Assembly: GCA_017441385.1 (NCBI GenBank) | Contig: JAFRXY010000098.1 | Location: 3,350 to 67,349 of the forward strand | Direction: 5' to 3' | DNA: 64,000 nt | Source of the DNA: Clostridia bacterium | GTDB taxonomy: Bacteria > Bacillota > Clostridia > Oscillospirales > Acutalibacteraceae | In this document: positions 1 through 64,000 of the stretch, piece by piece | Position numbering within the stretch: the stretch's first letter is position 1 | How the letters are laid out: every line of letters starts with the position of its first letter | Made by a program: the position numbers and the translations under genes | The notes under the pieces: generated by a model | What the model was told of the DNA's origin: nothing | The model's database searches: none | The model's input: only the letters and a program-made list of their open reading frames with translations

Positions 1-236
1 CAACAAAGAAGACGACGACTACCAAAAAGACGACCACCACTACCAAGAAGACAACGAAAAAGCCCACTACCAAAAAGACGACAAAAAAGACCACTACCTC
101 TTTGACGACGACGCCTACCACCGAAAAAACGACAACGACTACCACTACCACTACCACCACAACTTCCAAACCTACCACACCGCCAACGACACCGCCTCCG
201 CCGGTCAGTTCTGACACCGAAAGCGCTGTGGGCTGA
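1..236 (+). CDS. 3' end of a CDS (5' partial) with a Thr/Lys/Pro-rich low-complexity C-terminal tail
   Basis: Frame 3 is open from the window edge to TGA 234-236. It reads TKKTTTTKKTTTTTKKTTKKPTTKK...TSKPTTPPTTPPPPVSSDTESAVG*. It is absent from the ORF track because it has no start codon in the window. Confidence 0.5.
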   Translation, partial: TKKTTTTKKTTTTTKKTTKKPTTKKTTKKTTTSLTTTPTTEKTTTTTTTTTTTTSKPTTPPTTPPPPVSSDTESAVG

Positions 237-253
237 TTTTCTTCAAAAAAGTG

Positions 254-282
254 TTGACAAATCAGATGATTTGAGTTATGAT
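254..282 (+). promoter_or_regulatory. sigma-A type promoter for the thrS leader
   Basis: TTGACA 254-259, a 17-nt spacer, then TATGAT 277-282. Confidence 0.6.
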
Positions 283-289
283 GTTTTCA

Positions 290-622
290 TCAACCACACA
301 CCGAAAAATGTATAACAGACAAAACGTCGAGGGAAAACAAACCTTTCTGTTCCATGTCACAGAGATCCGCCCGGTTGATGAGAGGACGGACGGGACATTC
401 AGGCATAAACCGTTCCCGAGTCCGAAGCGACAAAGCCGCGCACTCCATGTGTGGCGCAAACTCCGGCGCGCGGCTGCGTTAACGGCCTATGAGCGGGAAC
501 GGTCTTTCTGTCATGAGGAAATGTCCGTTTCAACACGGGTGGAACCGTGGGGCATTATCATTTTACTCATTCAGCCTCACCCCGAATGCATTGCAAAAGT
601 GCGTTCGGGGTGAGATTTTTAT
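290..622 (+). promoter_or_regulatory. T-box leader (probable Thr specifier) with intrinsic terminator
   Basis: T-box sequence CGGGTGGAACCGTGG at 536-550. The terminator stem is CTCACCCCGAA 576-586 paired with TTCGGGGTGAG 604-614, followed by a T-run. The T-box 3' side can alternatively pair with the 5' terminator arm. An AGAGA motif sits at 361-365 and a candidate ACC specifier at 409-411. The element lies directly upstream of thrS. Confidence 0.8.
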
Positions 623-651
623 TCTCACCACTAACTAACGGAGGTATTATT

Positions 652-2565
652 ATGATCAAGGTAACGCTTAAGGGCGACGTCAGGGAATATGAAGCCGGTT
701 TATCGGTAGCCGACGTTGCGAAATCCATTGGTGCGGGTCTTTACAAATCCGCCTGTGCCGCCAAGGTGAACGGCAATGTGTGCGATCTGCGCACCGTTCT
801 GAAGGAGGACTGTGAGGTCGAGATACTGACCTTTGACGATGTGGACGGCAAAAAGGCATTCTGGCACACGACGTCCCACATTCTGGCGCAGGCCGTCAAG
901 CGCCTGTATCCCGCGGCGAAGCTGTCCATCGGCCCTTCCATAGACAGCGGCTTCTATTATGATTTCGACGTGGAGAAGCCCTTCACGGCCGAAGACCTCG
1001 AAGCCATCGAGAAGGAAATGAAGGCGATCGTCAAGAGCGGTATAGAAATTTCCCGCTTTGAGTTGGCTTCGGCGGAGGCCGTCAAGCTTCTGGAGGAAAT
1101 GCAGGAGCCCTACAAGGTGGAGCTTTGCAACGAGCATGTGGACAAGGGGGAGAACATCTCCTTCTACAAGCAGGCGGAATTCACCGACCTCTGCGCGGGT
1201 CCCCACCTCATGAGCGTCGCGCCGGTCAAGGCCTTCAAGCTCACCAACTGCACGGGCGCTTACTGGCGGGGCGACAGCAAGAATAAGATGCTCTGCCGCG
1301 TTTACGGTATTTCTTTCCCCAAGGCGGCACAGCTGGAAGAACATCTCGCGATGCTGGAAGAAGCCAAGAAGCGCGACCACAGAAAGCTGGGCAAGGAGCT
1401 TGAAATCTTCACTCTGATGGAGGAAGGCCCCGGATTCCCCTTCTTCCTGCCCAAGGGCATGATTGTAAAGAACGAACTGATCAATTACTGGCGTGAAATA
1501 CACAGAGCGGCAGGCTATGACGAAATTCAGACGCCTATCATGCTGAACCGTCATCTGTGGGAAACGAGCGGCCACTGGTATCACTACAAGGAAAACATGT
1601 ATACCACCGTGATCGACGATGAGGATTTCGCCATCAAGCCGATGAACTGCCCCGGCGGTATTTTGGTTTACAAGACCAAAATGCATTCCTATCGGGATTT
1701 GCCGCTCAGAATGGGCGAGCTTGGCCTTGTTCACAGGCATGAGCTGTCAGGCGCGTTGCACGGCCTCATGCGTGTGAGAAACTTCACGCAGGACGACGCG
1801 CATATCTTCATGACGCGCGAACAGATCAAGGATGAAGTCAAGGGCGTTGTGCGGCTGATCGATAAGGTTTACCAGCAGTTCGGATTCACCTATCACATCG
1901 AGCTTTCCACCAAACCGGAGGATTCCATGGGCAGCGAGGAGGATTGGGAGGTTGCGACAGAGGCGCTCCGTCAGTCTGTCACGGAACTGGGTTACGATTA
2001 CAAGGTCAATGAGGGCGACGGCGCGTTCTACGGTCCCAAGCTCGACTTCCACCTGACCGACTGCATCGGCCGCACATGGCAGTGCGGTACCATTCAGCTT
2101 GACTTCCAGCTCCCCGAGCGATTTGAACTGGAATATGTCGGCGCGGATGGCAACAAGCACCGTCCTATCATGATTCACCGCGTTGTATTCGGAAGTATCG
2201 AGAGATTCATCGGTATTCTGATAGAGCATTTTGCTGGAGCTTTCCCGGTTTGGCTGGCTCCTGTGCAGGTCAAGCTCCTTCCCATCGCCGACCGGCATCT
2301 CGACTACATCTATGAGGTCGAGAAAGCACTGGAGGCCAAGGGCATCCGCTGCGAGGTGGACGACCGCAACGAGAAGATCGGCTACAAGATCAGAGAAGCG
2401 CAGGTCAAGAAGGTTCCCTACATGGTAATCGCCGGCGACAAGGACATCGAAAACGGCACAGTGGCCATCCGCTCCCGCAAGGAAGGCGACATCGGAACCA
2501 TGACGCCGGAGGCATTCGTCGACCTCATTGTGGAGAAGGTAAATTCAAAGGTAATTGACTGCTGA
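652..2565 (+). CDS. thrS: threonine--tRNA ligase
   Basis: TGS domain start MIKVTLKGDVREYE, an editing domain, class II core motifs (HRHELSGALHGLMRVRNFTQDDAHIF) and an anticodon-binding C-terminus. GGAGG RBS precedes ATG 652. The upstream part of the 547 ORF overlaps the T-box terminator. Confidence 0.97.
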   Translation: MIKVTLKGDVREYEAGLSVADVAKSIGAGLYKSACAAKVNGNVCDLRTVLKEDCEVEILTFDDVDGKKAFWHTTSHILAQAVKRLYPAAKLSIGPSIDSGFYYDFDVEKPFTAEDLEAIEKEMKAIVKSGIEISRFELASAEAVKLLEEMQEPYKVELCNEHVDKGENISFYKQAEFTDLCAGPHLMSVAPVKAFKLTNCTGAYWRGDSKNKMLCRVYGISFPKAAQLEEHLAMLEEAKKRDHRKLGKELEIFTLMEEGPGFPFFLPKGMIVKNELINYWREIHRAAGYDEIQTPIMLNRHLWETSGHWYHYKENMYTTVIDDEDFAIKPMNCPGGILVYKTKMHSYRDLPLRMGELGLVHRHELSGALHGLMRVRNFTQDDAHIFMTREQIKDEVKGVVRLIDKVYQQFGFTYHIELSTKPEDSMGSEEDWEVATEALRQSVTELGYDYKVNEGDGAFYGPKLDFHLTDCIGRTWQCGTIQLDFQLPERFELEYVGADGNKHRPIMIHRVVFGSIERFIGILIEHFAGAFPVWLAPVQVKLLPIADRHLDYIYEVEKALEAKGIRCEVDDRNEKIGYKIREAQVKKVPYMVIAGDKDIENGTVAIRSRKEGDIGTMTPEAFVDLIVEKVNSKVIDC

Positions 2566-2653
2566 TATGATTCGCGAATAGTTAATTCCCCCGCCGGAAT
2601 CAATAGGCCTTGAAAAAAAGAGAAAAAAGAGTTATTTTGTCGAGTGAAATATG

Positions 2654-2682
2654 TTGACAATCGCAAACGAATGTGATATAAT
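2654..2682 (+). promoter_or_regulatory. sigma-A promoter with extended -10
   Basis: TTGACA 2654-2659, a 17-nt spacer, then TGaTATAAT ending at 2682. Confidence 0.55.
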
Positions 2683-2722
2683 TTCAAGTGAAGGAATCTC
2701 ACTTTGAGTGATGCGGGAGTGA

Positions 2723-3997
2723 TTGTCTGTGGCTGTTCTGACAGGAGAACTCTATCGAAGCGTCTGTATGTCCTTTGATCATGAACTGTTGCTTACGGCG
2801 GGGGACAACTCCGCGGATATCCCTGTACTCAGACTGACGGTCATCGGTGACAGGGCTTCGGCGGAAAGAATTCGCAAGTATGACGCGGTCATCTTTCATG
2901 CCGAAAACCATAAGAAATGCAGCATTCTTGACGCGGCGGAAGCTCTCAATGCCAACGGCGCCTGCGCCATGCTGATTTCATCGCAGGACTACGGCGTTTA
3001 TGAGCTTGAACAGCTCCGTATTCTTTGCGCTTCTCTTTCCCTGCCGCTGGTTGAAATTCAATCAACCGATTATCTTCCGGTCCTCATTAATCTGATCAAT
3101 GAGAAGATGAACGGCTTATATGAGGAGTCTCTGGAAATAGGAGAACTGCTTCTGGGAGTGATCAGAATGCCGGAATACTACGGTGATTACGGCTATTACG
3201 GCTATTACAGCTATTACGGCGAATTGCTTGCTGAGCACGGATTTTATGAATATTCCGATTACTGCGTGGCGGTATTTCAATTCGTCAGCAGACGCGACGC
3301 TTTTGGCAGCCGGAAAGATGTGGTGAATGCTTCCAGATGTATCGAAACCGGTCTTGGCATGAAGGCGGCGGCGGCCGTTCTTCCGATGGGTTTTCAAGTG
3401 GCGGTGGTGTTTGCCGACGTTGACACGGATGACGTGGTCCGGGCGTTACGGAGAGGGCTTGACGCCGTTCCCGATGATATTACTTCGGAGTATAGCATTT
3501 ACATCGGCGTGAGCGACCGCGCAAGAGGAATTGACTGTGTGCCGGCTTTGCTGAATCTTGCGGCAAAGACCGCTCTTATGCAGCAGCGCAGGGGAAACGA
3601 AGGCTGTCCTGTAAGGTATTCCGAACATAATCTCAACAAATTTATGGTTTCGCTGAAAGACAGTGAAACCATAGAATCCCTGATTAACGATACTTTGTTG
3701 CAGCTCGCGGAATATGACAGGAAAAATGACACCGATTACATCAATTTCCTGAAGGTTTACTTCCGCAACAACTGCTCCTTGCAGAGAACAGCGAAGGAAC
3801 TGTATATTCACAGAAACTCAGTGAACTACGCTCTGCGCAAGATTGAAAGCATCATCGGCAGGAGCCTTTCGGATATCAACACCAAGGCGGAGCTGATTTT
3901 GGGGCTGGGATTTCTGGAACTGTCGCGTGACGAGCCGTTTTTCAGATGCGAGAAACGAAGTCAGGGAGGTATGATAAGTGAAAATAACCGTGCTTGA
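2723..3997 (+). CDS. PucR/CdaR-family transcriptional regulator
   Basis: C-terminal PucR-type HTH (LQRTAKELYIHRNSVNYALRKIESIIGRSL). The start is uncertain: TTG 2723 or ATG 2768. An internal Tyr/Gly repeat reads YYGDYGYYGYYSYYG. Confidence 0.8.
   Translation: MSVAVLTGELYRSVCMSFDHELLLTAGDNSADIPVLRLTVIGDRASAERIRKYDAVIFHAENHKKCSILDAAEALNANGACAMLISSQDYGVYELEQLRILCASLSLPLVEIQSTDYLPVLINLINEKMNGLYEESLEIGELLLGVIRMPEYYGDYGYYGYYSYYGELLAEHGFYEYSDYCVAVFQFVSRRDAFGSRKDVVNASRCIETGLGMKAAAAVLPMGFQVAVVFADVDTDDVVRALRRGLDAVPDDITSEYSIYIGVSDRARGIDCVPALLNLAAKTALMQQRRGNEGCPVRYSEHNLNKFMVSLKDSETIESLINDTLLQLAEYDRKNDTDYINFLKVYFRNNCSLQRTAKELYIHRNSVNYALRKIESIIGRSLSDINTKAELILGLGFLELSRDEPFFRCEKRSQGGMISENNRA
3173..3220 (+). 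repeat. 9-bp tandem repeat inside the PucR-like CDS
   Basis: Five in-frame units: gaatactac/ggtgattac/ggctattac/ggctattac/agctattac. They encode (E)YY-GDY-GYY-GYY-SYY. Confidence 0.9.
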
Positions 3998-4952
3998 TAT
4001 GGATACTGCTTCCATTGACGGAGATATTTCTTTAGACGGGCTTGCCATGCTGGGCGAGTTGCGCGTATTCGGCCAAACCGGCGGGAAGGACACGGTTGCG
4101 CTGATAGGCGATTCCGATGCCGTTGTCTGCAACAAGACACGCATTACCCGCGAAGTCATGGAAGGCTGTCCTTCCCTGCGATATGTCGGTCTGATGGGCA
4201 CCGGATTCGATCAGGTGGATATAGCCGCCGCCGACGAGCTGGGAGTGACCGTCTGCAACGTGCCCTCCTATTCCTCCGACGCCGTGGCGCAGCATACCTT
4301 CGGGCTGATTCTGAATCATTTCGGCAGGATAGCGGAATACACCGCCGACTGCGCCTCCGGCGGCTGGACGCGGAAGCAATATTTTTCTGTTTTCGGCCGC
4401 GAAATGCACGAGTTGGCCGGCAAGACCGTCGGGCTGATCGGATGCGGCGGCATCGGCAGGAAAGTGGCGAAGATCGCCGACGCGTTCGGCATGAAGGTGC
4501 TTGCTTACAACCGCGACCCCGAACGGATAAAGGACATTCCTTATATCACAGGTGTTCCTCTGGAAAGGCTGCTGCGGGAATCCGATGTGGTATCTCTGCA
4601 CTGTCCGCTGAATGACAGCACCCGTGAACTGATCAATTCCCGCACTCTTTCGATGATGAAGCCGACCGCTCTGCTGGTCAATACTTCCCGCGGGGGCGTC
4701 ATCAATGAAGCCGACCTTGCCGCGGCCCTGCGTGACGGGGTCATCGCGGCGGCGGCGGTAGATGTGCTGACGGAGGAACCGATGTCGGACGGTACGCCGC
4801 TCCGCAAGGCAAAGAATATTGTTTTTACTCCGCATATCGCGTGGGCACCGGTCGAAACCCGCATAAGGGTGTTTGAAATCGTGGCGGAAAACCTGAAAGC
4901 CTATGCCGAAGGCCGCCCGCAGAATGCCGTTCATTTCCATAAAACCGTATAA
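3978..4952 (+). CDS. D-isomer-specific 2-hydroxyacid dehydrogenase (glycerate/hydroxypyruvate reductase-like)
   Basis: NAD-binding motif GLIGCGGIGRKVA, plus SLHCPLN...TSRGGVI...TPHIAW catalytic region motifs. GTG start with GGGAGG RBS. It overlaps the regulator end by 20 nt. Confidence 0.9.
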   Translation: MKITVLDMDTASIDGDISLDGLAMLGELRVFGQTGGKDTVALIGDSDAVVCNKTRITREVMEGCPSLRYVGLMGTGFDQVDIAAADELGVTVCNVPSYSSDAVAQHTFGLILNHFGRIAEYTADCASGGWTRKQYFSVFGREMHELAGKTVGLIGCGGIGRKVAKIADAFGMKVLAYNRDPERIKDIPYITGVPLERLLRESDVVSLHCPLNDSTRELINSRTLSMMKPTALLVNTSRGGVINEADLAAALRDGVIAAAAVDVLTEEPMSDGTPLRKAKNIVFTPHIAWAPVETRIRVFEIVAENLKAYAEGRPQNAVHFHKTV

Positions 4953-4958
4953 TATCCG

Positions 4959-4999
4959 CGCCCGCAACGGCATATCTATTTGTCGTTGCGGGCATTTTG
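4959..4999 (+). terminator. intrinsic terminator
   Basis: Stem CCCGCAACG 4961-4969 pairs with CGTTGCGGG 4984-4992, followed by cATTTTgg. Confidence 0.6.
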
Positions 5000-5161
5000 G
5001 CGTACTTTTGCAAAAAAACAAAAATTTGCGGATAAAAAAACAAAAAAGTTATCAAAAAATACTTCATTTTTATGCAATTGTATGATATAATGACAGTAAC
5101 TATAGTTGGTGAACACTATTTCTTTGTGGAAAATAAATCTATAACGGAAAGGTTGTATAAT

Positions 5162-6130
5162 ATGGCGATTACTTTCACAGTGTCACTCGCGAAAATTATC
5201 AAGGAGTTTTCGCTCGAAACGGTCTATCTTGAAAAGAATCCCGAGGAAGTGATGATATCTTCCAATGAAGTCAACCGCCCGGGCGTTGAACTGACCGGAT
5301 TCTTCAATTTCTACGACAACCGTCGCATTCTGGTGTTCGGCAACACCGAAATGGCCTATCTCGGCGGTTTTTCACCCGAACAGAGGGCGAAGTGTCTTGA
5401 CGATCTCATGTCGCGCGGTGCGCCGGCGCTCATTCTCTGCCGCAGTTTCGAGCCTTTCGAGGAAATGCTGGAAGCGGCGAAAAAATACAATATGCCTGTA
5501 TTCGTGACACCCGACCCGACTTCGCAGTTCATGTCCGACCTGATCGCGCTGCTCAATGTCGAGCTGGCTCCCAGAGTGACGCGCCACGGCGTGCTGGTGG
5601 AAGTCTACGGCGAAGGCATTCTGCTGCTCGGCGACAGCGGCGTCGGCAAGAGCGAGACCGCCATTGAGCTGGTCAAGAGAGGCCACCGTCTGATCGCCGA
5701 CGACGCGGTGGAAATCCGCAAGGTGTCCAACAAGACCCTTGTCGGTTCGGCCCCCGCCAATATCCGCCACTTCATTGAGCTTCGCGGCATCGGGATTATC
5801 AATGCCCGCCGCATTTTCGGTATGGGCTCGGTCAAGATCACCGAAAAGATCGACCTTGTGATAGGTCTGGAAAACTGGGATCCCGAAAAGGTGTACGACC
5901 GCATGGGAATGGATAACGAGTACACCGAGCTTCTCGGCAACAAGCTGCCGATGCTCACCATTCCGGTCAAACCCGGCCGAAATCTCGCCATCATCATCGA
6001 GGTGGCCGCCATGAACAACCGTCAGAAGAAGATGGGCTACAATGCCGCGCAGGAGCTTCTGCACAATCTCGGCATGGACGTGGTTCCCACCACTCCCGAA
6101 GTCAAGGAGGAATGGGACAGCTTCAGCTGA
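5162..6130 (+). CDS. hprK: HPr kinase/phosphorylase
   Basis: Walker A LLGDSGVGKSETAIELVKRGHRLIADD and the HprK signature IELRGIGIIN. ATG 5162 (MAITFTVSL...) is preferred over the AT-rich upstream extension of the 5072 ORF. Confidence 0.95.
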   Translation: MAITFTVSLAKIIKEFSLETVYLEKNPEEVMISSNEVNRPGVELTGFFNFYDNRRILVFGNTEMAYLGGFSPEQRAKCLDDLMSRGAPALILCRSFEPFEEMLEAAKKYNMPVFVTPDPTSQFMSDLIALLNVELAPRVTRHGVLVEVYGEGILLLGDSGVGKSETAIELVKRGHRLIADDAVEIRKVSNKTLVGSAPANIRHFIELRGIGIINARRIFGMGSVKITEKIDLVIGLENWDPEKVYDRMGMDNEYTELLGNKLPMLTIPVKPGRNLAIIIEVAAMNNRQKKMGYNAAQELLHNLGMDVVPTTPEVKEEWDSFS

Positions 6131-6238
6131 TTTTTCCCTGTCCGTTACAGACATTCTGTATTATTGGCAAGCTAATGCATGAGTGCCCGGATGCAGGGCG
6201 CTGTGTGTTAAATAATTTCATTGTTGAGGTGTATGTAT

Positions 6239-7207
6239 ATGTACAATCTTGGTATCGATCTTGGCGGCATGAGCGTTAAGGTCGGCGTAGTGGACGAAAA
6301 CAACGCCATCGTCGGCAAGGCGGCCGTTCCTACCAATTCCCCCAATCAGCCTCCCCGTCCGGCGGACGACATCATGGACGACATTGCCACCGCCTGCCGT
6401 CTGGCTGTGGAGAATGCCGGCGTGAGCTTCGACGAGGTTGCCAACATCGGTCTGGGCTGCCCCGGCTCGGTCAATTCCAGCACCGGAATGCTCGAATTCT
6501 CCGGCAATCTCGGCATGAAGAATTACCCCGTCGCGGAAAAGCTGGAAGAGCGTCTGGGACGCAAGGTCTACATTGAGAACGACGCCAACGCCGCCGCATT
6601 CGGCGAGTCCATCGCGGGCGCGGCGAAGGGCGCGAAGAACGCGGTCTGCGTCACCCTTGGCACAGGCGTCGGCGGCGGCATTATCATCGACGGCAAGATT
6701 TTCAGCGGTTCCAATTTCGCCGGCGGCGAGCTGGGACATATGGTGATCGTCGCGGACGGCAGACCCTGCACCTGCGGCCGGAACGGCTGCTGGGAGGCAT
6801 ACGCGTCGGCTTCCGCGCTGATCTATCAGACACAGCTTAAAATGCTGGACAACAAGACTTCCACCATGTGGAACATTGCGGACGGCGACCTGAGAAACGT
6901 CAACGGCAAGACGGCGTTTGACGCCTACCGCATGGGCGATAAGGCCGGCTGCGAGGTTGTGGACAGATACATCTTCTACATAGCCTGCGGCGTGGCCAAC
7001 GTCATCAACATCTTCCAGCCCGACATCATCTGCATCGGCGGCGGTGTGAGCAAGGAAGGCGACACCCTTCTGGCGCCTCTCATGAGCTATGTCAACAAGG
7101 AGCGTTTTGGTAAGAATCTGGCCAAGCAGACCGAGATTGTGGTCGCACAGCTGGGCAACGACGCGGGTATTATCGGCGCCGCCAATCTTTATCTGAACGC
7201 TGAATAA
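6239..7207 (+). CDS. ROK-family glucokinase
   Basis: N-terminal LGIDLGGMSVKVG, ROK signature ENDANAAAFGE, and the Zn motif GHMVIVADGRPCTCGRNGCWE. The start is either ATG 6233 or ATG 6239 after GAGGTG. Confidence 0.9.
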   Translation: MYNLGIDLGGMSVKVGVVDENNAIVGKAAVPTNSPNQPPRPADDIMDDIATACRLAVENAGVSFDEVANIGLGCPGSVNSSTGMLEFSGNLGMKNYPVAEKLEERLGRKVYIENDANAAAFGESIAGAAKGAKNAVCVTLGTGVGGGIIIDGKIFSGSNFAGGELGHMVIVADGRPCTCGRNGCWEAYASASALIYQTQLKMLDNKTSTMWNIADGDLRNVNGKTAFDAYRMGDKAGCEVVDRYIFYIACGVANVINIFQPDIICIGGGVSKEGDTLLAPLMSYVNKERFGKNLAKQTEIVVAQLGNDAGIIGAANLYLNAE

Positions 7208-7272
7208 TTTTCTTTTTTCGTTTGGCGATCCAACCATTGTTTTATAATTTAGATCCGGAGGAATTATTTTCG

Positions 7273-8190
7273 ATGTCAAATAATTATCTGCAATTCAAGT
7301 CTGCGCTGGAAAAATTCGGCTGCGACGTCAAGGCGGACGAACCTATGAAGAATCACACGTCCTTCAAAATCGGAGGCAGCGCTGACCTCTTTGTCACGGT
7401 GAGCGATCTGAATCAACTGACGGATGTGATCAGCTTCTGCCTCGAAAAAAATATTCCGCTGTTCGTGCTGGGCAACGGCTCCAATCTGCTTGTGTCGGAC
7501 AAGGGCATCAGGGGACTGGTGCTCCGGCTGGGCGGCGGGTTCTGCGACATCGGATTTAATGACGACGGTACGCTGCACTGCGGCGCGGGTGCGCAGCTTT
7601 CCAAGCTGTGCGCCTTCGCGCTGGAGCATTCGCTCACGGGTCTGGAATTCGCGTGGGGAATTCCCGGCTCGTGCGGCGGTGCGGCCTTCATGGACGCGGG
7701 CGCCTACGGCGGCGAGATGAGGAATGTCGTACTCTCCTGTGAGCATGTGAATCTGCGCACGGGCGAACGGGGCGTATTTGCGGGCGAGGAACTGGATTTT
7801 GACTACCGTCACAGCGTTTATTCGGGCGGCGGGTATGTCATTACCGCGCTGAACCTGCAGCTGGAAAAGGGAGACAAAGAGGAAATAAAGGCGAAGATGG
7901 ATGATCTGATGGGCCGACGCAAGGATAAGCAGCCGCTGGAATACCCCAGTGCGGGCAGTATCTTCAAACGTCCCGTCGGCTACTTCGCGGGGGGACTCAT
8001 CGAGCAGTGCGGACTCAAGGGGGCACAGGTCGGCGGAGCGCAGGTCAGCCCGAAGCACGCGGGCTTCATTGTCAATGTCGGGGGAGCCACCTGCGAGGAT
8101 GTGCTGGGACTCATTGAAAAGATTCAGAAAACGGTCAGGGAAGAAACAGGCGTAGAATTGGAATGCGAGGTACGCAAAACAGGGGAATAA
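7273..8190 (+). CDS. murB: UDP-N-acetylenolpyruvoylglucosamine reductase
   Basis: FAD-binding NHTSFKIGGSADLF...VLGNGSNLLV and C-terminal MurB motifs (PSAGSIFKRP, SPKHAGFIVN). ATG 7273 follows GGAGGA. Confidence 0.93.
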   Translation: MSNNYLQFKSALEKFGCDVKADEPMKNHTSFKIGGSADLFVTVSDLNQLTDVISFCLEKNIPLFVLGNGSNLLVSDKGIRGLVLRLGGGFCDIGFNDDGTLHCGAGAQLSKLCAFALEHSLTGLEFAWGIPGSCGGAAFMDAGAYGGEMRNVVLSCEHVNLRTGERGVFAGEELDFDYRHSVYSGGGYVITALNLQLEKGDKEEIKAKMDDLMGRRKDKQPLEYPSAGSIFKRPVGYFAGGLIEQCGLKGAQVGGAQVSPKHAGFIVNVGGATCEDVLGLIEKIQKTVREETGVELECEVRKTGE

Positions 8191-8232
8191 TGACGCTATA
8201 GAGCAATGGACTGACAGCGGAGGTAAAAAGAT

Positions 8233-9090
8233 ATGGAATTTCTGATCGTGACGGGACTGTCCGGCGCGGGAAAATCGCTGGTCGTGGACGCGCTGGAGGA
8301 TGTTGGATATTATTGCGTGGACAATATGCCTCCCGTAATGATACTGCGCTTCTATCGCATATGTCTGAATTCGCAGGAGGAATTTGACAAGGTGGCCGTG
8401 GTAACGGACATTCGCGGAGGGGAACCATTCCGCACGCTGATCACCGACCTGGAAGTGCTGAAAGTAGAAAAAAAGCCGTTTAAGGTGTTGTATATCAATT
8501 GCAGCAAGCATGTGCTGCTCAACCGTTACAAGGAAACCCGCCGCAAGCACCCTCTTGTCGGGGAGTATGAGGGGTCGGTTGAGAGGGCGATTGAAGAAGA
8601 AATCCGGATGCTGGAACCGGCATATAAAATGGCGGATTATCTCATCGACACTACCGAGCTTTCTCCGTCCCAGCTTAAACAGCGTGTCAAGGAAATGTTC
8701 GGCGGCAGCGTGTCTGCACAGATGGTGATCCGGGTCATGTCCTTCGGCTTCAAATACGGCCCCAACAAGGAGGCCGACTTGGTGTTTGATGTGCGCTGTT
8801 TCCCCAATCCCTATTACGTCCCGGAATTAAAGCACCATACAGGGCTGGAGAGCTGCGTCAGGGAATACGTGATGAATGACGATTCCACCATGGGCTTTCT
8901 GAGCCGGCTGTATGACATGATCGACTACCTGCTTCCCCTTTACAAAAAGGAAGGCAAAAGCGAGCTGGTGATTGCGATGGGCTGCACCGGCGGCAAGCAC
9001 CGTTCGGTAACCGTTGCCGAAAACCTCGGAGGCTACCTCGCCTCCAAGGGCAATAAGGTGGTTATTTCACATAGGGATATCAACAAGTAA
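8233..9090 (+). CDS. rapZ: RNase adapter / nucleotide-binding protein RapZ (YvcJ)
   Basis: P-loop VTGLSGAGKS, DVRCFPNPYY, and C-terminal GCTGGKHRSV. Confidence 0.93.
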   Translation: MEFLIVTGLSGAGKSLVVDALEDVGYYCVDNMPPVMILRFYRICLNSQEEFDKVAVVTDIRGGEPFRTLITDLEVLKVEKKPFKVLYINCSKHVLLNRYKETRRKHPLVGEYEGSVERAIEEEIRMLEPAYKMADYLIDTTELSPSQLKQRVKEMFGGSVSAQMVIRVMSFGFKYGPNKEADLVFDVRCFPNPYYVPELKHHTGLESCVREYVMNDDSTMGFLSRLYDMIDYLLPLYKKEGKSELVIAMGCTGGKHRSVTVAENLGGYLASKGNKVVISHRDINK

Positions 9091-9109
9091 CCTGAATTGG
9101 TGGTATTAA

Positions 9110-9991
9110 ATGTCATATTCAACCGTAGTTAAAACCGAATTATGCCGGATAAGACCGGAAAGCGACTGCTGCGCATTGGCGGAGGCTTACGGTCTTTTGC
9201 TCTATTCTCGGCTTCTCAGTGAGGGACATGATACCTACGCCACCGAAACCAAGGGCATTGCCGACCTGATTGGGGAGACAATGGCCTCCGTCTGCGGCGT
9301 TTACGCCGATGTGATCACGCTGCCCAAGTCGGGCCGAAATGGCTGCAAGTATATGGTAAAAATTCCCAATAGCGAGCAGAAAAAGCTGATCTGCATGAGA
9401 TTTGCCGAGGCGGGCGGCGGCATCCTGGATAAGGAATGCTGCGTCGCGGCGTTTCTCCGGGGCGTGTTTATCGTATGCGGAACCGTCACCGAGCCGAGCC
9501 GGGATTATCATCTGGAATTCCTCGCGGGCAGTGAGCGCAGGTGCGATATTCTGGCGGACACCCTGTCGCGAGCCGGCATTCGCGGGCATAAGCTGCAAAG
9601 GGGCGACCGCTGGCTGCTTTATATCAAGGGCGCTGACGATATTATTTCTTTGCTGAAGAAAATGGGTTCCGTCTATTCCGTCCAGAGCATAGAAACCACG
9701 AAGAATGTCCGTGATTTCCGCAATAACGCCAACCGCCTTGTCAACTGCGATCAGGCGAACATCGACCGTACGCTCTCCGCGTCCCAGCAGCAGTGCGCGG
9801 CCATCCGCAGACTCATTGAAAAGAAGGGGTACGCCGGAATTCCGCCGGAGCTGAGGGAAATTGCCCGTCTGCGGCTGGAGAATCCCGAGATGACCCTGCG
9901 CGACCTCAGCGAGAACCTGAGCGAACCCATCACCCGCAGCGGAGTGAACCACCGGCTCAAAAAGCTGATGGAGCTGGCGGAGAATCAATGA
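9110..9991 (+). CDS. whiA: DNA-binding sporulation/cell-division regulator WhiA
   Basis: N-terminal MSYSTVVKTEL start, a degenerate LAGLIDADG-like middle domain (AAFLRGVFIVCGT), and a C-terminal HTH (LSEPITRSGVNHRLKKL). Confidence 0.93.
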   Translation: MSYSTVVKTELCRIRPESDCCALAEAYGLLLYSRLLSEGHDTYATETKGIADLIGETMASVCGVYADVITLPKSGRNGCKYMVKIPNSEQKKLICMRFAEAGGGILDKECCVAAFLRGVFIVCGTVTEPSRDYHLEFLAGSERRCDILADTLSRAGIRGHKLQRGDRWLLYIKGADDIISLLKKMGSVYSVQSIETTKNVRDFRNNANRLVNCDQANIDRTLSASQQQCAAIRRLIEKKGYAGIPPELREIARLRLENPEMTLRDLSENLSEPITRSGVNHRLKKLMELAENQ

Positions 9992-10193
9992 GAAAATGGA
10001 CTGAATCAAGCGATTGTAAAAGAATAAAAAGAAAAAAAGAAAGCGCGCAGCGCCAACTAAGCGAGCGAACGCGAGCGCGGGGTCCAGGGGGCAAGCTCCC
10101 TGGCGGGTCAAGGGCAGAGCCCTCGAGAGGGAGCGCAGCGACCGAGCGTAATGCACTCAGACATGCAAAAGGCTTAGGCGAATACAGATACAG

Positions 10194-10266
10194 CCCAATA
10201 CTCCGATTTCGCTCCCCCGGAACGGAGAAAAAGATTGCGGATTCCGATACCCCAATACTCCGATTT
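10194..10266. repeat. 16-nt direct repeat pair in the whiA-dnaE spacer
   Basis: CCCAATACTCCGATTT occurs at 10194-10209 and again at 10251-10266. Confidence 0.9.
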
Positions 10267-10329
10267 ACGCAATTATTTCGCTTTTACAATCACCTGAAAG
10301 GACTGTCTATAAAGGAGGCTAGCAACCAA

Positions 10330-13300
10330 TTGTTTGCCCATTTGCATCTGCACAGTGAATACAGCCTTCTCGACGGCGCCTGCCGCATCAAGGAGCTTGT
10401 CTCCGCGGTGAAGGAGATGGGGCAGGAGGCTGTTGCCGTCACCGACCACGGCACTATGTACGGCGCCGTGGATTTTTATAAGGAGGCAAAAAAGCAGGGA
10501 ATCAAGCCGATCATTGGCTGCGAGGTGTATGTTGCGCCACGGAGCATGAACGACAAAATTCACGGCATCGACTCGGACTATTCCCACCTTGTCCTGCTCT
10601 GCGAGAATATGACCGGCTACCGCAACCTCATCAAGCTGGTGTCGCTCTCATGGACGGAAGGCTTCTACGGCAAGCCGAGAATCGACCGCCGCGTTCTGTC
10701 CGAACACACGGAAGGACTCATCGCGCTGTCCGCCTGTCTGGCGGGCGATATCCCGAAGCTCCTGCTCAGCGGCGATTATGCCTCGGCCTATAATCGCGCG
10801 CTGGAATACCGCGAGATGTTCGGGGAAGGCAATTTCTATCTGGAATTGCAGGATCACGGCATCGAGGAACAAAAAACAGTCAGCGCCGGACTGATCCGGC
10901 TTCACAAAGAAACCGGCATCCCGCTGGTCGTCACCAACGACTGCCATTATATCAAAAAGAGCGATTCCCGCACGCATGAAATTCTGCTCTGCATACAGAC
11001 CAAAAGCACCGTGAATGATCCCGGCGCGTTCAGATTTCCGACAGATGAATTCTATCTCAAGAGCGAAGACGAAATGCGCGCTCTCTTTCCCGATTATCCC
11101 GAAGCCGCCGACAACACCCTGAAGATTGCCGAGCGCTGCAACGTGGAATTTGAATTCGGTCACACCAAGCTGCCGCACTTCGAGGTGCCGGGAGGCACCG
11201 ATCATGCGGTGTATCTCAGAAATCTTTGCTACGACGGATTGCGGGCGAAATATTCCAATCCCGATGACGAACGGCTGACTTCCCGTCTGGAATACGAGCT
11301 TTCGGTGGTGGACAGGATGGGCTACACCGACTATTATCTCATCGTCAACGACTTTGTGCAGTACGCGAAATCCCACGGCATTCCGGTCGGCCCCGGGCGC
11401 GGTTCCGGCGCGGGAAGTCTGGCGGCCTACTGTGTGGGAATCACCGACGTGGATCCCATGAAGTACGACCTTCTCTTTGAGCGGTTCCTCAACCCCGAGC
11501 GCGTCAGTATGCCGGACTTTGACATTGACTTCTGCAATGAACGCCGGCAGGAGGTCATAGATTACGTTATCCGCAAATACGGCGCGGAGAATGTCGCCCA
11601 GATCATCACCTTCGGCACCATGGCGGCGAAGGCTGCCGTGCGGGACGTGGGACGGGCGCTGGGAATGCCTTACAGCCTTCCCGACCGTGTAGCCAAGATG
11701 ATTCCCAACGCCCTTCATATCACCCTGAAGGACGCGCTGGAAAGTTCCGACGATCTCCGGAAGGAATACGACAGCGACCCGCAGATCAAGGAGCTGCTGG
11801 ATATCTCCATGAGTCTGGAAGGAATGCCGCGTCACGCTTCCACACACTCGGCGGGAGTGGTCATCACACGACTTCCCGTCAGCGAATATGTTCCGCTGGC
11901 GGTCAACGACGACGTTGCCGTCACCCAGTACACCATGACCACCCTCGAAGAGCTGGGGCTGCTTAAAATGGACTTTCTGGGTATCCGCAACCTGACGGTC
12001 ATTCAGGACGCGGAAACCATGATACGCCGCAGTCATCCCGCATTCAGCATGAAGCATATTCCCTATGACGACCCGGAGGTATTCCGCATGATGGCTGCCG
12101 GGGAAACGTCGGGCGTATTCCAGTTTGAATCGGCGGGTATGCGGAGCGTTTTGCAGCGCATGGAACCAAAGAGCGTGGAAGATCTCACCGCCGTGCTGTC
12201 GCTCTACCGTCCGGGACCGATGGCGTCCATTCCCAGATACATCGAAAACAGCAAGACCCCTTCCAAGATACAATACGATGATGAACGCCTGAAACCCATT
12301 CTCTCGGTGACCTACGGCTGCATTGTCTATCAGGAGCAGGTCATGCAGATCTTCCGGGCGCTGGCGGGTTATTCACTCGGACGTGCCGACGTGGTTCGCC
12401 GCGCCATGAGCAAGAAGAAGCACGACGTGATGCAGCGGGAACGGGAGGTCTTTGTGAACGGCCTGAAGGACGAGGACGGCACTGTCATCGTTGAAGGGGC
12501 GGTTGCCCGCGGCGTAAAGCGGGAAGTGGCCGAAAAGATATTCAGTGAGATGGAATCCTTCGCCTCCTACGCCTTCAATAAGAGTCATGCCGTCTGCTAC
12601 GCGGTGGTGGCTTACCAGACCGCCTATCTCAAATGCCGATTTCCCGGCGAATACATGTCGGCGCTGCTCACCAGCGTGCTGGACTGGCGGGGAAAGGTGT
12701 CGGAATATATCGCGGAATGCAGGCGGATGGGAATTTCTGTTCTGCCCCCCAGCATCAACGAGAGCGACATCAATTTCACCTGCACGCCGGAGGGAATACG
12801 CTTCGGACTGCTTGCCATCAAGAATTTAGGCAAAGGGGCGATAGTTCGCATTCTTAACGAGCGGAGAGCCGGCGGGAAATATAAAACCTTCTACGAATTC
12901 TGTTCCCGCGCCTGCGGCACCGAAGTCAACCGCCGCGCGATCGAAAGCCTGATCAAAAGCGGCGCCCTTGACGGATTGGCCGACAACCGCCGGCAGATGC
13001 TGATTTCGGTGGACAGGGTGATGGACTTTCTGGAAGAAGACAGGCGGCACAACGTCGAAGGACAGCTCAATCTTTTCGGCGGCGGGGAAGAAGCGGGGCA
13101 AACCGTCGAACTTCCCAGAACAGAGGAATTCCCGCTCGGCGAGCTGCTGGCCATGGAGAAGGAAGTCACCGAGCTGTATCTCAGCTCCCACCCGCTGGAA
13201 GCCTATTCCGACCTTGCTGCCGCGATACACGCTTCCTCCATTCTCAAAATCATTGCCGGTGCGGAGGATGAAACCGACACCCGCTATTCCGACGGAAAGC

Positions 13301-13902
13301 ATGTGCGGCTGCTGGTGATGATCGAGAAATTAAAGCTGAAGCTCTCCAAAAACAACGAAAAAATGGCGTTTGCCGACATCGAGGATGCCGGCGGTTCGCT
13401 GGAAATGATCGTCTTCCCGAAGGTGCTGGCGGGCTGCGCGGGCATGATCGCGGAGCATGTGCCGCTGATTGTCGACGGCAGAATCAGCCTGCGCGAGGAG
13501 GAAGAACCCAAGATTATCTGCGAGAGGATTTTCACGCCGGCACAGGCAAATCATCTTCCGCCGATGGAAGGCGAGTCCTGCGCACCGCCGCGCGAAAACA
13601 ATCAGCCCGCGCCGCCGCGGAAAATCTCCCCGCCGGCAGGGCAGCTGGAGCCGCGCAAGGGAAATCCCGTTCTCTTTCTGCGGGTGCCGTCGATGGAATC
13701 CCCGGAATGGCAGCGGGCGCTTAAGGTGCTGAAGGTATTTGACGGCATTTCGCGTGTATTTATCCGCTGTAATGACAGCGGCGAGCTGGTGGAAGCGCCG
13801 GTACAGTACCGCGTGATGATGAACAGCGTCATGCTGGACGAACTGACCCGGATTCTGGGGGAAGGCAACGTCGCGGTGCGGTATGAGAAAATTTTTAGAT
13901 AA
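10330..13902 (+). CDS. dnaE: DNA polymerase III alpha subunit (DnaE type)
   Basis: PHP domain start FAHLHLHSEYSLLDG, and polymerase core motifs (GPGRGSGAGSLAAY, PDFDIDF). TTG 10330 lies 11 nt after AAGGAGG. The frame stays open upstream to ATG 9988, but that stretch carries repeat-derived low-complexity sequence. Confidence 0.95.
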   Translation: MFAHLHLHSEYSLLDGACRIKELVSAVKEMGQEAVAVTDHGTMYGAVDFYKEAKKQGIKPIIGCEVYVAPRSMNDKIHGIDSDYSHLVLLCENMTGYRNLIKLVSLSWTEGFYGKPRIDRRVLSEHTEGLIALSACLAGDIPKLLLSGDYASAYNRALEYREMFGEGNFYLELQDHGIEEQKTVSAGLIRLHKETGIPLVVTNDCHYIKKSDSRTHEILLCIQTKSTVNDPGAFRFPTDEFYLKSEDEMRALFPDYPEAADNTLKIAERCNVEFEFGHTKLPHFEVPGGTDHAVYLRNLCYDGLRAKYSNPDDERLTSRLEYELSVVDRMGYTDYYLIVNDFVQYAKSHGIPVGPGRGSGAGSLAAYCVGITDVDPMKYDLLFERFLNPERVSMPDFDIDFCNERRQEVIDYVIRKYGAENVAQIITFGTMAAKAAVRDVGRALGMPYSLPDRVAKMIPNALHITLKDALESSDDLRKEYDSDPQIKELLDISMSLEGMPRHASTHSAGVVITRLPVSEYVPLAVNDDVAVTQYTMTTLEELGLLKMDFLGIRNLTVIQDAETMIRRSHPAFSMKHIPYDDPEVFRMMAAGETSGVFQFESAGMRSVLQRMEPKSVEDLTAVLSLYRPGPMASIPRYIENSKTPSKIQYDDERLKPILSVTYGCIVYQEQVMQIFRALAGYSLGRADVVRRAMSKKKHDVMQREREVFVNGLKDEDGTVIVEGAVARGVKREVAEKIFSEMESFASYAFNKSHAVCYAVVAYQTAYLKCRFPGEYMSALLTSVLDWRGKVSEYIAECRRMGISVLPPSINESDINFTCTPEGIRFGLLAIKNLGKGAIVRILNERRAGGKYKTFYEFCSRACGTEVNRRAIESLIKSGALDGLADNRRQMLISVDRVMDFLEEDRRHNVEGQLNLFGGGEEAGQTVELPRTEEFPLGELLAMEKEVTELYLSSHPLEAYSDLAAAIHASSILKIIAGAEDETDTRYSDGKHVRLLVMIEKLKLKLSKNNEKMAFADIEDAGGSLEMIVFPKVLAGCAGMIAEHVPLIVDGRISLREEEEPKIICERIFTPAQANHLPPMEGESCAPPRENNQPAPPRKISPPAGQLEPRKGNPVLFLRVPSMESPEWQRALKVLKVFDGISRVFIRCNDSGELVEAPVQYRVMMNSVMLDELTRILGEGNVAVRYEKIFR

Positions 13903-14053
13903 AACAGAAAAATCCTGAAAAAATCCTGTTTTTTGGCAAAAAGTTGTTGCTAAATTCTGATAATATGCTATAATTGAAATGAGCGTAATGTCGGAATATT
14001 ATTTTTTCCGACAGCGAACGGATACATAATAAGATTTCAGGGAGGATATTATA

Positions 14054-15025
14054 ATGAGCAATCCTAATTCAATCGCGGTTCTCACCAGCGGCGGCGACGC
14101 GCCGGGCATGAATGCCGCTGTCAGAGCGGTCGTCAGAACGGCTATCTTCAAGGGCATGGAAGTCTATGGTGTGCAGAGAGGCTATAACGGTCTGATCACC
14201 GGCGAGATCGTCAAGATGGATCTGAGAAGCGTTTCCGATATTATCCACAGGGGCGGCACGGTGCTTTATACCGCCAGAAGTCCGAAATTCCGCACTCCCG
14301 AGGGAGTGGAGGAGGCTGCGGCACATTGCCGTGAGCTGGGCATCAAGGGCGTTGTGGTCATCGGCGGCGACGGTTCCTACAGAGGTGCGCGCGACCTGAC
14401 TCATGCCGGCATTCCCTGCGTCGGTCTGCCCGGAACCATTGACAACGACATCAGCTCCACCGATTACACCATCGGTTTTGATACCGCTATGAATACCGCT
14501 ATGCATATGGTGGATAATATCCGTGATACTTCTCAATCCCACGATCGCTGCAGCGTTGTGGAAGTGATGGGCAGAAACGCGGGTTATCTGGCGCTTCACA
14601 CAGGTATTGCCTGCGGCGCTACCGCTATTCTGGTACCCGAAGTGCCCTTTGATCTGGAAAAGGACGTGATTCCGAAGATCACCCGCACACAGGCCACCGG
14701 CAAGAAGAATTTCATCGTCGTTGTGGCGGAAGGCGTTGGCGGCACCGAAAACATTGCCCGCCATATCCAGGAACTGACCGGCATCGATACCAGAGCCACC
14801 ATTCTCGGACATGTTCAGAGAGGCGGTTCTCCCACTGTGCGCGACCGTGTGCTGGCGACCCAGATGGGTTATCATGCAGTAGAACTGCTTGAACAGGGCA
14901 TCGGCAACCGCGTTGTCGGCATCAAGGAAGACAAGGTCGTTGATTACGATATCGACGAAGCGCTCGAAATGCACAAGGACTTCGAATCCGAACTCTATAA
15001 GATTGCCGACATTGTATCCATCTGA
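14054..15025 (+). CDS. pfkA: ATP-dependent 6-phosphofructokinase
   Basis: IAVLTSGGDAPGMNAAVRAVVR, GGDGSYRGA, PGTIDNDI and MGRNAGYLAL motifs. Confidence 0.95.
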   Translation: MSNPNSIAVLTSGGDAPGMNAAVRAVVRTAIFKGMEVYGVQRGYNGLITGEIVKMDLRSVSDIIHRGGTVLYTARSPKFRTPEGVEEAAAHCRELGIKGVVVIGGDGSYRGARDLTHAGIPCVGLPGTIDNDISSTDYTIGFDTAMNTAMHMVDNIRDTSQSHDRCSVVEVMGRNAGYLALHTGIACGATAILVPEVPFDLEKDVIPKITRTQATGKKNFIVVVAEGVGGTENIARHIQELTGIDTRATILGHVQRGGSPTVRDRVLATQMGYHAVELLEQGIGNRVVGIKEDKVVDYDIDEALEMHKDFESELYKIADIVSI

Positions 15026-15045
15026 GAATATAGATTAATAATGAG

Positions 15046-15099
15046 AAAGGCAAGGTTTTCTGTTGCAATATAGGAAAGCTTGCCTTTTGCTGGTTTTTT
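15046..15099 (+). terminator. intrinsic terminator after pfkA
   Basis: Stem AAAGGCAAG 15046-15054 pairs with CTTGCCTTT 15079-15087, then a T-rich tract to 15099. Confidence 0.6.
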
Positions 15100-15154
15100 A
15101 TATACGGTTTTATGATGTGCTCAATTGAGATTTGTTAAAGAAAGGAATTTGATT

Positions 15155-15655
15155 ATGTCCAAAAAAGTTGCAATCATTATGGGCAGCGACAGCGATCTGC
15201 CTGTCGTCAAGCCCGCTATCACCACATTGAAGGAATTCGGCGTGGCCTATGAAGTCAGGGTCATGTCGGCCCACAGAACGCCCGACGCGGCGGCTCAGTT
15301 CAGCAAGAACGCCAAGGATAACGGTTTCGGCGTGATCATCGCGGCAGCCGGGAAGGCGGCTCATCTCGGCGGCGTGCTGGCGGCGCATACCGTGCTTCCC
15401 GTCATTGGCATTCCGGTGAAATCCTCCACTCTCGACGGGCTGGACGCGCTGCTTGCCACCGTTCAGATGCCCAGCGGCATTCCGGTGGCCACCGTCGCCA
15501 TTGACGGCTCCGCGAATGCCGCGCTGCTGGCGATTCAGATGCTGGCTCTTTCAGACGAAGGACTTACCGAAAAACTCGCCGCCTACAAAAAGAGCATGGC
15601 GGAGAGCGTCGCAAAAAAGGATGCCGCCCTTCAGGAAAAGCTCGCTGAAATGTGA
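15155..15655 (+). CDS. purE: 5-(carboxyamino)imidazole ribonucleotide mutase
   Basis: VAIIMGSDSDLPV...SAHRTP...IIAAAGKAAHLGGVLAAHT. Confidence 0.95.
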   Translation: MSKKVAIIMGSDSDLPVVKPAITTLKEFGVAYEVRVMSAHRTPDAAAQFSKNAKDNGFGVIIAAAGKAAHLGGVLAAHTVLPVIGIPVKSSTLDGLDALLATVQMPSGIPVATVAIDGSANAALLAIQMLALSDEGLTEKLAAYKKSMAESVAKKDAALQEKLAEM

Positions 15656-15732
15656 AGCGCGACGGATTCCTTTTGATTTGAATCATCACACTTACCGCTA
15701 ACGTCGAAAACGAATATGGGGGTTTTTACCGC

Positions 15733-17226
15733 TTGGATAAATTGAAAAAAATGGAAGAACTGGACCATCTGGACCATCTGGAAAAAGAAGTGTACGATAA
15801 CTTAAGCGAGGAATGCGGCGTCTTCGGCATTTACTGCTCCGACGCAAAGAAGGTGCTGGAACTGACTCACCTCGCGCTCTACGCCATGCAGCACCGAGGC
15901 CGCGTCGGCGCTGGAATGGCATTCTCCGACGGCAAGACCATCCGCTGCTACAAGGATCTGGGACTGGTCGCCGACGTCTTTACCGCCGACATGCTCAAAC
16001 GGATTCAATCCGGCAAGATTGCCATTGCGCACGTCCGCAATTCCAGCAAGGCGGTTGTGGAACGCGTCGCGGCACAACCGCTGGTCATGCGCTATATGGA
16101 GGGCGTGATGGCGCTTTCCAACAATGGCGCTCTGGTCAACGGCAACGACCTGCGGGAAGTTCTGGAGCATGACGGCGCGATGTTTCAGGCTGGCAGCGAC
16201 GCGGAAACCATGGCGTATCTGATTGCCCGCAAGCGTGTGCTTTCCGGCTCGATTGAAAAGGCGGTCGCCGAGGCGATGGAGCAGGTGCAGGGAGCTTATT
16301 CACTGGCGATCATGAGCCGCAACAAGCTCATTGCCGTGCGTGACCCGAGAGGTATGCGCCCGCTGTCGTTGGGAAGAATCGGTGACAACTGCTGGGTAAT
16401 CGCCAGCGAAACCTGCGTCTTCGACGGCATCGGCGCGGAATTTGTGCGCGATGTGGAACCGGGCGAGGTTGTGATGATTGACGACGACGGTTGCCATTCC
16501 GACCGGACACATTGCGGCAAGGAAAAGCAGGCGCTCTGCATTTACGAATATGTTTATTTTGCCCGCCCCGACTCGGTGATCAACGGCAAGAGCGTGCACG
16601 AAGTCCGTATGGAAATCGGCAAGCTGCTCGCTAAGGAGCACCCTGTGGAAGCGGACATCGTCTGCGGCGTGCCCGATTCCGGCATCTCAGCGGCGATCGG
16701 CTATTCCCGCGAGAGCGGCATTCCCTACGGTACCGCGCTGATCAAGAACAAATACATTTCGCAGGCGCATTTAGGCAAGGATGACGAATCCTTTGAAATG
16801 GCGCTGAAGGTCAAGCTGAATGTGCTGGAGTCCATCATCAGGGGCAAGCGGGTCATTCTGATAGACGATTCCATCATCAAAGGAATGACCGCCAAGCACA
16901 TCATCGGACTGCTTCGCAAGGCAGGCGCGACCGAAGTGCATCTCCGCATTTCCTCGCCGCCGGTTTTCAATACCTGTTATTTCGGCACCACCATCAACGA
17001 CCGCGGCTCCCTTATCACCAATAACATGAAGGTAGAGCAGATTTGTTCCGCTGTGGGAGCCGATTCGCTCGGTTTCGTTTCGGTGGACGGCATTCATAAT
17101 GTCGCCGGAATGGGCGAAATCGGTATCTGTGACGCCTGTTTCACGGGCAATTACCCCATGAAGGTGGACGAGCGGGAGCATTTCAACAAGTACGATTTCA
17201 AAATTGGCGAACAGCCGAATGTGTAA
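15733..17226 (+). CDS. purF: amidophosphoribosyltransferase
   Basis: A propeptide followed by the CGVFGI Ntn nucleophile, the PRTase motif VILIDDSIIKGMT, and a C-terminal Cys cluster. The start may be TTG 15733 or ATG 15751. Confidence 0.95.
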   Translation: MDKLKKMEELDHLDHLEKEVYDNLSEECGVFGIYCSDAKKVLELTHLALYAMQHRGRVGAGMAFSDGKTIRCYKDLGLVADVFTADMLKRIQSGKIAIAHVRNSSKAVVERVAAQPLVMRYMEGVMALSNNGALVNGNDLREVLEHDGAMFQAGSDAETMAYLIARKRVLSGSIEKAVAEAMEQVQGAYSLAIMSRNKLIAVRDPRGMRPLSLGRIGDNCWVIASETCVFDGIGAEFVRDVEPGEVVMIDDDGCHSDRTHCGKEKQALCIYEYVYFARPDSVINGKSVHEVRMEIGKLLAKEHPVEADIVCGVPDSGISAAIGYSRESGIPYGTALIKNKYISQAHLGKDDESFEMALKVKLNVLESIIRGKRVILIDDSIIKGMTAKHIIGLLRKAGATEVHLRISSPPVFNTCYFGTTINDRGSLITNNMKVEQICSAVGADSLGFVSVDGIHNVAGMGEIGICDACFTGNYPMKVDEREHFNKYDFKIGEQPNV

Positions 17227-17244
17227 ATAGGAGGAACATACCAT

Positions 17245-18294
17245 ATGAGCAATACAAAAAGCTACAGCAACAGCTACAAGGAAGCGGGCGTTGACGTTAC
17301 CGCGGGTTACAGATCGGTGGAACTGATCAAGAAGCACGTCGCCCGCACCAATATTCCGGGCGTTGTGTCGAGTATCGGCGGCTTCGGCGGGCTGTTTGAG
17401 CCGGACTTTTCGGGCATGAAGACGCCGACACTGGTTTCCGGTACCGATGGCGTCGGCACCAAGCTGAAAATTGCCTTTCTGATGGACAAGCACGACACCG
17501 TGGGCATCGACTGCGTGGCCATGTGCGCCAACGACGTTGCCTGCAGCGGTGCGCAGCCGCTTTTCTTCCTCGATTATCTGGCGGTCGGCAAGAATATTCC
17601 TGAGAAGGTGGCCGATATTGTCGCCGGTGTAGCGGAAGGCTGCGTGCAGGCGGGATGCGCCCTGATCGGCGGCGAAACGGCCGAAATGCCCGGTTTCTAT
17701 CCCCCTGAGGAATACGACCTCGCGGGATTCTGCGTCGGTCTGGCCGACAAGGAGAAGATCGTTGACTGCGCCAACGTCAAGGTGGGCGACACCCTCATCG
17801 GCGTGGCATCGACCGGACTTCATTCTAACGGATTTTCGCTGGTGCGCACCACCTTGCGGGTCAGCTCCCAGAATATTTCCAAATACATCGATGAATTCGG
17901 CAAGACGCTGGGCGAAGAATTGCTTACGCCCACCCGCATTTATGTGAAATCCGTGCTGGCGCTGCAAAAGGCGGTTTCCGTTCACGGCATTTCCAACATC
18001 ACCGGCGGCGGATTCTATGAGAACATTCCGCGCATGCTGCCTGACGGCATGATGGCGAAGGTGCAGAGAAGCGCTGTCAAAGTACTGCCTGTCTTCCATT
18101 ACATCCAGAAGATGAGCGACGGCAGAATCGACGATCACGATATGTTCAACACCTTCAACATGGGCGTCGGTCTGGTGGTCGCGGTCGATCCGTCCGAAGC
18201 GGACAAGGCGATTGCAACCCTCAAAGCAAACGGCGAGGAAGCCTACGTCATCGGCGAAGTGGTCAGCGGCACGGAAGGTGTTGAAATATGCTGA
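17245..18294 (+). CDS. purM: phosphoribosylformylglycinamidine cyclo-ligase (AIR synthetase)
   Basis: [27 protein letters not shown] and GGETAEMPG motifs, with an AGGAGG RBS. Confidence 0.95.
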
Positions 18295-18932
18295 AAATGA
18301 AAAATATAGCGGTGTTCGTTTCCGGCGGCGGCACCAACCTGCAAGCCCTCATCGACGCGCAGGAACGCGGCGAGATCAAGAACGGGCGCATTGTCTTCGT
18401 GCTTGCCAGCAATGACAGGGCCTACGCCATTCAGCGCGCCGAGAAAGCCGACATCGAGCATCAGGTCGTTTCCCGCAAGGCCTATGCCTCCAGTGAAGAT
18501 TACGACGCGGCGATTCTCGCGGCGCTGGAACACAGGGACATTGACCTGATTGTGCTGGCGGGATTCCTTTCCATTCTCGGACCGACCGTCATCGAAAAAT
18601 ACCGCAACCGGATCATCAATATTCATCCTTCTCTTATTCCGCTGTTCTGCGGCGACGGCTTCTACGGCAAGAAGGTGCATACCGCCGTTCTTGCCAGCGG
18701 CATGAAGGTGACCGGCGCGACTGCCCATTTCGTCAACGAAATCACCGACGGCGGCGCGATTATCCTGCAAAAAGCCGTTCCCATCGAGCAGGGGGACAAC
18801 GAGGATATTCTCCAGTACCGAGTCATGCGGCAGGCGGAATGGGAAATCCTTCCCCGGGCTGTGAGCCTAGTCTGCGAGGAACGGATACGGATTGTCGGCA
18901 ATCGGACGGAAATACTGGGTGCAACAAATTAG
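18288..18932 (+). CDS. purN: phosphoribosylglycinamide formyltransferase
   Basis: [31 protein letters not shown] and TGATAHFV motifs. The start overlaps the purM stop. The stop TAG 18930-18932 is the first triplet of a repeat element. Confidence 0.93.
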
Positions 18933-18990
18933 TGAATAGAGAATAACGAATAGTGAATAGTGAATAATGTCGGAAGTCCTTCGGGCTTGA
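18930..18990 (+). repeat. 7-nt-phased stop-triplet array plus UUCG hairpin (intergenic element family, copy B)
   Basis: TAG/TAG/TAA/TAG/TAG/TAA start at 18930, 18937, 18944, 18951, 18958 and 18965, separated by NGAA spacers. The hairpin GGAAGTCC-TTCG-GGCTTG follows at 18972-18988. Confidence 0.9.
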
Positions 18991-19017
18991 AATAAAATAA
19001 ATAAGGAGATGCCAACT

Positions 19018-19290
19018 ATGCCTGAAAATGAAGTAGAAGTAGTAGAGTATAAGTTTGACACACAGTTGCTCATTGAGGGAACGGACCTCGACGAGGACGC
19101 GATCAACGATTATTTCGTGGAGAATTTTGTGGGCGACTGCCTGCTGGCCGTCGGCGACGAGGAAACCATCAAGATTCACTACCACACCAATGAGCCTTGG
19201 AAGGTGCTGGAATACTGCGCTTCCCTCGGCGAGATTCACGACATCATCGTGGAGAATATGCAGCTCCAATCCGAAGGCCTGCACGGCTAA
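19018..19290 (+). CDS. small stand-alone protein homologous to the middle domain of FakA/YloV (DAK2-fusion fatty acid kinase)
   Basis: GDCLLAVGDEETIKIHYHTNEPWKVLEYCASLGEIHDIIVENMQLQ resembles the B. subtilis YloV segment [46 protein letters not shown] (recalled from memory). ATG 19018 lies 9 nt after AAGGAG. Confidence 0.6.
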   Translation: MPENEVEVVEYKFDTQLLIEGTDLDEDAINDYFVENFVGDCLLAVGDEETIKIHYHTNEPWKVLEYCASLGEIHDIIVENMQLQSEGLHG

Positions 19291-19352
19291 TGGCAGTGTG
19301 GAGTGTGGAATTAAGGAAGGGCTGCGGCCTTGGAATGAAGGAGTGAAGAATA

Positions 19353-19928
19353 ATGGAAGCTGTTAATTTTCCCTTTGCAATGGAAGAGGAAGAAACAGCC
19401 GACAACGGGTTTGTGAAGTATGAATTCCATTATCAGCTTCACGACCGGATTCAGTGGGGAAGGATGCTCTGCGTTGTGTTGGCGGGTGTATGCACATGGT
19501 TTATGCGAGTCAACTTCTCTATCAGTCTTTTGCGCTGTCTGGATCGCATGATCATCGTATCTGTCGGATTACTGGCTTTATTCAGCCTGACGCAGAATCT
19601 GAAAATCTTCCGCGGCGTAGGTCATTGCTGGCGGGAAGGCGATAAACTGGTGATCGAATGCGGCGATAGAGAATACCGCATTGTCTCCGTCAAAGAGATG
19701 ATCGGCGGCGATACGCGATTTTTCTTCGCAAAATGTTCCACACTCAGCATTACGACCGATCGGGATATTTTTGAAGTTTTCTCGTTGCCGCTGGATTCTG
19801 ACAAACAATTCGAGGATTCTTCCGTCTTTCCGCTCTGTCAGTTCGTTCTGGGGAGTTTTCCGCATTTGCAATCCATAGAATTACCCGGACAAAAGACCAA
19901 GCACAGATATGTGAGAGTCGAAAAATAA
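19353..19928 (+). CDS. hypothetical membrane protein (two predicted TM segments plus a soluble C-terminal domain)
   Basis: GAAGGAG RBS. Hydrophobic stretches are MLCVVLAGVCTWF and IIVSVGLLALFSL. No family was recognised. Confidence 0.6.
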   Translation: MEAVNFPFAMEEEETADNGFVKYEFHYQLHDRIQWGRMLCVVLAGVCTWFMRVNFSISLLRCLDRMIIVSVGLLALFSLTQNLKIFRGVGHCWREGDKLVIECGDREYRIVSVKEMIGGDTRFFFAKCSTLSITTDRDIFEVFSLPLDSDKQFEDSSVFPLCQFVLGSFPHLQSIELPGQKTKHRYVRVEK

Positions 19929-19952
19929 TATTTTATAAGGAGTCTGAAAAAC

Positions 19953-20660
19953 ATGGAAATCATCAATTACGCGCAGGAAATCGGCGCGACTACATACCCC
20001 GGCAGAGGTATTCTGCTGGGAAAGAGCCAAAGCGGAAAATTCGCCGCCATCGCCTACTTCATTATGGGCAGAAGCACGAACAGCCGCAACCGCGTCTTCA
20101 TAGAGCAGGAAGGCGGTATCCGCACCGAAGCCTTCGACCCCTCCAAGCTGGTCGATCCTTCGCTGATTATTTATGCCCCTGTAAGAGTGCTGGGCGACGA
20201 TACCATCGTCACCAACGGCGACCAGACCGACACCATTTATGATTTCATGGCGCAGGGCAAGACCTTCGAGGACGCGCTCAGAACGCGTACCTTCGAGCCT
20301 GACCCGCCGAACTACACCCCCAGAATCAGCGGCATTGTCCATAGGAACGGCGACTATCAGCTCTCCATCCTCAAGAGCGCGAACGGCAACCCCGATTCCG
20401 CCCACCGCTTCTTCTTCGACTACAATGCGACGCCCGCCGGACAGGGTCACTTCATCCACACCTATAAATGCGACGGCAATCCCATTCCCAGCTACGAAGG
20501 CGAGCCGACTTGGGTTTCCATTGACACCGATTCCCTTGAAGAATTCACCGATGCGGTGTGGAACGCGCTCAATGAAGACAACAAGGTCTCCCTCTTTACC
20601 CGCTTCATCGACCTTGCAACAGGCGAAGTGCAGACCAAGATTGTCAACAAGAATGTCTGA
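19953..20660 (+). CDS. IMP cyclohydrolase, archaeal PurO-like family
   Basis: YPGRGILLGKSQSGKFAAIAYFIMGRSTNSRNR resembles the PurO/IMP_cyclohyd N-terminal signature. It lies in the pur operon next to an AICARFT-only purH. AAGGAG RBS. Confidence 0.75.
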   Translation: MEIINYAQEIGATTYPGRGILLGKSQSGKFAAIAYFIMGRSTNSRNRVFIEQEGGIRTEAFDPSKLVDPSLIIYAPVRVLGDDTIVTNGDQTDTIYDFMAQGKTFEDALRTRTFEPDPPNYTPRISGIVHRNGDYQLSILKSANGNPDSAHRFFFDYNATPAGQGHFIHTYKCDGNPIPSYEGEPTWVSIDTDSLEEFTDAVWNALNEDNKVSLFTRFIDLATGEVQTKIVNKNV

Positions 20661-20671
20661 GTGAGAATGAT

Positions 20672-21310
20672 ATGAGCTTAGCAACACAATATATTGAAGG
20701 ATTAAAAAATGCCTATCTCCGCAACGGTGACCTCAGCGCGGAGGAATGGATTCACTTCGAGAGCGTGAAGCAGGGAATCAGCGCGGCGGACGAGATTGCG
20801 CTGCTGGAGAAATACCCCGAAATTCCCGCCTCGCTCGTGGAATTGCTGGAATTTGCCGACGGCACCTACTGGAGAAAATACGGTGAGGAGGAAATCGCCT
20901 TCTACTTCCTCGGCTCCGACGTGGACGAGGGCGGCTATCCCTATTATCTCTACTCCGCTCAGCAGCTCATTGAGGACAACGACATGAATTACGGCGACAA
21001 TTTCGCCGATCTCTTTTACTGGTACAAGGAAGAGATGGAGAAGGAAGGCGGCAGCGACCTGTTCGTTGACCCGCGCATACGCTCCGACGGCTCCCGCTGC
21101 GACTGGCTCTGCTTTTCCGACTGCATGAACAACGGCGGCACTTCCAGCCTCTTCATCGACTACACCCCGTCGGAGTCCGGCAAAAGGGGACAGATCATCC
21201 GCCACCTTCACGACCCCGACCGGCTCGACGTGATCGCCGACAGCTTCGATGATTATCTGAAAATGCTCATCCGAATGAATTACGCCTTTGTGCAACCCGA
21301 ATTCTTTTAA
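20672..21310 (+). CDS. SMI1/KNR4 (SUKH-superfamily) protein
   Basis: SUKH-like core: IALLEKYPEIPASLVELLEFADGTYW ... FLGSD ... IADSFDDYLKMLI. Confidence 0.65.
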   Translation: MSLATQYIEGLKNAYLRNGDLSAEEWIHFESVKQGISAADEIALLEKYPEIPASLVELLEFADGTYWRKYGEEEIAFYFLGSDVDEGGYPYYLYSAQQLIEDNDMNYGDNFADLFYWYKEEMEKEGGSDLFVDPRIRSDGSRCDWLCFSDCMNNGGTSSLFIDYTPSESGKRGQIIRHLHDPDRLDVIADSFDDYLKMLIRMNYAFVQPEFF

Positions 21311-21337
21311 TAAAAATTGAAAGGACGCTTGAAAACA

Positions 21338-22513
21338 ATGAACGAAATGATGCTCAAATACGGCTGCAACCCGAACCAGAAGCCTTCCAGAATCTTTATG
21401 GAGGACGGCGGCGAACTGCCCATTGAAGTGCTCAACGGCAAGCCGGGATATATCAACCTGCTCGACGCTTTCAACAGCTGGCAGCTTGTCAGCGAACTCA
21501 AAAAGGCCACCGGCTACTGTGCGGCGGCTTCCTTCAAGCACGTCAGCCCTGCCGGCGCGGCTATCGGCACTCCTCTTTCCGATGTTCTGAAAAAGATTTA
21601 CTTCGTGGACGACCTCGAGCTTTCGCCCCTTGCCTGCGCCTATGCCAAGGCACGCGGCGCGGACAGAATGTCCAGCTACGGCGACTTCATCGCCCTTTCC
21701 GACGTCTGCGACGTTCCCACAGCGAAGATGATTCAGCGCGAAGTGTCCGACGGCGTGATTGCTCCCGGCTATGAGCCGGAAGCCCTTGAAATCCTCAAAT
21801 CCAAGAGAAAAGGCACCTACTGCATCATTAAGATGGACGAGAATTACAAGCCCGCCGAAATCGAGCGCAAGCAGGTTTACGGCGTGACCTTCGAGCAGGG
21901 AAGAAACGAGCTTGTGATTGATGACGAAATGATGAGCAACATCGTCACCGAGTGCAAGGATCTTCCCGAAACAGCCAAGCACGACCTTATCATCTCGCTC
22001 ATTACCCTGAAATACACCCAGTCCAATTCCGTCTGCTATGTCAAGGACGGTCAGGCAATCGGTGTCGGCGCGGGTCAGCAGTCGAGAGTCCACTGCACCA
22101 GACTCGCCGGCAACAAGGCGGACAACTGGTATCTCAGACAGAATGAGAAGGTGCTGAACCTGCCTTTCAAACCTGACATTCGCCGTCCCGATCGTGACAA
22201 CACCATTGACGTCTATATCAGCGACGATTACGACGATGTTCTCCGCGACGGCACGTGGGAACTCTTCTTCACCGAGAAGCCCGCACCCTTCACCAAGGAG
22301 GAAAAGAAGGCTTGGCTCGCGACCATGAGCGGCGTGTCCCTCGGCAGCGACGCGTTCTTCCCCTTCGGCGACAACATCGAGCGCGCCAAGAGAAGCGGTG
22401 TGCAGTACATTGCCGAACCCGGCGGCTCCATCCGCGACGATAACGTCATCGAGACCTGCAACAAGTACGGCATGACGATGGTCTTTACCGGGATTAGATT
22501 ATTCCATCACTAA
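21338..22513 (+). CDS. purH: AICAR formyltransferase (PurH lacking the MGS-like IMP cyclohydrolase domain)
   Basis: LKYGCNPNQKP, SFKHVSPAGAA, GVGAGQQSRV, GSDAFFPF and EPGGSIRD motifs. At about 391 aa it carries only the AICARFT domain. The start may be ATG 21338, with TTG 21317 as an alternative. Confidence 0.9.
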   Translation: MNEMMLKYGCNPNQKPSRIFMEDGGELPIEVLNGKPGYINLLDAFNSWQLVSELKKATGYCAAASFKHVSPAGAAIGTPLSDVLKKIYFVDDLELSPLACAYAKARGADRMSSYGDFIALSDVCDVPTAKMIQREVSDGVIAPGYEPEALEILKSKRKGTYCIIKMDENYKPAEIERKQVYGVTFEQGRNELVIDDEMMSNIVTECKDLPETAKHDLIISLITLKYTQSNSVCYVKDGQAIGVGAGQQSRVHCTRLAGNKADNWYLRQNEKVLNLPFKPDIRRPDRDNTIDVYISDDYDDVLRDGTWELFFTEKPAPFTKEEKKAWLATMSGVSLGSDAFFPFGDNIERAKRSGVQYIAEPGGSIRDDNVIETCNKYGMTMVFTGIRLFHH

Positions 22514-22594
22514 TGCGCAAACGCTCGCAAGCTCGCTTAGTGAATGGTGAATAGTGAATAACGAATAGTGAATAGTCCGGAGCGCTGCGCGTTG
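22514..22594 (+). repeat. intergenic element family, copy C (GCTCGC module plus 7-nt-phased triplet array)
   Basis: GCGCAAACGCTCGCAAGCTCGCTTAG is followed by TAG/TGG/TAG/TAA/TAG/TAG starting at 22538, 22545, 22552, 22559, 22566 and 22573. Confidence 0.9.
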
Positions 22595-22710
22595 AATATA
22601 ATAATATTTGGATAAATATTGTATTGCCCAACTTACTGATCATTCTGTTATCGCTGTTGGGCTTGCCATACACGGTATGGTAGAATTACAAGAAAGGAAG
22701 ACACGAAACA

Positions 22711-23991
22711 ATGACATATCTGGTAGTCGGCGGCGGCGGAAGGGAACACACCATTATCCGCAAGCTCAAGGAAAGCGCCGACGTTGACAAAATCTACTGC
22801 ACGCCGGGCAACGGCGGCATTTCCAAGGACGCGGAGGTGTTCGATGTCGCCGCGACCGACATCGAGGGCGTTGTCGCTCTCGCCAAGAAGCTCGCGGTGG
22901 ACTGCGTGTTCGTCGCCCCCGACGATCCGCTGGTCATGGGCATGGTGGACGCGCTCAATGAAGAAGGCATCCGCGCCTTCGGCCCCAGCAAAAAAGCCGC
23001 CATCATCGAGGGCAGCAAGGTCTTTTCCAAAGAACTGATGAAGAAGTACGGCATTCCCAGCGCGGCCTACGAAGTATTCAGTGACCCGAAGGAAGCGCTT
23101 GCCTACATCAAGTCCCGCGACAGCTATCCGTCGGTCATCAAGGCGGACGGACTGGCACTCGGCAAGGGCGTGGTCATCGCCGAGAATTTCGATGAAGCCA
23201 AAGCCGCCATTCATTCCATCATGGAGGACAAAATCTTCGGCAATTCCGGCAACAACATTGTCATCGAGGAATTTCTGACCGGCCCCGAAGTGTCGGTTCT
23301 CGCTTTCACGGACGGCAAGTGCGTCAAGCCCATGGTTTCCTCCATGGATCACAAGCGGGTCTTCAACGGCAATCTCGGCCCCAATACCGGCGGTATGGGC
23401 ACCATCAGCCCGAACCCCTTCTACACCGAGGAAGTCGCGCAGGAATGCATGGACAAAATCTTCCTGCCCACCATAAACGCCATGAATGCCGAGGGACGCA
23501 CCTTCAAGGGCTGCCTTTACTTCGGACTCATGCTCACTCCCAACGGCCCGAAGGTGATCGAATACAATTCCCGCTTCGGCGACCCGGAAGCGCAGGTGGT
23601 TCTCCCCAGACTGAAGACCGATTTCTCCAAGATCATTCAGGCTATCATCGATGAAAAACTCTCCGACCTCGATATCGAATGGGACGACGGCGCCTGCGCC
23701 TGTGTGATCATGGCGTCGGGCGGTTATCCCGGCAAGTATGACAAGGGCATTCCCATCGAAGGTCTTGACAAAAACGGACAGGTGGAAGGCGCGATGGTCT
23801 ACCACGCCGGAACGAAATGCTCCGACTTTGCCGGCGGCGGCTTCCTCACGAACGGCGGCAGAGTCCTCGGCGTGACCGCGAAGGGCGCGAACCTCGACGA
23901 AGCGCTTGAAAAGGCCTACGCCGCAGTCGACAAGATCAGATTCAAGGGCGCTCACTTCCGCACCGATATCGGAAGAGCATACAAGAAGTAA
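22711..23991 (+). CDS. purD: phosphoribosylamine--glycine ligase
   Basis: LVVGGGGREH, an ATP-grasp domain (VIKADGLALGKGV, IVIEEFLTGPE, EYNSRFGDPE), and C-terminal TNGGRVLGV. Confidence 0.95.
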   Translation: MTYLVVGGGGREHTIIRKLKESADVDKIYCTPGNGGISKDAEVFDVAATDIEGVVALAKKLAVDCVFVAPDDPLVMGMVDALNEEGIRAFGPSKKAAIIEGSKVFSKELMKKYGIPSAAYEVFSDPKEALAYIKSRDSYPSVIKADGLALGKGVVIAENFDEAKAAIHSIMEDKIFGNSGNNIVIEEFLTGPEVSVLAFTDGKCVKPMVSSMDHKRVFNGNLGPNTGGMGTISPNPFYTEEVAQECMDKIFLPTINAMNAEGRTFKGCLYFGLMLTPNGPKVIEYNSRFGDPEAQVVLPRLKTDFSKIIQAIIDEKLSDLDIEWDDGACACVIMASGGYPGKYDKGIPIEGLDKNGQVEGAMVYHAGTKCSDFAGGGFLTNGGRVLGVTAKGANLDEALEKAYAAVDKIRFKGAHFRTDIGRAYKK

Positions 23992-24127
23992 GGCGCTCGC
24001 GTTTGCTCGCTTTAGATAATAGTGAATAACGAATAGAGAATAATGAAGGAGCGCTTTGCGCCTTCCACATCTATTCATCATTCACCATTCCCCATTCTCT
24101 ATTCACTAAGCGAACGAATGTGAGCGT
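23992..24127. repeat. about 135-bp imperfect palindrome made of two inverted copies of the element family (copy D)
   Basis: The left arm is GCGCTCGCGTTTGCTCGCTTTAG followed by phased TAG/TAG/TAA/TAG/TAA (24013-24043). The central hairpin is GAAGGAGCGC-TTT-GCGCCTTC. The right arm is ATTCNNN heptamers followed by CTAAGCGAACGAATGTGAGCG. Confidence 0.9.
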
Positions 24128-24149
24128 CACAAAACGGGGGTTGTAAAAA

Positions 24150-24551
24150 ATGTCTGAATTAGCAAAATGCTTGGAATGGCTGGAGGAAGCATATCCCGAC
24201 GAGATTGAGCTTTATCCCCGCAAATGCGGCGATGATATTTTACAATTGCTGCCGGAGCCGCTGAGAGAATTCTACTCTTTGTACGACAGCGGTGATTTCC
24301 CCTTCGGGCATATCTTCCCGCCGGAAGAAGCGCTGAATGACCCGATTGCAAAACAGGCGTTCGGGGACGAATGGTTCCAGTTCGGCTGCGACGAGTATTT
24401 TACCTTCTGGCTGTGCCGCACGCAGCCGGACGAGCTGGGACTGTGGTTCGACCCGTGGGATCACGATTCCGAAACCGCCCCGGAGCCTGCCTTTGCAGAT
24501 TTGTCTTCCTTCCTGCATTTTGTGGAAGGGGACAGCGATATCCCGTTCTGA
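24150..24551 (+). CDS. SUKH/SMI1-KNR4-like small protein
   Basis: LLPEPLREFYSLYDSGDFPFG ... WFQFGCDEYFTFWLC ... FADLSSFLHFV follows the pattern of SUKH immunity-type domains. Confidence 0.55.
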   Translation: MSELAKCLEWLEEAYPDEIELYPRKCGDDILQLLPEPLREFYSLYDSGDFPFGHIFPPEEALNDPIAKQAFGDEWFQFGCDEYFTFWLCRTQPDELGLWFDPWDHDSETAPEPAFADLSSFLHFVEGDSDIPF

Positions 24552-24570
24552 GGAAGCGACCTGCGATTCC

Positions 24571-25227
24571 TCAGAAATCCGCCAGAATACTGCCGATGTC
24601 GGTGAGCGGGTAATCCGGGAAGAATTTTACTTTCAGCCCGCGCGATGCAATGAATTGCATGATTGCTTCATAATCGGGATGGGCTGACAGATTGCCGTTG
24701 AAGATGATCTCATCGCCGACTCTTCCCGAAGCGCCGCCCAGAAATCCGTATTCAAAACCATCCAGTCTTACAAAGCCCTGACAAATCGGCAGCACGTCGA
24801 TGTCAGGGTATTTTTTTAAGTTCCCGATGATTCCGCCGTCCGCCGTAATGAGCGAATGGCCGTCCACCACGACGCAATTGCATTTGGTATAGCCCTGCTT
24901 TACGTGAACCGGCTCCAGCCCAAGCGCCTTTGCTTCCTTCAGCAGCGAGGGAGAGGTGTGTTTCAGGTTGTGGATACAATATCTGTCCAAAAAGACCGCG
25001 TTGAATGGAATGTTGTCGGGGTACTTTTCTCCGATTTCACAGAGACCTGCCTTAATGATACGGGCGTGTTGGGCTACTCCTGTTTGGCAGTAATAGATAT
25101 CGGCGTGCGCGTCAACCGCCGGGTATGTCCTATTTCCGTTTGGGACAAAATGAATGGTACGGTCGTAGGATGTCAGATAATCAATGAGTTTTCGGTCGGC
25201 GTTTTGTGAAATATATATGTTTTTCAT
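24571..25227 (-). CDS. conserved hypothetical protein (function not recognised)
   Basis: Long ORF with a GGGAG RBS before the internal ATG (MKNIYISQNAD...). It is convergent with the SUKH-like gene. No diagnostic motif was recognised. Confidence 0.6.
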   Translation of the reverse strand: MKNIYISQNADRKLIDYLTSYDRTIHFVPNGNRTYPAVDAHADIYYCQTGVAQHARIIKAGLCEIGEKYPDNIPFNAVFLDRYCIHNLKHTSPSLLKEAKALGLEPVHVKQGYTKCNCVVVDGHSLITADGGIIGNLKKYPDIDVLPICQGFVRLDGFEYGFLGGASGRVGDEIIFNGNLSAHPDYEAIMQFIASRGLKVKFFPDYPLTDIGSILADF

Positions 25228-25440
25228 AGAATGACTCCCTGCGCTTGTTTCGTATAGATACAATTAATCTTATTTTTATTTGATACGTCACTATTCAAAT
25301 TATACATAAAAAGTTTCATATAAAAACAACGAGGCGTTTTTTGATTTTATTGAACCAAAAACAAATATTTTTTGCATTATTCGGGAATTTTTTGCGTTTT
25401 AAGTATTGACATTCAGTAAATGCTGTGGTACAATTTCAAA

Positions 25441-25522
25441 TGAAGGCTGTGTAATTGCACCACTTACGCAACTTTCGTTCAGCAGAGCAGATGATCTGAT
25501 CATTTGTTCTGCTGTTCTTTTT
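25441..25522 (+). ncRNA. candidate small RNA (promoter-to-terminator unit of about 80 nt)
   Basis: Promoter: TTGACA 25406-25411, 17-nt spacer, TGgTACAAT ending at 25434. Hairpin: 25480-25514 (CAGCAGAGCA paired with TGTTCTGCTG, with an inner ATGATC/GATCAT stem), followed by TTCTTTTT. There is no ORF between promoter and terminator. Confidence 0.35.
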
Positions 25523-25673
25523 GCGTCAATTGGTGAATATATTTTTTGTAAATTTATTATATACCAATCCTCCCACAATGCAAGGGTAAGATGCAAAAAT
25601 AATCAGAAGTTGATTGAGCAAAATTATGAGCAAATTTATGTGGAATTATTCGGTGATTTTTACTAATTAACTG

Positions 25674-25702
25674 TTGACAAAGTTCGCTCTTTATGGTTTA
25701 AT
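25674..25702 (+). promoter_or_regulatory. sigma-A promoter of the glmS leader
   Basis: TTGACA 25674-25679, a 17-nt spacer, then TGgTTTAAT ending at 25702. Confidence 0.55.
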
Positions 25703-25759
25703 AGACTGTAAGCATATCTCAGGAGGTGAACGTGCATTCATAAGCCGCAATCGGCGATT

Positions 25760-25925
25760 GTAAGCAGCAAGCGCCTGAGCCGTCTTTGCGAAAGACACGG
25801 ATATGCTTTGCATCGGAGGACGGCTGACGAGGATGGAAGTTTATCGAGATTTTCGGCGGATGCTTCCCGGCTTTGCAGAGAAGCTGCATATCGGCATACA
25901 AAATCACCGGGCGACCGGAGAACAG
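25760..25925 (+). ncRNA. glmS ribozyme (GlcN6P-dependent self-cleaving leader)
   Basis: Hallmark core GACGAGGATGGAAGTTTATCGAGATTTTCGGCGGATGCTTCCCGGCT at 25826-25872. The A|GCGCC cleavage-site motif is at 25770/25771. The element lies immediately upstream of glmS. Confidence 0.85.
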
Positions 25926-25965
25926 AAGTGCCTTTACTCTGTATACTATTGGAGGTTAAGAAAAT

Positions 25966-27777
25966 ATGTGCGGTATCGTAGGATACATAGGTAATCAGAA
26001 TTCAACCGAGATTCTTCTGGACGGTTTGAAAAAGCTGGAATACAGAGGTTATGACTCGGCCGGCGTCGCGGTTTTTGAGGGCAGTCATGTCAATGTCATC
26101 AAGGCGAAGGGACGCATCAAAAATTTAGAGGATAAGATAGGCGGCAACGTACCGCAGGGTGTCTGCGGTATTGGTCATACCCGCTGGGCCACTCACGGCG
26201 AGCCGTCCGACGTCAACAGCCATCCTCACAGAAGCGGCAGGGTCACCCTGGTCCACAACGGCATTATTGAAAATTATGCCGAGCTGAAAGACCAGATGAT
26301 CGCGGAAGGGCGCGTGTTCCTTTCGGAGACCGACACGGAAGTGGCGGCCCAGCTGATTGACAAGTATTATGACGGCGACCCTATCGACGCCATTTATTCG
26401 GCAGTGGCCAGAATCCGCGGCTCCTATGCCTTTGGCGTGCTGTTTGACGATTATCCCGAGAAGCTCTTTGCCATCCGCAAGGACAGCCCGCTGATTGTCG
26501 GTATCGGCGAGGGCGAGAATTTCATCGCTTCCGACATTCCGGCCATTCTCAGCAGAACCAATCGGTATTATCTTCTGGAAGAAAACGAGCTTGCCATTAT
26601 TACAGCCGATTCGATCAAGATTCTCGGTGCGGACAGAAATCCCATTGACAAAGAAATATTCACCGCGACGTGGGACGTTTCGGCTGCCGAAAAGGGCGGT
26701 TACGACCATTTCATGCTCAAGGAGATCAACGAACAGCCCAAAGTGCTGGCCGTCACCATTCTTCCCCGCCTGAAAAACGGCGCGAAGGGTATATTTGCCG
26801 AGGAAATGCCCGATATCTCCAAGATCAGGCGTTTGCATGTCGTTGCCTGCGGCAGTGCGCTTCACGCCGGTATGGTGGGCAGACACATGATCGAGCGCAT
26901 TGCCAAGGTGCCTGTCATCACCGAAGTCGCGTCGGAATTCCGGTATTCCAACCTGCTCTTTGAGGAAGGCGACGCGGTCGTCGTCATTTCCCAGAGCGGC
27001 GAAACCGCCGACACGCTGGCCGCCCTGCGCATTGCCAAGAAGAGAGGCATTCCCACCATTGCCATCGTCAATGTGGTTGGCTCCACCATTGCCCGCGAAG
27101 CGGATATTGTGCTCTACACATGGGCCGGCCCCGAAATCGCCGTTGCCACCACCAAGGCTTACACCTGTCAGGTGGCCGTCCTGCTCATGATGGCGCTGCG
27201 GTTTGCCTGTGAACGCGGCACGGTGAGCGATGAAGAACTGGAGCGTTATTCCGGTCTGCTCCGAGAAATACCCGACGTTGTTGCCGAGGTCATCAAGAAC
27301 GCCGATCTGTACAAGGAAATGTCCCAGAGCTACAAGGACTGCGAAGACCTGTTCTTTATCGGCAGGGGCTACGACTGCGCCCTCTGCTGGGAGGCTTCCA
27401 TCAAGCTGAAAGAAATCTCCTACATCCATTCCGAAGCCTATGCTGCCGGCGAACTCAAGCACGGCACCATTTCCCTTATCGAGCCGGGAATGCCGGTTGT
27501 CGCCATTGCTTCGGGCGATCAGCTCTTTGAAAAGACCGTCAGCAACGTCAAGGAAGTCAAGGCGCGAGGTGCGAAAGTCATTCTGCTCTGCAAGAAGGGC
27601 GCGAGCGTGGACAGCACCATTTACGACCACAAGATCGAGATTCCCGACGTGGACGAATTCATTCGTCCCATTGCCGCGATCGTGCCGCTCCAGATATTTG
27701 CCTACTACACCGCCGTCGCCAGAGGCTGCGACGTTGACAAGCCCAGAAATCTTGCCAAATCCGTCACGGTGGAGTAA
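25966..27777 (+). CDS. glmS: glutamine--fructose-6-phosphate aminotransferase
   Basis: N-terminal MCGIVGY nucleophile, two SIS domains, and the C-terminal KPRNLAKSVTVE. Confidence 0.97.
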   Translation: MCGIVGYIGNQNSTEILLDGLKKLEYRGYDSAGVAVFEGSHVNVIKAKGRIKNLEDKIGGNVPQGVCGIGHTRWATHGEPSDVNSHPHRSGRVTLVHNGIIENYAELKDQMIAEGRVFLSETDTEVAAQLIDKYYDGDPIDAIYSAVARIRGSYAFGVLFDDYPEKLFAIRKDSPLIVGIGEGENFIASDIPAILSRTNRYYLLEENELAIITADSIKILGADRNPIDKEIFTATWDVSAAEKGGYDHFMLKEINEQPKVLAVTILPRLKNGAKGIFAEEMPDISKIRRLHVVACGSALHAGMVGRHMIERIAKVPVITEVASEFRYSNLLFEEGDAVVVISQSGETADTLAALRIAKKRGIPTIAIVNVVGSTIAREADIVLYTWAGPEIAVATTKAYTCQVAVLLMMALRFACERGTVSDEELERYSGLLREIPDVVAEVIKNADLYKEMSQSYKDCEDLFFIGRGYDCALCWEASIKLKEISYIHSEAYAAGELKHGTISLIEPGMPVVAIASGDQLFEKTVSNVKEVKARGAKVILLCKKGASVDSTIYDHKIEIPDVDEFIRPIAAIVPLQIFAYYTAVARGCDVDKPRNLAKSVTVE

Positions 27778-27908
27778 CACGTTTTATCAGGCAGGAGGCA
27801 GAATGTGATGTGCCTCAGAAACCTGCATGTACTCTTTACGAAAAACTACCTTTGCGTGTACTATATTCGGCTTTTTGCAGGCAACAAATATATCTTTACA
27901 GAAACAGC

Positions 27909-27956
27909 AAGGCAACAGAGCGCCGCGTGACAGCGGCAGCCCTGTTGCCTTTTTTA
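27909..27956 (+). terminator. intrinsic terminator after glmS
   Basis: Stem AAGGCAACAG 27909-27918 pairs with CTGTTGCCTT 27942-27951, with an inner GCCGC/GCGGC stem, followed by a T-run. Confidence 0.7.
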
Positions 27957-27957
27957 C

Positions 27958-28022
27958 AACCTCCTACCTCCTACCTCCTACCTGAATTACCCCTCCTGCC
28001 TGAATAAACCTTCCTGCCTGAA
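27958..28022 (+). repeat. heptamer-periodic CCTCCTA / CCTGCCTGAA low-complexity array
   Basis: CCTCCTA occurs three times in tandem (27962-27982), followed by CTGAAT..CCTCCTGCCTGAATAAACCTTCCTGCCTGAAA. CCTCCTGCCTGA 27992-28003 is the perfect inverted complement of TCAGGCAGGAGG 27787-27798. Confidence 0.9.
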
Positions 28023-28031
28023 AAAAGGGTC

Positions 28032-28082
28032 TTGACATTCGTCTGAACATGTGTTACAATAAACACATGAATAAATGTTCAT
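28032..28082 (+). promoter_or_regulatory. promoter with overlapping ArsR/SmtB-type operator
   Basis: TTGACA 28032-28037, a 17-nt spacer, then TGtTACAAT ending at 28060. Nested inverted repeats are TGAACAT 28044-28050 with ATGTTCA 28075-28081, and ATGTGTT 28049-28055 with AACACAT 28062-28068. Confidence 0.6.
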
Positions 28083-28103
28083 ATATTGAATGGAGTGATT
28101 ATC

Positions 28104-28490
28104 ATGGAGGATTTCAGAGAGCAGGAACTCGGATTTGAGGATGAAGCGGAGGAAACAGGGCAGTCCCATGAAGATTATGTGGAGCTTGTCAGAAGCGATA
28201 TGTACGATGTCGACCGCGTGTTTGATCTGGCCGAGCTTTTCAAGATCTTCGGGGATTCCACCCGTCTGCGCATCATGTCCGCGCTGCTCAATCATGAGCT
28301 GTGCGTCTGCGACATTTCGGAGGTGCTGGAAATGAACCAGTCGGCGATTTCCCACCAGCTCAGGGTGCTGCGGACAGCCGGACTCATCAAGGTGCGCCGC
28401 TGCGGGAAGTCGGCGTTCTATTCGTTGGACGACGACCATGTGAAGCAGATCATCGAGATGGGCTTTGACCACATCAATGAGAAGAATTGA
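28104..28490 (+). CDS. ArsR/SmtB-family metal-sensing repressor (CadC-like)
   Basis: FKIFGDSTRLRIMSALLNHELCVCDISEVLEMNQSAISHQLRVLR. This includes the winged HTH and the CVC metal site. Confidence 0.9.
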   Translation: MEDFREQELGFEDEAEETGQSHEDYVELVRSDMYDVDRVFDLAELFKIFGDSTRLRIMSALLNHELCVCDISEVLEMNQSAISHQLRVLRTAGLIKVRRCGKSAFYSLDDDHVKQIIEMGFDHINEKN

Positions 28491-28501
28491 CGGAGGTGTG
28501 A

Positions 28502-30694
28502 ATGATGGAGAAAATCCGATATACGCTCGAAAACCTTGATTGCGCGGGCTGCGCGGCGAAAGCCGAGGCGGCGGTCAACAAGGCGCCGTGGATAGAGAAG
28601 GCGACCGTGGATTTCATGAACAAGCGGCTGACGGTGCATCTCAGCGACATCAACCCCAACGCCGACGAGGATATTCAGCGTATCGTTGACAGCGTGCTGG
28701 TGGGTGTGAATGTCGTGCTGTATGAAGGGGAGGATTCCGCCGGCATGAGCAGGCAAGGCAAGGGGAAGCACGGTCAATCCGGTTCCTGCTCCTGCTATGA
28801 TGAGGAGGATTGCGAACTCCGTCACGGTCATTCCCATGAACACGATGAGGCGGAACATTCCTCATGGATGATGGTTACTACCGTTCTTGCTCTTGTCGCG
28901 GGAGCCGTCGGAATGGCCGCGCACTTCATTGCATTCCCGGCGCATGAGATTGTGTCTGCTGCCGGCTATATAGCGGCGATTGTTCTGGCGGGATATGACG
29001 TGGCAATGAAGGGAGTAAAGTCGGTATGCAAACTTCGCCTTGACGAGAGTGCGCTTATGGCCATCGCAATGGTCGCGGCGGCGATTCTCGGGGAATTCTT
29101 CGAGGGGGCGATGGTGGCGGTGCTCTATCGGATAGGCGAATGGCTGGAGGACAAGGCGGTGGACAATTCCCGCGAGAGCATAGAAGCCCTTGCGGAAATC
29201 CGCCCCGATACCGCCAACGTCAGGAGAAGCACAGGTGTGGCGGTCGTCCGCGCCGAAGAAGTGGCAATCGGGGAAACCATACTTATTCGCCCGCACGAGA
29301 GAATTCCGCTCGACTGCATGGTGACGGAAGGCACGTCGGACATCGACAGCTCCGCGCTCACGGGAGAATCGCTGCCTATTGCCGCCGAACCGGGCAGTGA
29401 ATTGCTCAGCGGCATGATGAACGGGGACGGTTCCCTGACCGCCCGTGTCACCAATAATTATGAGAATTCCGCTGCGGCGAGGATCATCAGCCTTGTCACA
29501 GAATCGACCGAGAACAAGGGCAACGCCGAGAAATTCGTTACCCGCTTCGCGGTGGTCTATACGCCTATTGTGGTAGGGCTTGCTTTTGTCATTGCCTTAC
29601 TTCCGCCGCTGCTGGGCTTCGGCTCCTTCCGGGATTTCATATTCCGTTCGCTGACCTTCCTTGTGGCTTCCTGCCCCTGTGCGATTGTGATATCGGTGCC
29701 GCTTGCCTTCTTCTCGTCTATAGGAGGCGCGTCCAAGATGGGCGTGCTGGTCAAGGGGGGCAACTTCGCCGAACAGCTGGCAAGGGCACGCGCCATTGCC
29801 TTCGACAAGACCGGCACCGTCACCGAGGGGAAGCCGAAGGTGCAGGAAGTCATTCCCGCGGAGGGATTCACGGCGGAAGAAGCGGCGCAGCTTGCCGCCG
29901 CCGCCGAAATCAATTCCACACACCCGTACGCGCAGGCGATAAGGGAATTTGCCGGGACGGTGCAAAATATAACCGAATATAAAAATTATACCGAATTGGC
30001 CGGACACGGCGTGAGCTGCGAGAATGCCGAAGGAAAATGTATTCTCTGCGGCGGAGGGAAGCTGATGAAGAAATACGGCATTCCACTTCCCGATGAAGCG
30101 GCAGCGCAGGCATATGTGTCCTATGACGGCAGGCTCGCGGGCAGTATCTATATCAGCGACAGCCCGAAGGAAGGTGCGGAGAATACCGTTGCCGCACTCA
30201 AAGCACTGGGGGCAGACAGGCTGACAATGCTGACGGGCGACAGCTTCCACAGCGCCAAGCAGGTGGCGGAAAGTGTCGGAATCGAAAACTTCCGGGCCGA
30301 ACTGCTGCCGGAGAACAAGGTGGAAGCCATTGAGGAAATGAAGTCACAGGGCTATATTACGGCATTTGTGGGCGACGGCATCAACGACGCGCCGGTGCTG
30401 GCGGCTGCCGACGTGGGAATAGCCATGGGACTCGGCTCCGGCGCGGCGATAGAAGCCGCCGACATGGTGCTTTCCTCCAACAATCTTGCCGCCCTGCCGG
30501 GGGCCATCCGGCATTTCCGCAGGACAATGGGCATTATCCGTTTCAACATCGCGTTTGCGTTGCTCTTCAAAGCGGCCGTGCTGATTGCGGCGGCCTTTGG
30601 CTATGCTCCCATGTGGGCTGCCGTGTTCGCGGATGTGGGTGTCTGCCTGATCTGCGTCGCCAACGCCTCACGTTTGATTGAACCGAAAAAATAA
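28502..30694 (+). CDS. heavy-metal (Cd/Zn/Co-type) P1B-ATPase
   Basis: N-terminal HMA with the variant motif DCAGCAAK, a His/Cys-rich stretch, the CPC motif in TM6 (SCPCAIVISVP), DKTGTVT, and GDGINDAP. Confidence 0.93.
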   Translation: MMEKIRYTLENLDCAGCAAKAEAAVNKAPWIEKATVDFMNKRLTVHLSDINPNADEDIQRIVDSVLVGVNVVLYEGEDSAGMSRQGKGKHGQSGSCSCYDEEDCELRHGHSHEHDEAEHSSWMMVTTVLALVAGAVGMAAHFIAFPAHEIVSAAGYIAAIVLAGYDVAMKGVKSVCKLRLDESALMAIAMVAAAILGEFFEGAMVAVLYRIGEWLEDKAVDNSRESIEALAEIRPDTANVRRSTGVAVVRAEEVAIGETILIRPHERIPLDCMVTEGTSDIDSSALTGESLPIAAEPGSELLSGMMNGDGSLTARVTNNYENSAAARIISLVTESTENKGNAEKFVTRFAVVYTPIVVGLAFVIALLPPLLGFGSFRDFIFRSLTFLVASCPCAIVISVPLAFFSSIGGASKMGVLVKGGNFAEQLARARAIAFDKTGTVTEGKPKVQEVIPAEGFTAEEAAQLAAAAEINSTHPYAQAIREFAGTVQNITEYKNYTELAGHGVSCENAEGKCILCGGGKLMKKYGIPLPDEAAAQAYVSYDGRLAGSIYISDSPKEGAENTVAALKALGADRLTMLTGDSFHSAKQVAESVGIENFRAELLPENKVEAIEEMKSQGYITAFVGDGINDAPVLAAADVGIAMGLGSGAAIEAADMVLSSNNLAALPGAIRHFRRTMGIIRFNIAFALLFKAAVLIAAAFGYAPMWAAVFADVGVCLICVANASRLIEPKK

Positions 30695-30725
30695 ATTGTT
30701 ATAAAAGTGTTATAACATTGTTATA

Positions 30726-30777
30726 AAAAATCCGGACATACGTTCCGCAAAAGCGGCTTCGTTTGTCCGGATTTTTG
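30726..30777. terminator. bidirectional intrinsic terminator
   Basis: AAAAATCCGGACA 30726-30738 pairs with TGTCCGGATTTTT 30764-30776. It lies between convergent genes. Confidence 0.7.
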
Positions 30778-30813
30778 TCAAATTATACGATAATGCGGGG
30801 ATAGCTGAATGAA

Positions 30814-31977
30814 TCAGTCACCTGTATTCCTGAATTTGACAGAGTTGAATGAAGGACCGAATTCTCCGTCCTCTTTCATGATGTCGAATACAACATACCC
30901 GCCATCATTGTCTTGGTTCCAGTAGGTCAGCATGGTGGCGTTATCCCGTTCGAGGGTCTCGTAAGGCTCGCCGTATCTGCCGATAATATCCTGCACGGTG
31001 GTTCTTTCCTCAAAGATGAAGTTGCCGGGAAGGATAAGGTATTTGAATCCGTAGTAGAGCTGCACTTCAACCTGAGAAATGACGCAGTCCGTGATGCGCC
31101 TGTCTTGATCGGAAGGATTGTAAATTTCAATCCAAACCTTCATTTCCCCTTTTTCCAAGTGAGCGGAGCAGTATTTCTTTGGCTCCAGTGTCTGGGACTC
31201 CACCCCTTCAACATTCCAGCCGTTTTCGGTGAAGGCTGCGTAGGACGCGGGGATTGTGTAGACCGCTCCGTCGAGAGAAATCTGATAGCTTTCCAGCTGA
31301 TCGGCCATCTCCGCCTTGTCTATTTTGGAATGATCCAGACCCGACATATCGTTATCAATGATCCGGTTGAGAACATACACGTAATTGGCGTGATTGTCGT
31401 CTTTTTTGGCGCTTTTTACGATAGAGAAGTAGATAGTCGTGCGGTATTTCGAGATGTAAGTCAACTGATTGCTGGTATCCAGATCGGCCGTCTGAGCAGG
31501 CGCACCGTATTGCCCGGTTATGTCGTCAACGGTGGTCTTTTCGTTAAAATCAAATCCGCCGGGCATGGTGACAGTGATTCCGTCGTTTGTAAAGACTAAC
31601 ATGCTGATGACGGTGCAATCGGATATCTTTGATTTTTCTGCTTTGGAATTGTAAACATCCACGCCGATAATGGCGTTGTTTTTTGTGAGTGTGACATAGG
31701 TTTCTGTTTTTCCCGGGTCGAGGTTGTCATCTCTCAGGAGATTCCATCCGTCAGCCGTGAGATCGCTCATGGAGCAGGGCAGCGTATACACCTGTCCGTC
31801 TAAAGCAATCTGATAGCTGTACAGATCGTCCGAAATAGACACAGTCCGGTCTTCCGGTTGATTGCTTCGTGCGTCGGACTTGTTGAGAAATTGACATGAA
31901 CTCAGAATTCCTGTCATCAGGGCAGCGGCCAGCAGCAGAGAGAGGATTTTTTTTGCCTTTTGGGTTCCTGTGAACAT
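30814..31977 (-). CDS. lipoprotein with two tandem homologous modules (unknown function)
   Basis: Signal peptide with lipobox LSSC. The two modules begin DDLYSYQIALDGQVYTLPCSMSDLTADGWNL and ADQLESYQISLDGAVYTIPASYAAFTENGWNV. Confidence 0.75.
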   Translation of the reverse strand: MFTGTQKAKKILSLLLAAALMTGILSSCQFLNKSDARSNQPEDRTVSISDDLYSYQIALDGQVYTLPCSMSDLTADGWNLLRDDNLDPGKTETYVTLTKNNAIIGVDVYNSKAEKSKISDCTVISMLVFTNDGITVTMPGGFDFNEKTTVDDITGQYGAPAQTADLDTSNQLTYISKYRTTIYFSIVKSAKKDDNHANYVYVLNRIIDNDMSGLDHSKIDKAEMADQLESYQISLDGAVYTIPASYAAFTENGWNVEGVESQTLEPKKYCSAHLEKGEMKVWIEIYNPSDQDRRITDCVISQVEVQLYYGFKYLILPGNFIFEERTTVQDIIGRYGEPYETLERDNATMLTYWNQDNDGGYVVFDIMKEDGEFGPSFNSVKFRNTGD

Positions 31978-32169
31978 AGAAATAACTCCCTTGTTACAAT
32001 TTCAAATTGTATTATATCATGCCGGTTTCAGCCTGTCAATATTGAAATGGAAGGGCGCAGGGAAATCATTATTGCATTTTCTTTTACAATATAATGCTTG
32101 CATTTTCATAAGGCATAAGCTATAATATTTCGGATAATATTTTTAATGGGGAGTATACCCTGAAATCAG

Positions 32170-32889
32170 ATGATCAAGGAAGGTATGATTATGGGATTTT
32201 TCAGCACGTTAGGCGATGTCAGAGAAATGCTTCTCTACGTTCTCACAATGGTATTGATGCTGGGCTTCATCATGCCGGTGCATGAGTGCGCCCACGGACT
32301 AATGGCAAAGGCGTTGGGGGACGACACCGCCGAAAGAGCCGGCAGACTGACCCTCAATCCGATGGCGCACCTCAATCTCTACGGCGCTCTGCTGATGTTT
32401 CTGATCGGCTTCGGCTGGGCGGAACCGGTTCCCGTCAATCCTGTACGATTCCGCAATCAGAAGCGCCGACAGGGCTACATGGCGCTTGTTGCCTTTGCGG
32501 GGCCTCTCTCCAATCTCATCATGGCAATATTGGGGGCGGTCATTTTCCGCGCGGGACTCTGCTTTGAAATGAACGCGGATCTGGCATATTCATTCAGCTA
32601 TGTGATGATGTACATTGTCATATTGAATATCGGCCTTGCTGTATTCAATATGCTGCCTATCATGCCGCTGGACGGCTCCCGCATTCTCAACTGGATTATG
32701 CCCGACAGACTGATGTATAAGATCGAGCATGCGCTCAGCCGGGTCAACCCCATCATTTACCTGGTGGTGTTCTTTGTGGTGATCAGGCTGATCAGCGGTC
32801 CGTTGTGGAATGTGGAATATTCCATTTTCTCATGGATAGTAAACGGCGTTGACTGGCTGTTTAATCTGTTTGGTCTGACAGTCGCTTAA
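32170..32889 (+). CDS. site-2 protease family (M50) membrane metalloprotease
   Basis: HExxH motif (VHECAHGLMA), multiple TM segments, and a second motif NMLPIMPLDGSRIL. The start is uncertain, somewhere in 32170-32191. Confidence 0.85.
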   Translation: MIKEGMIMGFFSTLGDVREMLLYVLTMVLMLGFIMPVHECAHGLMAKALGDDTAERAGRLTLNPMAHLNLYGALLMFLIGFGWAEPVPVNPVRFRNQKRRQGYMALVAFAGPLSNLIMAILGAVIFRAGLCFEMNADLAYSFSYVMMYIVILNIGLAVFNMLPIMPLDGSRILNWIMPDRLMYKIEHALSRVNPIIYLVVFFVVIRLISGPLWNVEYSIFSWIVNGVDWLFNLFGLTVA

Positions 32890-32920
32890 TGAAAACGAGA
32901 TAAAAGCGAGTGCCGGAACC

Positions 32921-33652
32921 ATGGAAAAATTATCCTATAAATTAGATGTATTTGAGGGGCCGCTCGATCTGCTGCTATTCCTCATTTCTAAAAACAAGCT
33001 CAATATCTATGATATTCCCGTTGCCGAGCTGCTGGAGCAGTACATGACGCACATCGACATGATGCGGCTGGAAAATATGGATGTTTCCAGCGAATTTCTC
33101 ACCATGGCGTCCCGTCTGGTGTATATCAAGACCGCCATGCTGATGCCCCGCAAGGAGGAAGCCGAGGAACTCAAGAAGGAGCTCAGCGGCGAGCTGATCG
33201 AGTACCAGCTCTGCAAACGCATGGCGGGGAAGCTGGCGGAAAAGGTGAGCTTCGACGGCTTTACACGTCCTGAGATGAAGATCAGCCACGACCTGACCTA
33301 CACCCGTTCCCACGAAGCGGCGGAACTGGTGAAGGCGTATGTCAACGCGGTAGGCAGGGGACTGCGCAAAAAGCCTCCGTCCAAGGAGAATTTCCGCGCG
33401 ATAGTGGGCAAAAAAATCGTGTCAGTTACCGAACGGGTGGGTTATGTGTTGAAAAGCATCTACCGTTCCAAGCGGCTGAAATTTTCAACCTTGTTTGAAA
33501 AGGCGGATTCCAGAAGCGAGCTGATCGCGACATTTCTCGCAGTGCTCGACCTGATACGCAGCCGCAAGGTCAATATTGACGACAACAACATTATGACGAT
33601 AAACGAGAGTGGTGGACGCAATTGGAATCAATCGGACTCAGAGCCACAGTAG
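32921..33652 (+). CDS. scpA: segregation and condensation protein A
   Basis: LDVFEGPLDLLLFLISKNKLNIYDIPVAELLEQY is the kleisin N-terminus. Confidence 0.93.
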   Translation: MEKLSYKLDVFEGPLDLLLFLISKNKLNIYDIPVAELLEQYMTHIDMMRLENMDVSSEFLTMASRLVYIKTAMLMPRKEEAEELKKELSGELIEYQLCKRMAGKLAEKVSFDGFTRPEMKISHDLTYTRSHEAAELVKAYVNAVGRGLRKKPPSKENFRAIVGKKIVSVTERVGYVLKSIYRSKRLKFSTLFEKADSRSELIATFLAVLDLIRSRKVNIDDNNIMTINESGGRNWNQSDSEPQ

Positions 33653-34203
33653 AGGCTATGATATTCGCCGGCGGCGATCCCGTCAGCTGCGAGAGAATGG
33701 CCGATGTGCTGGGTGTGGAAAAGAATACGATAGACAGCGTCTGCTGTGAACTGAATGAGCTTTATGCCCGGAGCGGTTCGGCGCTGCGGGTAGTGAAGCT
33801 GGGCGGACAGTATCAGATGACAACCCGCGACGAATTCGCGCCAATCATACGCACGCTGCTTGATCTGAAAAAGGACGCTCCTCTTTCCGGCGCCGCTATG
33901 GAAGTGCTCGCCGTGATTGCCTACAACGAGCCGGTCACCAAGAATTTTATTGAACGCGTCCGCGGTGTGGACTGTTCCGGCGTGGTCAACACCCTGCTGG
34001 CAAGAGGTCTTATTGAAGAACGCGGCAGGCTTGACCTCCCCGGCCGCCCCATGCAGTACGCCACCAGTCCCAATTTCATGCGCTGCTTCGGTCTGGAATC
34101 CATGGGGGAACTTCCCGAAATCCCCGATGAAACCGAAGCAAGCCTTCAGATGACCCTTGAAGAGGCAATAGAAGACGCTCACGTTCGTTCGCTTAGTGAA
34201 TAG
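33622..34203 (+). CDS. scpB: segregation and condensation protein B
   Basis: VEAMIFAGGDPVS, AMEVLAVIAYNEPVTK, and LLARGLIEERGRLDLPGRPMQYATS. The stop TAG 34201-34203 lies inside a repeat element. Confidence 0.92.
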   Translation: MESIGLRATVEAMIFAGGDPVSCERMADVLGVEKNTIDSVCCELNELYARSGSALRVVKLGGQYQMTTRDEFAPIIRTLLDLKKDAPLSGAAMEVLAVIAYNEPVTKNFIERVRGVDCSGVVNTLLARGLIEERGRLDLPGRPMQYATSPNFMRCFGLESMGELPEIPDETEASLQMTLEEAIEDAHVRSLSE

Positions 34204-34224
34204 CGAGCGTATGCGAGCGCATAG
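34177..34224 (+). repeat. intergenic element family, copy E (short)
   Basis: GCTCACGTTCGTTCGCTTAG is followed by triplets TAG/TAG/CGT/GAG/TAG starting at 34194, 34201, 34208, 34215 and 34222. It overlaps the last 9 codons of scpB. Confidence 0.8.
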
Positions 34225-34232
34225 GGTGGTGA

Positions 34233-35063
34233 TTGCGGTTGATTGTATTGAAGATAATCGGGCTTTTGCTGAAAATCGTCGGCTGGCTGCTGCTGGTTGT
34301 CCTGCTTGTGCTGCTGGCAGCGCTGTGCGTCCCGGTGCATCTCTATGTGAGCTACGAGCCGGAGGTCGCGCTGCGTCTGCGGTACCTGTTTCTGACCTTT
34401 TACATAGTAGGTGAGAAACCGCCCAGGAAGCCTCCCGGTATGATCCGAAGGGTGCTGACCGCCATCTGGAAATGTCTGCTGGCGGTGCTTCACGCCGTCA
34501 AGACCGCGATTTCGGCTGTGCTCGGAGGAATGAAAAAGGGCTTTTCATGGCTCGGCTCGAAAATACGCAAGCCGAAGAAAAAGAAGGCTGCCGCCCCCCG
34601 GAAAAAAAAAGAAGAAAAGAAGCAGAGCTTCTTCGGCGCACTGAAAGAGCAGCGTGGATTCTTCGGTGCGCTGCGATTCTTTGCCGACGCGGGAATGGCG
34701 CTGGGCGGCGCTGTCGGGAAAATCTATCGGGGAATCAGAATCAATCAGCTGGTGCTTCATGTGTCGGTTTCCGGCGATGACGCTGCCGACACCGCCATTC
34801 AGTACGGCAGAATCTGCGCAGGCGCGTTTCCCGCGCTTTCCTTCCTGCTGAGCAGCACGCGGGGGTACGACCCGGCATCCCTCCGCACCAATGACATTGA
34901 GATTGTTCCCGATTTCGCCGGAGAAGGCATCCGGATTTTCTTCATCGGAGCGTTTACGGCGTTTCCCATCGCGATGGTCGGAAATCTGCTGTGGGCAGTG
35001 ATAAAATTCGCTGTGGCGCAGCTTGCAATATCATCAAAGAATAAGAAAGATGAAAAAGAATAA
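34233..35063 (+). CDS. DUF2953/YtfI-like sporulation-associated membrane protein
   Basis: N-terminal TM segment, a Lys-rich central stretch, and a position between scpB and ytfJ that matches many Clostridia (family call from memory). The start is ambiguous (TTG cluster 34233-34239). Confidence 0.6.
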   Translation: MRLIVLKIIGLLLKIVGWLLLVVLLVLLAALCVPVHLYVSYEPEVALRLRYLFLTFYIVGEKPPRKPPGMIRRVLTAIWKCLLAVLHAVKTAISAVLGGMKKGFSWLGSKIRKPKKKKAAAPRKKKEEKKQSFFGALKEQRGFFGALRFFADAGMALGGAVGKIYRGIRINQLVLHVSVSGDDAADTAIQYGRICAGAFPALSFLLSSTRGYDPASLRTNDIEIVPDFAGEGIRIFFIGAFTAFPIAMVGNLLWAVIKFAVAQLAISSKNKKDEKE

Positions 35064-35084
35064 CAATAGAAAGGTCTGAACAAC

Positions 35085-35600
35085 ATGAGCGCAGAAGAAA
35101 AGAAGATTCCTGAAACAGAGAACAGCGAGAAGGCAAAGACGCCCGTACATCCCATCAAGGGCATGATGGACACCACTCTCTCCAAGATCAAGGAAATGGT
35201 GGATGTTTCCACCATTATCGGCGAACCCATCGTCAACGGCGACACGACCATCATTCCGATTTCCAAGATGTCCTACGGATTTGCTTCCGGCGGTTCGGAC
35301 TTTGACGGCAAATCGGGACACCGCTGTTTCGGCGGCGGAGGCGGCGCGGGCGTTACCGTGCAGCCCGTGGCGTTTCTTGTCATTACCCCTGCCAATGTCC
35401 GTCTGCTCCAGATCGACAACAACATGAATTCCCTCGACAAGGCAGTGGGAATGATACCCAATCTGGTCGATCAGGTGAGCAGCCTTCTTGCGGGAGTCAA
35501 GGATAAAAAGAACGATGATGAGCCGGTCATTGACAAGGAGAAGGCTGAATTGGCGGAGAAGGCGGAACCGCTGACCCTTGACGAAGAGCTTTCCGAGTGA
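35085..35600 (+). CDS. ytfJ: spore protein YtfJ (GerW family)
   Basis: VSTIIGEPIVNGDTTIIPISKMSYGFASGGSDF...GGGGGAGVTVQPVAFLVI. Confidence 0.88.
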   Translation: MSAEEKKIPETENSEKAKTPVHPIKGMMDTTLSKIKEMVDVSTIIGEPIVNGDTTIIPISKMSYGFASGGSDFDGKSGHRCFGGGGGAGVTVQPVAFLVITPANVRLLQIDNNMNSLDKAVGMIPNLVDQVSSLLAGVKDKKNDDEPVIDKEKAELAEKAEPLTLDEELSE

Positions 35601-35725
35601 ACAATTGACTGGAAAAAATAATGCCTTCATTCTCCTGACCTGTTCAAAGAATAATCCGCCCGTGCCGGCAAAGACTACACATGACCTATTGTGTATTTTC
35701 TTCAGATGAAAGGCAGGGTTACGAT

Positions 35726-37147
35726 ATGAAATTTTTGAATCACTCATGGCAATATAAAAACAGTTATATTAAAAAAGCAGCCGCTCTGATTGTATCCGTC
35801 CTGATGATGACGGCGTTTGCCCTCTCGGTCAGCGCGGGAAATCATTCCGTTCCGCGTTCGGGCAATTCGGCCTACGACATGAGGACTTCCAGAAAAACGT
35901 CCACCACCGGGGCATTATCGACGACGGCCACAACAGCCGGCAACTCCGCAACATCAACCACTTCCCGCGCGGCATCCACCACCACACGTCCCACCGGTTC
36001 GGAAGTGAATGAGAATGCCGTCGAGGATGCTGTGCAGACGGCGACTGAGCTTAATGAGGACGGCACACCGAAAATCACGGCAGGTTCCGCGATTGTGATG
36101 GATTGCGATACGGGCATGGTGCTTTACGGAGTCAATGAAAACAAGCAGATGCCAATGGCAAGTACCACCAAGATCATGACGTGTATTCTTGCGCTGGAAA
36201 GCGGCGATCTCGGACGCACCATCACTGTCACGGAAGACTGTATGCAGCTGCTTGACGGCACTCAGATAGGCTTATTGCCGGGATACAGGATAACCATGTA
36301 CGATCTTTGCGTCGGTATGATGATGTATTCAGGCAATGACGCGGCCAATACAGCCGCTGTGGCGGTCAGCGGAAGTATTCCCGCCTTCGTTTCGCTTATG
36401 AATGAAAAGGCGACGCAGCTCGGTATGCTCAACACCCATTTCGATACACCTTCGGGACTGGATCAGTTTTCCGACGGAGCACATTATTCCTCCGCATACG
36501 ATATGGCGCTTCTGGGAAGATATGCCATGCAGAACCCAGATTTCTGTGACATTGTCGGCTTCAAGGCGCGAAACATTTACTATGACGAATTCCCGAAGGG
36601 ACGTATGCTGGTTACCCACAATTACCTCATGCAGGGACAGAAATTCGGTTATGAAGGATGTGACGGCATCAAGACCGGCGTGACAAATCTGGCGGGACAG
36701 TGCCTTGTGTCGCATGTCACTTCCAAGGAAGGTCTTCATCTGGTTTGTGTCACCCTCAATAATCTCAACCGCTGGAACGACCACAAGACGCTTTACAATT
36801 ACGCCAAGAGCCTTTACGAGCAGGCAGCTGTAGATCCCGATATTTCCGCTTTTGACGCGACAGTGGTGGGCGGCAGCAGAAAGCATGTCAAGGTGGAATG
36901 CAAGACGGCGCAGACTTACAATGTCCTGAAAAGCCAGTCTAAGGACGTTGTCAGGGAGCTGGTCTACGATCAGTTCCTCTATGCCCCGATCAGTCAGGGC
37001 GATGTGCTGGGGCATCTCAGATATTCGATCAGCGGCATCGTCATTGCCGATTACCCCATCACTGCCACCGAGGATATCCGTTCGGTAACAAACGGCTGGT
37101 TCACAGACTATATCAAAGCGATAAGAGAAAGAGCAGAAAATTCATAA
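35726..37147 (+). CDS. D-alanyl-D-alanine carboxypeptidase (S11, DacB/DacF-like)
   Basis: Signal/TM segment, a Thr/Ser-rich linker, SxxK (ASTTKIMT), SGN (YSGND), KTG (IKTGVT), and a C-terminal PBP5_C-like domain. Confidence 0.9.
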   Translation: MKFLNHSWQYKNSYIKKAAALIVSVLMMTAFALSVSAGNHSVPRSGNSAYDMRTSRKTSTTGALSTTATTAGNSATSTTSRAASTTTRPTGSEVNENAVEDAVQTATELNEDGTPKITAGSAIVMDCDTGMVLYGVNENKQMPMASTTKIMTCILALESGDLGRTITVTEDCMQLLDGTQIGLLPGYRITMYDLCVGMMMYSGNDAANTAAVAVSGSIPAFVSLMNEKATQLGMLNTHFDTPSGLDQFSDGAHYSSAYDMALLGRYAMQNPDFCDIVGFKARNIYYDEFPKGRMLVTHNYLMQGQKFGYEGCDGIKTGVTNLAGQCLVSHVTSKEGLHLVCVTLNNLNRWNDHKTLYNYAKSLYEQAAVDPDISAFDATVVGGSRKHVKVECKTAQTYNVLKSQSKDVVRELVYDQFLYAPISQGDVLGHLRYSISGIVIADYPITATEDIRSVTNGWFTDYIKAIRERAENS

Positions 37148-37158
37148 AGGAGATAATT

Positions 37159-37965
37159 ATGGCTGAGAAGATCAGGCTTCAGAAGCTGATTGCCGATTGC
37201 GGTATCGCGTCCCGCCGCAAGGCGGAGCAGCTCATCGCGGAAGGAAAAGTGAGAGTCAACGGCAGAATCGCCGCAATAGGCGACAAAGTTGACCCTGTCA
37301 ATGATAAAATAACTGTGGGCAGCCGAAAACTGCTGCCCCAGACCAGCCGCAAGGTCTACATAATGCTGCACAAGCCCAGAGGGTTCGTTACGACGATGGA
37401 GGACGAGCTGGGACGCAAATGCGTCGCGGAGCTTGTGGCAAATGTCGAGCAGAGAGTGTTCCCTGTCGGCAGGCTTGACCGGGACAGCGAGGGACTGCTG
37501 CTCATGACCAACGACGGCGATTTTGCCAACAGGATTTCACACCCCCGCAGTCACGTTTCCAAGACCTACCGCGTCACGGTTCGCCAGCAGGTCACGGAGG
37601 AAATGCTGGCCCGACTGTCCGAGGGTCTTATGATCGACGGACAGATGACCCTTCCGGCCGATGTGAATCTCATCACCAAAGAGGAAAACCGCAATGTCAT
37701 GCAGATCACGCTCTACGAAGGGCGCAACCGTCAGATCCGCAAGATGTGCGAGGAACTGGGGCTGGAAGTCATCCGGCTGAAACGCACCGCCGTGGGAAAT
37801 GTCAAGCTGGGCATGCTGAAACCCGGCGACTGGCGCGACCTGAGCGACGATGAACTCCGTTCGCTGATGGCTTCGGCGCAGATTTCCGCCTCCCGCCAGA
37901 AGAAGGCGGCCAAGGCGGCGGAGAAGGCACCCTACAAGAAGAAAAAGCACGGAAGGAATCAATAA
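37159..37965 (+). CDS. rluB: RsuA/RluB-family rRNA pseudouridine synthase
   Basis: S4 domain RLQKLIADCGIASRRKAEQLI, catalytic GRLDRDSEGLLLMTNDG, and a Lys-rich tail. Confidence 0.9.
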   Translation: MAEKIRLQKLIADCGIASRRKAEQLIAEGKVRVNGRIAAIGDKVDPVNDKITVGSRKLLPQTSRKVYIMLHKPRGFVTTMEDELGRKCVAELVANVEQRVFPVGRLDRDSEGLLLMTNDGDFANRISHPRSHVSKTYRVTVRQQVTEEMLARLSEGLMIDGQMTLPADVNLITKEENRNVMQITLYEGRNRQIRKMCEELGLEVIRLKRTAVGNVKLGMLKPGDWRDLSDDELRSLMASAQISASRQKKAAKAAEKAPYKKKKHGRNQ

Positions 37966-37967
37966 AA

Positions 37968-38351
37968 ATGCTGGAAATACATCCATTGACCGACGAAGAA
38001 GCGCTGACCGGATTTCTTTCTCAGAACGGTCTGCCGGAGGACGCGGCTGTTCTGAGAGCCTATGAAAACGGCGAGGTTACCGGCAGCATTTCACTGACGC
38101 TGGAAGTCAAACCCAACGCCGATGGCGCCATGCGGGCGTTTCTGCTGATCAATACCTTCGACTACCCCGACGACTTCACCTGTGAATTAATGCTCCGCGC
38201 CGCCGCGTCCTTTGCCTTCAACCGCATGATACCGGAGGTGAGGGCGGATTCCTCCATGCGGAACGGAATATTTGACAGAATGGGCTTTCAGGACGACGGA
38301 AAATATTTGACAATTGCTACACAAAACGTGGTGCATTTCTGTAAAAAATAG
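37968..38351 (+). CDS. hypothetical small protein (possibly a degenerate GNAT-like fold)
   Basis: The ORF starts 2 nt after the rluB stop. No diagnostic motif was found. Confidence 0.5.
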   Translation: MLEIHPLTDEEALTGFLSQNGLPEDAAVLRAYENGEVTGSISLTLEVKPNADGAMRAFLLINTFDYPDDFTCELMLRAAASFAFNRMIPEVRADSSMRNGIFDRMGFQDDGKYLTIATQNVVHFCKK

Positions 38352-38381
38352 GGAATTTGCGTCGGAAATTCAAATAATCCC

Positions 38382-38410
38382 TTGTATATGCCGCAGTTGT
38401 GTAATATAAT
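38382..38410 (+). promoter_or_regulatory. sigma-A promoter of the biotin-enzyme operon
   Basis: TTGTAT 38382-38387, a 17-nt spacer, then TATAAT 38405-38410. Confidence 0.5.
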
Positions 38411-38507
38411 GATTACAAATATTTATCAATTACAGTGGGAAAGTAGCGCCTTGCTTTAAGAAGGCCTCTGCTTGCCCATCCTGTTGTAAATTGTAGGAGG
38501 TTCAGCA

Positions 38508-39902
38508 ATGAGTTTAGAAAGCAAATTGCAGGAGGTCAGCGATACCAAAGCCGCCGTCAAGAAAACCGTGGCCTACGACCGCCTGTCAAAGCTCTTTGAC
38601 GAGGGTACCATGGTGGAATTCGACTCGCTGGTCAAATCCGAGGGCGGCCTTGCCGAAGTCGTCACCGCATACGGCACGATCGACGGTCTGCCGGCGTATG
38701 CTTTCGCCCAGAACGGCGATATTACCGGCGGCGCTATCTCCAAGGCACAGGCACGCAAGATCAAGAAGGTTTACGATTTTGCCGCTAAAACAGGCGCTCC
38801 TGTCATCGGCATTTACGATTCACAGGGTGCGCGTCTAAAACAGGGCGGCGCCATTCTCGCGGCTTACGGCGACATGCTGCTCTGGAGCAGCAGTCTTTCC
38901 GGCGTGGTTCCGCAGATATCCGTCATCGCCGGCACCTGCGTCGGCACCAATGCCCTCATTGCCAGCTGCGCCGATATTGTGATTGCCGTCAAGGACGTGG
39001 ACTTCGGCATTGAAACCAACGGCAGCGAACGCAAGAGCGAAGACGTGGGGGAGAGTGTACATATTCTTTCCAAGACCATCGACGACGCGCTGGCCAAGGC
39101 ACGCACGCTGGTGGCCATGCTTCCCTCCAACAATCTCAGTGTGGCTCTGAGCGCGGATTATAATGAACCCACCGTTTCGGGTGACGAATTGGACGCTGTT
39201 TCCGCCGCCGTCGGCACCGAAACCCGCGTGATTTCCTACATTATTGCGGGCATCGTGGACGAAGGCAGTCTGGTGGACTTCCAGACGGGTCACGGCAGAA
39301 GCGTGCTGACCGGTCTTGCCACCGTCAACGGGCAGACCGTCGGTGTGGTTTCCACCAGAAGCCGTTACAACAGCGGCAAAATGGACGCGAACGGCGCGGC
39401 GAAGGCAGCCCGTTTCGTGAGATTCTGCGACGCTTTCTCCATTCCGGTCATCACCCTTGTGGATACCTACGGCTTTGAAACCGTACGCGACGCCGCCAAG
39501 CTGATGCACGCCTACGCCGAAGCCACTACCGTCAAGATGGCGATCATCATCGGCGCGGCTTACGGCCCGGCCTTCGTCGCACTGGCGGGACGTGCCGCCA
39601 ACGCCGATTTCACCGTCGCATGGCCGAATGCCGTTATTGCCCCTCTTGCCCCCGAAACCTTCACCGCGATTATGTATAACGATGAGCTGAAGGGCGTGGA
39701 AGATCCGGTCGCCAAGCGTGCCGAGATTGAGGACGATTACAGAAACACCCTCGCTTCTCCCGCCGCTGCGGCATCGGAAGGATATATTGACGACGTGATC
39801 GCTCCGGCAGACACCCGCGCCACTGTTGTGGCAGCGCTGGATATGCTGGCTTCCAAGAAGGTTTCCCGCCTTCCCAAGAAGCATTCCAACATTCAGCTTT
39901 GA
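38508..39902 (+). CDS. acyl-CoA carboxyltransferase (12S/PccB/MmdA-like, divergent and short)
   Basis: It has two crotonase-like halves. The N-terminal half has FAQNGDITGGAISKAQARKI...PVIGIYDSQGARLKQG. The C-terminal half has GQTVGVVS...AAKAARFVRFCDAFSIPVITLVDTYGF. Confidence 0.8.
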   Translation: MSLESKLQEVSDTKAAVKKTVAYDRLSKLFDEGTMVEFDSLVKSEGGLAEVVTAYGTIDGLPAYAFAQNGDITGGAISKAQARKIKKVYDFAAKTGAPVIGIYDSQGARLKQGGAILAAYGDMLLWSSSLSGVVPQISVIAGTCVGTNALIASCADIVIAVKDVDFGIETNGSERKSEDVGESVHILSKTIDDALAKARTLVAMLPSNNLSVALSADYNEPTVSGDELDAVSAAVGTETRVISYIIAGIVDEGSLVDFQTGHGRSVLTGLATVNGQTVGVVSTRSRYNSGKMDANGAAKAARFVRFCDAFSIPVITLVDTYGFETVRDAAKLMHAYAEATTVKMAIIIGAAYGPAFVALAGRAANADFTVAWPNAVIAPLAPETFTAIMYNDELKGVEDPVAKRAEIEDDYRNTLASPAAAASEGYIDDVIAPADTRATVVAALDMLASKKVSRLPKKHSNIQL

Positions 39903-39947
39903 TTGATTCATTATTCATAATGTGACATAGTTCAGGAGGAATTATCC

Positions 39948-40313
39948 ATGAAAAACTTAAAGATTACCGTAAATGGCGTTGCATATGACGTACAGGTGGA
40001 AGAAGTCGGGGGCGACAGCGTTTCCGCTGCTCCTGCCGCACCGGCTCCGGCTGCCCCCAAGGCGCCCGCGGCACCTGCCGCCCCCAAGGCGCCGGTGGAG
40101 GGCGAAACCGTCAATTCACCCATGCCCGGCACGGTGCTTGACGTTCAGATCAAGCCCGGAGATTATGTAAAATCGGGCGATACCCTTCTTGTTCTCGAAG
40201 CCATGAAGATGGAGAACGCCATTGCCGCGCCCAAGGACGGCAAGGTGGTCGAGGTGTACGTCATCAAGGGTCAGACCGTTGAATCCGGCACCGCGCTTGT
40301 CACAATCGGCTGA
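39948..40313 (+). CDS. biotin carboxyl carrier subunit (1.3S/MmdC-like)
   Basis: The N-terminus MKNLKITVNGVAYDVQVEEV resembles the transcarboxylase 1.3S start MKLKVTVNGTAYDVDVDV (from memory). It has an Ala/Pro linker and the biotinylation motif LEAMKMEN. Confidence 0.88.
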   Translation: MKNLKITVNGVAYDVQVEEVGGDSVSAAPAAPAPAAPKAPAAPAAPKAPVEGETVNSPMPGTVLDVQIKPGDYVKSGDTLLVLEAMKMENAIAAPKDGKVVEVYVIKGQTVESGTALVTIG

Positions 40314-40334
40314 TAGCGGACGGGAGGCAAACAT

Positions 40335-41732
40335 ATGGCACAGATCAAAATTACCGAAACGGTGCTGCGCGACGCGCATCAGTCGCTGATCGCCACCAGA
40401 ATGACCACAGAGGAAATGCGTCCCATGCTCGCCGATCTCGACAAGGTCGGATTCCATTCGCTGGAATGCTGGGGCGGCGCGACCTTCGACGCCTGCCTTC
40501 GTTTTCTCAATGAAGATCCGTGGGAACGCCTGAGAACCATCCGCAAGGCGTGCCCCAACACCAAGCTGCAAATGCTCTTCCGCGGGCAGAATATGCTGGG
40601 CTACCGTCATTACGCCGACGACGTGGTGGAATATTTCGTGGAGAAATCCATTGACAACGGCATTGACATCATGCGCATTTTCGACGCGCTCAACGATATC
40701 CGCAATCTGGAAACCTCCATCAACGCCGCCAAGAAATACGGCGGACATGTGCAGGGCTGCATTTCCTACACCACCGGCCCTGTCTTCACACTTGATTATT
40801 TCACAAAATATGCCAAGACGCTGGAGGACACCGGCGCGGACTCCATCTGCATCAAGGATATGGCGGGTCTTCTCACGCCCTATGGCACCTACGACCTTGT
40901 GAAGGCGCTCAAGGAAACCGTGAAGATTCCGATTCAGCTCCACACCCACTATACTTCCGGTCTTGCCTCCATGTCCATGCTCAAGGCCATTGAAGCCGGC
41001 GTGGATGTGGTGGACACCGCTATGTCCCCCATGGCGCTGGGTACGTCCCATCCGGCAACGGAATCCATGGTCGCCGCTTTGCAGGGTACCGAATACGACA
41101 CAGGACTTGACCTCAACCTGCTTGCCAAGATCCGGGATTACGTCGAAACCCTCCGCCAGAAGTATCTCAGCAGCGGTCTGATGAATCCCAAGGTGCTGGA
41201 AGTCGATTCCAAGACGCTGCTCTATCAGGTACCGGGCGGAATGCTTTCCAACCTCGTTTCACAGCTCAAGGACGCCGGCAAGCTGGACAAGCTCAGCGAC
41301 GTGCTGAATGAAGTGCCGCGCGTGCGTGAGGACGCGGGATATCCGCCGCTGGTCACGCCGACCTCCCAGATCGTCGGCACACAGGCCGTGCTGAATGTCA
41401 TCATGGGCGAACGCTACAAGATGACCACCAAGGAATTCAAGGGACTTGTGCAGGGCACTTACGGCAGAACGCCGATGCCCATCGACCCCGCCTTCCGCAA
41501 GAAGATCATCGGTGATCTCGAACCCATCGACTGCCGTCCCGCCGACCTCATCAAGCCGGAGCTGGATACTCTCCGCGACGAAATGACCGAGTATCTCGAG
41601 CAGGAAGAGGACGTTCTCTCCTACGCCTGCTTCGGACAGGTCGCCACCAAATTTTTCCAGAACCGCAGAGACGCCCTGTACGGCATCGACAGCGCCCATT
41701 TCAATTCGGCGGAGAAAGTGCATCCCGTATAA
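40335..41732 (+). CDS. oxaloacetate/pyruvate carboxyltransferase (5S / OadA N-terminal-domain-like, no biotin domain)
   Basis: ITETVLRDAHQSLIATRMTTEEM, ECWGGATFD, IKDMAGLL and HTHYTSGLA (TIM-barrel metal site). At 465 aa it has no fused lipoyl/biotinyl domain. Confidence 0.88.
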   Translation: MAQIKITETVLRDAHQSLIATRMTTEEMRPMLADLDKVGFHSLECWGGATFDACLRFLNEDPWERLRTIRKACPNTKLQMLFRGQNMLGYRHYADDVVEYFVEKSIDNGIDIMRIFDALNDIRNLETSINAAKKYGGHVQGCISYTTGPVFTLDYFTKYAKTLEDTGADSICIKDMAGLLTPYGTYDLVKALKETVKIPIQLHTHYTSGLASMSMLKAIEAGVDVVDTAMSPMALGTSHPATESMVAALQGTEYDTGLDLNLLAKIRDYVETLRQKYLSSGLMNPKVLEVDSKTLLYQVPGGMLSNLVSQLKDAGKLDKLSDVLNEVPRVREDAGYPPLVTPTSQIVGTQAVLNVIMGERYKMTTKEFKGLVQGTYGRTPMPIDPAFRKKIIGDLEPIDCRPADLIKPELDTLRDEMTEYLEQEEDVLSYACFGQVATKFFQNRRDALYGIDSAHFNSAEKVHPV

Positions 41733-41761
41733 TTATTTCTATCAGCCAGTAAAGAAACCGT

Positions 41762-41802
41762 TCCCCGATATTTTTTCACCGGAAGAATATCGGGGATTTT
41801 TT
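41762..41802 (+). terminator. intrinsic terminator after the biotin-enzyme operon
   Basis: TCCCCGATATT 41762-41772 pairs with AATATCGGGGA 41786-41796, followed by TTTTTT. Confidence 0.75.
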
Positions 41803-41880
41803 AAGATTTATGCGTTTCCCGCCAACCGTTTTTGAAAAAACGGGGTTATACAGATGAAATACAAAAACGAGGTGACTCAT

Positions 41881-42174
41881 ATGAAATTGCATAAGGTTGA
41901 AACCTATGACGCGGGCTATGGGGAAAATTCCCAGAATGCCACGCTGATCAAGGCGGTTGTTGCTACGGCCGCCGCTGCCGCTGTAATGGGAGGGCTGACC
42001 GGCTGTTTCGGCAATTCGATTTCGGGCAATATGGAATACCGGCCGCCTGAGTATGACGGATACATGAGCGTTTCGGATTCGGATTTTTCAAGCGATCCTT
42101 CCGCCTGTTCTTCGGAGAATGAAATGTTTACCCTCGACGGCGATGTGGCTTATGTGCCCTCGGAACAAGGCTGA
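41881..42174 (+). CDS. small acidic lipoprotein-like protein, paralog A (97 aa)
   Basis: GAGGTG RBS lies 6 nt before ATG 41881. Sequence: MKLHKVETYDAGY..., hydrophobic segment ending in lipobox-like LTGC, then an acidic Ser/Asp/Tyr-rich tail. It is paralogous to the next ORF. Confidence 0.6.
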   Translation: MKLHKVETYDAGYGENSQNATLIKAVVATAAAAAVMGGLTGCFGNSISGNMEYRPPEYDGYMSVSDSDFSSDPSACSSENEMFTLDGDVAYVPSEQG

Positions 42175-42191
42175 AACGGAGGTTTTATATC

Positions 42192-42494
42192 ATGGAAAAA
42201 AGAAAGATCGAAAGCTATGACGACGGATATTCCCACAGCGATATCGTGAAGCGGGTGACCGCCGCTGCCTCGGCGCTGCTGCTCTGCGGCAGTCTGACCG
42301 CCTGTCACAGGAACAGCCCGGATGAGAAGATTATGGGCAATATGGTTTATCAGCCGTCCGTGTCGGAATCGGATATTTCTTCGGACGATGATTTTTCATT
42401 GGACGGGGAAGAGCGGTATTATCCCGTTGAGGATGATTCTTCCAGCGAGTCCTACATGGGCGATCTGACCATTGAAGCGTCTGAGTGGGACTGA
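42192..42494 (+). CDS. small acidic lipoprotein-like protein, paralog B (100 aa)
   Basis: GGAGG RBS. Sequence: MEKRKIESYDDGY..., lipobox-like LTAC, and shared motifs GNMxYxP, SVS[DE]SD[FI]SSD, F[TS]LDG[DE] and YxPxE. Confidence 0.6.
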   Translation: MEKRKIESYDDGYSHSDIVKRVTAAASALLLCGSLTACHRNSPDEKIMGNMVYQPSVSESDISSDDDFSLDGEERYYPVEDDSSSESYMGDLTIEASEWD

Positions 42495-43567
42495 GCATCA
42501 TGAATATCTCACTCGTCCTGACCAAGCAGTGCAACCTGCGCTGCCGCTACTGCTTTGAAACGCATGAGAATGTCTATATGTCGGAGGAAACGGCGCTGAA
42601 AGCCATCGATATGGCGGTGAGCGACGGTGGGAATCGTGTGGGCGTTTCCTTCTTCGGGGGAGAACCGCTGCTCTGCAAGCCGCTGATCTACCGATGTGTG
42701 GAATATTCCAGACAATTTGCCGATGTACAATTCAGTTGGAACATGACCACCAACGGACTGCTGCTGGACGACGAATTCCTCCGGTTTGCCGTCAAAGAAA
42801 AAATCGAAATCGCCATGTCCCACGACGGCCTAATGAGCCGGGCCAACCGGCTTTACCCGGGAGGGAAGGACTGCCTTGCCGCGCTGGACGAAAAGCTCCG
42901 GCTGCTGCTGACATACCGCCCCGGCGCCTTCATCATGGCGACGGCTACACCCGATACGGCGGGAACGGTTTTCGAGTCGCTGAAACACCTCATCGATCTG
43001 GGAGTCAGGCGCTTCAATCTGGCGATCGATTCACGCCCCGAAGCCGGCTGGGACGAGGAAAGCATGGATAGTTTGTCCGGACAGCTTGCCATGCTCGGCG
43101 ATCTGATTTTCGAAAAATTCAGCGGGGGAGAGGATATCTATTTCAATCCCTTTGAGGAAAAAATTCTCGACATCACAAAAGACAGGCCGTGCCACGTCTG
43201 TAAACTGGGAATGCGCAAGCCCTACATCGACTGGGACGGGAATATTTACCCCTGCATTCAGTTCGGCGGCGTGCCGGCATACCGCATGGGCAGCGTAGCG
43301 GAGGGCGTTGACCTGTCGCTGAGAGAGGCGATCTATCAAAGCAGCCTGCAAAAGCCGACCTTTTGCGAAGACTGCGCGATGAAAAAAAGATGCGTCAACG
43401 ACTGCGCCTGCCTGAATTTCCAACAGTGCGGCGACATGGCGCAGGTGAGCGGCGAACAGTGCGCCTATCAGCGTATTCTTATCACACGCGCCGATGAAAT
43501 GGCAAGGAAAATGCTGGAAACAGACGAAAAGCATTTTATGAAAAGATTTATTTCAGATACAAAATAA
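42485..43567 (+). CDS. radical SAM enzyme with full SPASM domain (anSME-like architecture)
   Basis: CNLRCRYC (CX3CX2C) close to the N-terminus, and GGEPLL. The SPASM pattern is C-x12-G-x4-C (CKLGMRKPYIDWDGNIYPC) plus C-x2-C-x5-C-x3-C (CEDCAMKKRCVNDC). The start is GTG 42485 (overlapping paralog B by 10 nt) or ATG 42500. Confidence 0.88.
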   Translation: MGLSIMNISLVLTKQCNLRCRYCFETHENVYMSEETALKAIDMAVSDGGNRVGVSFFGGEPLLCKPLIYRCVEYSRQFADVQFSWNMTTNGLLLDDEFLRFAVKEKIEIAMSHDGLMSRANRLYPGGKDCLAALDEKLRLLLTYRPGAFIMATATPDTAGTVFESLKHLIDLGVRRFNLAIDSRPEAGWDEESMDSLSGQLAMLGDLIFEKFSGGEDIYFNPFEEKILDITKDRPCHVCKLGMRKPYIDWDGNIYPCIQFGGVPAYRMGSVAEGVDLSLREAIYQSSLQKPTFCEDCAMKKRCVNDCACLNFQQCGDMAQVSGEQCAYQRILITRADEMARKMLETDEKHFMKRFISDTK

Positions 43568-43577
43568 AAGGCAACAA

Positions 43578-43640
43578 GGCGTTCAACCGCGTATTATCGG
43601 TAAAAAGCAACGGTAAAAAAGCGGTTGGAGCCTTTATTTT
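43578..43640 (+). terminator. probable intrinsic terminator after the rSAM gene
   Basis: GGCGTTCAACCGC 43578-43590 pairs with GCGGTTGGAGCC 43621-43632, with one bulge, one G-U pair and a 30-nt loop. TTTATTTT follows. Confidence 0.45.
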
Positions 43641-43644
43641 TGCA

Positions 43645-43673
43645 TTGCAATTTTATGATAAATCTGATATAAT
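43645..43673 (+). promoter_or_regulatory. sigma-A promoter with extended -10 for the LtaS-like genes
   Basis: TTGCAA 43645-43650, a 17-nt spacer, then TGaTATAAT ending at 43673. Confidence 0.55.
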
Positions 43674-43737
43674 ACGAATTACAGCTTATTATAGGTATTG
43701 AGGACAACAGATTGATTGGTTGTAGGAGGAAAGGCAA

Positions 43738-45789
43738 TTGAAAGAACGCAATAACCAAAACAAAAGCATGTCGTCGAACCCTAAAATGTTACAAGTTGTC
43801 GTCGGTTTTTTTTATGTTCCTGTTTCGGTTTTGTTCATGGAACTGCTGGCGAAGATTGTGCTTTTTGGAAATGTTTTTGAAGGAACGGCTTACTATACGC
43901 TTTTGCTGTCATCATCGCTCGCATTCCTGTTTAATTCTATGCTGATGCTTCTTTCAGGGAAGCCGCGCAGAGTGATGATGAAGATATTGCTTGCGGTGCT
44001 GGCCGTGTGGTTTTCTTTTCATGTGACATATTACAGCATTTTTCACACTTTCTTTTCATGGCAGTCTTTGGGGCAGGCGAAGGATGTTACGGAATTCTGG
44101 CGGGAAGCAATCAATGCGGTCATTGGTGTGTGGTATGTCATACTGATCCTGTTTGTGCCGTTCATACTGATGTGCTTCTTTTCAAAGCGTATCATTCCGG
44201 ACGGAAACCGCAGGAGCATTCCCTCTGCGGTTGTGTCCATTGTCCTGTTTGCGCTTTCTTATTTACCCACGCTGTATTATATCAACAAGACAAAGAACAG
44301 CGGCGAATATTATTCCCCCTATTACTATTACACCTATCTCCAGAATGATCTGGATATGAGCTACAAGTATTACGGCATATTGAGCGCCACCCGGCTGGAC
44401 TTTAAGCAGCTGATTTTCGGTGCGCCTGATGAAAAATTTGATTTGTCGTTTATGGGTAACGCCGATGGCGGATATTCCTCTGCGTCCGTTTCAGATTCGG
44501 ATCAGAAAACCGAATACGGCTATAATATCATGGATATAGACTTTGATAAGGCGTCAGAATCCACTGATTCGCAGACCTTGAAGACGTTGGACGATTATTT
44601 CAGGAATGTTCCTCCTACACGTAAAAACGAATACACCGGCCTTTTCAAAGGAAAAAATCTGATCTTTCTCACTTTGGAAGGATTTTCCGATAAAGTGATT
44701 GACCCCGAATTCACACCGCTGCTGTATAAGATGTCCACGGAGGGATTTGTATTTAAAAATTTCTACAACACCGTCTGGGGCGGAAGCACTGCTTCGGGTG
44801 AATATGCCAATCTCACAGGAAATTTATATCAGAATTCCAGCTGTATGAAAACCAGCGCTTCCACCTATCAGCCCTTTACGCTAGGCAATCAGTTCTCCGC
44901 GCTGGGGTATAAGACATTCGGCTATCATAATAACACCTACACTTACTATGACAGACATCTTTCCCATCCGAATTTCGGATATAAATGGCTGGCCATCGGC
45001 AACGGTCTGGTTCTGGAAAGCAAAAACTGGCCCAATTCCGACAGAGAGATGGCAGCTGCCACGGTGGGAGATTATTCCAATCTCGATGTGCCCTTTCATG
45101 TGTATTACATTACGGTAAGCGGTCACTGCGGTTACTCTTTTGCCAGCAATAATATGTCTATGCGTCACAGAAACGATCTTCCGGATAAAATGAAGAAATA
45201 TTCCTCGGAAGTCAAGGCTTATCTTGCCTGCCAATACGAGGTGGAGCTTATGCTTCAGACATTGGTGGACGAACTGGAAAAAACAGGCAGGCTGGAAAAT
45301 ACTGTCTTTGCCATGACTGCCGATCATTATCCTTATGCACTGAGCGATGAAGCCTTGTCCGAGCTGTACGGAATAAAGGTAACCCGGAACCGTTACAGCT
45401 TTGATCTTTACCGCAATGCCTTTATCCTGTGGACACCTTCCATGACGGAACCGGTTTACGTTGATTCTCCATGTTCCGCAATCGATATCTTGCCGACTCT
45501 TTCCAATCTGTTCGGTCTTGAATACGATTCCAGACTGATTTTGGGCAGCGATATTCTGTCCGACTGCGAACATTTTGCCCTTCTCAAGGTGGCGGGCTGG
45601 TCATGGGTCAGTTCGCAAGGCTCTTACAAAGGCATGAATCAGTCCTTTACCCCGAGTGCAGACTGCACGCTTTCCGAAGAGGAGCAGAAAGAATACGTAG
45701 ACAGAATGAATAATATCGTTAAATTAAAGGTGTCGTTTTCCAAAAGAATGCTTACGAATGATTATTACAGACATGTTTTAGGGAAATGA
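43738..45789 (+). CDS. LtaS-family membrane protein (polytopic N-terminus plus extracytoplasmic sulfatase-fold domain), paralog 1
   Basis: Several N-terminal hydrophobic segments. LEGFSDKVIDPEFTPLLYKMSTEGFVFKNFYN. The nucleophile-region motif VWGGSTASGEY resembles LtaS G-x-T-x-x-S-E-F. TADHYPY is also present. AGGAGG RBS precedes TTG 43738. Confidence 0.85.
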   Translation: MKERNNQNKSMSSNPKMLQVVVGFFYVPVSVLFMELLAKIVLFGNVFEGTAYYTLLLSSSLAFLFNSMLMLLSGKPRRVMMKILLAVLAVWFSFHVTYYSIFHTFFSWQSLGQAKDVTEFWREAINAVIGVWYVILILFVPFILMCFFSKRIIPDGNRRSIPSAVVSIVLFALSYLPTLYYINKTKNSGEYYSPYYYYTYLQNDLDMSYKYYGILSATRLDFKQLIFGAPDEKFDLSFMGNADGGYSSASVSDSDQKTEYGYNIMDIDFDKASESTDSQTLKTLDDYFRNVPPTRKNEYTGLFKGKNLIFLTLEGFSDKVIDPEFTPLLYKMSTEGFVFKNFYNTVWGGSTASGEYANLTGNLYQNSSCMKTSASTYQPFTLGNQFSALGYKTFGYHNNTYTYYDRHLSHPNFGYKWLAIGNGLVLESKNWPNSDREMAAATVGDYSNLDVPFHVYYITVSGHCGYSFASNNMSMRHRNDLPDKMKKYSSEVKAYLACQYEVELMLQTLVDELEKTGRLENTVFAMTADHYPYALSDEALSELYGIKVTRNRYSFDLYRNAFILWTPSMTEPVYVDSPCSAIDILPTLSNLFGLEYDSRLILGSDILSDCEHFALLKVAGWSWVSSQGSYKGMNQSFTPSADCTLSEEEQKEYVDRMNNIVKLKVSFSKRMLTNDYYRHVLGK

Positions 45790-45808
45790 CCTGTTTTGAA
45801 AGCTGACG

Positions 45809-47947
45809 GTGAAATATATGAAGGATAAGATTTACAATTTTATTGATGCTGTTGACAGAAACAGCTACACAAGAGATATTATTTCTATGCTGTATCTTCC
45901 CATTTCGCTGGTGTATATGGAAATGCTGGCGAAGCAGAAGATATTTGGGAACGTATTTGACGAAAAGTTTAAATATCTGATACTGCTGACGCTGGGCATG
46001 GGAATGCTGCTCAGCGTGGGAGGCATGCTTCTCCCGGGCAGAATCCGCAGGCGAGTTTATAAGGTGCTGCTGTGTGTGCTGGCTGTGTGGTTCTCGTTTC
46101 ACACGATTTACCACCATAATTTCCACACATTCTTTTCGTGGCAGACGCTGGGACAGGCAGCGGACGTCACGCAGTTCTGGAAGGAGGCCATTGTGGCCAC
46201 CGTCGGCGTATGGTATATGATACTGGCCTATTTCATTCCCTTTGCGCTGATGTGCTTTACCGGCAGATACATTATCGATGATGATGCCGAAAGAAATCTG
46301 CCCTATGCCGGAATCGCCTTTGCGGCGTTTGCAATGTGCTATTTCCCCGCTTTAATCAAGATCAATCAATCAAAATCCAATTCGGGCGAATATACTCCGT
46401 ATTATTACTACACCTTCCTGCAAAGCGATCTTGACACCAGCTTTCAGTATTACGGCATTTTTAATACCACCCGTCTGGATATCAAGCAGCTGCTCTTCGG
46501 CTCACCGGTGGAGGAGATGAATCTCGACGACCCGGTCGAAGACGATCCCCTTCTTCCGGAGGAGGAACAGCAGGTGGAATACGGCTGGAATGTGATGGAT
46601 ATTGATTTTGACAAAGCGGCAAAGTCCACCAAGAACAGCCAGCTCAAGAGTATGGACAAGTATTTCAAATCCGTTCAGCCCACCCGCCAGAACGAATATA
46701 CCGGCATGTTCAAGGGCAAAAATTTGATATTTATCACATTGGAGGGCTTCTCGGATAAAGTAATTGACCGGGATTTTACCCCGACGCTCTATAAGATGTC
46801 CACCGAGGGCTTTGTGTTCAGCAACTTCTATAATTCCGTCTGGGGAGGAAGTACCGCCAGCGGCGAATATTCCAATATGACGGGCAATTTTTACACCACC
46901 GCCAACTGCCTGAAAGCCAGCGGTTCAAAATATCAGCCGCTTGCGCTGGGCAATCAGTTCAAGAAACTGGGCTACAAGACATTTGCCTATCACAACAATT
47001 CCTATACATACTACGGCAGAAACAAGTCTCACCCGAATTTCGGCTACAAGTGGAAGGCGATCGGCAACGGCCTGAAGCTGAAAAGCAACTGCTGGCCGCG
47101 CTCTGACGAGGAAATGGCGGAGGCAACGCTGAAAGAATACATTGGTCTTGATGTGCCCTTCCACGCATATTATATGAGTGTGAGCGGACACGCCAATTAC
47201 TCTTTCTCCGGCAACATGATGTCCGCCCGACACAGAAAAGACCTTCCCGAAAGTCTGCGCACCGCTTCCGAAGGGGTGCAGGCATTCAATGCCTGTCAGT
47301 ATGAGGTTGAGCTGATGCTCAAGGAAATGGTGGACGAACTGGAGGCGGCAGGGGAGTTGGACGACACGGTCTTTGCCATGGCGGCGGACCATTACCCCTA
47401 TGCGCTGAGCGACAGTGAACTGGCCGAGATGTACGGCCTTCCGAAATCCGATATCCGCAACAATTTCGACCTTTACCGCAACTGTTTTATCTTGTGGTGT
47501 TCCTCCATGGAAGAACCGGTTGTGGTGGACAAACCCTGTTCGACGATTGATATTCTGCCCACACTCTCCAATCTGTTCGGTCTGGAATACGATTCCAGAC
47601 TGCTCATGGGCAGTGATATCATGGCGGAGGGCGACCATTTCGCTCTGCTTAAAGTCAACGGCTGGTCATGGATCAGCACACAGGGCGAATACAATTCGGC
47701 TGCCAAGAGATTCACGCCGAGTGACGACTGCGTCCTTTCGGAATCCGAGCAGTCGGATTATATCAAGCGCATGAATACCATTGTCAAGGGCAAGACCACC
47801 TATTCCAAGCAGATTCTTGACAAGGATTATTACAAGCATATCTATTCATTCATCACCAAGAAGAATTCCGACAGTCAGGATTCCGCTAGCAGCACGGAGC
47901 AAGACAGCGCGGAACAGACCGACGGCTCTCAGACAGCCAACAACTAA
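45809..47947 (+). CDS. LtaS-family membrane protein, paralog 2
   Basis: Colinear with paralog 1 along its whole length, with the same VWGGSTASGEY, LEGFSDKVID and AADHYPY motifs. It has an extra Ser/Asp/Gln-rich C-terminal tail. The start is GTG 45809 or ATG 45818. Confidence 0.85.
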   Translation: MKYMKDKIYNFIDAVDRNSYTRDIISMLYLPISLVYMEMLAKQKIFGNVFDEKFKYLILLTLGMGMLLSVGGMLLPGRIRRRVYKVLLCVLAVWFSFHTIYHHNFHTFFSWQTLGQAADVTQFWKEAIVATVGVWYMILAYFIPFALMCFTGRYIIDDDAERNLPYAGIAFAAFAMCYFPALIKINQSKSNSGEYTPYYYYTFLQSDLDTSFQYYGIFNTTRLDIKQLLFGSPVEEMNLDDPVEDDPLLPEEEQQVEYGWNVMDIDFDKAAKSTKNSQLKSMDKYFKSVQPTRQNEYTGMFKGKNLIFITLEGFSDKVIDRDFTPTLYKMSTEGFVFSNFYNSVWGGSTASGEYSNMTGNFYTTANCLKASGSKYQPLALGNQFKKLGYKTFAYHNNSYTYYGRNKSHPNFGYKWKAIGNGLKLKSNCWPRSDEEMAEATLKEYIGLDVPFHAYYMSVSGHANYSFSGNMMSARHRKDLPESLRTASEGVQAFNACQYEVELMLKEMVDELEAAGELDDTVFAMAADHYPYALSDSELAEMYGLPKSDIRNNFDLYRNCFILWCSSMEEPVVVDKPCSTIDILPTLSNLFGLEYDSRLLMGSDIMAEGDHFALLKVNGWSWISTQGEYNSAAKRFTPSDDCVLSESEQSDYIKRMNTIVKGKTTYSKQILDKDYYKHIYSFITKKNSDSQDSASSTEQDSAEQTDGSQTANN

Positions 47948-47972
47948 TTACATACAAGGCGGTAAGGACAAA

Positions 47973-50033
47973 ATGCATACAAAATATACATTCGGCAGAA
48001 GCAACTGGCGCACATTCGAGCAGGGCTATGAGAAGGAATGGCTGCTGACCAACGGTCTGGGCGGCTTTTCGGGCTGCACGGTTACGGGCGATACCGCCCG
48101 TATTCACACAGGATATCTGGTGGCATCGCTGAATCCTCCGGTAGACAGGGTCATTGTTCTTTCCAAGATTCAGGAGAAAATTACCTGCGGCAGACGCAGC
48201 TTTGATCTGGCCTGCCAGCAGTACAGCGGCGACCGTACCGAAGGATATAAATATCTTGAGCAGTTCCGCATGGACATTGTGCCTACCTATTGCTACCAGA
48301 CCGACGAGATTTCCATTGAGAAGACCGTCGCCATGGAACACGGCAGGAATACCGTCGCGGTCTGCTACACCGTGAGCGGCGCAACGGAGCCTGTTACGAT
48401 CCATCTGACGCCGCTTTTCGCCATGCGCCCCATCGACAGAGTCAATTCCCCTTCCGATATTGCCAATTTCAAAGCCTCGGCGTTCGGAAGAACCATGCTG
48501 GTTGGACGGAATGACGACAGCCGCTTCAACGCAAAATTCTACATCAGCGAGGGCGAATACTTTGACCGCTCGCAGATACCTACCAGCATGGCGGCCCCCA
48601 CCTTCATCGCGGAGGAAAATCAGCTGCTTGCCATCGACGCGAGAACGGGATTCCGGGGGCTGGATTCGCAGTACACCCCCTATGACGCGGTGATCAAGGT
48701 CTACCCGGGAGAAACCAGAAAATTCTTTGTGATTTGCTCCACAGAGGACGAGGACATCACCGCCAAGAACGGATTTGCCATCGTCAAGGCCTATACCGAA
48801 CGTATGTATGACGTCATCCGGCGCAATCCGGCGAGGGATATCTTCTCGGCGCACTTCACATGGGCCGCCGACGCGTTTATCGTTGACCGCGCTTCTACCG
48901 GACTTAAAACCGTCATGGCGGGCTATCCGTGGTTTGCCGACTGGGGAAGGGACACCATGATCGCCCTCACCGGACTGACGCTTTGCACCCGCCGCTTCGA
49001 CGATTGCGAAAAGATTCTGAAATCCTTCGCTATGTATGAGAAGAACGGACTAATTCCCAACGTATTCCCCAATTCAGCCGCCGACGAGCCTATGTATAAC
49101 ACGATGGACGGCTCGCTGTGGTACTTCTACGCGGTGGAACGCTACCTGCATTACACCGGCAGGGAGGAAAATTTCAACTTCATCAGGGACGAAATATTCC
49201 CTGTGCTTAAAAAGATTATCTACGCCTATGAGAACGGAACCGACTTCTCCATAGGCATGGATGCCGACGGGCTGGTCTACGGCGGCAGTGAGAAGGATCA
49301 GATCACATGGATGGACGTTCGCGTCGGCGACTGGGTGGTCACGCCCCGCCACGGCAAGCCGGTGGAAATCAACGCCCTCTGGTACAACGCCCTGAAAGTC
49401 ATGGAAATGCTCTGCGAAAAGTTCGAACGCGACGGCTCGCATTATTCCGAGCTGGCCGAGCGCGTCAAGGCTTCCTTTGTGCGCAAGTTCTGGAATGAAA
49501 GGGGCGGCTATCTCTATGACGTGGCCGACCCCTGCGAAGACAGAATCCGTCCCAATCAGATTTACGCCGTGTCGCTGCCCTACACCATGCTCGACCGGCA
49601 TAAGGAACTGGCGATTGTCGACTGTGTGAGCCGGCATTTGCTGACGGTCTACGGACTTCGCTCCCTTTCCTACACCGATGCCGAGTACAAGCCGCAGTAT
49701 ATCGGCAGGCTGATCGACCGCGACGGCGCCTATCACATGGGCACCAGCTGGGGATTCCTGATGGGGGGCTATATCTCGGCTTTCTGTAAGGTGCACGATC
49801 ATTCCCCCTACGCCGTCAGACGGTGCAAGGAAATCTGCTCTCGTTTCCTCGACCATATGAACGACGGCTGCATCAACGGCGTCGCGGAGATATTCGACGG
49901 CGATTTCACCTGCACATCGCGCGGCTGCTTCACCCAGGCATGGAGCGTGGGAGAAATGCTCCGCGCCTACACCGAAGACGTGCTGCCCTATCTCAGACGC
50001 ACGCCGTCGACGCGGGCGGAAGGCGAGGAATAG
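47973..50033 (+). CDS. glycogen debranching enzyme (amylo-alpha-1,6-glucosidase family)
   Basis: N-terminal GDE_N-like WLLTNGLGGFSGCTVTGDTARIHTGYL. The C-terminal six-hairpin domain has GYPWFADWGRDTMIAL, DGSLWYF and FTQAWSVGE. ATG 47973 was chosen because the upstream part of the ORF overlaps the previous gene. Confidence 0.88.
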   Translation: MHTKYTFGRSNWRTFEQGYEKEWLLTNGLGGFSGCTVTGDTARIHTGYLVASLNPPVDRVIVLSKIQEKITCGRRSFDLACQQYSGDRTEGYKYLEQFRMDIVPTYCYQTDEISIEKTVAMEHGRNTVAVCYTVSGATEPVTIHLTPLFAMRPIDRVNSPSDIANFKASAFGRTMLVGRNDDSRFNAKFYISEGEYFDRSQIPTSMAAPTFIAEENQLLAIDARTGFRGLDSQYTPYDAVIKVYPGETRKFFVICSTEDEDITAKNGFAIVKAYTERMYDVIRRNPARDIFSAHFTWAADAFIVDRASTGLKTVMAGYPWFADWGRDTMIALTGLTLCTRRFDDCEKILKSFAMYEKNGLIPNVFPNSAADEPMYNTMDGSLWYFYAVERYLHYTGREENFNFIRDEIFPVLKKIIYAYENGTDFSIGMDADGLVYGGSEKDQITWMDVRVGDWVVTPRHGKPVEINALWYNALKVMEMLCEKFERDGSHYSELAERVKASFVRKFWNERGGYLYDVADPCEDRIRPNQIYAVSLPYTMLDRHKELAIVDCVSRHLLTVYGLRSLSYTDAEYKPQYIGRLIDRDGAYHMGTSWGFLMGGYISAFCKVHDHSPYAVRRCKEICSRFLDHMNDGCINGVAEIFDGDFTCTSRGCFTQAWSVGEMLRAYTEDVLPYLRRTPSTRAEGEE

Positions 50034-50039
50034 GAAAGA

Positions 50040-51314
50040 ATGCTATACGATCTCGACCTTGCCGTGATCGGCGGCGGCGCTTCGGGTCTGGCAGCCGCCG
50101 TTGCCGCCGGCCGGGAGCTGGGCGGGGAATTCAAAGCCGCTGTCTTTGACGCGCAGCCGAGATGCGGCAGGAAACTGCTAGCCACCGGCAACGGGCGCTG
50201 CAACCTGACCAACCGCGGGGCGGCGGCCAATTCCAATTGCTACCACACCGACGACATGAACGCGCTGAAGCGAGTATTCAGCTGCGTGAATGTGCAAGAT
50301 ACTCTCGGCTTTTTTGAAAATATCGGGCTTGTCTGCCGCGAGGAGGAAGAAGGCAGAATCTATCCCTCCTGCGGTCAGGCTTCGGCCGTGCTCGATCTGC
50401 TCCGGCTGGAACTGGCGCGGCTGAATATTCCGGAAGTCTGCGGCTGCCGGATTGAAAAATTACGCCGTGACGGCGGAGAATTTGTTATGAACAGCCCTTC
50501 CGGGCTGATAAAAGCCAAAAACGTCATCGTCGCCTGCGGAGGAAAGGCAGCTCCCAATCTCGGCGGAGTGGACTGGGGCTACAGCCTTCTCTGTTCGATG
50601 GGACACACCGCGACGCGGCTTGACCCTTCCCTTTGTCCCGTACCGGTGGAATCGCCCCATCTCAACTCCCTCAAGGGAATACGCGCTTATGCGAAGGCTT
50701 CTGTATGTGATGAACGCGGCGTGATTTATTCCGACTCGGGCGAAGTGCAGTTTGGAGACAAAGCCCTATCGGGCATCGTGATATTCCAGCTTTCTTCGGC
50801 GGCCGCCCATGCGCGAAGCGGCGAGAAGTGGATTGAGCTGGATATGCTGCCGGAACGCAGCGAGCAGGAGCTTGCGGGAATGCTGACACGCAGGCGGGCC
50901 CTGCTGCCCCATCTGACGCTGGAAAATTATCTCACCGGCGTCTTCAACAAGCGGGTCGGAATGTGCCTGCTGAAGCAGGCCGGAATGAGCCCTCTTTCCC
51001 GTTCGGTCTCACAGCTGAGCGACAGCGACATCCGAAAGATTGCCGCCGTCATCAAGCGCTGGCGTTTCCCGGTGAGCGGCAAGGCGCAGTGGAACAGCGC
51101 ACAGGTCACGGGCGGCGGGGTAAGGCTGTCGGAATTCGACGGACTTACCATGCAGTCGCGGCTTTGCAAGGGATTGTTCGCGGCGGGAGAAGTGCTGAAT
51201 GTCGACGGCTTCTGCGGGGGCTTCAACCTGCAATGGGCGTGGAGCAGCGGCATTCTTGCCGGAAGGAGCGCTGCCGCTCTGCTGCCATCGAAATCCAACC
51301 GAAAAGGAAACTGA
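50040..51314 (+). CDS. HI0933/BaiN-like FAD-dependent oxidoreductase
   Basis: DLAVIGGGASGLAAA, LATGNGRCNLTN, and C-terminal GEVLNVDGFCGGFNLQWAWSSG. Confidence 0.85.
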   Translation: MLYDLDLAVIGGGASGLAAAVAAGRELGGEFKAAVFDAQPRCGRKLLATGNGRCNLTNRGAAANSNCYHTDDMNALKRVFSCVNVQDTLGFFENIGLVCREEEEGRIYPSCGQASAVLDLLRLELARLNIPEVCGCRIEKLRRDGGEFVMNSPSGLIKAKNVIVACGGKAAPNLGGVDWGYSLLCSMGHTATRLDPSLCPVPVESPHLNSLKGIRAYAKASVCDERGVIYSDSGEVQFGDKALSGIVIFQLSSAAAHARSGEKWIELDMLPERSEQELAGMLTRRRALLPHLTLENYLTGVFNKRVGMCLLKQAGMSPLSRSVSQLSDSDIRKIAAVIKRWRFPVSGKAQWNSAQVTGGGVRLSEFDGLTMQSRLCKGLFAAGEVLNVDGFCGGFNLQWAWSSGILAGRSAAALLPSKSNRKGN

Positions 51315-51316
51315 CA

Positions 51317-52912
51317 ATGATTCAGATAACCGATATCAAAGTTCCCGCAGAGAGCATGAATATGACATACGTCACATCTGCCGCCGCGGGTCTGATGAAG
51401 ATTGCTCCCTCCGAGATCAGGACGGTGAAACTCACCAAGAAGTCCGTAGACGCGAGGAAGAAGAGCGAGATTCATTTTGTCTGTTCGGTCGAATGCGAGA
51501 TCAAGAACCCCGCGACCGAGAAGCTGATTCTGTCCCGAAGAATCAGGAATATTTCACAGGCAATTCCGTATGTCTATACCGTGGAAAAAAGCAAGCCTCT
51601 CAGGAATCGCCCTGTCGTCGTGGGCAGCGGCCCTGCGGGGCTTTTTGCCGCGCTGATACTGGCGATGGGGGGACAGAATCCGATTATTCTGGAACGGGGC
51701 GGGGACGTCAACAGCCGCCGCGCTTCGGTGGAGCGTTACTTCGGCGGGGGAGAATTGGATCCGGTGAGCAATATCCAGTTCGGGGAAGGGGGCGCCGGCA
51801 CCTTTTCCGACGGCAAACTCACCACCGGTACCAAGGACAAAAGAATCCGCTTTGTGCTGGAGCAGTTTGTGCGTACCGGCGCAAGCGAGGAAATCCTCTA
51901 CAACGCAAAGCCCCACGTCGGCACCGACGTGCTGATGAATGTGATGGTGAATATGCGCTCCCGTATTACTTCGCTGGGGGGAGAATACCGATTTTTCACC
52001 AAGCTGAGCGATATTCACATGGAGGACGGAAAGCTGCGTTCCATTACCCTTTCCACGCCCGACGGGGAGGAAGAAATCCCCGCCGACCGCGTTGTTCTCG
52101 CTACGGGACATTCCGCGCGGGATACCTTTGAAATGCTTTACCGCAGGGGAATTCCCATGATTCAGAAGCCCTTTGCGGTGGGAGCGAGGATTGAGCATCC
52201 CCAGCGTGTGATCAATGCCGCGCAGTACGGGGAGGACTATTCCGAAAACCGTGTTCTGGGCGCGGCGGATTACAAGCTGGCGGTACACCTTCCCGACGGC
52301 AGGGGCGTTTACACCTTCTGCATGTGTCCGGGCGGATATGTGGTGGCGGCGGCCAGCGAACCGGAGAGCGTGGTCACCAACGGAATGAGCCTGTTCGCCC
52401 GCGACGGAGCCAACGCCAACAGCGCACTTCTCGTGGGGGTGAACCCCGCCGATTTCGGCAGCGAGCACCCTCTGGCGGGGGTGGAATTCCAGCGCAAAAT
52501 CGAACGGGCAGCTTTCGCTTATACAGGCAGCAGCCGTGCACCGGCGCAGCTTGTGGGGGATTTTCTTGCCGGGAAGCCTTCCGCTTGCTTCGGAGATACA
52601 CGGCCCACCTACCGGCCTTCCGTGGCACTGGGGGAGATAGGCTGCTGTCTGCCGGAATTCATTACCGGCTCGATGAAGAGCGGCCTTCTTCTTATGGACA
52701 GGAAGCTGAAAGGATTCGCCCGATACGACGCGATTCTCACCGCGCCGGAAACGCGGAGCAGCTCCCCCGTGCGCATCCTTCGCGGGGAGAATTTGCAGTC
52801 GCCTGCGGCGGAAGGCCTGTATCCCTGCGGTGAAGGGGCGGGGTATGCCGGCGGAATCATGTCGGCTGCGGTAGACGGAATAAAATGTGCCGAGATGATT
52901 CTGGCAAAATGA
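51317..52912 (+). CDS. uncharacterised FAD-dependent dehydrogenase (COG2509-like)
   Basis: N-terminal ferredoxin-like segment ending KKSVDARKK, then VVVGSGPAGLFAAL, FCMCPGGYVV and YPCGEGAGYAGGI. ATG 51317 lies 2 nt after the previous stop. Confidence 0.82.
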   Translation: MIQITDIKVPAESMNMTYVTSAAAGLMKIAPSEIRTVKLTKKSVDARKKSEIHFVCSVECEIKNPATEKLILSRRIRNISQAIPYVYTVEKSKPLRNRPVVVGSGPAGLFAALILAMGGQNPIILERGGDVNSRRASVERYFGGGELDPVSNIQFGEGGAGTFSDGKLTTGTKDKRIRFVLEQFVRTGASEEILYNAKPHVGTDVLMNVMVNMRSRITSLGGEYRFFTKLSDIHMEDGKLRSITLSTPDGEEEIPADRVVLATGHSARDTFEMLYRRGIPMIQKPFAVGARIEHPQRVINAAQYGEDYSENRVLGAADYKLAVHLPDGRGVYTFCMCPGGYVVAAASEPESVVTNGMSLFARDGANANSALLVGVNPADFGSEHPLAGVEFQRKIERAAFAYTGSSRAPAQLVGDFLAGKPSACFGDTRPTYRPSVALGEIGCCLPEFITGSMKSGLLLMDRKLKGFARYDAILTAPETRSSSPVRILRGENLQSPAAEGLYPCGEGAGYAGGIMSAAVDGIKCAEMILAK

Positions 52913-52913
52913 T

Positions 52914-52958
52914 AAAAAATCGCCAACGCGGTATGTTCTGCCGCGTTGGCGATTTTTT
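52914..52958. terminator. bidirectional intrinsic terminator
   Basis: AAAAAATCGCCAACGCGG 52914-52931 pairs with CCGCGTTGGCGATTTTTT 52941-52958. Confidence 0.8.
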
Positions 52959-52981
52959 ACAATAGGTGGAATGGTTTCGGA

Positions 52982-54178
52982 TTACACTGTCAGATCATAT
53001 GTGTAGGACTGCGCTTTTGTATCTCCGCCGATAACAATATGCATCTTCATCCTGAAAAAGTCATATAAGACGGTATACTGGGTGCCGTACATGTTTGTCC
53101 CGAAGTGTTCTTCGTTGGTTTCCTTTAAGGCTTTGGACTTGTCAGCCATCAGAATATCCATATACGCGGGAGCCTGCCCGAGTCCGGAAGAATAGGAATT
53201 GGAGAGAGTGCTATCAAACAATCTGTAAAGAGAAAGCTCCTGAAAACGGTCGCTGTAATCCTTGTCGGCGGTTCTCACGGTTTTATCCTCCATCTTGTTT
53301 GTGCAGATCTGATGGTGGGTTTTCGTATCCACCACGGGATATGTGACGGACATCTTTCCGTTGACGTATTCCACAATGGCGCTGTTTCCGCTTTTTTCGG
53401 AAATCAGGAAATGATACGGACCGCTGCTGAAATCAATATCGTAGCCGCTGAGAAGTTCAATGGCGCTGTCAACGGTAGCCGCGCGATCGAGCATGAGTCT
53501 GACCGCCATGAAGGGAGTGATGTTGACGAGAGGTGTGTCGTCACATTCCGCAACAGGACATGATATCAGTGAAACGGAAAACAGTTCGGAATTGATTCCC
53601 TCTGAAACGCAGTAAGTTGCTGCGATTGTCTGGAAAGAATTGTTGAACCACGCGTCGATTTCCTGCCGGGAAGAGAGTCCCACATCGGTCATGTCGATGA
53701 TGTTCCATGACTTGTAGCCGTTTTCCGGCTTTGCGGTGACCATCAGAATCGGCACATCATATGAATTATACATTCTGCCCTTCATGTAGTCGCTGGTGTA
53801 TGACCTTCCGTAAAAAGCAATCGAGCCTTTGGTGGCGTAGTCATTTTTGTTTTCGCCGGGGAACATACCTGACAGACCTGAGAAGAATTTTGATTTATAA
53901 TACTTGATGACAGCGTCATTGGAACCGAGCTCTTTTGTAACCATGTCGGAATAATCGAAGTTTTCGTAAGTCATTGTGTAATAGGGATGGTTGCTCACCT
54001 GCTTAAGCGTGGTGAGCGCGGCCATCTCACTGGCGCCTGCAATGCAAAGATATACCAGAAGTGCGGCCGCAAGTGTGAGAATAACCAGAATTGCCCACAG
54101 TAAAAATGACTTTACTTTCTGACCGAATGTTTTTTGCTTAAGGATAGGAACACCGCTGTCGTTTAACTGAACATTCAT
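52982..54178 (-). CDS. membrane-anchored hypothetical protein (possibly an Ntn-hydrolase/C45-like fold)
   Basis: N-terminal TM segment (LLWAILVILTLAAALLVYLCIAG) and a large extracytoplasmic domain. The segment RLMLDRAATVDSAIELL is reminiscent of C45/choloylglycine-hydrolase families. The functional call is weak. Confidence 0.45.
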   Translation of the reverse strand: MNVQLNDSGVPILKQKTFGQKVKSFLLWAILVILTLAAALLVYLCIAGASEMAALTTLKQVSNHPYYTMTYENFDYSDMVTKELGSNDAVIKYYKSKFFSGLSGMFPGENKNDYATKGSIAFYGRSYTSDYMKGRMYNSYDVPILMVTAKPENGYKSWNIIDMTDVGLSSRQEIDAWFNNSFQTIAATYCVSEGINSELFSVSLISCPVAECDDTPLVNITPFMAVRLMLDRAATVDSAIELLSGYDIDFSSGPYHFLISEKSGNSAIVEYVNGKMSVTYPVVDTKTHHQICTNKMEDKTVRTADKDYSDRFQELSLYRLFDSTLSNSYSSGLGQAPAYMDILMADKSKALKETNEEHFGTNMYGTQYTVLYDFFRMKMHIVIGGDTKAQSYTYDLTV

Positions 54179-54385
54179 TAAAATTCCTCCATTGTATAGG
54201 TTGAATAATTCATATATTATTTAACCATATTTTTTTTTAATTGTCAACAATGATCTGTATAAAATCGTTTAATTTTTTTTGCCCGAAATCTACAATTATC
54301 CCAATCGTTCAGAATTGTTTACAAATATCATGTTGATTTAATTGAATTTGAATAATATTATGTATTAAAAAGGGAGGTTTTCGCT

Positions 54386-54988
54386 TTGCTGGTCGGTATA
54401 ACGGGTCCAAGCGGCGCGGGCAAAGGCTGTGTGACCAAAGTCTTTGAAAGACTGGGATTCACGGTAATTGACGCTGATCTGATTGCGCGTCAGGTAGTCA
54501 TGCCGGGTGAAAAAGCTCTGTCCGCACTGGCCGATGCCTTTGGCAGTGACATCATTATGTCCGACGGCTGTCTGAACCGCAGACTGCTGGGTGAAAGAGC
54601 CTTTTCGTCCGAACAGAATACCGTTATTCTCAACAGTATTATGCACGGCGAGATAAAGCGGCGAATGATTCTCAGCGCAGAGCAATGTGCCTCCGACGGA
54701 AGAAACTGTCTTTTTGACGCTCCCCTGCTGATTGAGGCGGAGCTTGACGGTTTATGCGATGTGTGTGTCGCCGTGGTTGCTTCCCGGGAAATCAGAATGA
54801 ACAGGCTGATGCTGCGCGATCACCTGACGGAACAGGAGATTGGCAGCAGGCTCAGCCGGCAGCATGGCGATGAATATTACACTTCACACTGTGAATATGT
54901 AATAGTGAATGACGGGGATCTTGCCGCGCTGGAGCGTGCTTCCGCTGAAGTGGCCGGAAAGATACTGAAACAATTTGCTGCTGAATAA
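54386..54988 (+). CDS. coaE: dephospho-CoA kinase
   Basis: P-loop VGITGPSGAGKG, IDADLIARQV, and FDAPLLIEA. TTG start after GGGAGG. Confidence 0.9.
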   Translation: MLVGITGPSGAGKGCVTKVFERLGFTVIDADLIARQVVMPGEKALSALADAFGSDIIMSDGCLNRRLLGERAFSSEQNTVILNSIMHGEIKRRMILSAEQCASDGRNCLFDAPLLIEAELDGLCDVCVAVVASREIRMNRLMLRDHLTEQEIGSRLSRQHGDEYYTSHCEYVIVNDGDLAALERASAEVAGKILKQFAAE

Positions 54989-55011
54989 TTGTGATGAGGT
55001 GATTCATCTCT

Positions 55012-55575
55012 ATGGTGATAAGTATACGCAAAGCCAAACGGCCGATATCCTTTCTGTTGGCGGCTGCCATGCTTTTCGGCTGTGCATACGCCGGCATCAT
55101 GACCCTTAAAACACGCGTTTTTCCAAGGACTTACGCAATGTATGTGGAAAAGTACTGCAAAAAATACGATATTGACGTCAATCTGGCGTATGCTGTCATT
55201 CACACCGAGAGCGGATTCGACAGTGAAGCCGTTTCTCCTCTGGGCGCCTGCGGACTGATGCAGATCATGCCTGAAACCTTTGAATGGCTTCGTTCCAAGG
55301 ATAGGGAAGGCGCTGACAGGTACGACGACGTTTTTGACCCGGAAACCAATATCCGCTACGGAGTGTATTTTTTATCACTGATCAAACAGCGGTTCGGAAA
55401 CGAACGACTCATGCTCGCCGCCTATCACGCGGGCATGGGAAGGGTAAGCGAGTGGCTTAGCAATGTTGCTCTGTCAAGCGACGGCAAATCGCTTCACACC
55501 ATACCCTTTCCGGACACGGAATATTATATTAAAAAGGTCGAACGCACCAAAAAGATTTATGAGGCGTTGTACTGA
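55012..55575 (+). CDS. lytic transglycosylase (SLT domain), membrane anchored
   Basis: N-terminal TM segment, catalytic region AVIHTESGFD...GLMQIMPETF, and AYHAGMGRV. Confidence 0.88.
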   Translation: MVISIRKAKRPISFLLAAAMLFGCAYAGIMTLKTRVFPRTYAMYVEKYCKKYDIDVNLAYAVIHTESGFDSEAVSPLGACGLMQIMPETFEWLRSKDREGADRYDDVFDPETNIRYGVYFLSLIKQRFGNERLMLAAYHAGMGRVSEWLSNVALSSDGKSLHTIPFPDTEYYIKKVERTKKIYEALY

Positions 55576-55628
55576 GTTCCTTGGGAGATGATGGTTTGGA
55601 CAACATACTATTCGGCAAAGACAGCCGG

Positions 55629-56177
55629 ATGACCGACTATGTCAAAATCGCGGAGGATTTCAGTCTTCCCCGGTGGGAGCAGATACCGACACTTGGACTG
55701 TATATGGATCAGGTTGTGACGGTCATTGAGCAGGTGCTTTCCCCGCTGATCGGGTTTGAGGGGGAGGCGTGCATTACGCCTTCCATGATCAACAATTATG
55801 TGAAGCTCGGTATGGTGCAGAAGCCCGATAAAAAGAAATACAGCCGCGATCATATCGCCAGCCTGATCGTGATTACGATATTGAAGCAGTCCACCGCGAT
55901 AGGAGATATCCGTCTGGGGATAGATACGGCTCTCAAAAACGGCGATAAAAAGATATGCTATGACAGTTTCTGTGATTATGTTGAAAAAGCCGTCAGGATT
56001 GTGGCGCAGAGCGTCGTTTCCACAGATGATACGGTGAGTCTGCAATTCAGTTTTAATCCCGAACACACCATGATTACCGCGGCAGTCTGCTCATTTGCGA
56101 CAAAAATTATCACCGCCAAAATGCTTTCCATCATACGCGAAGACAATGACAAGGCTGCATCAGAAAATATGAAATAG
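55629..56177 (+). CDS. DUF1836-family protein
   Basis: LYMDQVVTVIEQ...ITPSMINNYVKLGMVQKPDKKKYSRDHIASLIVITILKQ matches my recollection of DUF1836. The start is uncertain (TTG 55581 or ATG 55629). Confidence 0.7.
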   Translation: MTDYVKIAEDFSLPRWEQIPTLGLYMDQVVTVIEQVLSPLIGFEGEACITPSMINNYVKLGMVQKPDKKKYSRDHIASLIVITILKQSTAIGDIRLGIDTALKNGDKKICYDSFCDYVEKAVRIVAQSVVSTDDTVSLQFSFNPEHTMITAAVCSFATKIITAKMLSIIREDNDKAASENMK

Positions 56178-56253
56178 GATTGATTATTATTTCCTGTTAT
56201 AAAAAAATAAGTTCATATTATGTTCACAGGATCGCTATGATTTCGGGTGTTTT

Positions 56254-56658
56254 TTGCTGTATCATAAGATTGCAGGGATCAGGAAAGGATGTGACGGCTT
56301 GGCAACCTACAAAAATTTCAAGATTCCCCGTGAGGAATTGAAAACATATGTGCGCAACAAAGGATTGTGTATTGCTCCCGATACGGTGCTTGTTGACGGA
56401 ATTCCGGTTGCGCTGGTATACCGTGTTATGCCGTCCTCGCTGTATGACAGCGGCTGGCGGTTCTTTACCGGCACGGAAAGTGACGATTATCTTGCCAATT
56501 CCCGCTGCAACGGCGTCTATGACCTCAACACAGTGGTCAATTACTGTCCCGAAACACTTTCCCTGCTGGATTCCCCGCCGTACAGCGCTTTCCGGCGCAA
56601 TGAGGAAGGCGAGTGGGTCAATATCTCGTTTGACGTTGACTGGCGGCTGTGGTCTTGA
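56254..56658 (+). CDS. DUF2185-like (immunity-type) small protein
   Basis: VLVDGIPVALVYRVMP....DSGWRFFTGTESDDYL...DLNTVVNYCPETLSLLDSPPYSAFRR matches my recollection of the DUF2185 pattern. The start is uncertain. Confidence 0.55.
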   Translation: MLYHKIAGIRKGCDGLATYKNFKIPREELKTYVRNKGLCIAPDTVLVDGIPVALVYRVMPSSLYDSGWRFFTGTESDDYLANSRCNGVYDLNTVVNYCPETLSLLDSPPYSAFRRNEEGEWVNISFDVDWRLWS

Positions 56659-56700
56659 TTCTGGCACAATATTTTCCTCTTTGCAATAAACCCTCTTCCA

Positions 56701-56764
56701 AATAAATAACGGATACTCCCGAAAAACTCTGTAAAGAGCAGCCGGCAGTATCCGTTGTTTATTA
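56701..56764. terminator. bidirectional hairpin between convergent genes
   Basis: AATAAATAACGGATACT 56701-56717 pairs with AGTATCCGTTGTTTATT 56748-56764 (17 bp, 1 mismatch). Confidence 0.55.
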
Positions 56765-56779
56765 TTGTCCGTCATTTCA

Positions 56780-57007
56780 TCATGAATTGGCTTCGATGAA
56801 ATTGACCAGTGCGCCCACAGTGGTGATGTTCTCGATTTCGGTTTCATCGACCTGCATGTCGAATTCATCGCCCAGCGTCATCATCAGATCCATTACGTCG
56901 AGTGAATCGGCGCCCAGATCCTCCAGAATATCGGTTTCCATGTTGATGGAATCCTCATCGACGTCGAACTGTGCGGCAAGTATATTCTTAACCTTTTCAA
57001 AAACCAC
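56780..57007 (-). CDS. acpP: acyl carrier protein
   Basis: The phosphopantetheine site is LGADSLDVMDL. It is 75 aa. GTG 57007 lies 9 nt after AAGGAGG; the longer ORF-track start has no RBS. Confidence 0.88.
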   Translation of the reverse strand: MVFEKVKNILAAQFDVDEDSINMETDILEDLGADSLDVMDLMMTLGDEFDMQVDETEIENITTVGALVNFIEANS

Positions 57008-57275
57008 AAAAAAGCACCTCCTTTTGAGGATAATTCGGACAATCCTGTCCGGCAGCAAATAAAATCTGTTGAATTTTGCGCTTTGATATGTTATGATTAA
57101 GAAAGCGCAACCGACAATTCAAAATTCAGATAAAAGCCACTACTAAGATATTATTAGCATAAAGCGCATTTGTCAATATTTTTATTGAAATTTTTATTTT
57201 TTTTTCAAGTTTTATGCAAAAAAACTTTCAAAAGCCGGTTGGTTATCTGAACACAAAGACAGGAGTTATAATAAA

Positions 57276-58127
57276 ATGAGAACAAAGCGTTTCGCAGTTA
57301 TCGGACATCCCATCGGTCACACCATGTCGCCCTTTATACATACCCGGCTTTTCAGCCTGAACGGAATCGACGGGGAATACTCCGTCGAGGATATTGCGCC
57401 CGATTCTCTGGAGAGTGAGATGCCGCGCCTGCTGGATGAGCTGGACGGATTCAACGTCACCATTCCCTACAAGTCGGCGGTCATTCCCTTCCTTTCCGGT
57501 GTGGAAGGAGTGGCGAAGGAGTACGGCTCGGTCAATACGGTGAGATGTTCCGACAGGTCGGGCAGGACGACCGACCCGGTCGGCTTTGTCCGTGCGCTGA
57601 AGGCGGCGGATATTCCCCTTCAGGGCAGGGTCGCCGTTCTCGGCGCGGGAGGCGTCTGCCGCGTGTTTGCCGGAGAAGCGGCGAGAGCGGGCTGTAAAGT
57701 GACCTTCGGCGTGCTGGAGAGCGATATTCCCTCCGCGCAGGCCATCATTTCCGGCATAATGGAATTCCACCCGGATTTCCGGGCCGAAATCGTGAAAATC
57801 GGAGAGCTTTCGGGAGAATTCGACCTGCTGGTCAACGCCACTCCCGTGGGTATGTTCCCCAAGGTGGGAAATATGCCGGTCGGGAAGGAATTGCTGCAAG
57901 GCTGCAAGGCTGTATTTGACGCGGTTTACAACCCGGAGAACACGGCACTCCTTACAGCCGCCCGTGAATGCGGCTGCAAGGCGCAGGGCGGCATGCCCAT
58001 GCTGGTGTGGCAGGCGGCGGCGGCGCAGGAAATCTGGCTGGGCGTGGAATTCAGGCAGGACGATGTGGAAGGCGTTATCGCCGACGCTACCCGGTATATG
58101 AACGGGCATTTCACAGGCAACAAGTAA
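57276..58127 (+). CDS. aroE: shikimate dehydrogenase
   Basis: FAVIGHPIGHTMSPFIH, NVTIPYK, GSVNTV, VLGAGGV and NATPVGM. Confidence 0.92.
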   Translation: MRTKRFAVIGHPIGHTMSPFIHTRLFSLNGIDGEYSVEDIAPDSLESEMPRLLDELDGFNVTIPYKSAVIPFLSGVEGVAKEYGSVNTVRCSDRSGRTTDPVGFVRALKAADIPLQGRVAVLGAGGVCRVFAGEAARAGCKVTFGVLESDIPSAQAIISGIMEFHPDFRAEIVKIGELSGEFDLLVNATPVGMFPKVGNMPVGKELLQGCKAVFDAVYNPENTALLTAARECGCKAQGGMPMLVWQAAAAQEIWLGVEFRQDDVEGVIADATRYMNGHFTGNK

Positions 58128-58161
58128 ACACATACACATATACACACAGGGATTGATCAAA

Positions 58162-58674
58162 ATGATGAACAGAAACATTGTGCTCTTCGGCTTTATGGGA
58201 TGCGGCAAGAGCACCGTCGGCGCGGAACTTTCCGCCAATACGGGGCGCGAACTGGTGGACACCGACAGGCTTATCGAGCAGACTGAGGGAATGACAGTCA
58301 GCCGGATATTCGCCGAACGCGGAGAACAGTATTTCCGCGACGCGGAACACAGAATATGCTGTGAGCTTGCCGGACGTGAACGGCTGATCATTTCCGCCGG
58401 CGGAGGTGCGCTCACCTTCCCGCGCAATATAGAGGCGCTCCGGAAGGGTTGTGAGCTGGTGCTGATCGACGTGCCTCCGGAAGTGATTTACCAGCGGCTG
58501 CAATACGATACCACCCGGCCGCTTCTCCAGTGCGAGGACAAAATGGCGGCGATCCGCGACCTGTATGCCCGCCGCGATTCCATTTACCGTCAGGCCGCCG
58601 ACCATACGGTCAACGGCGACCAGCCGCGCGGCTTTGTTGCCCTCGACATCATGAAAGCGGTAGGAATACTGTGA
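58162..58674 (+). CDS. aroK: shikimate kinase
   Basis: NIVLFGFMGCGKSTVG, DTDRLIE and ISAGGGA. The start is ATG 58162 or TTG 58153. Confidence 0.9.
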   Translation: MMNRNIVLFGFMGCGKSTVGAELSANTGRELVDTDRLIEQTEGMTVSRIFAERGEQYFRDAEHRICCELAGRERLIISAGGGALTFPRNIEALRKGCELVLIDVPPEVIYQRLQYDTTRPLLQCEDKMAAIRDLYARRDSIYRQAADHTVNGDQPRGFVALDIMKAVGIL

Positions 58675-58735
58675 GCGTTCGCTAAATGAATATTGAAGAA
58701 TGAATCATGGAGGAAGCCCTTCGGGCTTGGAATAA
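58672..58735 (+). repeat. intergenic element family, copy F (TGA-phased heptamers plus UUCG hairpin)
   Basis: TGAGCGTTCGCTAAA is followed by TGA triplets starting at 58687, 58694 and 58701. The hairpin GAAGCCC-TTCG-GGCTT then follows, matching copy B (GGAAGYCCTTCGGGCTTGRAATAAAA). Confidence 0.8.
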
Positions 58736-58777
58736 AAAAGCTCTCTGCACAATGTGTAATGTGCGGAGAGCTTTTTG
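58736..58777 (+). terminator. intrinsic terminator after aroK
   Basis: AAAAGCTCTCTGCAC pairs with GTGCGGAGAGCTTTT (1 mismatch), followed by a T-run. Confidence 0.7.
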
Positions 58778-58805
58778 TATTATCAATAAAAAGATATTCA
58801 TTCTA

Positions 58806-59732
58806 TTACAAACACACAAACTTGACGATAGAAACGAGAACGGGCAATGTTGCCATGGAGAATAATGTGGACATAGCGACAATTCGGCTGGCAAGCGTGG
58901 AATCCCGCCTGAATTTGGTGGCGAACAGGGCGCAGGAAGCGGCGACGGGCGCACCGAACATGACGGCAAGCGTCACGGTCTGATGGACGTCCAGCCAGGG
59001 AAGGGCGATGATCATCGGCATGATGACGGCGGGAATGAGAATCAGCCTGAGTGCCGCATTGAAGTAACACCTTGTATCTTTCAGTGTACTGATGAGATCC
59101 GCCTTGGCCAGATGGGTGCCGATGACGATCATGGCCAGAGGGGAATTGAGCGCGGACAGCATGGAAACGGCATTCCCGACGGGGGAGGGAATATGTACCG
59201 ACAGCAGGAACACCGGCAGTCCGGCGACAAGACCCAGCACGCAGGGGTTGATGAACACCTTTTTCAGCGACAGCCTTTCCCCCGACATGATGTGGAATCC
59301 GTATGTCCATTGGAACAGATTGAACAATACAACAAATATCGATGCATAGAGCGTACCCATCTCACCGCAGACCGCGCCGGCAAGAGGAATTCCCATAAAT
59401 CCGCAGTTGGAAAACACCGAGGAAAACCGAAGAACACGGAGGGAATTGTCTTCTCCGCCGCGGTAAACCAAAGTTCCGATAATGATGCAAAAGGTCAGAA
59501 ACGCTGCGCTCACGGCTGAGAATACCGCGATGGAAAGCGCCGTGTCCGGATCAAACGGACGGTTGAAGGCATTGATCACTACGCAGGGCGTCACGGCATA
59601 GAGCAGCAGATCGGTCATCTGTGCGGCTCCCGTGTCGGTGATCCGCTTGGCCTTGTACATGCCGAAGCCGACAGCGATCATGATGAAGAGCGATAGCGTC
59701 TGTCCGCATACAACAAAAAAACTGTGAAGCAA
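58806..59732 (-). CDS. AEC-family (auxin efflux carrier-like) transporter
   Basis: Polytopic membrane protein of about 10 TM segments with the typical AEC layout. TTG 59732 lies 9 nt after AAGGAG. The upstream part of the ORF covers a hairpin at 59761-59796. Confidence 0.8.
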   Translation of the reverse strand: MLHSFFVVCGQTLSLFIMIAVGFGMYKAKRITDTGAAQMTDLLLYAVTPCVVINAFNRPFDPDTALSIAVFSAVSAAFLTFCIIIGTLVYRGGEDNSLRVLRFSSVFSNCGFMGIPLAGAVCGEMGTLYASIFVVLFNLFQWTYGFHIMSGERLSLKKVFINPCVLGLVAGLPVFLLSVHIPSPVGNAVSMLSALNSPLAMIVIGTHLAKADLISTLKDTRCYFNAALRLILIPAVIMPMIIALPWLDVHQTVTLAVMFGAPVAASCALFATKFRRDSTLASRIVAMSTLFSMATLPVLVSIVKFVCL

Positions 59733-59870
59733 CTTTGCATTCTCCTTTTTGGGTGAAATAATCGGAAGTGCCGTTATTCCAAATGGCACTTCCGATGGTT
59801 TTGATTTTCTCCGTTTTTCATTTCACATTGTAGGGTGTGTCTGTACTGCCGGCTCAAAACATTCCTTCCG

Positions 59871-60179
59871 TCAGTCCGTGTCATCGCTCTTCTCCGGCGG
59901 CTCAGCGGGTTCTTCGCTCCGTTCCGCCTTGAGGTTATTCCAGCTCAGCAGAAGATAGATCAGGAAGATTACCAGCACGCCTCTCGCGACCCATGAACCG
60001 ACGGGGCTTTCGGCAAATCCGCTGATGAATTCACGGCAGAGCAGGTAGATGCCGGCAAGTATCAGCAGGACGCCTGTCGGGTAGGTTACCGCCGCATGAT
60101 CGCGGAACCGGGTGAACATCAGCGCGGCGCCGACAAAGCAGCCGAGGGCTATTATAATGAAATAGAGTGAAAACTGCAT
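59871..60179 (-). CDS. small membrane protein (three hydrophobic segments, acidic tail)
   Basis: It is the third gene of the DUF2975-HTH operon. GGGAGG RBS. Confidence 0.6.
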   Translation of the reverse strand: MQFSLYFIIIALGCFVGAALMFTRFRDHAAVTYPTGVLLILAGIYLLCREFISGFAESPVGSWVARGVLVIFLIYLLLSWNNLKAERSEEPAEPPEKSDDTD

Positions 60180-60202
60180 ACCAAATCACGCCTCCCTCAG
60201 AC

Positions 60203-60436
60203 TCATTCGCCGATTTGCTCGTCGTCCTCGTCGCCGGGGACGTACTCCAGAATATCGCCGGGTTGACAGTTCAGTTCCTTGCATATGGCAAGCAAGGTGG
60301 AAAACCTGATCGCTTTTGCCCTGTTGTTTTTTAGGATAGAAAGGTTTGACAGCGTGATGCCGACCCGCGAGGCAAGCTCGGAAGCCCCGACCTTCCTCTT
60401 GGCCATCATCACGTCGAGATTCACAATGATAGGCAA
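60203..60436 (-). CDS. XRE/YozG-type helix-turn-helix transcriptional regulator
   Basis: VNLDVMMAKRKVGASELASRVGITLSNLSILKNNRAKAIRFSTLLAICKELNCQPGDIL. Confidence 0.88.
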   Translation of the reverse strand: MPIIVNLDVMMAKRKVGASELASRVGITLSNLSILKNNRAKAIRFSTLLAICKELNCQPGDILEYVPGDEDDEQIGE

Positions 60437-60452
60437 AGTGTTTCCTCCTTAC

Positions 60453-60926
60453 TCAGACCGTAAGGTCGTTTTCTTCTTTGTATTTAATCGCAGTCTGGAA
60501 CAGATTGGCAAAAACAGCTGAAAGCAGAGCCAACAGCAAAAAAATGACAGTGATAATCACAGGAAAGAATGAAGTGAGAAATGTGGAAAAGAACAGCACC
60601 ATTACGGCGATTACCACACTGCAAATGCTGACCACTCTGAGATAGGTCACGTTTTTCACAATAAACGACTTGCCCCTGCTGATATTCATGGTGAGCAGCC
60701 ACGCCATGACCAGCGTGATGAAGACGGGAACGCCAATGCTGTAGAGCATGGAAATCATGACTTTCTGGGAGTTGGGCGAAATCTCGACCGCGGAATTATC
60801 CACGTAAAAGTCGATAAGCCACGGCAGGGCAACGTAGACCACCGCCACAACCAGCATGATCACGCTGATGAAGAAGCAGGCCATATGGCTGAGATTGAAT
60901 TTTAACAGCTTTCTGAGTTTGTTCAA
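60453..60926 (-). CDS. DUF2975-like membrane protein
   Basis: Four TM segments. Its position directly upstream of a YozG-type HTH is the usual pairing for DUF2975 (from memory). Confidence 0.65.
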   Translation of the reverse strand: MNKLRKLLKFNLSHMACFFISVIMLVVAVVYVALPWLIDFYVDNSAVEISPNSQKVMISMLYSIGVPVFITLVMAWLLTMNISRGKSFIVKNVTYLRVVSICSVVIAVMVLFFSTFLTSFFPVIITVIFLLLALLSAVFANLFQTAIKYKEENDLTV

Positions 60927-61463
60927 TGTAGGTCGATCCTTTCAAGTGCTTTTTGTAATGGGGATTTTTTTATTATGGGAAAAATATAATTGTCGACAAT
61001 ACGCCTGTTACGGCAATACGCACGCTTTAGCGCCGGTTGATTTGGCTGTATTGCCGAAAATTGATAAGGGTATGTACTATTGGGAAATTTTGGATTATAA
61101 TATAGTACGAAAGCGGGATGTCGTGCTGTATTGCGGGCAGCGGATGATTTTGCTCCGCTGTAAGTATGATAGCACAAAAATGCCGTCTGTTCAAGAGTTA
61201 TTGAGGATTTCTTGCATTTAATTTGCCTTTTTTCGTTTGTCTGGCATGTAAAAAATGATTTCCGCCCCAAAGTCCGGTTGCACAAAATCGAATCAGATTG
61301 ATTCCGGTTTTGGGAGATTAGTCACAAGCCAAGCGGCGCTTTGGGGCGTGATGTAAGAGGGAAAATGAAAAATCGACGTACAAAATGCACAAAAAATCGA
61401 GTTTTTCTTTTACGAAGGCAACTTTTCTTTGTTCTAACTGACGAAAAAAATACTTCAAAACTA

Positions 61464-61491
61464 TTGACATTGACGGAGAGTGTGGTATAAT
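61464..61491 (+). promoter_or_regulatory. sigma-A promoter with extended -10
   Basis: TTGACA 61464-61469, a 16-nt spacer, then TGgTATAAT ending at 61491. About 115 nt of leader precede ATG 61615. Confidence 0.55.
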
Positions 61492-61614
61492 GACTACGGT
61501 GATTGCGAAGAGAACAAATTCAGACAGCCAAGCGCTTCATTGAATTTGCGACACGCAGACTAAACCTGTAATCAGCATTATTCAAAGGTCATTTATTTGA
61601 AAGGATGATTTATC

Positions 61615-61869
61615 ATGAGTACAGTATGGTCACTTAGCAATGTAGACGTCAACGAATTCCTTGCGATCATTGACAAATGCCAGGGCAACATTTATCTGGT
61701 AACCGATGAGGGCGACAAGCTCAATCTCAAGAGCAAGCTCTGCCAGCTGGTCGGTCTTCAGAAGCTCATCGAAGGCGGCATCATCTCCAACGCGACTCTG
61801 GTCTGTGACAACATCAAGGACGAGGAGATTCTTGTAAAGTATAAGCTCTACAAGGTCATCGAGGACTAA
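61615..61869 (+). CDS. hypothetical small protein (84 aa)
   Basis: AAAGGA RBS. A faint HPr-fold-like pattern (LNLKSKLCQLVGL) is present, but there is no phospho-His motif. The function is unknown. Confidence 0.55.
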   Translation: MSTVWSLSNVDVNEFLAIIDKCQGNIYLVTDEGDKLNLKSKLCQLVGLQKLIEGGIISNATLVCDNIKDEEILVKYKLYKVIED

Positions 61870-62162
61870 TTTCATTCCGGTTCGCTTCGCGCTTCTGTGC
61901 GGTAGTTTATTACAGTTTATTATTCTTGTGTCGGGCGGCGTATGCGTTTCAGTTACCTTTGCAGCCGCCCGGTGCAGACAGGCAAAGTCGCCCGTGCTTC
62001 CTGCGGACGCACGGCATCATCACCACTTACCGCATGATTGTTCCTGCCGTCATTGCCGCCCGGCTTTGAGGCTTAGATAAATGCAATGCAGGCTCATGGC
62101 GCCGCCTTGAGCGATGAACCACGACATCCCCTTTTTTCTTTTTTTCATTATAATCCCTCTTA

Positions 62163-62212
62163 AAATTTCAGCTCCCGATCCGCATTTTTTGCGTCGGGAG
62201 CTGAAATTTTTG
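62163..62212 (+). terminator. strong intrinsic terminator
   Basis: AAATTTCAGCTCCCGA 62163-62178 pairs with TCGGGAGCTGAAATTT 62194-62209, followed by TTTGTTT. Confidence 0.75.
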
Positions 62213-62286
62213 TTTCTTTATTATTATTTCATTTACTTTTCGGAATGATGTGGTATAATGAATTCCAACGGAAGGAGACGACAGCC

Positions 62287-62730
62287 TTGAAAAAAACAAA
62301 GGAGAAAAAATCGCCCGACAAAAAGAAATTCAGGAACATCGTGATGATTCTGCTCATTTCGGTATTCGCTTCCGCGCTGATCATTCCCAAGATGATTTAC
62401 CGCATCAATGAGGGACTTGTGGAACAGGACGCCATTGTAGAAGATCTTGATGTCAGCGGATTCAGTGAGAAAACATTTACCGGTTCCTACTCCTCCGGGC
62501 ATATGTACGCCAATGTTGAGGTCACCGTGGTGAACGGACAGTATACCGATATCATTCTCACCGGCTATTCGGGAATTAATCCCGCAAGAGCCCAACGGGT
62601 CATTGATTCTATCATCCGCAATCAAACCCTCCTTCCTGATGAAGGGGATATAGGCGAGCAGTTTACGGATATAATTGTACAAAAAGCTATATATTACGCC
62701 ATCAGATACAGTTACAGCGTGGACAGCTGA
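62287..62730 (+). CDS. membrane-anchored protein with an FMN_bind-like domain
   Basis: TTG 62287 follows GGAAGGAGA. It has an N-terminal TM segment, and YANVEVTVVNGQYTDIILTG resembles the FMN_bind core. The usual SGAT(S/T) flavinylation motif is not evident. Confidence 0.5.
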   Translation: MKKTKEKKSPDKKKFRNIVMILLISVFASALIIPKMIYRINEGLVEQDAIVEDLDVSGFSEKTFTGSYSSGHMYANVEVTVVNGQYTDIILTGYSGINPARAQRVIDSIIRNQTLLPDEGDIGEQFTDIIVQKAIYYAIRYSYSVDS

Positions 62731-62935
62731 TTTGAAATTTTTTTATCACAAAAAAATGAATAATTGTTAGGGAAAAATTTAAAAATTGTTGATTTTTTTG
62801 AGAAATTGAATTATAATTTAAGTTGTAATTGTATAATACTGTGTTGAGAATTGTGTTTGCTGATTTTTGACACAATCCGAAGCCTTTATGTGGCTGCGGC
62901 CAATCATGATCTTTATGAGGGGAGTTCTTTGCTTT

Positions 62936-64000
62936 ATGAAAAATAAAACGCATGGAACCTGCGGGGTCAAGCTGTTTATTCTCTTTTCCGGTCTTCTGAT
63001 GTTGCTGTTGCTGAGCGGGTGTGCCAATATGGGTACAGAGATCAAGCTTGACGGAAGCAGTTTCAGCGGAAGCCGCGTGATGTCGGTCACATTTGATGTG
63101 GATGAACTCAACACCAAGCTGCCCGGCGGAGTTGACGATCTGAACGCGCTTATCAATGACGCCATTCCGATGGAGATGACATACAAATATGTCGTCAATG
63201 ACAATGAAGCGTCATATGACTTCACGCTGGAATTTGAGTCCAAACAGGATTACATTGACAAACTCAAGAATCTGCTCAGTAAAGCGCCAGAGGTAACATT
63301 TTCCTATTCCACAGGGGCGTTTACCAGAGGCGTGACCTATAAGGAAAATTTTGAGAGCCGGGAGCTTTTCGGGTGGCTTGACAGGGTTATTACCGAGAAC
63401 GGACTTACCGCTGCTTCTCAGGCGTATTCTTCGGAAAAATTCTGGACGCAGACCGGTGTAAAGGTGATACTTGACGGCGAAGAGTACAAATCGGACGGCG
63501 GCAGGGTCGATATCGAATCGGGCGGTCAGTCGGTGGTCACGGGCATCAATCTCGCCACCGTTCTCAGAAGTTCCGGCGAAATTGAGCGTGTCATGCAGGT
63601 TGCCATGCCTTCCTCGGTGGATGAAAAGCAGGTAGGCCTGATCGACAGTTTCTTCAACGATAATATTCCCGAAACCGGCCGGTGGTCCAAGAGAAAGCGC
63701 GGCGGCGTGCTGACATATACCGTTGAATTCAAGGCCTCCAATGTTTCGCAGTTGCAGGGATTTATGGCAGACCTGACCAACAGAAACTGCACGGTTACAT
63801 TCGGAAGCGTGAGTGACAGCTCACAGCCCCTTGCGCAAAGCACGGAATTTGCCGAAGAGCTTGCATTCTCCTATTTCGGCGGAGAGAGTAATGTCAACGT
63901 CACTTACTCCATGAGTTCCGAGGCTGGCGCGCCCTATCAGATCAACATCGACGACGGCGAACAGGAGAAGAATGCCGATGCCGTGGCCGACGGAGGAAAA
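62936..64000 (+). CDS. lipoprotein, 3' partial (function unknown)
   Basis: ATG 62936 follows GAGGGGAG. The signal peptide has lipobox LSGC (MKNKTHGTCGVKLFILFSGLLMLLLLSGC). The frame is open to the window end, so it is absent from the ORF track. Confidence 0.7.
   Translation, partial: MKNKTHGTCGVKLFILFSGLLMLLLLSGCANMGTEIKLDGSSFSGSRVMSVTFDVDELNTKLPGGVDDLNALINDAIPMEMTYKYVVNDNEASYDFTLEFESKQDYIDKLKNLLSKAPEVTFSYSTGAFTRGVTYKENFESRELFGWLDRVITENGLTAASQAYSSEKFWTQTGVKVILDGEEYKSDGGRVDIESGGQSVVTGINLATVLRSSGEIERVMQVAMPSSVDEKQVGLIDSFFNDNIPETGRWSKRKRGGVLTYTVEFKASNVSQLQGFMADLTNRNCTVTFGSVSDSSQPLAQSTEFAEELAFSYFGGESNVNVTYSMSSEAGAPYQINIDDGEQEKNADAVADGGK

What the first reader, a model, noticed from the sequence alone, without database searches (positions are those of the whole stretch)
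18930..24127. Dispersed intergenic element family built from stop triplets phased at exactly 7 nt
At least five + strand gene ends carry related elements: purN (18930-18990), purH (22514-22594), purD (23992-24127), scpB (34177-34224) and aroK (58672-58735). An inverted partial copy lies at about 10055-10085.

The common plan has up to three parts:
- A GC-rich module such as GCGCTCGCGTT(C/T)GCTCGCTT(T)AG. Variants are GCTCACGTTCGTTCGCTTAG and TGAGCGTTCGCTAAA.
- An array of triplets spaced every 7 nt with NGAA spacers.
- In two copies, a hairpin GGAAG(Y)CC-TTCG-GGCTTG(R)AATAAAA.

In the three pur copies there are exactly six phased triplets. They start at 18930/37/44/51/58/65 (TAG TAG TAA TAG TAG TAA), 22538/45/52/59/66/73 (TAG TGG TAG TAA TAG TAG) and 24013/20/27/34/41/48 (TAG TAG TAA TAG TAA GGA).

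Because 7 = 1 mod 3, each array closes all three reading frames twice on the gene strand. The reverse strand has no stops. In two cases the first triplet is the gene's real stop codon.

Triplets of (U/N)AG separated by 4-nt spacers are the recognition pattern of the hexameric RNA-binding antiterminator HutP. Six triplets would fit a ring-shaped RNA-binding protein. That link is my speculation. Alternatives are REP/MITE-like selfish repeats, RNA-stability or processing signals within operons, or translational insulators.
Basis: partly seen in the sequence, partly recalled or inferred. Interest (0 to 1): 0.65.

Follow-up and report, generated by a model that had tools for sequence, protein, structure and literature searches.

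The report
Modular palindromic intergenic repeat with heptamer arms
The phased stop-triplet arrays are real, but they are the inner part of a small, probably mobile, hairpin-forming DNA repeat that sits just after gene ends in one group of uncultured gut or rumen Clostridia, not a recognisable binding site for a HutP-like protein.

Summary
Three + strand arrays carry at least 5 of 6 stop triplets phased at 7 nt, against 0.02 expected. The reverse strand has no stops. The GC-rich module recurs 4 times against 0 expected.

The arrays are not free-standing. They form the middle of an ~80-nt arm:
- a GC-rich end module (modA, (G/A)CGCTCRC-NTTY-GYTCGCTTAG), itself a small hairpin;
- 4-6 heptamers N-GAATA-R;
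- a 5-8 bp GC hairpin supported by covariation;
- a trailing (T)GGAATAA.

Two inverted arms make a 136-nt palindrome after purD. Single arms, truncated arms and internally deleted copies lie after purN, purH, aroK and scpB and between whiA and dnaE.

Copies abut or overlap the upstream stop codon. They are conserved at purN and purH in relatives with 91-95% PurD identity. They come and go at other sites and are absent at 86% identity or below.

The invariant part of each unit is GAATA, not the NAG triplet. No window array has three consecutive NAG, so the HutP reading fails.

Heptamer arrays as such are common: permuted control heptamers are equally frequent in viral contigs.

Best reading: a clade-restricted repeat resembling REPIN, BIME, BOX and MITE elements, with slippage-prone heptamer arms. 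Its function is unproven.

The parts
18930..18994 (+). purN-end single arm without GC module. Heptamer array 18930-18969; its first TAG is the purN stop codon. Hairpin AAGTCC-TTC-GGGCTT at 18974-18988, then GAAATAAA and the RBS of the next gene.
   Evidence: (nhmmer E = 6e-16). Orthologous copies in L127, L170 and L125.
22514..22598 (+). purH-end single arm. GC module (modA, shortened) 22522-22540, array 22538-22576, hairpin AGCGC-TGC-GCGTT 22581-22593, then TGAATATA.
   Evidence: E = 7e-17. Orthologous copies in L125, L127 and L170.
23992..24127 (.). purD-end full palindrome, starting 1 nt after the purD stop. Left modA 23992-24015, left array 24013-24047, central hairpin 24045-24066, inverted array 24070-24108, inverted modA 24106-24127.
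   Evidence: (-53.5 kcal/mol, z = -7.0). Absent at this site in L125, L127, L129, L170 and L171.
34174..34222 (.). scpB-end internally deleted palindrome: modA 34174-34196, one unit TGAAT(AG), inverted modA 34203-34221. The scpB ORF reads through modA and stops at TAG 34201-34203.
   Evidence: -24.8 kcal/mol. The same site in L125 carries a ~165-nt version with arrays.
58672..58735 (+). aroK-end single arm. Truncated modA TGAGCGTTCGCTAAA, whose TGA is the aroK stop (58672-58686). Three degenerate units 58687-58707. Hairpin AAGCCC-TTC-GGGCTT 58714-58728, then GGAATAAAA. A separate terminator-like hairpin followed by a T run lies further downstream.
   Evidence: SKI domain; E = 1.4e-8.
10040..10078 (-). 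Inverted partial copy between whiA and dnaE: small GC hairpin (about 10043-10053) and modA (10057-10078 on the - strand), no heptamers. It directly abuts a second, unrelated GC-rich repeat (10079-10150).
   Evidence: (exact match to the module).

Best explanation
The arrays belong to a modular, non-coding, palindromic intergenic repeat family. It is restricted to one clade of uncultured Clostridia. It is of the same general kind as REP/REPIN, BIME, BOX and MITE elements.

**The unit.** The unit is an ~80-nt arm with four parts:
- a GC-rich terminal module (modA) that is itself a small imperfect hairpin;
- 4-6 heptamers N-GAATA-R;
- a short GC hairpin;
- a trailing GAATA.

Two arms in inverted orientation make the complete element. 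Single arms and internally deleted copies are its decay or recombination products.

**Proposed course of events.**
1. Copies spread to new intergenic sites by an unidentified transposase or by recombination. This step is inferred from the dispersed copies, the shared ends and the presence/absence differences between near relatives.
2. The heptamer part turns over by slipped-strand mispairing in 7- and 14-nt register. Shown: unit number and type differ between orthologous copies, and some arrays are locally homogenised. The mechanism itself is inferred.
3. Whichever side a gene reads in from, the arm it meets first is full of stop codons in all three frames. Insertions at or even inside the 3' end of a gene are therefore tolerated, and copies accumulate right against stop codons, sometimes supplying the stop. 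The positions are shown. The selective filter is inferred.
4. The elements are probably co-transcribed within operons. Their hairpins may then affect mRNA stability or processing, as REP and BOX elements do. This step is inferred and untested.
For: **Shared architecture.** It is seen over 12 arms from 7 independent loci: purN, purH, purD, scpB, aroK, whiA|dnaE and, in L144, yicC|next gene. A profile HMM built from these arms retrieves all of them at E of 1e-8 to 1e-20. This is expected, because they are the training rows. It finds no further copy in the window.

**Palindromes.** Full palindromes fold far better than shuffles (z = -7.0; z = -4.5).

**Common descent of the arrays.** A landmark unit (TAA)CGAATAG recurs inside otherwise variable arrays. 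This argues for descent from a common element rather than independent microsatellite births.

**Gain and loss among close relatives.**
- The purD copy is present only in the window lineage.
- L170 has extra copies after the FakA-like gene and after glmS.
- The scpB copy is ~165 nt in L125 and 49 nt in the window.
- The purN and purH copies are shared by all relatives with 91-95% PurD identity.
- No copy was found in the ~21-kb loci of relatives with 86% or 75% identity.

**Position.** Every copy starts 0-2 nt after, or overlaps, the upstream stop codon.

**Distal hairpin.** It keeps pairing through sequence change. In 6 copies 100% of cells are paired, 4 of 6 pairs change on both sides, and 0 of 500 shuffles reach this.

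**Slippage.**
- Period-14 sub-structure is present.
- Orthologous arrays have 4 versus 5 units.
- L170 has locally homogenised arrays, TGAAAAC x6 and AATAGAG/AATAGAT.

**Mosaic neighbours.** The 10-kb copy abuts a second repeat family, as in BIME mosaics.

**Background.** Heptanucleotide tandem repeats are a known and abundant class of bacterial simple repeats (PMC4679880, citing Mrazek 2007). bear this out.
Against: - No transposase, RAYT or other mobilising gene was seen. Only about 64 kb of this genome and about 85 kb of close relatives could be read.
- No target-site duplication is visible.
- No clean empty site exists. Where the element is missing, the whole intergenic region differs.
- No similar sequence was found in plasmid or phage collections.
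- At the orthologous purH site the GAATA core differs in only 6% of pairwise comparisons. The two variable positions differ in 35%, and neighbouring four-fold degenerate sites in 29-42%. That looks like constraint in place, which a purely selfish element would not show. Turnover by 14-nt slippage could mimic it.
- Single arms with arrays are all in sense orientation (purN, purH, aroK, two in L170). This is more regular than a neutral DNA parasite needs, but the sample is small.
Confidence: 0.6

Rival explanations
1. The element is an exapted intercistronic RNA module. The unstructured purine-rich (GAAUAR)n stretch between two hairpins would be an endonuclease entry site, for example for RNase Y. 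After cleavage the upstream mRNA ends in the modA hairpin, which protects its 3' end. The downstream mRNA begins with the GC hairpin, which protects its 5' end from RNase J. Segments of one operon would then have different stabilities.
For: - The order is constant: stop codon, modA hairpin, array, hairpin, GAATA, RBS of the next gene.
- The distal hairpin is kept by covariation.
- The GAATA core is conserved at orthologous sites, well below the neutral rate.
- Single arms are in sense orientation.
- None of the hairpins is followed by a U-tract, so they are not terminators.
- From my own knowledge, not tested here: RNase Y prefers cuts after G in AU-rich single strands a few nt upstream of a structure, and REP hairpins stabilise upstream mRNA in E. 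coli.
Against: - No expression or RNA-end data are available.
- Folding energies of the sense and antisense strands are the same, so nothing marks the structure as RNA rather than DNA.
- Full palindromes would hide the array in a long duplex.
- The whiA|dnaE copy is inverted.
- The purN array is largely degenerate in L125.
- The element is absent from slightly more distant relatives with the same operon, so it is dispensable.
Confidence: 0.2
2. The array is a binding site for a multimeric RNA-binding protein that reads triplets spaced 7 nt apart. This could be HutP-like, or another ring or cooperative binder. It is the first reader's speculation.
For: - The 7-nt spacing equals the UAG-N4 spacing of HutP sites (my own knowledge).
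- There are about five units between two hairpins.
- The core is conserved at orthologous sites.
- One relative copy (L125 scpB arm) does have three or more consecutive NAG.
Against: - The conserved letters are GAATA, not NAG. The triplet's third base is G in 25 and A in 20 of 47 units.
- No window array has three consecutive NAG.
- HutP needs two sets of three NAG about 20 nt apart in a leader that overlaps a terminator. Here the arrays are contiguous, lie 3' of unrelated genes, and have no terminator.
- The arrays also occur in inverted orientation.
- No HutP or TRAP domain was found in the annotated genes of the window.
- TRAP spacing (2-3 nt) does not fit.
Confidence: 0.07
3. The arrays are independent simple-sequence repeats. 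Each would have arisen on the spot by polymerase slippage, with no element and no common descent.
For: - Heptamer arrays of many kinds are abundant across phyla and viruses.
- Permuted heptamers are as frequent as GAATA ones: 52 versus 54 and 40 viral contigs.
- This genome has another heptamer array, (ACCTCCT)x3.6, at 27959-27983.
Against: - The arrays come with the same GC module on one side and the same type of hairpin on the other, in the same order, at seven loci.
- Unit number is narrow (3-6).
- Units are imperfect, with a shared landmark unit.
- Inverted pairs form palindromes.
Confidence: 0.05
4. The elements are recombination sites that mark gene-cassette junctions, like attC sites. 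They would be used to insert or remove small accessory genes inside operons.
For: - The pur operon of this clade carries small accessory genes that differ between relatives: an 88-aa FakA-like gene, a 191-aa gene, SMI1_KNR4 and a 137-aa gene.
- Elements sit at several of these junctions. In L170 the 88-aa gene is flanked by elements on both sides.
Against: - No integrase is nearby.
- The ends do not resemble the attC core sites, judged by reading the sequence.
- Copies also lie where no accessory gene differs (aroK, scpB, yicC).
- The 133-aa gene after purD is present with or without the element.
Confidence: 0.05

Closest known systems
REP / REPIN elements (repetitive extragenic palindromes; inverted REP doublets mobilised by RAYT transposases) and BIME mosaics of E. 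coli and Pseudomonas
   Same: - A short imperfect-palindrome end module.
- Inverted doublets that form one long hairpin, alongside single 'decayed' copies.
- High local density: 6 loci in 64 kb.
- Strictly extragenic position, often within a few nt of a stop codon.
- Mosaic association with other repeat modules.
   Different: - The conserved GTAG foot of REPs is absent.
- The spacer between the inverted modules is made of phased heptamers rather than unique sequence.
- No RAYT gene could be looked for.
- The host is a Clostridia lineage, where no such family is known to me.
BOX elements of Streptococcus pneumoniae (boxA - variable number of boxB - boxC) and MITEs such as Correia elements of Neisseria
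   Same: - Modular build with a variable number of internal sub-repeats.
- Terminal inverted repeats and no ORF, 50-180 nt long.
- Intergenic and co-transcribed position with a stable secondary structure.
- Presence/absence polymorphism between close relatives.
   Different: - The internal repeat is 7 nt (45 nt in BOX).
- No target-site duplication was seen (Correia elements duplicate TA).
- No related autonomous IS was found.
Heptanucleotide tandem repeats: cyanobacterial STRR, and TAACTGA repeats of Beggiatoaceae, Cyanobacteria and Bacteroidetes (PMC4679880)
   Same: - Tandem 7-nt units in intergenic DNA.
- A stop-containing unit, so all frames are closed on one strand.
- Patchy phylogenetic distribution and unknown function.
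   Different: - TAACTGA repeats are near-perfect. They mostly sit just upstream of start codons over the RBS and are not flanked by fixed modules.
- Here the units are imperfect, 3-6 in number, embedded between a GC module and a hairpin, and placed just after stop codons.
HutP binding sites in the Bacillus subtilis hut leader; TRAP binding sites in the trp leader
   Same: (U/N)AG-like triplets at regular spacing. The 7-nt period equals that of HutP sites.
   Different: - NAG is not the conserved feature.
- There are no two sets of three triplets, no leader or terminator context, and no hut or trp genes.
- TRAP spacing is 5-6 nt.

Membership tests
HutP binding site | Two sets of three NAG (UAG) triplets, each separated by 4 nt | tested here: not met
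   The window arrays read TAG TAG TAA TAG TAG TAA, TAG TGG TAG TAA TAG TAG, and TAG TAG TAA TAG TAA. No array has a run of three NAG. The third base is G in 25 and A in 20 of 47 units.
HutP binding site | Location in a 5' leader overlapping an intrinsic terminator, upstream of hut genes | tested here: not met
   The copies lie 3' of purN, purH, purD, scpB and aroK. There is no terminator-like hairpin with a U-tract at the pur-operon copies scanned; the scpB copy was not scanned, and the aroK copy has a separate terminator-like hairpin further downstream.
HutP binding site | A hutP-family gene in the genome | not testable with these tools
   Only the 64-kb window could be read. No HutP or TRAP domain was found among its annotated genes.
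TRAP binding site | 9-11 (G/U)AG triplets separated by 2-3 nt | tested here: not met
   The spacing is 4 nt throughout, with at most 6 triplets.
REP / REPIN | Short imperfect palindrome repeated many times in extragenic DNA | tested here: met
   modA folds as GC / TC.TC internal loop / RC:GY / 4-nt loop. The R:Y pair covaries: A:T or G:C in 10 of 11 family copies, by my count from the sequences. modA gives 4 hits in the window against 0 expected. All are extragenic or overlap a stop codon.
REP / REPIN | Inverted doublets forming one long hairpin | tested here: met
   Window 23992-24127 and 34174-34222; L125 scpB; L144.
REP / REPIN | Conserved GTAG tetranucleotide at the foot of the hairpin | tested here: not met
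   The module ends in CTTAG or CTAAG. There is no GTAG.
REP / REPIN | A RAYT (Y1 transposase) gene flanked by the repeats | not testable with these tools
None was found in the window or the relatives' loci.
MITE | Terminal inverted repeats, small size, no ORF | tested here: met
   The modA copies at both ends of the 136-nt purD element are about 22-nt inverted repeats.
MITE | Target-site duplication | tested here: inconclusive
   No direct repeat flanks the three full copies read. No clean empty site is available, because the whole spacer differs where the element is absent.
MITE | Presence/absence polymorphism between close relatives | tested here: met
   The purD copy occurs only in the window lineage. 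L170 has extra copies. No copy was found in the ~21-kb loci read from relatives with 86% PurD identity or less.
MITE | A parent IS or transposon with the same ends | tested here: not met
   There was no blastn hit in plasmids or phages and no modA match in IMG/VR. Chromosomes of the clade could not be searched.
Heptanucleotide simple-sequence repeat (STRR / LSSR type) | Head-to-tail 7-nt units with copy-number change between strains | tested here: met
   TRF reports period 7 and 14. Orthologous purH arrays have 4 versus 5 units. L170 has homogenised arrays.
Intrinsic terminator | GC hairpin followed by a U-tract | tested here: not met
   The hairpins of the pur-operon copies are followed by GAATA(A/T)A, not by T runs. 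The scan lists none at these elements on the + strand.
Known Rfam RNA family | Match to a curated covariance model | tested here: not met
   At gathering score the only hit in the window is glmS. In E-value mode over 18800-24300 only chance-level miRNA and snoRNA hits appear.

The most novel reading that the evidence does not exclude
The arm (modA hairpin, five phased GAAUA units, GC hairpin) is not just a parasite. It would be a cis-acting RNA module that the host uses inside operons. It could be a processing and stability insulator, or a landing platform for a still unknown protein that reads GAAUA every 7 nt. The GAATA core and the hairpin would then be kept by selection at orthologous sites.
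Probability: 0.2. Interest if true: 0.7.

Novelty: new variant of a known kind. Interest (0 to 1): 0.4.

Why it matters
If the main reading is right, this is a new family of small palindromic repeats in a poorly known group of uncultured Clostridia. Several consequences follow.
- The family is a useful marker for strain and clade typing.
- It can mislead annotation. The repeats create long stop-free antisense ORFs, and they supply or replace gene ends, as at scpB.
- It shows how a microsatellite can be built into a mobile or mosaic element.
- The 'stop codons on entry from either side' design may explain why such elements pile up flush against gene ends.
- It would matter more if the conserved GAATA phasing and the hairpin prove to be used by the cell for operon mRNA processing or protein binding.

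Tried and rejected
**1. A universal GAATA or TRRNGAA heptamer motif.**
This looked striking at first.
- Controls with permuted cores gave the same numbers: 52 versus 54 and 40 viral contigs for six units.
- I therefore rejected the idea. The hits reflect the general abundance of heptamer repeats.

**2. Orientation bias of such arrays relative to genes in those loci.**
- The counts were 40:16 in viral loci and 24:21 in genome loci.
- My longest-ORF gene calls pick antisense ORFs (seen), so I give this little weight.

**3. RNA-versus-DNA test by G-U asymmetry.** Sense and antisense energies are equal, so the test is uninformative.

**4. Known RNA families.** None matched.

**5. A parent element in plasmids, phages or IMG/VR.** None was found.

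**6. PurR PurBox or Spo0A box resemblance of the unit AATAACGAATAGT.**
- The resemblance was recalled from memory only.
- I rejected it because the same unit occurs in copies at scpB and yicC, and the match is partial.

**7. Primase-site and Cheo-box ideas.** Rejected on reading the sequence.

**8. Metagenome scan with the GC module.**
- It gave 37 hits, roughly the number I estimate for chance. Only L144 and L157 are true relatives.
- The other hits led to a side observation, reported under things noticed in passing.

**9. Literature.**
- Searches for the repeat sequence itself found only two unrelated human cell-biology papers.
- One look-up of the aroK product failed because the start codon I chose is not the one on record.

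Full report

Yes.
- Tandem Repeats Finder reports period-7 arrays, and period-14 arrays, at 18933-18969, 22538-22576 and 24073-24106.
- I counted runs in which at least five of six triplets spaced 7 nt apart are stop codons. There are three clusters, all on the + strand (18930, 22538, 24013). First-order Markov simulations of the window give 0.02.
- In these arrays each + frame holds 1-5 stops, and the three reverse frames hold none.
- A two-unit pattern occurs 13 times against 0.16 expected.
- The GC-rich module occurs 4 times against 0 expected.
- The region is identical in four independent metagenome assemblies. It has diverged counterparts in other samples. It is not an assembly artefact.

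**2. What is actually there?**

The arrays are the middle part of a larger unit. I aligned twelve arms from the window and from relatives (alignment A1). One arm has four parts:
- a GC-rich end module, modA: (G/A)CGCTCRC-NTTY-GYTCGCTTAG;
- four to six heptamers, best read as N-GAATA-R;
- about four linker bases;
- a short GC-rich hairpin that starts GGA(A)G, followed by (T)GGAATAA.

The window copies take several forms.
- The copy after purD (23992-24127) is two such arms in inverted orientation sharing the central hairpin. It folds at -53.5 kcal/mol, with z = -7.0 against shuffles.
- The copies after purN, purH and aroK are single arms. purN lacks modA, and aroK has a truncated one.
- The scpB copy (34174-34222) is an internally deleted palindrome: modA, one unit, inverted modA. 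At the same site a 94%-identity relative (L125) carries a ~165-nt version with arrays on both sides.
- The copy at 10040-10078 is inverted and has modA and a small hairpin but no heptamers.
- A profile HMM of the arms finds every one of these copies and no further copy in the window.

A seventh, independent locus was found in a JGI metagenome contig (L144). It is a full palindrome between a yicC-like gene and the next gene.

**3. Which letters matter?**

Over 47 units the counts are:

| Position in N-GAATA-R | Count of 47 |
|---|---|
| 1 (N) | T 25, A 14, C 7 |
| 2 (G) | 43 |
| 3 (A) | 47 |
| 4 (A) | 47 |
| 5 (T) | 45 |
| 6 (A) | 41 |
| 7 (R) | G 25, A 20 |

The invariant core is GAATA. The third letter of the triplet is free to be A or G. 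Stops in all frames follow from T-A-R plus the frequent TGA, but the stop triplet itself is not the best conserved feature.

**4. Position.**

Every copy begins at, or within 2 nt of, the stop codon of the upstream gene.
- At purN the first TAG is the stop.
- At scpB the ORF runs through modA. The last ten codons (E D A H V R S L S E) are element sequence, and the ORF stops in TGAATAG.
- At aroK the TGA lies in the truncated modA.
- At purD, purH and L144 the module starts 0-2 nt after the stop.

In a full palindrome the arm met first is stop-rich whichever side a ribosome comes from.

The hairpins are not followed by U runs, and no terminator or promoter signal stands out at the elements.

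**5. Relatives.**

PurD homologues give a graded series.

| Locus | PurD identity | purN end | purH end | purD end | Other |
|---|---|---|---|---|---|
| L125 | 94% | arm (array degenerate) | arm | no element; another hairpin | ~165-nt palindrome at scpB |
| L127 | 92% | arm | arm | none; purD overlaps the next gene | - |
| L170 | 91% | arm | arm | none | two further copies |
| L129, L171 | 86% | none | none | none | none in ~21 kb |
| L172 | 75% | none | none | none | none in ~21 kb |

- The arms at the purN and purH ends share the same architecture but differ in unit sequence and number. The purH arrays have 4 or 5 units.
- L170's two further copies are modA with six TGAAAAC-type units after the small FakA-like gene, and an array with a hairpin after glmS.

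The family is therefore confined to a narrow clade. Some of its insertions are old and shared, and others are recent or lost.

A rumen Clostridiales genome (L101) has the same layout, with a different GC module: GC module, TTAG, four TGAATAR units, hairpin, GGAATAA, then the RBS of the next gene.

**6. Structure and constraint.**

The distal hairpin keeps a 6-bp stem and a 3-nt loop while its sequence changes (AAGTCC/GGGCTT, AAGGGC/GCCCTT, AGCGCC/GGCGCT and others).
- In six copies all 36 cells pair.
- Four of six pairs show changes on both sides.
- No shuffle out of 500, and no slid register, reaches the observed values.
- The copies were chosen for equal stem length, so this is illustrative rather than unbiased.

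Sense and antisense strands fold equally well. I cannot say whether the structure matters as RNA or as DNA.

At the orthologous purH site the GAATA core differs in 6% of pairwise comparisons. The two variable positions differ in 35%, and four-fold degenerate sites of the adjacent purH gene in 29-42%. This may be selection in place. It may also come from array turnover by 14-nt slippage, which keeps a uniform core while shuffling the variable positions. The period-14 signal and the locally homogenised arrays of L170 show that such turnover happens.

**7. Are the heptamers special beyond this clade?**

Many of these had an inverted array nearby. A scan of viral contigs with (GAATARN)x4 did the same.

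This looked like a universal motif, so I ran controls. Six-unit arrays with the real core occur in 52 viral contigs. Arrays with permuted cores GATAA and AGTAA occur in 54 and 40.

The core is not special. Heptanucleotide tandem repeats are simply common. The literature already says so: Mrazek 2007 as summarised in PMC4679880, which also describes stop-containing TAACTGA repeats of unknown function.

The window itself has another heptamer array, (ACCTCCT)x3.6, at 27959-27983.

What is specific here is the composite element, not the 7-nt repeat.

**8. The HutP idea.**

The 7-nt period does equal the spacing of UAG triplets in HutP sites (my own knowledge). The defining features fail, however.
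- NAG is not conserved.
- No window array has three NAG in a row.
- There are no two separated sets of triplets.
- The position is 3' of unrelated housekeeping genes rather than a terminator-containing leader.
- Arrays also occur inverted.
- No HutP or TRAP domain was found in the window's genes as far as they were annotated.
- TRAP spacing does not fit either.

Whether the genome encodes such a protein elsewhere could not be tested.

**9. Best explanation.**

This is a clade-restricted, modular, palindromic intergenic repeat of the REP/REPIN, BIME, BOX and MITE kind.
- Its arms contain a slippage-prone heptamer tract.
- It spreads or recombines by an unidentified route.
- It survives flush against gene ends because the arm that faces the gene closes all three frames.
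- It is probably transcribed with the operons it sits in.

Shown:
- the shared architecture;
- palindromic doublets together with single and deleted forms;
- gain and loss among close relatives;
- abutment to stop codons;
- maintenance of the hairpin;
- change in unit number.

Inferred:
- mobility;
- the selective filter;
- any effect on mRNA.

Weak points:
- no transposase was seen;
- no target duplication was seen;
- no clean empty site exists;
- no match was found in plasmid or phage collections.

I put this reading at 0.6.

The main rival, at 0.2, is that the arm has been taken over as an intercistronic RNA processing or stability module. It would offer a single-stranded purine-rich cutting zone between a 3'-protecting and a 5'-protecting hairpin. 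This would explain the constant order, the sense orientation of single arms and the conserved core. It rests on no expression data.

**10. Novelty and interest.**

Small palindromic repeat families and heptamer repeats are both known. Their fusion into one element with a fixed order and a 'stops on entry' design, in an uncultured Clostridia clade, is a new variant rather than a new kind. I found no description of it. I score interest at 0.4. It would be higher only if the conserved GAAUA phasing proves to be read by a protein or a nuclease.

Noticed in passing
L131-L167 (JGI metagenome contigs), e.g. L145 330-390, L149 230-290, L139 5980-6030, L152 4100-4145: The modA core recurs in unrelated contigs (GC 0.38-0.69) as a 24-nt cap, CTAA-GCTCRC-ATTC-GYTCGC-TAAG, at the tip of long hairpins with variable stems. 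In 16 of 37 hits CTAA lies immediately 5' of the core. The R:Y pair is mostly A:T or G:C. The hairpins lie between ordinary housekeeping genes with no transposase alongside. The total number of hits is about what I estimate for chance, but the shared flanks are not chance. This may be a REP-like hairpin motif shared by several phyla.
   Followed up: partly
window 10079-10150; L171 7760-7850: A second GC-rich dispersed repeat, containing GGTCAAGGGCAGAGCCC, directly abuts the inverted modA copy between whiA and dnaE. In the 86%-identity relative the same repeat sits after purN. That is the junction occupied by the heptamer element in the window's clade.
   Followed up: partly
window 18930-24551, compared with L125, L127, L129, L170, L171: The pur operon of this clade is interrupted by small accessory genes that differ between close relatives: an 88-90-aa FakA-like_M gene, a 191-aa gene reduced to a 47-aa remnant in L170, SMI1_KNR4, a 137-aa gene in L125 and L170, and an acetyltransferase in L129. 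Several of these junctions carry the repeat.
   Followed up: partly
window 27959-28026: Another heptamer array, (ACCTCCT)x3.6, whose reverse complement is the Shine-Dalgarno-like AGGAGGT. It is followed by an 18-nt repeat containing CCTGAATAAAC. It lies between a terminator and a strong promoter-like site (TTGACA-17-TACAAT) upstream of an HTH_5/ArsR - P-type ATPase operon.
   Followed up: no
window 33622-34203: The last ten codons of scpB, and its stop codon, are encoded by the repeat element. The C-terminus of this ScpB therefore differs from that of relatives without the element.
   Followed up: partly
window 25759-25945: A glmS ribozyme (Rfam RF00234, 89 bits) lies upstream of glmS. This is expected.
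   Followed up: no
L232 6264-6563 (IMG/VR contig, GC 0.60): A viral contig alternates (GAATAAT GAATAGT)n arrays with a 46-nt GC-rich module containing AGCGAGCGTTAGCGAGAC. That stretch resembles the reverse complement of modA (about 16 of 20 bases). The same kind of pairing of a GC module with heptamers therefore occurs in an unrelated replicon.
   Followed up: no
L214 4320-4425, 6348-6450, 12897-12990 (IMG/VR contig, GC 0.52): One viral contig holds several 'array - central hairpin - inverted array' palindromes built from GAATAR units. The plan matches the purD element, but the centre differs and there is no modA.
   Followed up: no
window 4-168: Tandem repeats of period 15-27 (for example ACCACTACCAAAAAGACAACAAAAAAG) lie at the very start of the window. 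They probably fall within the 3' part of a gene that runs off the window edge.
   Followed up: no
window 22648-24081 (- strand) and similar: The reverse strand of the arrays has no stops. Mechanical ORF lists therefore show long antisense ORFs running through the elements, such as the 477-aa ORF antisense to purD. These are likely artefacts and can mislead gene calling.
   Followed up: partly

Follow-up and report, generated by a model that had tools for sequence, protein, structure and literature searches.

The three-gene operon at 41881–43567 of the DNA analysed here (the window, 64,000 nucleotides in full) encodes two small paralogous peptides, pepA and pepB, and a radical SAM/SPASM enzyme that lacks an RRE. 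Judged by sequence comparison, the operon is one instance of a widespread, undescribed family of modules in which a Met1-anchored tag on a partner protein always accompanies the enzyme in its clade; the partner proteins are covered by no curated model. The reading that we prefer, and to which we give a probability of roughly 55%, is that the tag acts as a leader, that the tails of the peptides are modified in the cytoplasm and that the peptides are afterwards exported by Sec, lipidated and cleaved by signal peptidase II.

All genes and their features lie on the + strand. The 5′ boundary of the unit is the intrinsic terminator of an upstream decarboxylase operon (41762–41802, + strand; a 16-bp stem followed by a T-run), which folds with −22.9 kcal/mol and z = −4.9 (41762–41796 plus the T-run). 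On the other side of the operon, folding identified a hairpin with a U-rich 3′ side (UUUAUUUUU; about 43571–43643, + strand; −28.1 kcal/mol, z = −5.1), which is the probable terminator and 3′ boundary. A promoter-like site at 43645–43673 follows the hairpin, with 10 of 12 positions matched and an extended TG. The initial annotation had proposed a self-contained unit with a fresh promoter behind it, and the two flanking structures, both with z of about −5, and the quality of the promoter match bear this out; the coordinates and motifs that it gave for the three genes were likewise verified in every case. A sigma-70 scan of the interval between the terminator and pepA found no promoter of the sigma-70 type. 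The leader region 5′ of pepA contains a perfect palindrome, CCGTTTTT-GA-AAAAACGG (41826–41843), which could be an operator.

pepA (97 residues; 41881–42174) is preceded by the ribosome-binding site GAGGTG at 41869–41874, and pepB (100 residues; 42192–42494) by GGAGG at 42178–42182. A start for pepA at the upstream ATG 41854, giving a 106-residue ORF, is unsupported by homologues. The two proteins are 50% identical and align from residue 1, consistent with the paralogy initially claimed. Compared with the orthologues at two related loci (L001 and L081), dN/dS is 0.08–0.10 for pepA, 0.19–0.20 for pepB and 0.06–0.14 for the enzyme, with the caveat that synonymous sites are saturated in these comparisons. 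A protein identical to pepA (P0121) is present on 14 public contigs, and in all the relatives that were inspected both small ORFs immediately precede the enzyme gene. pepA and pepB are real genes under purifying selection, as had been supposed, and they belong to a family that remains unrecognized: Pfam and NCBIfam returned nothing significant for the peptides or for any of the long, short or Tat-type partners described below.

Each peptide comprises a tag, a hydrophobic segment and an acidic tail. The pepA tag spans residues 1–14 (MKLHKVETYDAGYG; 41881–41922), with Y9, G12 and Y13 as invariant columns, and its counterpart in pepB lies at 42192–42233. The hydrophobic segment of pepA (41953–42006), assigned from its motif and from a helix in the AF2 model, ends in LTGC (Cys42), and that of pepB (42255–42305) ends in LTAC (Cys38), just as first described. 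Both satisfy the lipobox criterion ([LVI][ASTVI][GAS]C closing a hydrophobic segment behind a positively charged n-region), with Ala-rich segments that are preceded by K or KR, and all 27 family members compared have the Cys. Rule-based lipoprotein predictors place this Cys within about residues 15–35, a range beyond which positions 42 and 38 lie; the Cys falls so late because the N-terminal tag precedes the signal. We consider pepA and pepB to be probably exported, lipid-anchored acidic peptides, the lipidation being inferred. The pepA tail (42007–42171) has 55 residues and a net charge of −10 and is predicted to be disordered: the AF2 model (mean pLDDT 59) has one helix (residues 17–37) and no other regular structure. 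The pepB tail (42306–42491) has a net charge of −15. Gly-centred repeats occur three times in the pepA tail, as ISGNMEYRP (42019–42045), YDGYMSVSD (42052–42078) and LDGDVAYVP (42133–42159), and in the pepB tail as IMGNMVYQP (42330–42356), LDGEERYYP (42399–42425) and YMGDLTIEA (42453–42479), with G-N-M-x-Y-x-P at residues 49–55 of both proteins. There are two Cys residues in each peptide, none of them within CX3D/E repeats, and the motif [CS]x[PA]xR is absent from both.

The tag of pepA and pepB reads M-K-h-x-K-h-E-x-Y-[DE]-x-G-Y-[GS]. Five positions of the short family are invariant (Met1, Y9, G12, Y13 and the lipobox Cys), with Y9, G12 and Y13 in the tag. On the evidence of alignment, the pepA/pepB N-terminus (MK.xK.E.Y..GY) is a local form of a wider tag, M-K-h-x-P-V-x3-5-P-x-Y-P, that is fixed at Met1; P0240, P0256, P0260 and P0261 are intermediates that bridge to the canonical P-x-Y-P form, and a Tyr at residue 13–14 is universal across the tag-bearing partners. 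The conserved n-region that had been noted as unusual is in this light the defining feature of a family far larger than the two peptides. A tag HMM run against 1.18 million six-frame residues gave 67 matches, of which 65 are on the enzyme strand in ORFs adjoining the radical SAM gene, nearly all directly upstream of it; within the 64-kb window pepA and pepB were the sole matches, albeit weak (E of about 1–2). The tag is present at the 54 best-matching radical SAM loci (about 40 by HMM, more by eye) and at only one of 26 more distant ones.

We define the module as a radical SAM gene with, directly upstream, an ORF whose product begins with a Met1-anchored ..Y..[PG].Y[PGS] and continues into a hydrophobic segment for export or anchoring; pepA and pepB meet this definition, which was made in the present analysis and does not correspond to a published family. 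A module consists of one enzyme and one to three putative substrates. The enzyme clade and its tag-bearing upstream partners are spread over about ten phyla, and the taxa include Akkermansia, Kiritimatiellae, Planctomycetes, Acidobacteria and many gut and rumen Clostridia. Every close relative has a tag-bearing ORF directly upstream of the enzyme, with or without flanking decarboxylase or LtaS-like genes, and distant relatives with entirely different flanks have it in the same place; the pairing, on whose co-occurrence across genomes the initial annotation had said its proposal would turn, is kept while the flanks change. Across the loci compared, no conserved protease or transporter accompanies the pair. 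One locus, L092, also encodes a soluble 78-residue protein with a tag-like N-terminus.

Within the clade the tag precedes lipoprotein signals, Cys-less anchors and, at L046, a Tat signal (TIGR01409, 23.3 bits; cutoff 16.7). The long-type partners (220–330 residues) contain a confidently modelled folded domain (AF2 pLDDT 87), for which Foldseek found no match in the PDB at E ≤ 0.001 and which gave no clue to function. Apart from the tag and the anchor, they have at most a loose G-C-V-x-V-x-P-P resemblance to the other partners. Conservation is higher in the tag than in the tail of the short family or the domain of the long family, and tandem paralogues have a common tag and divergent tails. From these sequence patterns we infer that the tag behaves like a leader.

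The repeat in the tails has the consensus h-x-G-[DEN]-h-x-Y-x-P. Its h-x-G-x-h core is enriched in the family (155 observed, compared with 27 ± 5 in shuffles) and in phylogenetically distant short partners (15 compared with 2.6 ± 1.5), although the motif spans few residues and the distant partners do not keep the [DEN] position. A profile search with the peptide family over 1.84 billion proteins also detected two membrane proteins, P0259 and P0265 (E = 2e-5 and 8e-4), whose match is confined to the hydrophobic segment and the tail and which carry a different, Cys-rich cytoplasmic domain. Their genes are followed by that of an unrelated 216-residue, single-cluster radical SAM enzyme resembling the activases of glycyl-radical enzymes. 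Among 78 relatives of the Cys-rich domain, the activase-like gene was found by script after 13 of the 16 acidic short-tailed proteins (a tail of at most 130 residues and at least 20% Asp plus Glu), or 14 of 16 when L102, where the activase-like open frame overlaps the partner gene, is counted. It follows only three of some fifty other proteins, and all three exceptions are at loci that also hold an acidic short-tailed partner. A 2 × 2 table based on length only gives a Fisher p of 4e-7, with the reservation that the loci are not phylogenetically independent. The repeat therefore appears, as far as sequence comparison can tell, to recur independently with a different radical SAM enzyme.

Whether the tail or the tag is the site of modification is the point on which the most serious alternative rests. 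The tag could itself be the substrate, with the Tyr at residue 13–14 (x-Y-[P/G/S]) or its neighbours modified on the cytoplasmic N-terminus; we regard this as a minority possibility that deserves to be kept in view. A variant could be that the modification controls export or the fate of the signal peptide, or yields a bioactive signal-peptide fragment. The Tyr is the sole residue common to the short, long, Tat-type and Cys-less-anchor partners, the tag is conserved above the tail or domain in both families, and a fixed distance from Met1 would suit an active-site register. Several radical SAM/SPASM enzymes act on aromatic residues (PqqE, MftC, DarE and the cyclophane-forming enzymes), which also speaks for this possibility. 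Since the long-type partners share little else, a target common to the whole clade could indeed be the tag. However, members with a lipobox would lose the tag together with the signal peptide, so that it would be absent from the mature product; the identical tags and diversified tails of tandem paralogues fit a leader-plus-core layout; and the same tail repeat in combination with another cytoplasmic domain and another radical SAM enzyme points to the tail. The initial annotation had left the N-terminal motif and the tail side by side as candidate sites. Of these, the tail repeats are favoured as the target, the N-terminal motif is more likely a recognition tag and the chemistry is unproven.

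The enzyme (355 residues; 42500–43567) was identified from its motifs and HMM matches. Its ORF opens at GTG 42485, and the likely start is ATG 42500, 5 nucleotides after the pepB stop, because all homologues begin MNISL. The Cys pattern is C11-x3-C15-x2-C18 (the CX3CX2C motif, 42530–42553), then FFGGEPLL (GGEPLL, 42656–42673), C234-x12-G-x4-C252, C289-x2-C292-x5-C298-x3-C302 and C321, with the SPASM Cys region (C231–C321) at 43190–43462. The C-terminal residues conform to the SPASM pattern of PF13186/TIGR04085 (CX9-15GX4C, a gap, CX2CX5CX3C, a gap, C); they are invariant in 43 homologues and line up with the corresponding domains of CteB and anSME. A hydrophobic N-terminus is lacking from the enzyme. 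Membership of the radical SAM superfamily is supported by PF04055 (51.9 bits; threshold 29.5), and the Pfam SPASM model PF13186 falls short of its gathering threshold (17.7 compared with 21.5 bits), the motif being present in a divergent sequence. The highest of the maturase models are NF047865 for PapB (169.7 bits, cutoff 340; the Hungatella relative scores 220 bits), a Nif11-type maturase model (149 bits), TIGR03974 for the SCIFF maturase (127 bits, cutoff 425) and TIGR03906 for QhpD (115 bits, cutoff 453), followed by TIGR03942 for anSME (65 bits, cutoff 349.45) and NF010321 (50.7 bits, cutoff 441); the enzyme misses all family cutoffs at least twofold. It matched CteB (5WGG) at 110 bits (1.6e-30), scores against anSME were only 48 and 65 bits, and the family profile matched 5WGG at 209 bits over both the radical SAM and SPASM domains. 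Residues 5–319 align with CteB residues 101–433, so that the N-terminal RRE of approximately 100 residues is missing. The original description of an RRE-less enzyme with a complete SPASM signature was accurate. Its likeness to anSME holds for this architecture and fails for the sequence, which is nearer to the thioether-forming RiPP maturases, with PapB and CteB at the top of the searches; the relatives found by HMM or structure match are peptide or protein maturases.

Given this sequence similarity, a ranthipeptide- or sactipeptide-like reaction has to be considered, in which a thioether would join the "lipobox" Cys to a nearby Asp, Glu or Asn and the product would be anchored in the membrane without being lipidated. 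The enzyme has CX3CX2C, GGEPL and the SPASM Cys motif in common with CteB and PapB, all of its best matches (PapB, the Nif11-type maturases, SCIFF, QhpD and CteB) form thioethers, and the Cys, which no member of the short family lacks, often has acidic or amide residues after it. Nevertheless, we think this unlikely. The enzyme differs from CteB and PapB in having no RRE, in scoring below every cutoff and in the extra Cys231, which is near-invariant in its family and absent from CteB. In CteB the open Aux-I iron site binds the substrate thiolate; Cys231 aligns with a position that we take to be the fourth Aux-I ligand of anSME. A thioether through the lipobox Cys was down-weighted because Cys231 probably completes Aux-I ligation and because some partners have no such Cys (L043 has none after the tag, and L009, L017 and L018 have no anchor Cys). 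The Cys moreover stands in L-[TA]-[GA]-C behind an Ala-rich stretch, as in a textbook lipobox, and pepA and pepB have an export signal and no Cys-rich core. PapB precursors contain repeated Cys-X3-Asp/Glu motifs, and their leader is presumed to be recognized through the RRE (PMC9413430). Neither feature is found here, with no CX3D/E repeats in pepA or pepB and no RRE in the enzyme.

It is just as improbable that the small proteins are merely tethers or regulators that dock the enzyme through the tag, leaving it to act on a lipid, an envelope precursor or LtaS-like proteins. The tag is cytoplasmic and membrane-adjacent, the operon has LtaS-like genes behind it both in the window and at L001, L081, L092 and L094, and the soluble protein with the tag-like N-terminus at L092 would fit such a role. 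Against this, LtaS-like genes are missing from L083, L085 and L087–L089 and none turned up at the distant loci that were looked at, whereas the partner occurs at all of these; SPASM enzymes of this branch modify peptides or proteins; and mere tethers would need neither conserved extracellular repeats nor paralogue diversification.

That the enzyme is an anSME serving the two PF00884 "sulfatase" genes directly downstream, as its RRE-less architecture and length, this proximity and the distant relatives in sulfatase-rich phyla might suggest, is effectively refuted by the TIGR03942 score and by the lack of an FGly motif in the peptides and neighbours: the catalytic position of the PF00884 proteins reads GGSTASGEY, presumably with the LtaS-type Thr, and their sole [CS]x[PA]xR is an isolated SAAKR (second protein, residue 630); their L081 orthologue also matches LtaS_N; they follow the promoter-like site behind the hairpin; and the synteny is lost in L083 and L085. 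By sequence, the neighbours are LtaS-like and not FGly targets.

We return to the preferred reading, modification of the tail under guidance of the tag. The cytoplasmic enzyme would recognize the extreme N-terminal tag of each pre-peptide, which sits in the n-region of a lipoprotein-type signal peptide, and 5′-deoxyadenosyl radical chemistry would act on the disordered acidic tail while the pre-peptide is still in the cytoplasm, most likely at the Gly-centred repeat h-x-G-[D/E/N]-h-x-Y-x-P. The two auxiliary clusters inferred for the enzyme suggest an oxidative reaction of −2 Da, for example a cross-link or dehydrogenation. The activase-like enzyme has the SAM cluster only, and because of this difference we did not adopt a single reaction common to both radical SAM classes, such as epimerization. 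Sec would then export the modified peptide, Lgt would lipidate the lipobox Cys and signal peptidase II would remove the tag with the signal peptide, so that general machinery would take over the work usually done by a RiPP protease and transporter of the system's own. Two small, acidic, modified lipopeptides would result, displayed at the outer membrane surface of the cell. That the enzyme modifies the peptides before export, as initially suggested, is made probable by the conserved pairing; no modification has been observed, and the role of the peptides as substrates, the target residue and the chemistry are all inferred. Points against the proposal are the late position of the lipobox Cys and the fact that the nearest characterized enzymes all use a substrate Cys, of which the tails of pepA and pepB have essentially none.

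Parts of this pathway have counterparts in known systems. AtsB, one of the anSMEs (structure 4K36), modifies its sulfatase before Sec export, and resembles the enzyme in being a cytoplasmic, RRE-less radical SAM/SPASM protein of about 360 residues that acts on proteins destined for export; its C/S-x-P/A-x-R target is absent from the peptides and from the catalytic positions of the PF00884 neighbours. QhpD is a radical SAM/SPASM enzyme whose substrate, a small subunit with a leader, is modified while still cytoplasmic and only later enters the periplasm. This subunit, QhpC (the gamma-subunit of quinohemoprotein amine dehydrogenase), receives Cys-to-Asp/Glu thioethers and is served by a protease and a transporter of its own. 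The window enzyme has TIGR03906 among its top matches, but the score is far below 453 bits and the module contains no dedicated protease or transporter. A conserved motif N-terminal to an ordinary signal peptide is also found in the KxYKxGKxW signal of serine-rich glycoproteins and the ESPR of autotransporters, which belong with particular routes of export, accessory Sec in one case and slowed Sec targeting in the other. These resemble the peptides in placing an extended signal peptide on Ser/Asp-rich exported proteins and differ in their motif and in having no known link to an adjacent radical SAM enzyme.

The layout parallels that of the MNIO "DAG-RiPPs", whose modification in the cytosol is followed by processing through Lgt, LspA and Lnt (PMC13056109). 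For these and the bufferins, the general lipoprotein or Sec pathway exports the precursor, removes the leader and lipidates, without a dedicated protease or transporter (PMC13056109, PMC12452194). RiPP precursors with a Sec signal have been described as rare (PMC12452194), and MNIO-type precursors can be anything from a peptide to a protein above 30 kDa (PMC13056109, PMC12452194), a spread of sizes much like that of the short and long partners of the present enzyme. The window likewise has precursors with a signal peptidase II-type signal adjoining a signal-less cytosolic modifying enzyme. It differs in that this enzyme is a radical SAM/SPASM protein rather than an MNIO, the only class shown so far, in that a tag stands before the signal peptide and in that the cores are without Cys motifs. 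Leader-independent or follower-peptide systems were expected in that work, which mined MNIOs with a note on AIPs and in whose text the term "radical SAM" is absent (PMC13056109). Our search of the literature on radical SAM/SPASM enzymes with a lipoprotein, signal peptide or lipobox turned up no account of such a system, only the MNIO precedents.

More tentatively, and with less confidence than in the pathway itself, we suggest that the tag ahead of Sec, lipoprotein and Tat signals may address exported proteins to an RRE-less radical SAM/SPASM enzyme, that the repeat may be a radical target acquired independently by the SPASM-type and activase-like classes, and that the products may form a new class of modified surface lipopeptides in gut and rumen anaerobes. 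If the proposed pathway is true, it would be the first radical SAM counterpart of the RiPP–lipoprotein hybrids, with a leader-like tag that can be fused before an ordinary export signal and with Sec, Lgt and LspA in place of a dedicated protease and transporter. The operon offers a directly testable, putative enzyme–substrate pair for new radical chemistry on Cys-poor, Asp/Glu/Tyr-rich peptides, and the combination of a Met1 tag with an export signal provides a sequence rule for finding further substrates that standard RRE-based or precursor-based RiPP mining would miss.

The three genes of the unit lie on the + strand where the initial annotation had placed them, as confirmed by the ORF coordinates: pepA at 41881–42174 (97 aa), pepB at 42192–42494 (100 aa) and the radical SAM gene, whose ORF opens with a GTG at 42485 and ends at 43567. 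The homologues of the enzyme (351–355 aa) all begin MNISL, and the probable start is therefore the ATG at 42500, 5 nt past the pepB stop. Shine–Dalgarno sequences precede both pepA and pepB. Folding energies and a promoter scan bear out the proposed limits of the unit. At the 5′ end is a terminator with a T-run (41762–41796; −22.9 kcal/mol, z = −4.9) and at the 3′ end a hairpin with a U-rich tail (approximately 43571–43643; −28.1 kcal/mol, z = −5.1), followed by a promoter-like site with an extended TG (43645–43673; 10/12 matches). A sigma-70 search of the pepA leader found no promoter of this type, so the unit may depend on another sigma factor or on a regulator. A perfect palindrome (8+8), CCGTTTTT-GA-AAAAACGG, is located between the upstream terminator and pepA (41826–41843), and a second copy of CAAAAACG is present in the pepA leader at 41862–41869.

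The two peptides align from residue 1 with 50% identity, and the motifs described for the unit are all present, namely the lipobox and GNMxYxP (residues 49–55) in the peptides and CX3CX2C (residues 11–18), GGEPLL and the SPASM Cys pattern in the enzyme. Lack of conservation of the small ORFs would have counted against the proposal, but they are real genes: relative to the orthologous loci L001 and L081 (enzymes 77 and 71% identical, respectively), the window gave dN/dS values of 0.08–0.10 for pepA, 0.19–0.20 for pepB and 0.06–0.14 for the enzyme, with saturated synonymous sites, which is indicative of purifying selection. A profile built from eight peptides retrieved 51 clusters among 5.8 billion proteins, one of them containing an exact copy of pepA from a 'Clostridia bacterium' MAG; all are unannotated. 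The short peptide family is narrow, as a profile search through all 1.84 billion representatives gave only 34 matches. The representative search also returned P0257, a 314 aa protein that matches the profile weakly and has two lipoprotein-like units, each beginning with ..IK.YD.F.NEEINLKK and then carrying a lipobox, ..GG[MV][ST]SC; it may represent a distant or convergent tag family from a low-GC organism.

One or two short peptides are encoded directly 5′ of the enzyme in every close relative inspected. Upstream of the unit in the window is an operon (38508–41732) for a carboxyltransferase, a biotin carboxyl carrier protein and an OadA-like subunit, which looks like the methylmalonyl-CoA or oxaloacetate decarboxylase type and directly precedes the peptide genes in the majority of close relatives. 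Downstream are two tandem paralogous LtaS-like membrane proteins of family PF00884 (43738–45789, 683 aa; 45809–47947, 712 aa), which are syntenic with the unit in close relatives only. Both flanks are retained at loci L001, L081, L092 and L094, locus L085 retains the upstream genes without the LtaS-like genes, and at locus L083 the flanks are entirely different and the peptide(s) and enzyme are still present. Since the pairing persists while the flanks change, the conserved unit is the peptide(s) plus the enzyme. One relative, L092, has an additional 78 aa ORF (3329–3565) between pepB and the enzyme gene, with a tag-like N-terminus, MDKIRIEHYEGAF, and no hydrophobic segment; its product might act as a decoy or regulator, or be a soluble substrate.

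The assignment of the enzyme as a radical SAM protein is supported by PF04055 (51.9 bits), and its SPASM Cys motif is complete, with the Pfam SPASM model scoring slightly under threshold. By sequence it is closer to thioether-forming peptide maturases than to anaerobic sulfatase-maturating enzymes (anSMEs). The best NCBIfam matches are peptide or protein maturases, none of which reaches its cutoff: PapB (170 bits, cutoff 340), Nif11-type (149, cutoff 519), SCIFF (127, cutoff 425) and QhpD (115, cutoff 453). Function as an anSME can be rejected, given a score of 65 bits against a cutoff of 349 and downstream PF00884 proteins that have their own promoter-like site and show GGSTASGEY in place of an FGly motif at the catalytic position; they are thus not the bona fide FGly sulfatases whose presence would have undermined the proposal. 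The nearest solved structure is CteB (PDB entry 5WGG), followed by anSME. Residues 5–319 of the enzyme align with residues 101–433 of CteB; because the alignment starts only at residue 101, the N-terminal RRE of CteB is missing, as had been claimed. The SPASM region contains nine invariant or near-invariant Cys residues across 43 homologues. Cys231 aligns with the anSME Cys that serves as fourth ligand of Aux-I, a position occupied by Leu in CteB. The open iron site in CteB binds the substrate Cys. We infer that full Aux-I ligation, with Cys231 filling the ligand position, would fit Cys-poor substrates. Judged from its sequence, the enzyme falls into no curated family; it is RRE-less and divergent from its relatives CteB and PapB.

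A scan with the enzyme profile, using one genome per species, gave 80 loci. In most of the 54 best-matching loci, the ORF directly 5′ of the enzyme begins with M-[KE]-[IVL]-x-P-[VI]-x3-5-P-x-Y-P, and a hydrophobic segment follows this tag after 0–30 residues. These loci span Clostridia, Kiritimatiellae, Lentisphaerae, Planctomycetes, Acidobacteria, Chloroflexota, Bacteroidetes, delta-proteobacteria, Akkermansia and Hydrogenedentes. Starting from Met1, the N-termini can be aligned with almost no gaps, and all share a Tyr at residue 13 or 14. In the window family the tag has lost one residue and shows P-to-K/G changes; the proteins P0240, P0256, P0260 and P0261 bridge this variant to the canonical form. 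The conserved n-region that had seemed unusual in the two peptides is therefore part of a tag found across many phyla. All six frames of 92 loci and the window (1.18 million residues) were scanned with an HMM built from residues 1–18. Of its 67 matches, 65 are on the enzyme strand among ORFs adjoining the radical SAM gene, nearly all directly 5′ of it, and pepA and pepB are the only matches in the window. With one exception, the tag is absent from the 26 more distant radical SAM loci (L055–L080).

The tag precedes classic lipoprotein signals, as in Akkermansia (MKIEPEKNDKKPLYPVIAVAAVGAILALSSC), Cys-less anchors in Kiritimatiellae and, at locus L046 (3450–3995), a bona fide Tat signal (TIGR01409, above its cutoff), which implies that the same addressing tag serves proteins that are exported folded. 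The twin-arginine arrangement (..Y.G..YPD....RRRFLAGLG..) of L046 was also observed at L057 and L060. The tag-bearing partners are either short (50–130 aa, as are pepA and pepB) or long (220–330 aa), and no Pfam or NCBIfam model matches any of them. Both types occur in cultured organisms: Ruminococcaceae bacterium KHP2 (L021) has two short partners and Hungatella effluvii DSM 24995 (L016) a long one. Tandem paralogous partners ahead of a single enzyme are common (loci L004, L010, L011, L021, L023, L048 with three copies, L088 and L089). The long partners (family P0172–P0239, including L016 3180–3998 from Hungatella effluvii) share a conserved domain, APhFxHGxGxGxFGC...PPxFLSEEEA, with the invariant motifs HGxGxGxxGC, LSEEE, FYDP and a C-terminal LRxQVxDFxxWLKGQG. 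An AF2 model of a long partner is confident (pLDDT 87), and it has no fold match in the PDB at E ≤ 0.001. One database record names a long-family member 'metalloprotease' without a supporting model.

The AF2 model of pepA contains a hydrophobic helix at residues 17–37 and no other regular structure. The tails of pepA and pepB are acidic (net charges of −10 and −15, respectively), and each has three copies of a repeat, h-x-G-[D/E/N]-h-x-[Y/V]-x-P. The h-x-G-x-h core occurs 155 times in 71 family tails compared with 27 ± 5 in shuffled tails, a count that overstates independence because the sequences are related, and 15 times in 14 distant short partners compared with 2.6 ± 1.5 (shuffle maximum 8).

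The repeat also occurs in a sister system. Two membrane proteins, P0259 and P0265, match the peptide profile in the hydrophobic segment and tail only; a 60-residue Cys-rich cytoplasmic domain replaces the tag, and neither protein matches a curated family. Each is followed by an overlapping gene for a 216 aa radical SAM enzyme with a single cluster. This enzyme has no relationship to the SPASM enzyme and is similar to glycyl-radical-enzyme activases, with a TIGR02494 score of 103 bits that falls short of the cutoff (174). Scanning for the Cys-rich domain yielded 78 metagenome loci, in which the activase-like gene lies after proteins with short acidic tails carrying L-x-G-[DE]-V-x-Y-x-P repeats (for example ELEGDVAYVPE at L097 versus TLDGDVAYVPS in pepA). 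In a scripted test it followed 13 of the 16 proteins with a tail of ≤130 aa and ≥20% Asp+Glu, or 14 if the overlapping frame at L102 is included, compared with only three of approximately fifty other proteins, and all three of those loci also hold an acidic short-tailed partner (length-only 2×2 table, Fisher p = 4 × 10−7, uncorrected for relatedness). Two systems with different enzymes and different cytoplasmic domains thus link the same extracellular repeat to a radical SAM enzyme. The sister loci (L090 137–1071, L091 4001–5144, L095–L100, L102, L103, L105, L108, L110, L111 and L128) encode membrane proteins with a Cys-rich, zinc-ribbon-like cytoplasmic N-terminus, ..C.[YH]KG.C.GTCP.CE.., and short acidic L.G[DE]V.Y.P tails, and the activase-like gene comes next, in many cases overlapping. 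The same zinc-ribbon domain also heads many larger membrane proteins (200–310 aa) on human-gut and rumen metagenome contigs (L112–L172), some with TonB-C-like (..PEFPGG..) or other extracellular domains; no radical SAM gene is adjacent to these larger proteins.

We propose that the tag behaves as a leader peptide, standing in for the missing RRE–leader pair, since it is cytoplasmic, fixed at Met1, common to paralogues with divergent tails and ahead of any export signal. A survey of the variable flanking genes found no conserved protease or transporter near the module. On these grounds, the enzyme would bind the tag and modify the tail while it is still in the cytoplasm, Sec would export the peptide, Lgt would lipidate the lipobox Cys and, in lipobox-bearing members, LspA (signal peptidase II) would cut away the signal peptide together with the tag. 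Recurrence with two unrelated radical SAM enzymes makes the tail repeats the best candidate target; that they are modified is inferred. The main rival explanation is that the universal tag Tyr, the sole feature common to every partner type, is modified instead. The two auxiliary clusters of the enzyme suggest an oxidative (−2 Da) reaction, and whether hydrogen is taken from the Gly Cα, the Cβ of the following Asp/Asn/Glu or Tyr is undecided.

The same logic is seen in the DAG-RiPPs (2026), in which MNIO enzymes modify precursors with lipoprotein signals and Lgt, LspA and Lnt complete the processing (PMC13056109), whereas the enzyme here is a radical SAM/SPASM protein. That study, which mined MNIO neighbourhoods (plus an AIP note), makes no mention of radical SAM enzymes (PMC13056109). 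RiPP precursors with Sec signals have been termed rare (PMC12452194). A literature search turned up no publication that describes the tag, either partner family or the tag–enzyme pairing. Taken together, the peptide–enzyme pairing and the wider tag family support and extend the initial reading of the unit as peptides with an RRE-less radical SAM/SPASM enzyme. While its chemistry is unknown and both modification and lipidation are inferred, the module is best read as one of ribosomal peptides that are altered by radical SAM enzymes and make use of the lipoprotein pathway, with a previously unrecognized addressing tag.
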